A DNA stretch of 10,472 nucleotides, from positions 1-10,472 of the forward strand of contig JAHHIK010000180.1 of assembly GCA_019358935.1 (NCBI GenBank). Reading direction: 5' to 3'. The notes under the pieces were generated by a model. It was given only the letters and a program-made list of their open reading frames with translations. It had not been told where the DNA came from and ran no database searches. This DNA is from Tolypothrix carrinoi HA7290-LM1. GTDB lineage: Bacteria; Cyanobacteriota; Cyanobacteriia; Cyanobacteriales; Nostocaceae. The position numbers were made by a program, and so were the translations under genes. Positions 1 through 10,472 of the stretch are shown here, one piece after another (the stretch's first letter is position 1; the number at the start of each line of letters is the position of its first letter).

Positions 1-626
1 ACCCATCTGGAAAGCTACGAAAAAAAGGTTATCAGCCGCTCAATATCCGAGGGAAGCGAATATATCATTGAGCATCCAGAAAACCCTACTGAACAAATCA
101 CGTACCGTTTGATTACGAGTTTACTAGATATCGAGAAGTTTCCTGCCGAGTTGTTAGCAAGAGAATATCATCAACGTTGGGAAGTCGAAAACACAATTGA
201 TGAATTGAAAATACACCTTTTAGGACGAAAGACTCATGTTCGTTCTCAGAAACCACGAGAAGTTGTGCAAGAAGTATACGGCTGGTTGTTGGGACACTGG
301 TCAGTAAGAGTATTGATGTTCCAAGCTGCTACGAGTGCAGGAGTTCCACCATTACGTTTGAGTTTTACTGGAACATTACGAGTTATCCGTCGTGCTATCC
401 CTAAATTTCAACGCCTAGAAAGCGAAGATTTCCCCCTTTTTTCGATTGGCTCAAAGTAGAGATTATCGATACCTTATTGCCTGAACGTGTTCATCGAAAT
501 AATCCCAGAGTCGTTAAAAAACCTGTATCAAAGTTTCGTTCTAAAAAGCCAAAACACCGAGGCACTGGAATACGAGTTGAAGCTCCTACATTTTACACTA
601 CCAATCATACTTTCAGCCTTAACTGA
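1..626 (+). pseudogene. IS4-family DDE transposase, 5'-truncated by window, read in three frame segments
   Basis: 3-~50 reads PSGKLRKKGYQPLNIR. After a +1 shift, 58-459 reads EYIIEHPENP...YRLITSLL...YHQRWEVE...FPLFSIGSK*. The -1 frame from 441 reads FDWLKVEIIDTLLPERVHRNNPRVVKKPVSKF...LN*, with the TGA at 624-626 inside the IR. Confidence 0.8.
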
Positions 627-635
627 ACCGTATTG
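618..635. repeat. IS4 right terminal inverted repeat
   Basis: CTTAACTGAACCGTATTG; sequence switches to IS630 transposase coding immediately after. Confidence 0.85.
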
Positions 636-1017
636 AACTCAAACCCCAAGATCGCGAATGCTGGGTGATTCCCCCGACGCGAAAAAGGTCATTCTGGTGT
701 GCGATAACCTCAACACCCACAAGCCCGCCGCCCTCTATAAAACCTTTCAACCAGAAGAAGCACGACGCCTCCTTGGTCGCCTCGAAATCCATCACACACC
801 AAAACATGGCTCGTGGCTCAATATGGCGGAAATTGAACTCGCCGCCCTCACGCGCCAATGTCTCGATCGCCGCATTTGTGATCTCCCAACTCTCCAGTCC
901 GAAATTAACGCCTGGAATACACAGCGAAACGCAGACCAAACCAACGTTAACTGGCAGTTCACCACCGCTGACGCCAGAATCCAACTCAAACGCTTATATC
1001 CGGTTATTGATGATTAA
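636..1017 (+). pseudogene. IS630-family transposase remnant (DDE_3)
   Basis: 638-676 reads LKPQDRECWVIPP, the usual start of the IS630 catalytic segment. It jumps out of frame to PDAKKVILVCDNLNTH...HHTPKHGSWLNMAEIE...WQFTTADARIQLKRLYP (673-1017). The first catalytic Asp region is missing. Confidence 0.88.
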
Positions 1018-1026
1018 GGCCTACTA
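636..1026 (+). mobile_element. IS630-family element, right part, internally deleted
   Basis: Encodes an IS630 DDE C-terminus and ends in ...CCTACTAG, an IS630-like end at a (C)TA(G) target. The flank beyond 1027 is phaC coding sequence. Confidence 0.85.
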
Positions 1027-1200
1027 GGGCGAAAACTATGAGGATGGGGATGTTTAGCAAATGCTCCACCTGAGGCACAAAGCGGTACAGCACCACCTTG
1101 TCCTCTCGGTAGACTTCTTCCTTGGGTGTCACCCCGATCTGAATATCCTGTTGGCGCATGTGGCTTAAGATATTAATAATTTTGACCAGCTTTTGAATTA
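1025..1200 (-). pseudogene. phaC: class III poly(R)-hydroxyalkanoate synthase subunit PhaC, 5' fragment cut by IS630 (not in ORF track)
   Basis: Minus-strand translation IQKLVKIINILSHMRQQDIQIGVTPKEEVYREDKVVLYRFVPQVEHLLNIPILIVFAL matches the PhaC N-terminus just before the conserved ALVNRPY motif. It lies directly downstream of phaE and stops at the IS630 CTAG junction. Confidence 0.88.
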
Positions 1201-1202
1201 CT

Positions 1203-1649
1203 CTAGGATTCTGCTAAAGCTTTTTTAAGGCTTTTAACTTCCTTTTTCAACTCATAGATGCTGCGGTGAATCTCGTCTACTTCGGTACGAGTTGGCAGGT
1301 TATTCATCTTCAAAAACACTTCTATCACCTGTTGCTGGTCGAGCCAGAGCTTCATGCTTGCATTCAACAACTTTCCCTGAATTTGAAGGACATGTTCTGA
1401 ACGAAAAGTAAGAGCAAATATTCGGTCAAATATGCGACTCCAAACTTGCAGAAACTGCTGCCAATTTTCCACCGTTCCACATGATTGCAACTCAAGGAGC
1501 GCTTCCTCAAATGCCCTCACCCAGACATCGAGCAGTACTAACTGATAGTCAAAGCTCGCAACATAAATGTTTATCCAGGCATCAAAGCTCTGAAGCAGTT
1601 TGTTAAACGATCGGTTGTCCTGCTGTAAGGTCATTTTCCTGTAAAGCAT
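1203..1649 (-). CDS. phaE: class III PHA synthase subunit PhaE, C-terminal half only (148 aa; possibly pseudogene)
   Basis: RSFNKLLQSFDAW...DYQLVL...W..F...W and NLPTRTEVDEIHRSIYELKKEVKSLKK are typical of the cyanobacterial PhaE C-terminus; adjacent to phaC. Confidence 0.85.
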   Translation of the reverse strand: MLYRKMTLQQDNRSFNKLLQSFDAWINIYVASFDYQLVLLDVWVRAFEEALLELQSCGTVENWQQFLQVWSRIFDRIFALTFRSEHVLQIQGKLLNASMKLWLDQQQVIEVFLKMNNLPTRTEVDEIHRSIYELKKEVKSLKKALAES

Positions 1650-1880
1650 TAATTAATTTTCATATATATTAATACATTTCGAGGAATTTAATAAATATTA
1701 AATTAAGAAATATTTATATTATTATAAATAAAACAACGTCAAATAATTGAGTATGCTTTCGTCCTTATAGACTACACCTTTAGAGCGATGATATTTCTAA
1801 ATAAAAGCAGAAAAATAAAATTTAAATATCCATAAAAGAATGCCGTTGCATTCGTGAAAAATCGCACTTATAAGGAATAT
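1650..1880. promoter_or_regulatory. AT-rich divergent intergenic/promoter region; RBS AAGGA at 1872-1876
   Basis: Very AT-rich, no ORF, between divergent starts at 1649 (-) and 1881 (+). Specific promoter boxes not resolved. Confidence 0.4.
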
Positions 1881-2437
1881 ATGATAGCAACAAATGCCCC
1901 AGAAAAACGCGCTGTCGGAGTGTTTACAAGCCGTAAAGAAGCAGAGCAAGCAATCAATGAATTGAAAGCTTCAGGCTTGACGATGGAAAAATTTTCCCTG
2001 ATTGCTTTCATATGCAGATAAAATCGAACAGGTTGGTGAAGCTGAAGTAAGCGATCGCATTGGCAATCAAGATGTAAATAGTTCCACAGGTGCGGTTGCA
2101 GATACTCTCACTGCAAGTACCTGGGGTAGCTTCTTCGTAGGTTTGAGCAGTCTAGCCATTCCTGGCTATTGAGCTGTGATAGCAGGAGGTTCCGTCTTTT
2201 GTGGCACTAGCTACAAGCGTAGCTGGTGTTGCTGTGGGAGCCGCAGCAACTAATAATTTAATCAAGGCGCTTGCTGATTTAGGCATTCTGGAAGAACGAG
2301 CTAGGGTTTATATCGATCGCCTGATTCAAAGTGATTATTTGGTGATAGTGTCAGGCACAGATAACGATATCCAAAGCGCTCAAGCAATCTTGAATAAGCA
2401 CCCTATTCAATATTGGGATGTTTATCAGCATTCATAA
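1881..2437 (+). pseudogene. general stress protein-like membrane protein (glycine-zipper type), three lesions
   Basis: ATG 1881: MIATNAPEKRAVGVFTSRKEAEQAINELKASGLTMEKFSLIA. +1 shift at ~2007-2011, then ADKIEQVG...VGLSSLAIPG, TGA at 2170-2172, AVIAGGSV. Second +1 shift at ~2197-2200, then VALATSVAG...ALADLGILEERARVY...DYLVIVSG...WDVYQHS*. Confidence 0.85.
2051..2058. repeat. HIP1 octamer GCGATCGC (also at 2515-2522, 3240-3247, 7456-7463)
   Basis: Four exact GCGATCGC copies seen, all outside the IS, intron and iscB segments; a cyanobacterial hallmark. Confidence 0.85.
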
Positions 2438-2445
2438 TTGAAATT

Positions 2446-2485
2446 GTTTACTGTTATCAGTGGGGACTTGCTGCTAACAGTAAAC
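2446..2485. terminator. hairpin downstream of stress-protein gene, putative terminator
   Basis: GTTTACTGTTATCAG (2446-2460) pairs with CTGCTAACAGTAAAC (2471-2485), one mismatch, between convergent genes. Confidence 0.5.
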
Positions 2486-2570
2486 CGCCTTTAAACACAT
2501 CCTAACTATGTGTAGCGATCGCGTATCCCAAAGGAGCGGGTGCGCTCGTGGCTCAAAAATTAGGATAGGG

Positions 2571-2591
2571 GCTACAAGTTATACTTGTAGC
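2571..2591. terminator. hairpin downstream of VKOR gene, putative terminator
   Basis: GCTACAAGT-TAT-ACTTGTAGC perfect 9-bp stem, 16 nt past the VKOR stop. Confidence 0.5.
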
Positions 2592-2607
2592 TCTCAATCT
2601 TAATCGG

Positions 2608-3141
2608 TCATTGCGTGCTGCTAGGTGCATTGTTCTTGTCACGGCGACCAAGCAGGGTGCGAACCGCAGTGAGTACTTCGGGTATAGCGAGTACCAACGA
2701 GGCTACCGAGCAAACAGTCGCAACCTGGCAGTAGTCGCAAAACGCTTTGTTTTCACTCCACTCCTCACGAGCCAGTTCCAGGGAAACGCCTGAGTCGATG
2801 AGGATTTTGATGCCCATTGCAATTGGTAGCAACGGGTTACGCCTAGCGCGGTCAAGACCACCAGCACTAGCCAGCCAAGCAGTGAGGGCGTAATTAAGCA
2901 TCATTATTGGTCCATCGGGTGAGTTGAATCGGCTGTAAGCGTAGTTAGATGCGTCAACACGGTCTGCATCGAATAACGGCACAGGCAGTGATGGTAGGTG
3001 ACTAACAACCCCGGTTTGGTAAAGTGTGACGATTTGTCCCATTGAACCTCCGAGCATAGACAAACCGATAATTGCTCTGCGACGGCTCATGTCAGGATTC
3101 TTTCCTTGACGCAGTTCCTCACTGAGTTGTTTTGGCTCCAT
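2608..3141 (-). CDS. vitamin K epoxide reductase (VKOR) family membrane protein
   Basis: 177 aa with several hydrophobic helices, D-x2-V-x2-S-x-Y...PDG segment and C-terminal CXXC (AFCDYCQ); AAGGA RBS upstream. Confidence 0.85.
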   Translation of the reverse strand: MEPKQLSEELRQGKNPDMSRRRAIIGLSMLGGSMGQIVTLYQTGVVSHLPSLPVPLFDADRVDASNYAYSRFNSPDGPIMMLNYALTAWLASAGGLDRARRNPLLPIAMGIKILIDSGVSLELAREEWSENKAFCDYCQVATVCSVASLVLAIPEVLTAVRTLLGRRDKNNAPSSTQ

Positions 3142-3410
3142 AAATTGTCATCCTTATAAGGTATATGTTGACGGTTACATCAGCCGTAAAGCTCGCCGTT
3201 CTTGAGTATCCCCCCGGCAGACTTTACGTAAAGAGTGCGGCGATCGCAGTATTCACGCTCGTTGCGCGAGTCAGCTGGTAATCCTCTTATTCTCAACAAC
3301 CGATTCGATGCGTACCACTTACTTTAGAGGGAAGGAGGCGCTTCAGATAATTAACAAAGGATGTGATGCGGGATACACAAATTCGGTAGTTCACCTCTCT
3401 CCGTAAAAAG

Positions 3411-3445
3411 GCTCCCACTGTACCGCCTTGCGGTCAGTGGTGAGC
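3411..3445. repeat. imperfect hairpin resembling an IS200/IS605 subterminal end; may act as terminator for the KAP gene
   Basis: GCTCCCACTG-T-ACCGC-CTT-GCGGT-CAGTGGTGAGC stem-loop, 35 nt downstream of the KAP stop. Confidence 0.45.
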
Positions 3446-3480
3446 GGAAGTGATAAATAAATATAAATGCGGATTTTACG

Positions 3481-5256
3481 TTATTTATCGTTGATGTCAG
3501 TTGACTGTTGCCTTTTGGTGGCAATTTCTTCGAGTTCTTTGAGGTGTTGTGCGTTCACGAGCCATTCTTCTTCTAAGTTAAATGTATCTGAACCATACTG
3601 ACTTTGTTGCTCTTTTAGTGTTGCTATTTCATGATTAATTATTGCTAATGCTTTACCTTGAGTAATTGCCTTTTTTAACACCTCAAACCTTACTGGTTCT
3701 TCAAGCCGACGCAACAAACGCAAGATAAAACGACTGATTCTAACTTCATTTCCCAAATTAAAAATGCTTTGAGATTTCTCTTCAGCACACAACAGTTCTT
3801 CGCCCACATCAAACAAAGTTAGCACAATTGAAGGAATGCAATTCAGAGGAATTTCTTGTTCAGAGTAATTTTCAAACTGTTCAATAAATGTTCTAAGTTG
3901 CGTTGTGCCATCTAGACGTTTTTGATTAGCAACTTTTATCAGTTGTTCTCCAAATTTATCCGCATCTTCAGCCAAAGCCAGGATAGCTTTTATCTGAGTA
4001 TTAGATAATTCCGATGTTGAGAACGTCAGACGAAAGTAGATAGGAAATATTTCTAAGCTACATACACGTAGTTGCTCGCGCCATTTTAATTGTTCTTCAT
4101 CTAAGTAGCTATTACCCCAAACTAATTTTAACTTAGGAAAAAGGTGCATGAGCAGATTTTTAATCGGCTGCTTATCCTCATCTCGCAGTTGAGCAATCCA
4201 GGCATTATGGAGATTTTTCAGTTCGTCTATTGAAGTGTTTACCTCTCCTACAAAAGCATGAGGATTATGGATGATTGTGTCATATACCATTGGGCAAAAG
4301 ACTCGCAGCGACTCAAGAGCAATGAAATCAACTGGATTAACTTCACCTTTCACTGCTGGATATGTAACTGTTAAAGTCTCAGTCAGATGAACAATGTTGC
4401 GGAGGTTAATAATAAAATGGTCTATTCCTTGAAAGTAAATATTGTCCCAGTGAATTTGGTCAAATAGTTGTTTTTCTGTATCAGCAAATATGCCATCAAG
4501 CTTTTCAAAAAGCAACCGACGAAGTGAGATTTTATCTGGAATAGGTAACTCAAAAGCAACTTGAATAATTTTTTCTAAGTATGCTTTTCCGGATATTTCT
4601 TTACTTTCTGCAATTGTTTTCATTACAACTTCTTTATCAAAGACCAGAACGTAGACAACGTTACTAAAATTCGGTATTGCTTTGAAAATGCGAAGTAACT
4701 GCCTGATATCGTTAGCAGGAAGCCGATCAATATCGTCAATCGTTACAACTATTCGCTGCTGCTGCTGTCCTAGTGTATCTTCGACTTCTTCTTTTAATTC
4801 CGAAGCTTCCTTTTCCTTATCGTCGAATAATGTTGCTACTGCCCTGCCAGTTTGAGCATAAGGCAAAGGAATTTGCGAAATAACTTTAGCAAAATCAGCT
4901 ATTCTCTCTTTCAAGCCTTTGGACACAGATCCTTCTTGGCTTAAAACGTTTTGTAATTGGTCAAAAAAGCTTCTTGTAATGTCTTGCTGTCCAGAAAATA
5001 ACCAGGGATTAAAAGGAACGATGATTGGTTGGGATTCATCTGGCTTTTGCTGAAGATAGTGAACTAAGAAGTTCAATAGTGTGGATTTGCCGGAACTCCA
5101 AGAACCGTAGACTGCAATAACGAACCCTTCAGGAAAGGTCATTTTGCAAATGCTGTCTGCCAGATACTTGGCGAAGCTGGCATGTCCCAGCAGGTCTTTT
5201 TCAGGATCAACTAAGGAGCTGTCTGTTGATATATCGTCAATTTCTGTTTGTGCCAT
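3481..5256 (-). CDS. KAP-family P-loop NTPase
   Basis: 591 aa; DLLG..FA..LA..I N-terminus, Walker A YGSWSSGKST, FNPW motif, Walker B IVVTIDDIDR, YLEKIIQV.F.LP motif. Confidence 0.93.
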   Translation of the reverse strand: MAQTEIDDISTDSSLVDPEKDLLGHASFAKYLADSICKMTFPEGFVIAVYGSWSSGKSTLLNFLVHYLQQKPDESQPIIVPFNPWLFSGQQDITRSFFDQLQNVLSQEGSVSKGLKERIADFAKVISQIPLPYAQTGRAVATLFDDKEKEASELKEEVEDTLGQQQQRIVVTIDDIDRLPANDIRQLLRIFKAIPNFSNVVYVLVFDKEVVMKTIAESKEISGKAYLEKIIQVAFELPIPDKISLRRLLFEKLDGIFADTEKQLFDQIHWDNIYFQGIDHFIINLRNIVHLTETLTVTYPAVKGEVNPVDFIALESLRVFCPMVYDTIIHNPHAFVGEVNTSIDELKNLHNAWIAQLRDEDKQPIKNLLMHLFPKLKLVWGNSYLDEEQLKWREQLRVCSLEIFPIYFRLTFSTSELSNTQIKAILALAEDADKFGEQLIKVANQKRLDGTTQLRTFIEQFENYSEQEIPLNCIPSIVLTLFDVGEELLCAEEKSQSIFNLGNEVRISRFILRLLRRLEEPVRFEVLKKAITQGKALAIINHEIATLKEQQSQYGSDTFNLEEEWLVNAQHLKELEEIATKRQQSTDINDK

Positions 5257-6710
5257 AAGAAACTTTTTTTACTTCTACTGTAATCGTGGCACAGTTGGTA
5301 GGGTCGGCAATGCTAGCCCGGAGATAGAATTTTTCAGATAACATTACATTCTCAAGGCATACGTAAATGGTCACATAGTAACGTAAAATTTAAGATTAGT
5401 CATTTGAGATGGACAAAGAAACTATCTTGGATATCTCCCCACGTCATGTAGGAATACTCAAATAAGTTCAATTCAAACCGAAATCTTAAACTATTGGCAG
5501 TATAAACGTAGGTTGATTTCTGTCTACGTGTACTAGTCCCAGCTAAAGAGCAAAAATTACATTATAAAGTAATAATTACCAAGAAGGGGTTGGAGATATT
5601 TTCAATTATTCTCTCCTAGAGAGGATAGAAATTATTTGCTGAAAAAATTTATCATAATAAAGTTCAAGCGCAAATTTTGTATTGAACCAAAATTCTGTCT
5701 CTTTATTGACTTTTTTGGTTGAAGGCACAGGCGCAGTTATATGCCACTTTTTTCTGTTAAGGCAATCAATAGTTAATACTTAGTATAAGCTATCCTTCCG
5801 GATAAGTGAGCAGTTTCAATGCCAAGCGAGCTTATTTATGAAATCCTCTATAACATTTACTAATTAATGCTAATAGGGGAAAGAGTTGCCATGAGAATTT
5901 AACTCTTTAAATCTTGGTACTTCTACTATGCACCGACAACAAGAAGATGATATTTCAGTAGAAACAAGTTCTCTTCCCCCTGTCCCCATTCAGGAAATCT
6001 CAGAGGATAGGGCATTAACAGAGACGGTACTTTCTCCAACTCCGAATCTGCTTTTAAAGATTTCTAAGCCAGAAATTCGGACAAGCCTCACGGCGTTAAC
6101 TTTTGAGAGTGTCTTCGCTACGATTTTTTACAGTATCATTGGCGGCGCGTTGCTCAGTAATTTCTTGTTAGAGCTAGGTGCTGGTCCTGCGGAAATTGGT
6201 CTGCTCGCGGCTATTCCTCAGATAACGAATCTACTCCAACCGTTAGGAGCGTATTTGGTAGACCGAAGTACTAGCTTCCGCTGGTATTTCATCCGTATTT
6301 TCGTTCCGTCGCGGCTGCTGTGGTTGACTCTCGTGCCAGCGATTTGGTTGGTTACGTCATCTCATATCAGTGGACACCAAGTAGTGCAGTTGACATTGGG
6401 AATTATCTTGGGAGCTAATGTCATCGAAGCTTTCGGTCGCGCTCCTTGGCTTGGTTGGATGGCTGTGCTAGTACCTCAGCGGTTGCGGGGGCGGTATTTC
6501 GGCTTTCGCAATAGTATTCTCAGCTTGACAAACCTTGTCGGTGTGCCGTTGCTGGGTCTAGCGGTATCGGTTTGCCCTGGTGGAACACTTAAAGGTTACG
6601 GTGCAGTCTTGGTTCTAGGAATCGTACTGGGGCTAATGAGTCAGGGCTGTCAGTTTTGGATGACCGATGTGAACCCGCAGCTTTTAAAAGTCGCGGGTTC
6701 AGACACATCC

Positions 6711-6818
6711 GCTGCACCAACCCACGACAAATGTGGACAGGCTGAAATAAAAATAGTCGTAGAAAATCGAGGATCTGAAAAACAAGCCTGTCCACATTTG
6801 AAGAGTGAAAACCCGGAC
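6711..6818. repeat. in-frame palindromic insertion (~108 bp) in the MFS central loop
   Basis: Perfect 16-bp inverted repeat CAAATGTGGACAGGCT (6728-6743) / AGCCTGTCCACATTTG (6785-6800) with 41-nt spacer. The encoded peptide is hydrophilic. Boundaries are inferred. Confidence 0.6.
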
Positions 6819-6947
6819 GAACCGCAGCCCAAGAAAATAGATTTTAGCTTCCTCAAAGATGCCAATTTTTTGAAGTTTGTGCTTTACCTGAGCATCTGGT
6901 GCTTTGCCGTTAACGTTAGCGCTCCGTTCTTTAACCTTTATATGCTG

Positions 6948-7143
6948 GTTGAAGAAAGGCAGAGGGCAGGAGGCAGCTATGCTGAAGGAGCAATCGGATG
7001 GGGATTCAAACCCCAACCGATTGAATCCACCGTGTAGACGGTGGGGTTTTATACCCAGTTGGCTCCAGCCAGAAGGCTGAATCAAAGACATAATTTATAC
7101 CTTCTGCCCTCTGCCCTCTGCCTTCTGCCTTCCGCCGAAGGCG
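6948..7143. mobile_element. non-autonomous structured repeat element (STRR-heptamer arms, MITE/REP-like)
   Basis: Left arm AAGGCAG-AGGGCAG-GAGGCAG (6956-6976); inverted right arm CTGCCCT x2, CTGCCTT x2 (7104-7131); several internal hairpins; exact removal restores the MFS frame. Confidence 0.82.
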
Positions 7144-7711
7144 GATAACCTGGATATAGATATCAGCGTAGTAACGATTTATAACGCTTTAGCAACTGGT
7201 GCAAACATGCTAATGCTGCTTTTGTGGGGCAAACTGGCTGACCGGATTGGGAATCGCCCGCTACTGCTATTAGTAGGAGTCTTAGTGGCGCTGACACCTG
7301 TGCTGTGGCTAGGAACCGGAAGCGATCAAATTTCCTTTTGGGTCTGGTTACCCTTGTTGCACGTACTAACCGGCGGGACGTGGGCAGCAATTGACTTGTG
7401 TACCAACAATCTGATGATGGGAGTGTCACCGCTGCGTCATCAGTCTAAATATTTTGCGATCGCAGGAGCAATTGCTGGTATCACTGGGGCAGTAGGTATC
7501 GCTGCCGGTAGCTTTCTGTTGACTCTACCTGGTCTCAATAATTTGCTGGGGTTGTTTGTTCTCTCAGGTTTCCTACGGCTTTTTGCCCTCCTGCCCTTAG
7601 TTTTTGTTCAGGAGCAGCGCTCTATGCCATTGGGTCAGCTAATACGAGTCTTGTTCCCAATCAGGCAGTCAACAGCTCTGATTGAAGTAAAGGAATAAGT
7701 TTTCAACTAAA

Positions 7712-7770
7712 CTATCAGGAGTCCCTCACGCTCATTTGGTACTCCAAATCAGTGATGGGAGGAATGGTAG
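7712..7770 (-). mobile_element. downstream end hairpin of the IscB-encoding IS200/IS605-superfamily element
   Basis: Minus strand CTACCATTCCTCCCATCACTGATTTGG-AGTA-CCAAATGAGCGTGAGGGACTCCTGATAG is a long imperfect hairpin ~80 nt after the iscB stop, of the type expected at HUH-transposon ends. Confidence 0.6.
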
Positions 7771-7847
7771 GTAAATTGTGAAACGTAGCTCAATCAAATT
7801 TTTGTGAAACAAAAACAGAGAAGAGCTACAGTTGAACAATTTACATT

Positions 7848-8553
7848 TTACGTGGTGTATGAATATCCGTCTTTTTTATGTAACGTTTTACACGTTTTAT
7901 AGCTAACTCCTGTAACTCTACTAAGTTTTGTAAAAATATCAAAACTACCGCTGGCTCGTGTTGCGATCCTTCCAACATGAATTCCTACTTTTTTACCTTT
8001 TGAGACAATAGATTTAACGACATCACCTGTTTGAAAACCGAAATGAAACTTATTTCTAGAACAGTGTCTGTTAGGAAATCCATATTTATCTGTTCTACAC
8101 TGTTGTCTTGTCCCATGACCCATTGATTTAATTAGTAACGGTTTAGTTGTTAATATTTCTAAAGTTTCGATTTTCCCAACACATGCTGCGTCTAACCAAT
8201 GAGTTTTAGGCAATTTCAAACGAGTACGATTAAACTTTGTTAATCCACCTGAACCTGTTATAACAGATAATCCCGTATCTTTTAAACGATTAAATAACGC
8301 CCATCGTGTCGAATTAACAGCAGCAGCATCTCTCAAAGGTCGTTTTGCTTGTAATAATATCTTTTTTAATAGTTCAGGCTTTTTAGCAAGAAACTTTTCT
8401 AGATCTTGCGTACCTTTTTTCTTATTACATTTATCACAAGCCAAACATAAATTAGAAATTTTGTTAGTACCTCCTTTAGCTTTGGGGTGAATATGTTCAA
8501 CTTGTAATGCAACGTTTTCGACATTGCAATATGAACATTTTCTATTCCATTTG
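7848..8553 (-). CDS. iscB: RNA-guided endonuclease IscB (RRXRR/HNH, OMEGA), 3' exon
   Basis: KWNRKCSYC...QVEHIHPKAKGGTNKISNLCLACDKCNKKKG (HNH), PLRDAAAVNSTRW, TKFNR, KTHWLDAACVG (RuvC-III), GHGTRQ..RTDKYGFP, GFQTGDVVK, DGYSY. The ORF-track portion 8554-8705 is intron sequence. Confidence 0.9.
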
Positions 8554-8628
8554 GTAGGGTCGAACGGGGTATCGCTACCCCGAACTCCCATGCAAAACCG
8601 GACATGAAAGTTTCCCGTCATCCGGCTC
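8554..8628 (-). ncRNA. group II intron ribozyme domains V and VI
   Basis: DV 8628-8595: GAGCCGGATGACGG-GAAA-CTTTCATGTCCGGTTT (34 nt, AGC triad, GNRA loop). DVI contains CGGGGTA-GCGA-TACCCCG and ends ACCCTAC (AY 3' end). Confidence 0.92.
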
Positions 8629-8685
8629 CTCGACTGTTTGGCGTTTGTCATACGTACCTCAATTTCCTTTTGAAGGATTAGGGGG

Positions 8686-10347
8686 TTAGAAAAGAGGTTC
8701 ATCACTCCTCATTTCCCACTCTTTAGGTTCCCACATAGCGTGAATGATATCGTGGCAATGTCTGTGTACCGCAGTCAGATTAGTCTTTTTATTATTGTTA
8801 CGATTTTTATCAATGTGGTGTACTTCTATTAGACTATCTGACGTAAAGTAAAGACCACAGTGCGAACATTTTCCCTGTTGCTTTTTCAGAAGTTATGATA
8901 ACTGTTTGGGAGTTTCGGGGTAATCCCCTTTTCGCGTACTCCAGTAAACCCAATCTCCGTCAAAGGGACTTCTGCTGTCCTTTACTTTTATATGCCTGCT
9001 TATCACTGTGTCACTATGTTTGGTCAACCAGTGTTGACCATCTTTGGTAGCAAATACCCAGTGATTGTTGCCCTTGGTTGTCCAAGTTTTATTGACATTT
9101 TCATGACGGTAAATTGCCCATCCTCGGATTTGTTGATAGGTAATATGGTCTGCAAGTTGAAATAATTCTTTACTGCATACCGTTTTGTAATAGTTTGACC
9201 ATCCTCTGACCACGGGGTTAAGTGTTGCAATTAGGGCTTCTCTTGATGAGCCTTTATGTCTATCTATTAGGTCGCCTATTATTTTTGTATGTACCTTCAA
9301 GTTTTCTTTGTCCGGGGTGATGATAGTTTTAAAACCTTGCTTTGAACTATATTCTCCTACCTGAAATTGTCTGATGTTAAAACCGAGGAAGTTAAATCCT
9401 ATGTTACCTTCCTCTTCAATTAAAGTGTGTGATAATCTAGTTTTTTCGGGTTTCAATTCTAAGCCTATACCCTTAAGCCAATCTGCTGTTATCTGCTGAC
9501 ATCTTTGGACAACCGACTTATCTTTGTGTAGAATTACAAAGTCATCGGCATAACGAATCACTGCAAGAGTCATTCGTTTTGACTTTTTACTTTGTTGTCT
9601 ACCATAGTTATTTTTCATATCTATGGTTTCAACATATTGAAGTAGCCGATTTTCTAAGCCGTGGAGGGCTATGTTCGCTAAAAGTGGCGACAAAACCCCG
9701 CCTTGTGGTGTTCCTTTATGTGTTTGACTGAATACTTTCTTTTTATCGCGTGTTCCGTTCGCGCTCCAGTCAATTACCCCCGCTTTTAACCACGCTTTAA
9801 TTTGTCTGCGGATGGTAGGGGTTGTATTTAATTTTATTAGCAGTGCATCATGGTTTATACAATCAAAGCAACGGGCAATATCAGCATCTAACACATATTT
9901 AGGCTTTTGCTTTATTGCTCCAAAAATTGCTTCTATTGCATCGTGGCATGACCGCCCCGGTCGGAATCCGTAGCTGTTTGGCTCGAATTTTGCCTCCCAT
10001 TCTGGCTCTAAGGCAGCTTTTACAAGAGCTTGGGTTGCTCTATCGTTCATTGTGGGTATACCTAACGGGCGTTTTTCCGTTTTCCCCGGTTTATCTATCC
10101 AGACACGCCGAACGGGTTTTGCCTTAGAGGTTAATCTCAGTTGGCTAACAAGTTGTAACCTTTGTTTTGGGGTCAAACTTTTGACACCATCTACCCCGGC
10201 TGTTTTCTTGCCTTGATTATCCTGAGTTACCCTGCGAACGGCTAGTACCTTAGCCGACCATGACATCATCAAGGTTTTTTGAAGCCTGTGGACTGCTCGA
10301 TTATCTCCACGTTGAGAGGCTTTGAATATGCGATGAAAGCAACTTAA
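8686..10347 (-). pseudogene. ltrA: group II intron reverse transcriptase/maturase with C-terminal HNH (En) domain, disrupted
   Basis: RIFKASQRGD...LQKTLMMSWSAK, GKKTAGVDG, RPLGIPT..DR, FEPNSYGFRPGRSCHDA, GTPQGGVLSPLLANIALH, RYADDF, FLGF, LNPVVRGWSNYY. TAA at 8893-8895 is followed in frame by LLKKQQGKCSHCG...EVHH...NL.AVHRHCHD..H to TAA 8686-8688. +1 frameshift at 10333-10339; IS junction at 10347/10348. Confidence 0.92.
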
Positions 10348-10472
10348 CTGGAGTTTAGACTAAGCAACAAGAAATAACCCAGCAGCGCTGAGTCGATCAA
10401 ACACAAGCTTTAAGCACGAAAATCTTCGATATTAAGCAGATTTTGGTTGCTCTTTCCGGGGCTTGGCTGTAC
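10348..10472 (-). mobile_element. end of an IS (probably IS701-like) inserted at TTAA within the intron RT gene
   Basis: RT homology stops at TTAA (10344-10347, codons F-K). The adjacent CTGGAGTTTAGACTAAG looks like an IS terminus, and minus-strand 10470-10432 reads a basic tail TAKPRKEQPKSA* compatible with a transposase C-terminus. Family assignment is tentative. Confidence 0.6.

Follow-up and report, generated by a model that had tools for sequence, protein, structure and literature searches.

The window analysed here is one whole contig of 10,472 nt (10.5 kb, with repeats at its ends) from the genome of Tolypothrix carrinoi HA7290-LM1 (G000; 7.96 Mb in 184 contigs). At one end (1-1027) it holds pieces of two different DDE transposase genes and at the opposite end it runs into a dispersed repeat. 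Between them are found a stress-protein pseudogene, a KAP-family NTPase gene, a split MFS transporter gene (5928-7698, plus strand, ORFs 5928-7037 and 7207-7698; around its gap, at about 6950-6990 and 7095-7140, there are short words that recur on many sister-genome contigs) and an IscB-type nuclease gene hosting a group II intron with the remnant of its reverse transcriptase (RT) gene. The 10-mer TTGCTTTCAT occurs twice, once in the stress gene and once in the RT gene, with no third match in the window. The features relevant to these two copies are the following.

1879-1890, plus strand: start-codon region of the stress gene itself, the reverse complement of TTGCTTTCATAT with one mismatch; candidate template for lesion 1
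1881-2437, plus strand: YflT-family stress-protein pseudogene, in three frames (1881-2005, 2012-2172 and 2204-2437)
2002-2011, plus strand: first copy of the 10-mer, within the stress-gene pseudogene
2006-2011, plus strand: lesion 1, AAAAG in the orthologues replaced by TTTCAT, net +1 (from the alignment to orthologues)
2168-2172, plus strand: lesion 2, TTAGGA>TATTGA, creating an in-frame TGA (orthologue alignment)
2196-2203, plus strand: lesion 3, GT-AGGCGTAG>GTCTTTTGTGG, a second complex +1 change (orthologue alignment)
7848-8552, minus strand: 3' exon, the C-terminal part of the IscB-type nuclease gene that hosts the intron (NCBIfam NF040563)
8554-8631, minus strand: group II intron domains V-VI, the 3' end of the intron (Rfam RF00029, 51.8 bits; RF04357, 53.7 bits)
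8686-10347, minus strand: remnant of the intron-encoded RT/maturase/HNH gene, cut at its 5' side and with an in-frame TAA (Pfam RVT_N, RVT_1, GIIM and HNH)
8893-8895, minus strand: this in-frame TAA, E in the closest proteins (KQLSELIKK)
10333-10342, minus strand: second copy of the 10-mer, the +1 frameshift allele (CTT_TCA_T) of the RT gene
10348-10472, minus strand: end of a dispersed repeat of ~290 nt, standing where the RT gene and intron would have their 5' part and cut off by the contig end

The stress gene is intact in genome G003, where the orthologue has 190 aa and scores 37.9 bits to YflT (Pfam PF11181; gathering score 26.2); the first fragment of the window gene alone reaches 17 bits. 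At lesion 1 the two closest orthologues (92% identity) have ATTGC[A/T]AAAGATGCAGA and the window has ATTGCTTTCATATGCAGA. The derived form was found in none of 11 orthologues (10 genomes), all of which read TTGC-[ACT]A[AG][AG]GA in the alignment, in agreement with the ancestral IAKDA that the first-pass annotation had deduced from the family consensus. Judged by this alignment, the AAAAG>TTTCAT change in the stress gene is real and derived, and private to this lineage. With lesions 2 and 3 it makes up three disabling changes in the decaying gene, which also differs from its orthologues by several clusters of two- and three-base changes; nearly all of the window-specific changes are non-synonymous (by eye on the alignment). 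The G001 orthologue has a TAG of its own, and on its contig the closest genome (G009, 96-97% identical next door) retains just the final ~90 bases. The stress gene is dispensable and decaying, broken or lost in two sister genomes too. A metagenome scan with a 21-mer of this gene gave a single match in an unrelated context, that is, a chance match.

At the other end of the window, the RT, maturase (X) and En domains and the ribozyme domain V of a group II intron with an intron-encoded RT are all found, and both Rfam scores exceed the gathering scores. The match of the 3' exon to NF040563 covers profile positions 190-314 of 314 (E 1.6e-48), and the intron (7848-8631, minus strand) interrupts the gene of this IscB-type RNA-guided nuclease directly ahead of its HNH motif. 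RVT_N is matched from profile position 18 to 83 of 83. The upstream frame of the RT gene is reduced in the window to TT AAG TTG, at a junction with the repeat located at 10347/10348, and the 5' half of this intron has no match above 74% identity in the genome. Other copies of the repeat (80-86% identity) are found at C94:25621-25906, C178:492-776, C120:24353-24561 and C38:65644-65762, with a sharp common end at ...GCTTAGTCTAAACTCCAG; the two copies inspected are intergenic and have no Rfam match. From its reading frame, the window copy of the RT gene is otherwise dead, cut at the 5' side by the repeat and carrying one nonsense codon.

Two copies of the 10-mer in a window of this composition are uncommon (at least two copies in 1 of 200 dinucleotide shuffles, mean 0.08 copies). 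As had been noticed from the window sequence, both sit on +1 frame breaks, and the nearest relatives have TTGC[A/T]AAAG at each site. The change had also been described as a multi-base substitution plus one base, and the comparison with stress-gene orthologues and RT siblings agrees: AAAAG became TTTCAT, net +1. In the stress gene and in the RT gene, therefore, the identical five bases after TTGC are exchanged for the identical six, and the flank that the two sites share ends at this TTGC. The word is entered in different frames, TTG|CTT|TCA in the RT gene and (A)TT|GCT|TTC|ATA in the stress gene, so that no single decoding event could serve both genes.

The two copies differ above all in their distribution. 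What had been taken for a lesion of the Tolypothrix genome in the RT gene turned out to be common to six other genomes. At codons 31-32 the RT family reads either AAG TTG CAA AAG CGC (in frame) or AAG TTG CTT TCA T CGC (+1). A homology survey of RT copies in relatives (37 rows, 36 distinct loci) retrieved the 10-mer at three of the 36 loci (the window, G009:C245 and G008:C60), while 31 have CA[AG]AA[AG] in frame, one has CTCACTCAT in frame and one CAAACA. The exact 18-mer AAGTTGCTTTCATCGCAT was located at 19 loci in 185,579 species genomes (one genome per species), where simple arithmetic gives ~17 by chance; seven of the 19 have an RT context. These are in Microseira wollei NIES-4236 (two contigs), Microseira sp. 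BLCC-F43, Cyanobacteria MAG 341R and Cyanobacteria UBA11372, together with Tolypothrix sp. VBCCA 56010 and Plectonema radiosum NIES-515, whose copies were already in the homology survey. An order-level pattern scan gave 15 matches in 13 of 401 genomes versus seven for the reversed control, with five in RT context, including a variant with CGA for CGC at G548:C388; a phylum-level scan matched 3 of 401 genomes, one of them in RT context. The carriers add up to nine copies in seven genomes (the window plus eight loci in six other genomes) and belong to four RT lineages with 58-72% protein identity. The frame-0 peptide of the allele has two matches among 5.8 billion proteins, and in the plasmid collection, where the best identity was 70%, a carrier copy was not seen. 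Taken together, this distribution shows an RT frameshift allele that is old and shared, and not a fresh lesion.

Some individual loci deserve a description. Genome G548 has three distinct frameshift-bearing RT lineages (C108, C274 and C388) among at least 39 RT-like matches, and on its contig C274 a carrier and an in-frame RT copy lie 2.5 kb apart. In the Tolypothrix genome itself, an intact RT at C31:~2170 reads AAG CTC ACT CAT AGA (KLTHRI) in frame over the same two codons, so H at the second position also occurs without a frameshift. A non-RT locus, TTTAA[AG]TTGCTTTCAT[AC]GCAT, is kept in three Nostoc-type genomes (L069, L075 and L076); its coding context was not recognised and it is probably due to chance.

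A way to approach the meaning of the RT allele is to ask in what state its carriers are. The full RT copies elsewhere have their +1 break at exactly the site of the 10-mer. Three of them (L055, L063 and L068) consist of a frame-0 piece of ~30 codons (M..TVEWKxIxWxxxERxVFKLL) plus a whole +1 ORF, of 547, 548 and 535 aa respectively; the remaining six carriers have additional damage. Whole copies are hence 3 of 9 among carriers against 14 of 16 among in-frame copies (Fisher p 0.0099). Between L063 and L068 the NG86 estimates are dS 0.161 and dN 0.017 (omega 0.105), with omega 0.104 for L063-L060 and 0.07 for L068-L060. For the more distant pair L061-L091, dS is 0.70 and omega 0.19, with five synonymous changes and one non-synonymous change in the 22 codons upstream of the break. 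Of 23 columns per codon position upstream (frame 0), 11, 6 and 16 are variable, and of 30 per position downstream (+1), 15, 14 and 24; the third position thus varies most in either frame, a pattern that fits coding in both. By these estimates purifying selection appears to have acted upstream and downstream of the break in pairs of carriers (omega 0.07-0.19). This selection and the codon-position pattern between carriers led us to reject a disabling change that was inherited by descent and followed by drift.

The in-frame siblings L122 and L126 (94-97% DNA identity to L063, L068, L060 and L064) read AAGTTGC-AAAAG-CGCAT, which confirms the ancestral KLQKR supposed earlier; AAAAG versus TTTCAT is the sole difference at the site, where both flanks agree over 40 bases or more, and L122 is whole (576 aa). 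KLQKRI also stands at the site in two proteins (P0002 and P0003) that share 96-97% identity with the predicted L063 read-through product, and in the proteins nearest to the window RT (83%). In an RT tree, built as a quick version only, the carrier state requires at least two changes and the carriers are nested among in-frame relatives. For lineages B and C, the flanking codons too set the carriers apart from their nearest in-frame relatives and look co-converted, as if a patch of about 20-45 nt had been transferred. Short-patch copying between homologous intron copies is therefore plausible; it would be ordinary paralogue conversion, and not the writing of a motif on host genes. In a literature search with most subscription journals outside its scope we found nothing on a frameshift in a group II intron RT or on the spread of such a patch; passages of PMC2853384 are unrelated to an RT frameshift.

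The RT 10-mer is, then, an inherited allele with two states, AAAAG and TTTCAT. There are two ways to understand it, of which the first, that ribosomes read through the allele by +1 slippage of the peptidyl-tRNA-Leu from CUU to UUU, seems to us about evenly poised. A tRNA-Leu on a P-site CUU can re-pair at +1 when a U follows, which is the classical bacterial arrangement for +1 slippage, and CUU followed by U is found in all nine carrier copies. Slippage at CUU_U would give ...FKL-L-HRIF..., with KL-L-H-RI for KL-Q-K-RI and the spacing of the family kept. As for a stimulatory context, the A-site codon is UCA and there is no in-frame stop, no Shine-Dalgarno-like element is visible in the carrier alignment, and the flanks of the carriers are identical to those of their in-frame siblings, so that no co-adapted stimulator can be seen. 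The lack of such a context counts against read-through, as do the more frequent breakage of carriers, the existence of in-frame siblings and the rarity of the allele. We also considered quadruplet decoding by a dedicated tRNA and rejected it: CTTT works in L055 only, TTGC in L063 and L068 only, and TCAT or AAGT in none of the three copies tested. No four-base word rescues all lineages, and any read-through must therefore be specific to this site.

The second way, to which we give a somewhat lower probability, is that of a disabling patch that would have been copied repeatedly among intron copies by short-tract recombination, the carriers being young pseudogenes. Multicopy group II introns undergo gene conversion and recombination, and introns without a working RT can be mobilised in trans. 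The two ways could also be combined in a functional switch between AAAAG and TTTCAT, in which +1 slippage at CUU_U would throttle the RT and a patch of about 20-45 nt would move between lineages by short-tract recombination; we consider this a tentative idea that is more probably wrong than right. Its boldest form, in which the same patch was written ectopically onto TTGCAAAAG in a host gene, is quite improbable.

This brings us back to the stress gene. Rough arithmetic puts the same exchange by chance at ~1e-4 to 1e-3 per window, a level that is acceptable only given that very many windows were screened. On balance the RT and stress-gene 10-mers probably have separate histories, their identity being a coincidence and the link most likely due to chance. 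The stress-gene 10-mer would have arisen once, in this lineage, by a complex AAAAG>TTTCAT change, and a possible source is a short template switch to the inverted start-codon region of the same gene. Template-switch and quasipalindrome mutation are described in PMC5453318, PMC7202029 and PMC8604942. The derived 12-mer of the stress gene matches, in 11 of 12 bases, an inverted stretch 115 nt upstream, and a switch to this region (1879-1890) would yield +1 as well. Nevertheless, 13 of 400 random 6-mers matched as well as this template, and a test restricted to exact inverted templates gave p 0.07-0.17 for the lesion 1 cluster (0.37-0.98 for five other clusters). The predicted DNA fold is slightly more stable in the derived form (-12.3 kcal/mol versus -7.9 to -9.2), a difference that was set aside as evidence. 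An exact reverse-complementary 10-mer lies 873 nt upstream of the RT site in just one of six copies; it was put down to chance, and a local template for the RT allele was rejected. Non-homologous end joining as a source of complex indels was also rejected, as a Ku gene was not found in the genome.

The alternatives that would link the two sites are all less probable than coincidence. The one that fares best among them, although unlikely, is a one-off copy: repair of the stress gene after breakage or fork stalling would have involved a short template switch primed by TTGC, with six bases copied from the intron frameshift allele, which lies on the opposite strand at a distance of 8.3 kb, or from another of the 64 genomic copies. 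Both copies of the 10-mer are identical and share one contig, and template-switch signatures such as hairpin-loop inversions are found in this genus (for the mechanism, see PMC5453318 and PMC7202029). The priming homology is, however, just four bases, with none at the return point, and at several other genomic copies (C118:2029, C10:94477, C22:9267 and a seven-copy repeat) the match to the stress-gene sequence extends to 12-14 nt, beyond that of the RT copy. Neither the flanks of all 65 genomic copies nor k-mers across seven mutation clusters gave a donor above chance, and one 14-mer match at C89 has an unrelated context. Copying of this kind does not account for the replaced bases being equal to those in the RT family and, as a single event, is indistinguishable from chance.

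Slightly less probable still is a process that recurs and is directed by sequence (through a donor oligo or cDNA, or through biased micro-conversion) and that would overwrite TTGCWAAAG with TTGCTTTCAT, having RT genes as its repeated target and host genes such as the stress gene as off-target sites, along the lines of the templated process proposed in the first-pass annotation. Part of that proposal stands, namely the ancestral reads and, plausibly, short-patch copying within the RT family; a process that hits unrelated genes in this genome does not. The identical replacement in two unrelated genes speaks for it, as do the two or more changes of the frameshift state on the RT tree and the few extra lesions of the carriers relative to their mutual divergence, which would require many acquisitions if the allele is disabling. 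Against this, the product is not enriched and the target is not depleted. The genome has 65 copies of the 10-mer versus 45.5-52.0 expected from Markov backgrounds of orders 1-5, so the genome-wide enrichment anticipated earlier is not there in any meaningful degree; seven copies belong to one repeat and two to another, leaving 58 distinct contexts without shared flanks, and at 16 of the 65 the reading frame stays open for 40 codons or more on each side. Its putative targets are present at 217 versus 239 expected (TTGCAAAAG) and 233 versus 200 expected (TTGCTAAAG). Nor did an enrichment at frame breaks appear: a scan flagged two of the 65 copies, the stress gene and C3:92405 (non-coding on inspection), the RT site escaping it because its upstream frame is cut, and the host-gene case remains one among 65 sites. 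The recurrent AAAAG to TTTCAT changes predicted in sister genomes failed to show up as well, with no second AAAAG<->TTTCAT exchange in 261,009 aligned columns of G000 and G009 (95.3% identity); the sole copy of the 10-mer in this alignment is identical in both genomes, and among 31 copies of the 8-mer nine differ, none of them by a change of the AAAAG type. A donor locus with longer shared context, likewise predicted, was not found in the genome. That flanking codons change together with the patch in lineages B and C is in keeping with ordinary conversion from one homologous copy to another, and the stress-gene changes are not adenine-specific, that is, not like those of a diversity-generating retroelement. 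A dedicated motif-writing machinery is unneeded and unsupported.

That the stress-gene changes are assembly or sequencing errors is very improbable: the whole contig is short (10.5 kb) and ends in repeats, but 82 of 82 31-mers sampled from 1700-2600 are present in a separate assembly of run X1 (possibly the source sample; the bases rest on the assembly plus this one, non-independent run), the errors would need to be complex and not homopolymer slips, and similar complex differences are common over 261 kb of other contigs. This background is considerable. Between G000 and G009 (loci L102-L121) we found 425 clusters of at least three substitutions versus ~65 expected; clusters of three, four, and five or more numbered 295, 93 and 37, against 58.5, 5.7 and 0.45 expected. 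There were also 273 substitution-plus-indel events in the 261,009 columns, including clean hairpin-loop inversions. Part of this excess may come from divergent allele patches imported by recombination. Complex multi-base changes are common in this genus. In the window itself, positions 5032-5034 have GGA where G009 and G003 have CTC, three adjacent substitutions within the otherwise intact KAP-family NTPase gene.

The shared word on two lesions was a tempting false lead that is now removed, and it reveals no mutagenic system. What comes out of the analysis is that group II intron RT genes that are diverged and otherwise intact have, in several genera, an identical +1 patch, with purifying selection between carriers. 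If the patch is read through, an enzyme of a bacterial retroelement would contain a programmed +1 frameshift, by which the intron could set the dose of its RT in a new way. Without read-through, it would be a clear case of a disabling patch whose spread within a multicopy family proceeds over very short conversion tracts. The background of complex changes in the genus is also a caution against taking single complex lesions as the sign of a special process.

Several known systems can be compared with these sites. HIP1 and the cyanobacterial short dispersed repeats, named earlier as the closest concepts, resemble the 10-mer as short fixed words that recur at unrelated places; the 10-mer, in contrast, is not over-represented or palindromic, and its flanks have no common context. 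Diversity-generating retroelements share with the window a nearby RT and clustered changes, but the changes in the stress gene hit all four bases, involve an indel and come without a template repeat, a second copy of the stress-gene region not having been found in the genome. Template-switch mutations produce adjacent substitutions plus an indel in one step, a pattern like that of lesion 1, which has a similar inverted stretch near it; the match there is, however, imperfect and of weak significance, and the RT allele has no such template.

For the RT allele the relevant comparisons are two. Gene conversion among introns would have in common with it the same patch in several co-resident RT lineages (three in G548) and the change of flanks in lineages B and C; its tracts, on the other hand, would be very short (about 20-45 nt), and purifying selection between carriers is not explained unless each of them gained the patch recently. 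From the programmed +1 frameshift of prfB (release factor 2) and other CUU sites, the RT allele differs in having neither an in-frame stop nor a known slow A-site codon (it has UCA), in lacking a visible Shine-Dalgarno-like stimulator, and in having in-frame siblings with identical flanks and carriers that are often broken. With these programmed sites it shares a P-site CUU followed by U and an identical site in diverged homologues, with probable purifying selection in both frames and, in the predicted product, the spacing kept.

Follow-up and report, generated by a model that had tools for sequence, protein, structure and literature searches.

A group II intron that adjoins the catalytic half of an iscB gene raises the question of how a retroelement came to lie inside the gene of an RNA-guided nuclease, and of whether that nuclease depends on its splicing. 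The stretch of DNA analysed here (the window, 10,472 nucleotides) is the entire contig C180 of the Tolypothrix carrinoi HA7290-LM1 genome (G000), which is assembled into 7.96 Mb on 184 contigs and contains 15,806 HIP1 octamers, a cyanobacterial hallmark. Comparison of the window with related genomes and sequencing runs makes it probable that the locus represents a degenerate member of a cyanobacterial lineage of group IIB (chloroplast-like) introns. This lineage would use reverse splicing to home into the iscB genes of IS200/IS605-type elements, at a point between the residues E-Y-L-L-N/E and K-W where the HNH domain begins.

The intron end and the iscB exon

The features described below are all located on the minus strand of the window. 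Domains V and VI of a group II intron have been identified at 8553..8631 by RF00029, RF04357 and folding; the Rfam RF00029 match (8630-8554, minus strand) reaches 51.8 bits against a cut-off of 40. Domain V contains the catalytic triad, domain VI carries a bulged A at position -8, and the intron terminates in ...CGACCCTACC. The position of this end was set from relatives. Three relatives have both of their junctions on a single contig, and in these the frame is kept only by a cut at the position equivalent to 8553. Relatives of this kind share the following organization: (i) a 5' exon ending in the codons E-Y-L-L-N or E-Y-L-L-E; (ii) an intron beginning with GTGCGACCCG; (iii) an intron end CGACCCTA(A/C)C; (iv) an exon restarting at K-W. 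Since they define the intron ends, the last intron base of the window is 8553, and the 3' exon begins at 8552 (AAA TGG) with the junction in phase 0. The preliminary description of the window had let the intron run to 8554 and expected splicing to restore ...EYLL-x-KWNRKC... across the junction. The direct adjoining of intron and exon is confirmed, and so is an in-frame junction in the relatives, but the end lies one base away and no codon is split, the joined exons reading EYLLN/E|KW. With this one-base correction, the observation of a group IIB intron adjoining the HNH/RuvC-III half of iscB is real.

The iscB 3' exon (7848..8552) consists of 234 open codons beginning with KWNRKC..., and comprises HNH, RuvC-III (HWLDA) and the C-terminal part. 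It matches positions 189-314 of NF040563 as well as the Pfam HNH family, which bears out the earlier reading of an open downstream exon with both motifs; the motif labels are those which we take to apply from general IscB anatomy and an alignment to a solved IscB. An intron-free IscB protein (P0007), which reads EYLLN|KW, is 91% identical to the exon over its residues 191-424 and is the best stand-in for the missing 5' exon of the window copy. PLMP, RuvC-I, the bridge helix and RuvC-II are present in P0007 and in the 5' exons of seven of the eight relatives.

In the ORF list the intron tail and the iscB 3' exon form a single frame of 285 amino acids (7848..8705, running from 8705 to 7848), as had been pointed out when domains V and VI were said to be fused onto IscB. 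The fusion is most likely an artefact of gene calling, arising from an open frame that introns of this class share. When the phase of the intron end is followed, at least 31 codons are free of stops in 12 of the 14 intron ends compared, and an ATG is present in ten; unrelated insertion sites are included among them. A specific rescue of iscB by the fused frame was rejected for the reason that the open frame is a trait of the class. Six of the seven matches to the fused head consist of an intron tail followed by K-W, and three of these six possess exons unlike the exons aligned here. The insertion of such introns into iscB explains a class of mis-annotated records of an "HNH endonuclease" or "partial IscB" with an intron-derived head.

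The likely downstream end of the iscB element lies at 7702..7760, where DNA folding indicates an imperfect hairpin (about 7760-7723) and comparison with the genomes G007 and G005 indicates a flank GTTGAA (7707-7702). The match of an iscB copy in G007 to the window starts at 7698, and the orthologue in G005, which has no iscB element, possesses the same GTTGAA flank. This flank is probably host target sequence, and may represent the TAM side.

Occupied iscB sites and target recognition

When 185,579 genomes were scanned with a pattern that combines domain V and, after it, the start of an IscB exon, 11 stretches were returned: eight at the same site as in the window, two with other introns nearby and one (L038) discarded as a chance match. 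The eight derive from Microcoleus N9_A2, GLPB, N3A4 (two), M. anatoxicus (three, together with its intron contig) and Microseira wollei. Altogether, the same codon is occupied at 10 iscB loci of eight genomes (G000, G061 twice, G062, G063 twice, G064, G065, G172 and G661), in agreement with the earlier guess that other iscB copies would carry the intron there. Three further fused proteins, composed of an intron tail and K-W, come on top of these loci, and in sequencing run X2 a close relative of the intron is followed by a different, IscB-like exon with CxxC. The occupied site is nevertheless rare overall, with four true matches in 401 genomes of the order; the other nine of the 13 genomes matched there were due to chance, near the level of a reversed-pattern control. 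A scan of the phylum gave matches in 4 of 401 genomes, two being repeats of known loci and two due to chance, and among the 19 stretches from a metagenome scan 18 are without RT or IscB. Within the Microcoleus family, six of 144 genomes, each scored for four candidates, contain a match to domain I of at least 96% over its length.

The layout seen in the relatives is successively: HEARO/omega-RNA, iscB 5' exon, GTGCG intron start, intron and 3' exon. HEARO RNA is present upstream in five of the eight intron-bearing loci tested. The intron 5' end (GUGYG) and domain I occur in relatives whose 3' part is 82% alike, and those of the window copy were not found in the G000 assembly. The 5' exon is open in seven of eight relatives and so is the 3' exon, likewise in seven of eight; mostly open exons fit a recent insertion as well as useful splicing, and the latter counts as a point against the interpretation favoured here.

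The bases responsible for target choice were sought in an alignment of domain I from 34 related introns, in which every column was scored against exon positions -1 to -15. The introns come from 51 loci, of which four were omitted as duplicates or for a wrong start, and others as exact repeats or for want of a match, a start or enough length. The ten best covarying pairs join intron positions 356-361 with -1 to -6, positions 287/289/290 with -9/-11/-12, and position 285 with -14; nine of the ten exceed the maximum of 200 shuffles (11.2), with scores that relatedness inflates. By this covariation, the positions are those of EBS1, EBS2 and EBS2a, respectively. An EBS2a-IBS2a pair at -14 has been described for cyanobacterial IIB1/IIB2 introns (PMC8643678), and -14 is an A in all 20 vacant sites scored here; in contrast to what that source gives for IIB1/IIB2 introns, the 3' end in most of the present copies is ACC rather than AAY. 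A first candidate for EBS1, a GUUGA loop, was rejected, as the loop is conserved irrespective of the exon. The delta column hardly varies and no delta-delta' partner emerged from the alignment; at the exon base that would pair with EBS3, the known 3' exons of the clade all have an A.

Pairing of EBS1 with IBS1 and of EBS2 with IBS2 was found in the relatives only, as covariation and as pairing at individual sites, and is partial in G062 and G065. EBS2 (GGUAU) pairs 5/5 at all eight occupied iscB sites and at 19 of the 20 vacant ones, which were scored out of 24 near-full vacant genes. It pairs with nearly all sites because its G and U bases face synonymous positions of Glu-Tyr-Leu. In the Microcoleus EBS, a G or U able to wobble stands opposite each of the five two-fold degenerate codon positions, for which naive chance is about 1 in 32. 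EBS2 and EBS2a (U) would recognize the Glu-Tyr-Leu codons irrespective of synonymous changes, and the allele class would be picked by EBS1, namely GUUUAG for Leu-Asn in Microcoleus and UUCUAA for Leu-Glu in the Microseira branch. The sequence GUUUAG requires a pyrimidine at -1; Asn at this place was found in five of six occupied versus one of ten vacant Microcoleus alleles (p 0.008; the alleles are not independent). The EBS1 of the Microseira branch, UUCUAA, pairs 6/6 with the Glu-type site in G661. A tight rule is contradicted by the occupied allele of G065, which pairs 3/6 with the EBS1 of its own intron, and by four of ten vacant alleles that pair 6/6; the occupied allele of G062 pairs 4/6, and the total number of mismatches hardly distinguishes an occupied site from a vacant one (p 0.04).

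Not all copies of the intron reside in iscB. Three of the ten Microcoleus 5' junctions lie outside it: one is within dnaK (G168), one is where a protoporphyrinogen oxidase gene ends (G064), and the third is elsewhere (G159). The introns there are 96-99% alike, and the EBS1 of the third-site copy has been changed so that it fits the new site, with which it pairs 6/6. These junctions weigh against a lineage devoted to iscB and, with the changed EBS1, favour a generalist of relaxed specificity, for which iscB would merely be the most frequent good EBS match with no adaptation to the host gene. However, three branches that are only 69-82% alike (window, Microcoleus and Microseira) share the iscB codon and, where readable, the same EBS2, and nine of 12 5' junctions fall in iscB, of which a genome has from 2 to about 20 copies. 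A pure generalist is therefore considered rather unlikely.

Other introns are inserted at nearby points of the same motif, at -9 in Symploca (L039), at -10 in an Ardenticatenales bin (L047, an ORF-less remnant) and at -12 in a metagenome contig (L060); among these three, both junctions are shown only for L060. Several introns are thus seen to converge on one IscB motif. From this a further, unlikely reading may be drawn, in which the first helix of the IscB HNH would be a standing hotspot of group II introns, with different introns from cyanobacteria, from a Chloroflexi bin and from a metagenome contig occupying four insertion points within 12 bp of E-Y-L-L-N/E-K-W. Intact carriers may then splice enough to gate IscB, forming a composite element in which the omega-RNA transcript would feed intron mobility and IscB-driven repair would preserve the intron. 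If true, such a system would be a living model of the event by which, according to a proposal of Kapitonov et al. (PMC4810608), an intron of this kind gave IscB and Cas9 their HNH, that is, an HNH-bearing intron landing at the RuvC-II/HNH boundary. In G000, a resemblance to the HNH of IscB was seen for the En of another intron and not for that of the window intron.

Decay of the window copy

The reverse transcriptase/maturase gene of the window intron is broken at three points. What remains is a frame of 459 codons (8893..10272, read from 10272 to 8893) with an intact YADD, matching RVT_1, GIIM and TIGR04416, the last with 318.6 bits (cut-off 300). The frame starts at residue 53 of a 575-aa intact relative, the first 52 residues being gone, and its protein is 84% alike to that of L048. 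It is closed by a premature TAA (8893..8895), evident from translation, which removes the endonuclease domain. Translation past the stop reveals the severed HNH-type endonuclease (En) part at 8686..8892; this part is continuous in L048, L141 and L142, and in the close relative from run X2 base 8895 is different and the stop is absent. At the other end, DNA alignment to L048 identifies a broken N-terminal part of the RT gene (10273..10347) with a +1 frameshift near 10338. It is bordered by the right end of an IS of family NF041680 (10348..10472), inserted at TTAA in the RT gene, with the terminal repeat CTGGAGTTTAGACTAA and 80-86% matches in four other contigs. The terminal repeat is also found at several contig ends of G000, a paralogue of the IS on C178 matches the transposase family NF041680, and the depth of the IS in run X1 is about 7 times that of the flank. 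Contig C180 breaks inside this IS, i.e. the intron does not simply run off the window, which had gone unnoticed in the preliminary description. An intact RT-maturase-En frame is absent in the window copy.

The window intron has itself been hit by a third element and is a parasite of a parasite, decayed here. Several other copies are also decaying. A deletion inside the G062 copy has removed its RT, the En of the G065 copy is frameshifted, and in G661 the host gene is broken.

A search of the 184 contigs of G000 for the 5' exon, the intron 5' end and the omega-RNA of the window copy yielded none of them. Two paralogous IscB proteins used in tblastn detected an uninterrupted whole gene on C144, a frameshifted one on C131, a truncated one on C42 and 5' fragments on C38 and C181, and no intron follows any of these copies. 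In G000, domain I of a close relative matched nothing but a different intron, on C61. Intron sequence borders none of the IS ends listed at contig termini, and none of the four HEARO matches over cut-off links to the window copy. The sequences that flank the MFS orthologues of G003 and G005 correspond to internal regions of C21 and C81, and no junction-spanning match is among the matches listed for 60 relatives of G000. The absence of the 5' half from the assembly, and with it of this copy's own EBS1 and 5' exon, is a point against the homing interpretation; as the assembly contains no contig below 10 kb, a missing 5' half is not proof of loss.

These lesions bear on the claim that the nuclease is splicing-dependent, which would hold for this locus if the window copy still spliced and full-length IscB arose only after splicing. 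Several features are favourable to such a reading: the 3' exon has an uninterrupted frame in which both HNH and RuvC-III motifs are retained, domains V and VI fold normally, the 459-aa RT and maturase frame with YADD remains, the IS sits in the looped-out ORF domain, and five other intron proteins of G000 align without stops and could act in trans. However, those proteins are at most 57% alike, the RT gene carries an IS, a frameshift and a stop and is without its first 52 residues, and neither a 5' exon nor an omega-RNA was found for the window copy in the G000 contigs. In addition, RmInt1 splices at only 0.07% in its host element ISRm2011-2 of Sinorhizobium meliloti (PMC3035460). Persistent splicing of this copy is thus quite improbable, and a splicing-dependent nuclease is doubtful here because of the three lesions in the RT/maturase gene. 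With its own gene broken in this way, the window intron is probably immobile and poorly spliced, and its iscB is probably silent. The interpretation given in the preliminary description probably holds for the family and not for the window copy; its further suggestion, a functional coupling of reverse transcription with RNA-guided cleavage at one locus, is not suggested by anything found.

Repeated homing and its relation to known systems

The introns of Microcoleus are 98-99% alike over 1788 nt, and the window and Microseira introns are 82% and 69% alike to them, respectively. The Microcoleus iscB 3' exons are only 61-74% alike (86% in one pair), and the two occupied alleles of G061 are 71% alike. 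Near-identical introns inside divergent iscB exons point to repeated homing, not to one inherited insertion; repeated retrohoming, which also covers the copies in non-iscB genes, fits better than the hitchhiking on a multicopy element that had been proposed. A single old insertion spread by transposition of a composite iscB and intron element would agree with the one codon common to all copies and with the HEARO RNA kept upstream, but it is already contradicted for Microcoleus by the divergence of the exons, and identical composite copies at several sites of one genome were not seen, which leaves it very improbable. The least tenable explanation, an assembly chimera of repeats, could draw on the fragmentation of G000 and its many introns and IS, and is refuted within the reach of this analysis, as a single Logan contig of run X1 covers 7500-10373 with zero differences (X1 may be the source sample and its support is then not independent; run X3 gave small pieces only) and the identical junction was seen again in seven other genomes.

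In a quick tree without bootstrap, which does not include G661, the iscB-site proteins and their non-iscB copies form one clade (SH-aLRT 95), placed inside a clade (99) that includes tnpB-site introns. The sister introns are inserted in tnpB at EYKTSGW|KL.

In established group II biology, target DNA is recognized through pairing with the EBS and entered by reverse splicing of the RNP; En then cleaves the opposite strand, and reverse transcription yields the new copy. For the homing lineage described here, the intron RNP would pair through its EBS loops with the iscB motif and reverse-splice into it, after which En would cut the second strand and the RT would make the copy. A multicopy, transcribed and dispensable gene with a conserved motif would provide renewable landing sites, and near-matches in other genes would be hit as spill-over. 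To the host element, the insertion most likely means that IscB is knocked down and is recovered only to the extent that the intron is spliced out, in which case the frame is restored. In the window, a second IS, a frameshift and a stop would later have broken the intron's own gene.

The nearest precedent was reported by Kapitonov, Makarova and Koonin in 2016, who described a 2511-bp RT-HNH intron inserted site-specifically and in frame in tnpB genes that are only about 60% alike (PMC4810608, Suppl. Fig. S9), and mentioned many more such introns in tnpB. These introns, in the IS605 tnpB genes of Coleofasciculus chthonoplastes, resemble the present ones in being cyanobacterial, about 2.5 kb long and equipped with RT, maturase and HNH; their near-identical copies occupy, in frame, a single boundary between codons in RNA-guided-nuclease genes that have diverged from one another, from which the authors infer independent site-specific insertion (PMC4810608). 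The differences are that the host gene here is iscB and the site is the HNH start, whereas the pertinent passages of that paper name tnpB only and give no EBS/IBS analysis.

RmInt1 is likewise a mobile group IIB intron inside the gene of an insertion sequence, and has been proposed to limit its host IS by splicing poorly (PMC3035460, PMC4238363). In contrast to the intact relatives studied here, which possess an En domain and interrupt an RNA-guided nuclease, RmInt1 interrupts a transposase and has no endonuclease domain (PMC4615759); its splicing has been measured, whereas the intron in iscB was studied here at the level of sequence. Among solved structures, the protein of an intact relative is best matched by T.el4h / Th.e.I3 (PDB 6ME0), with 333 bits versus at most 116 for other classes; 6ME0 is a CL1 protein, and the relative may belong to CL1 or to CL2. 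The host gene and the RNA upstream of it in the relatives are those of IscB/HEARO (OMEGA) elements of the ISC2 group (NF040563, RF02033; PMC4810608), from which the present gene differs in being split by an intron, with the 5' half absent from the G000 assembly. IStrons, in which a group I intron is fused to IS605/IS607, also unite a self-splicing intron and an RNA-guided nuclease at one locus, but there the intron encloses the whole element as a part of it, whereas here a separate retroelement lies within the nuclease gene (PMC13565253). An identity with IStrons was rejected, as the intron is of group II and inside the gene. The relevant passages of PMC13565253 and PMC10055086 describe no intron in iscB, and no published description of one was found in a search of mainly open-access literature, with the original OMEGA paper and intron databases outside its scope, so that absence from print is not established.

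Going by the pertinent part of PMC4810608, where tnpB is already described, iscB is a new host gene for a known intron behaviour, the preying on transposon genes. The window copy is a poor experimental object, and intact Microcoleus copies are better suited. With the exact site and the pairing rules now given, IscB, the ancestor of Cas9, joins the RNA-guided nucleases preyed on by site-specific retroelements. It becomes testable how an intron can stay directed at a protein motif while the codons drift synonymously, and whether introns restrain OMEGA elements, as has been proposed for RmInt1 and its IS.

Introns related to the iscB-site lineage at other insertion sites

Three sister introns of the iscB-site group II intron were identified in tnpB genes: L143 (G065:C274), L144 (G070:C147) and L145 (G176:C299). 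These introns are 72-78% alike and share the tnpB junction EYKTSGW|KL, which differs from the tnpB site of the RT-HNH group II introns described in PMC4810608. L143 is arranged in tandem, with another intron ahead of it.

An intact copy of the iscB-site intron itself, 99% identical, interrupts a dnaK gene (L139, G168:C828), and by the reading of its flanks this insertion appears to be in frame. At locus L140 (G159:C14), a second group II intron lies inside the RT gene of an iscB-site intron copy and thereby forms a twintron; the EBS1 of this copy is retargeted. Related introns were also found in other RT genes, inserted at the motif SYGFRP/TG (L105, L108, L111 and L112), and their EBS2 is altered, matching the respective insertion site.

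Decayed iscB copies and other genes of the window

The iscB copies on three other contigs of the Tolypothrix genome (G000) are decayed, being represented by: (i) a fragment at the end of C181 (10263-10425), joined to a truncated membrane-protein gene; (ii) a truncated copy on C42 (62106-62924); (iii) a frameshifted copy on C131 (13913-15204). Within the window, the segments 1-1017, 1203-1649, 2608-3141 and 3481-5256 contain fragments of two IS transposases (DDE_Tnp_1 and DDE_3) and one PhaE-like fragment, together with a VKOR-family gene and the gene of a KAP-family P-loop NTPase of 591 residues. An MFS transporter gene is interrupted by a 200-bp miniature element (6949-7148), which is present in G000 in 35 full-length copies with an identity of at least 98% and is not present in the MFS orthologues of genomes G003 and G005. 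This element looks like a recently expanded MITE.

RT lesion and open frame at the intron 3' end

Where the RT begins with the conserved residues KLQKR (window 10332-10338), a substitution of seven bases for six shifts the frame. The same substitution is a recurrent lesion: with L002, L082 and L143, it is present in 4 of the 48 intron proteins listed, and at least two of the four belong to different clades.

At the opposite end of the intron, 12 of the 14 intron ends examined (window 8553-8705 for the present copy) have at least 31 codons without a stop in the frame that matches the phase of the 3' end, and in 10 an ATG is located within this frame. Such an open frame could provide an unspliced translation start for any phase-0 3' exon.
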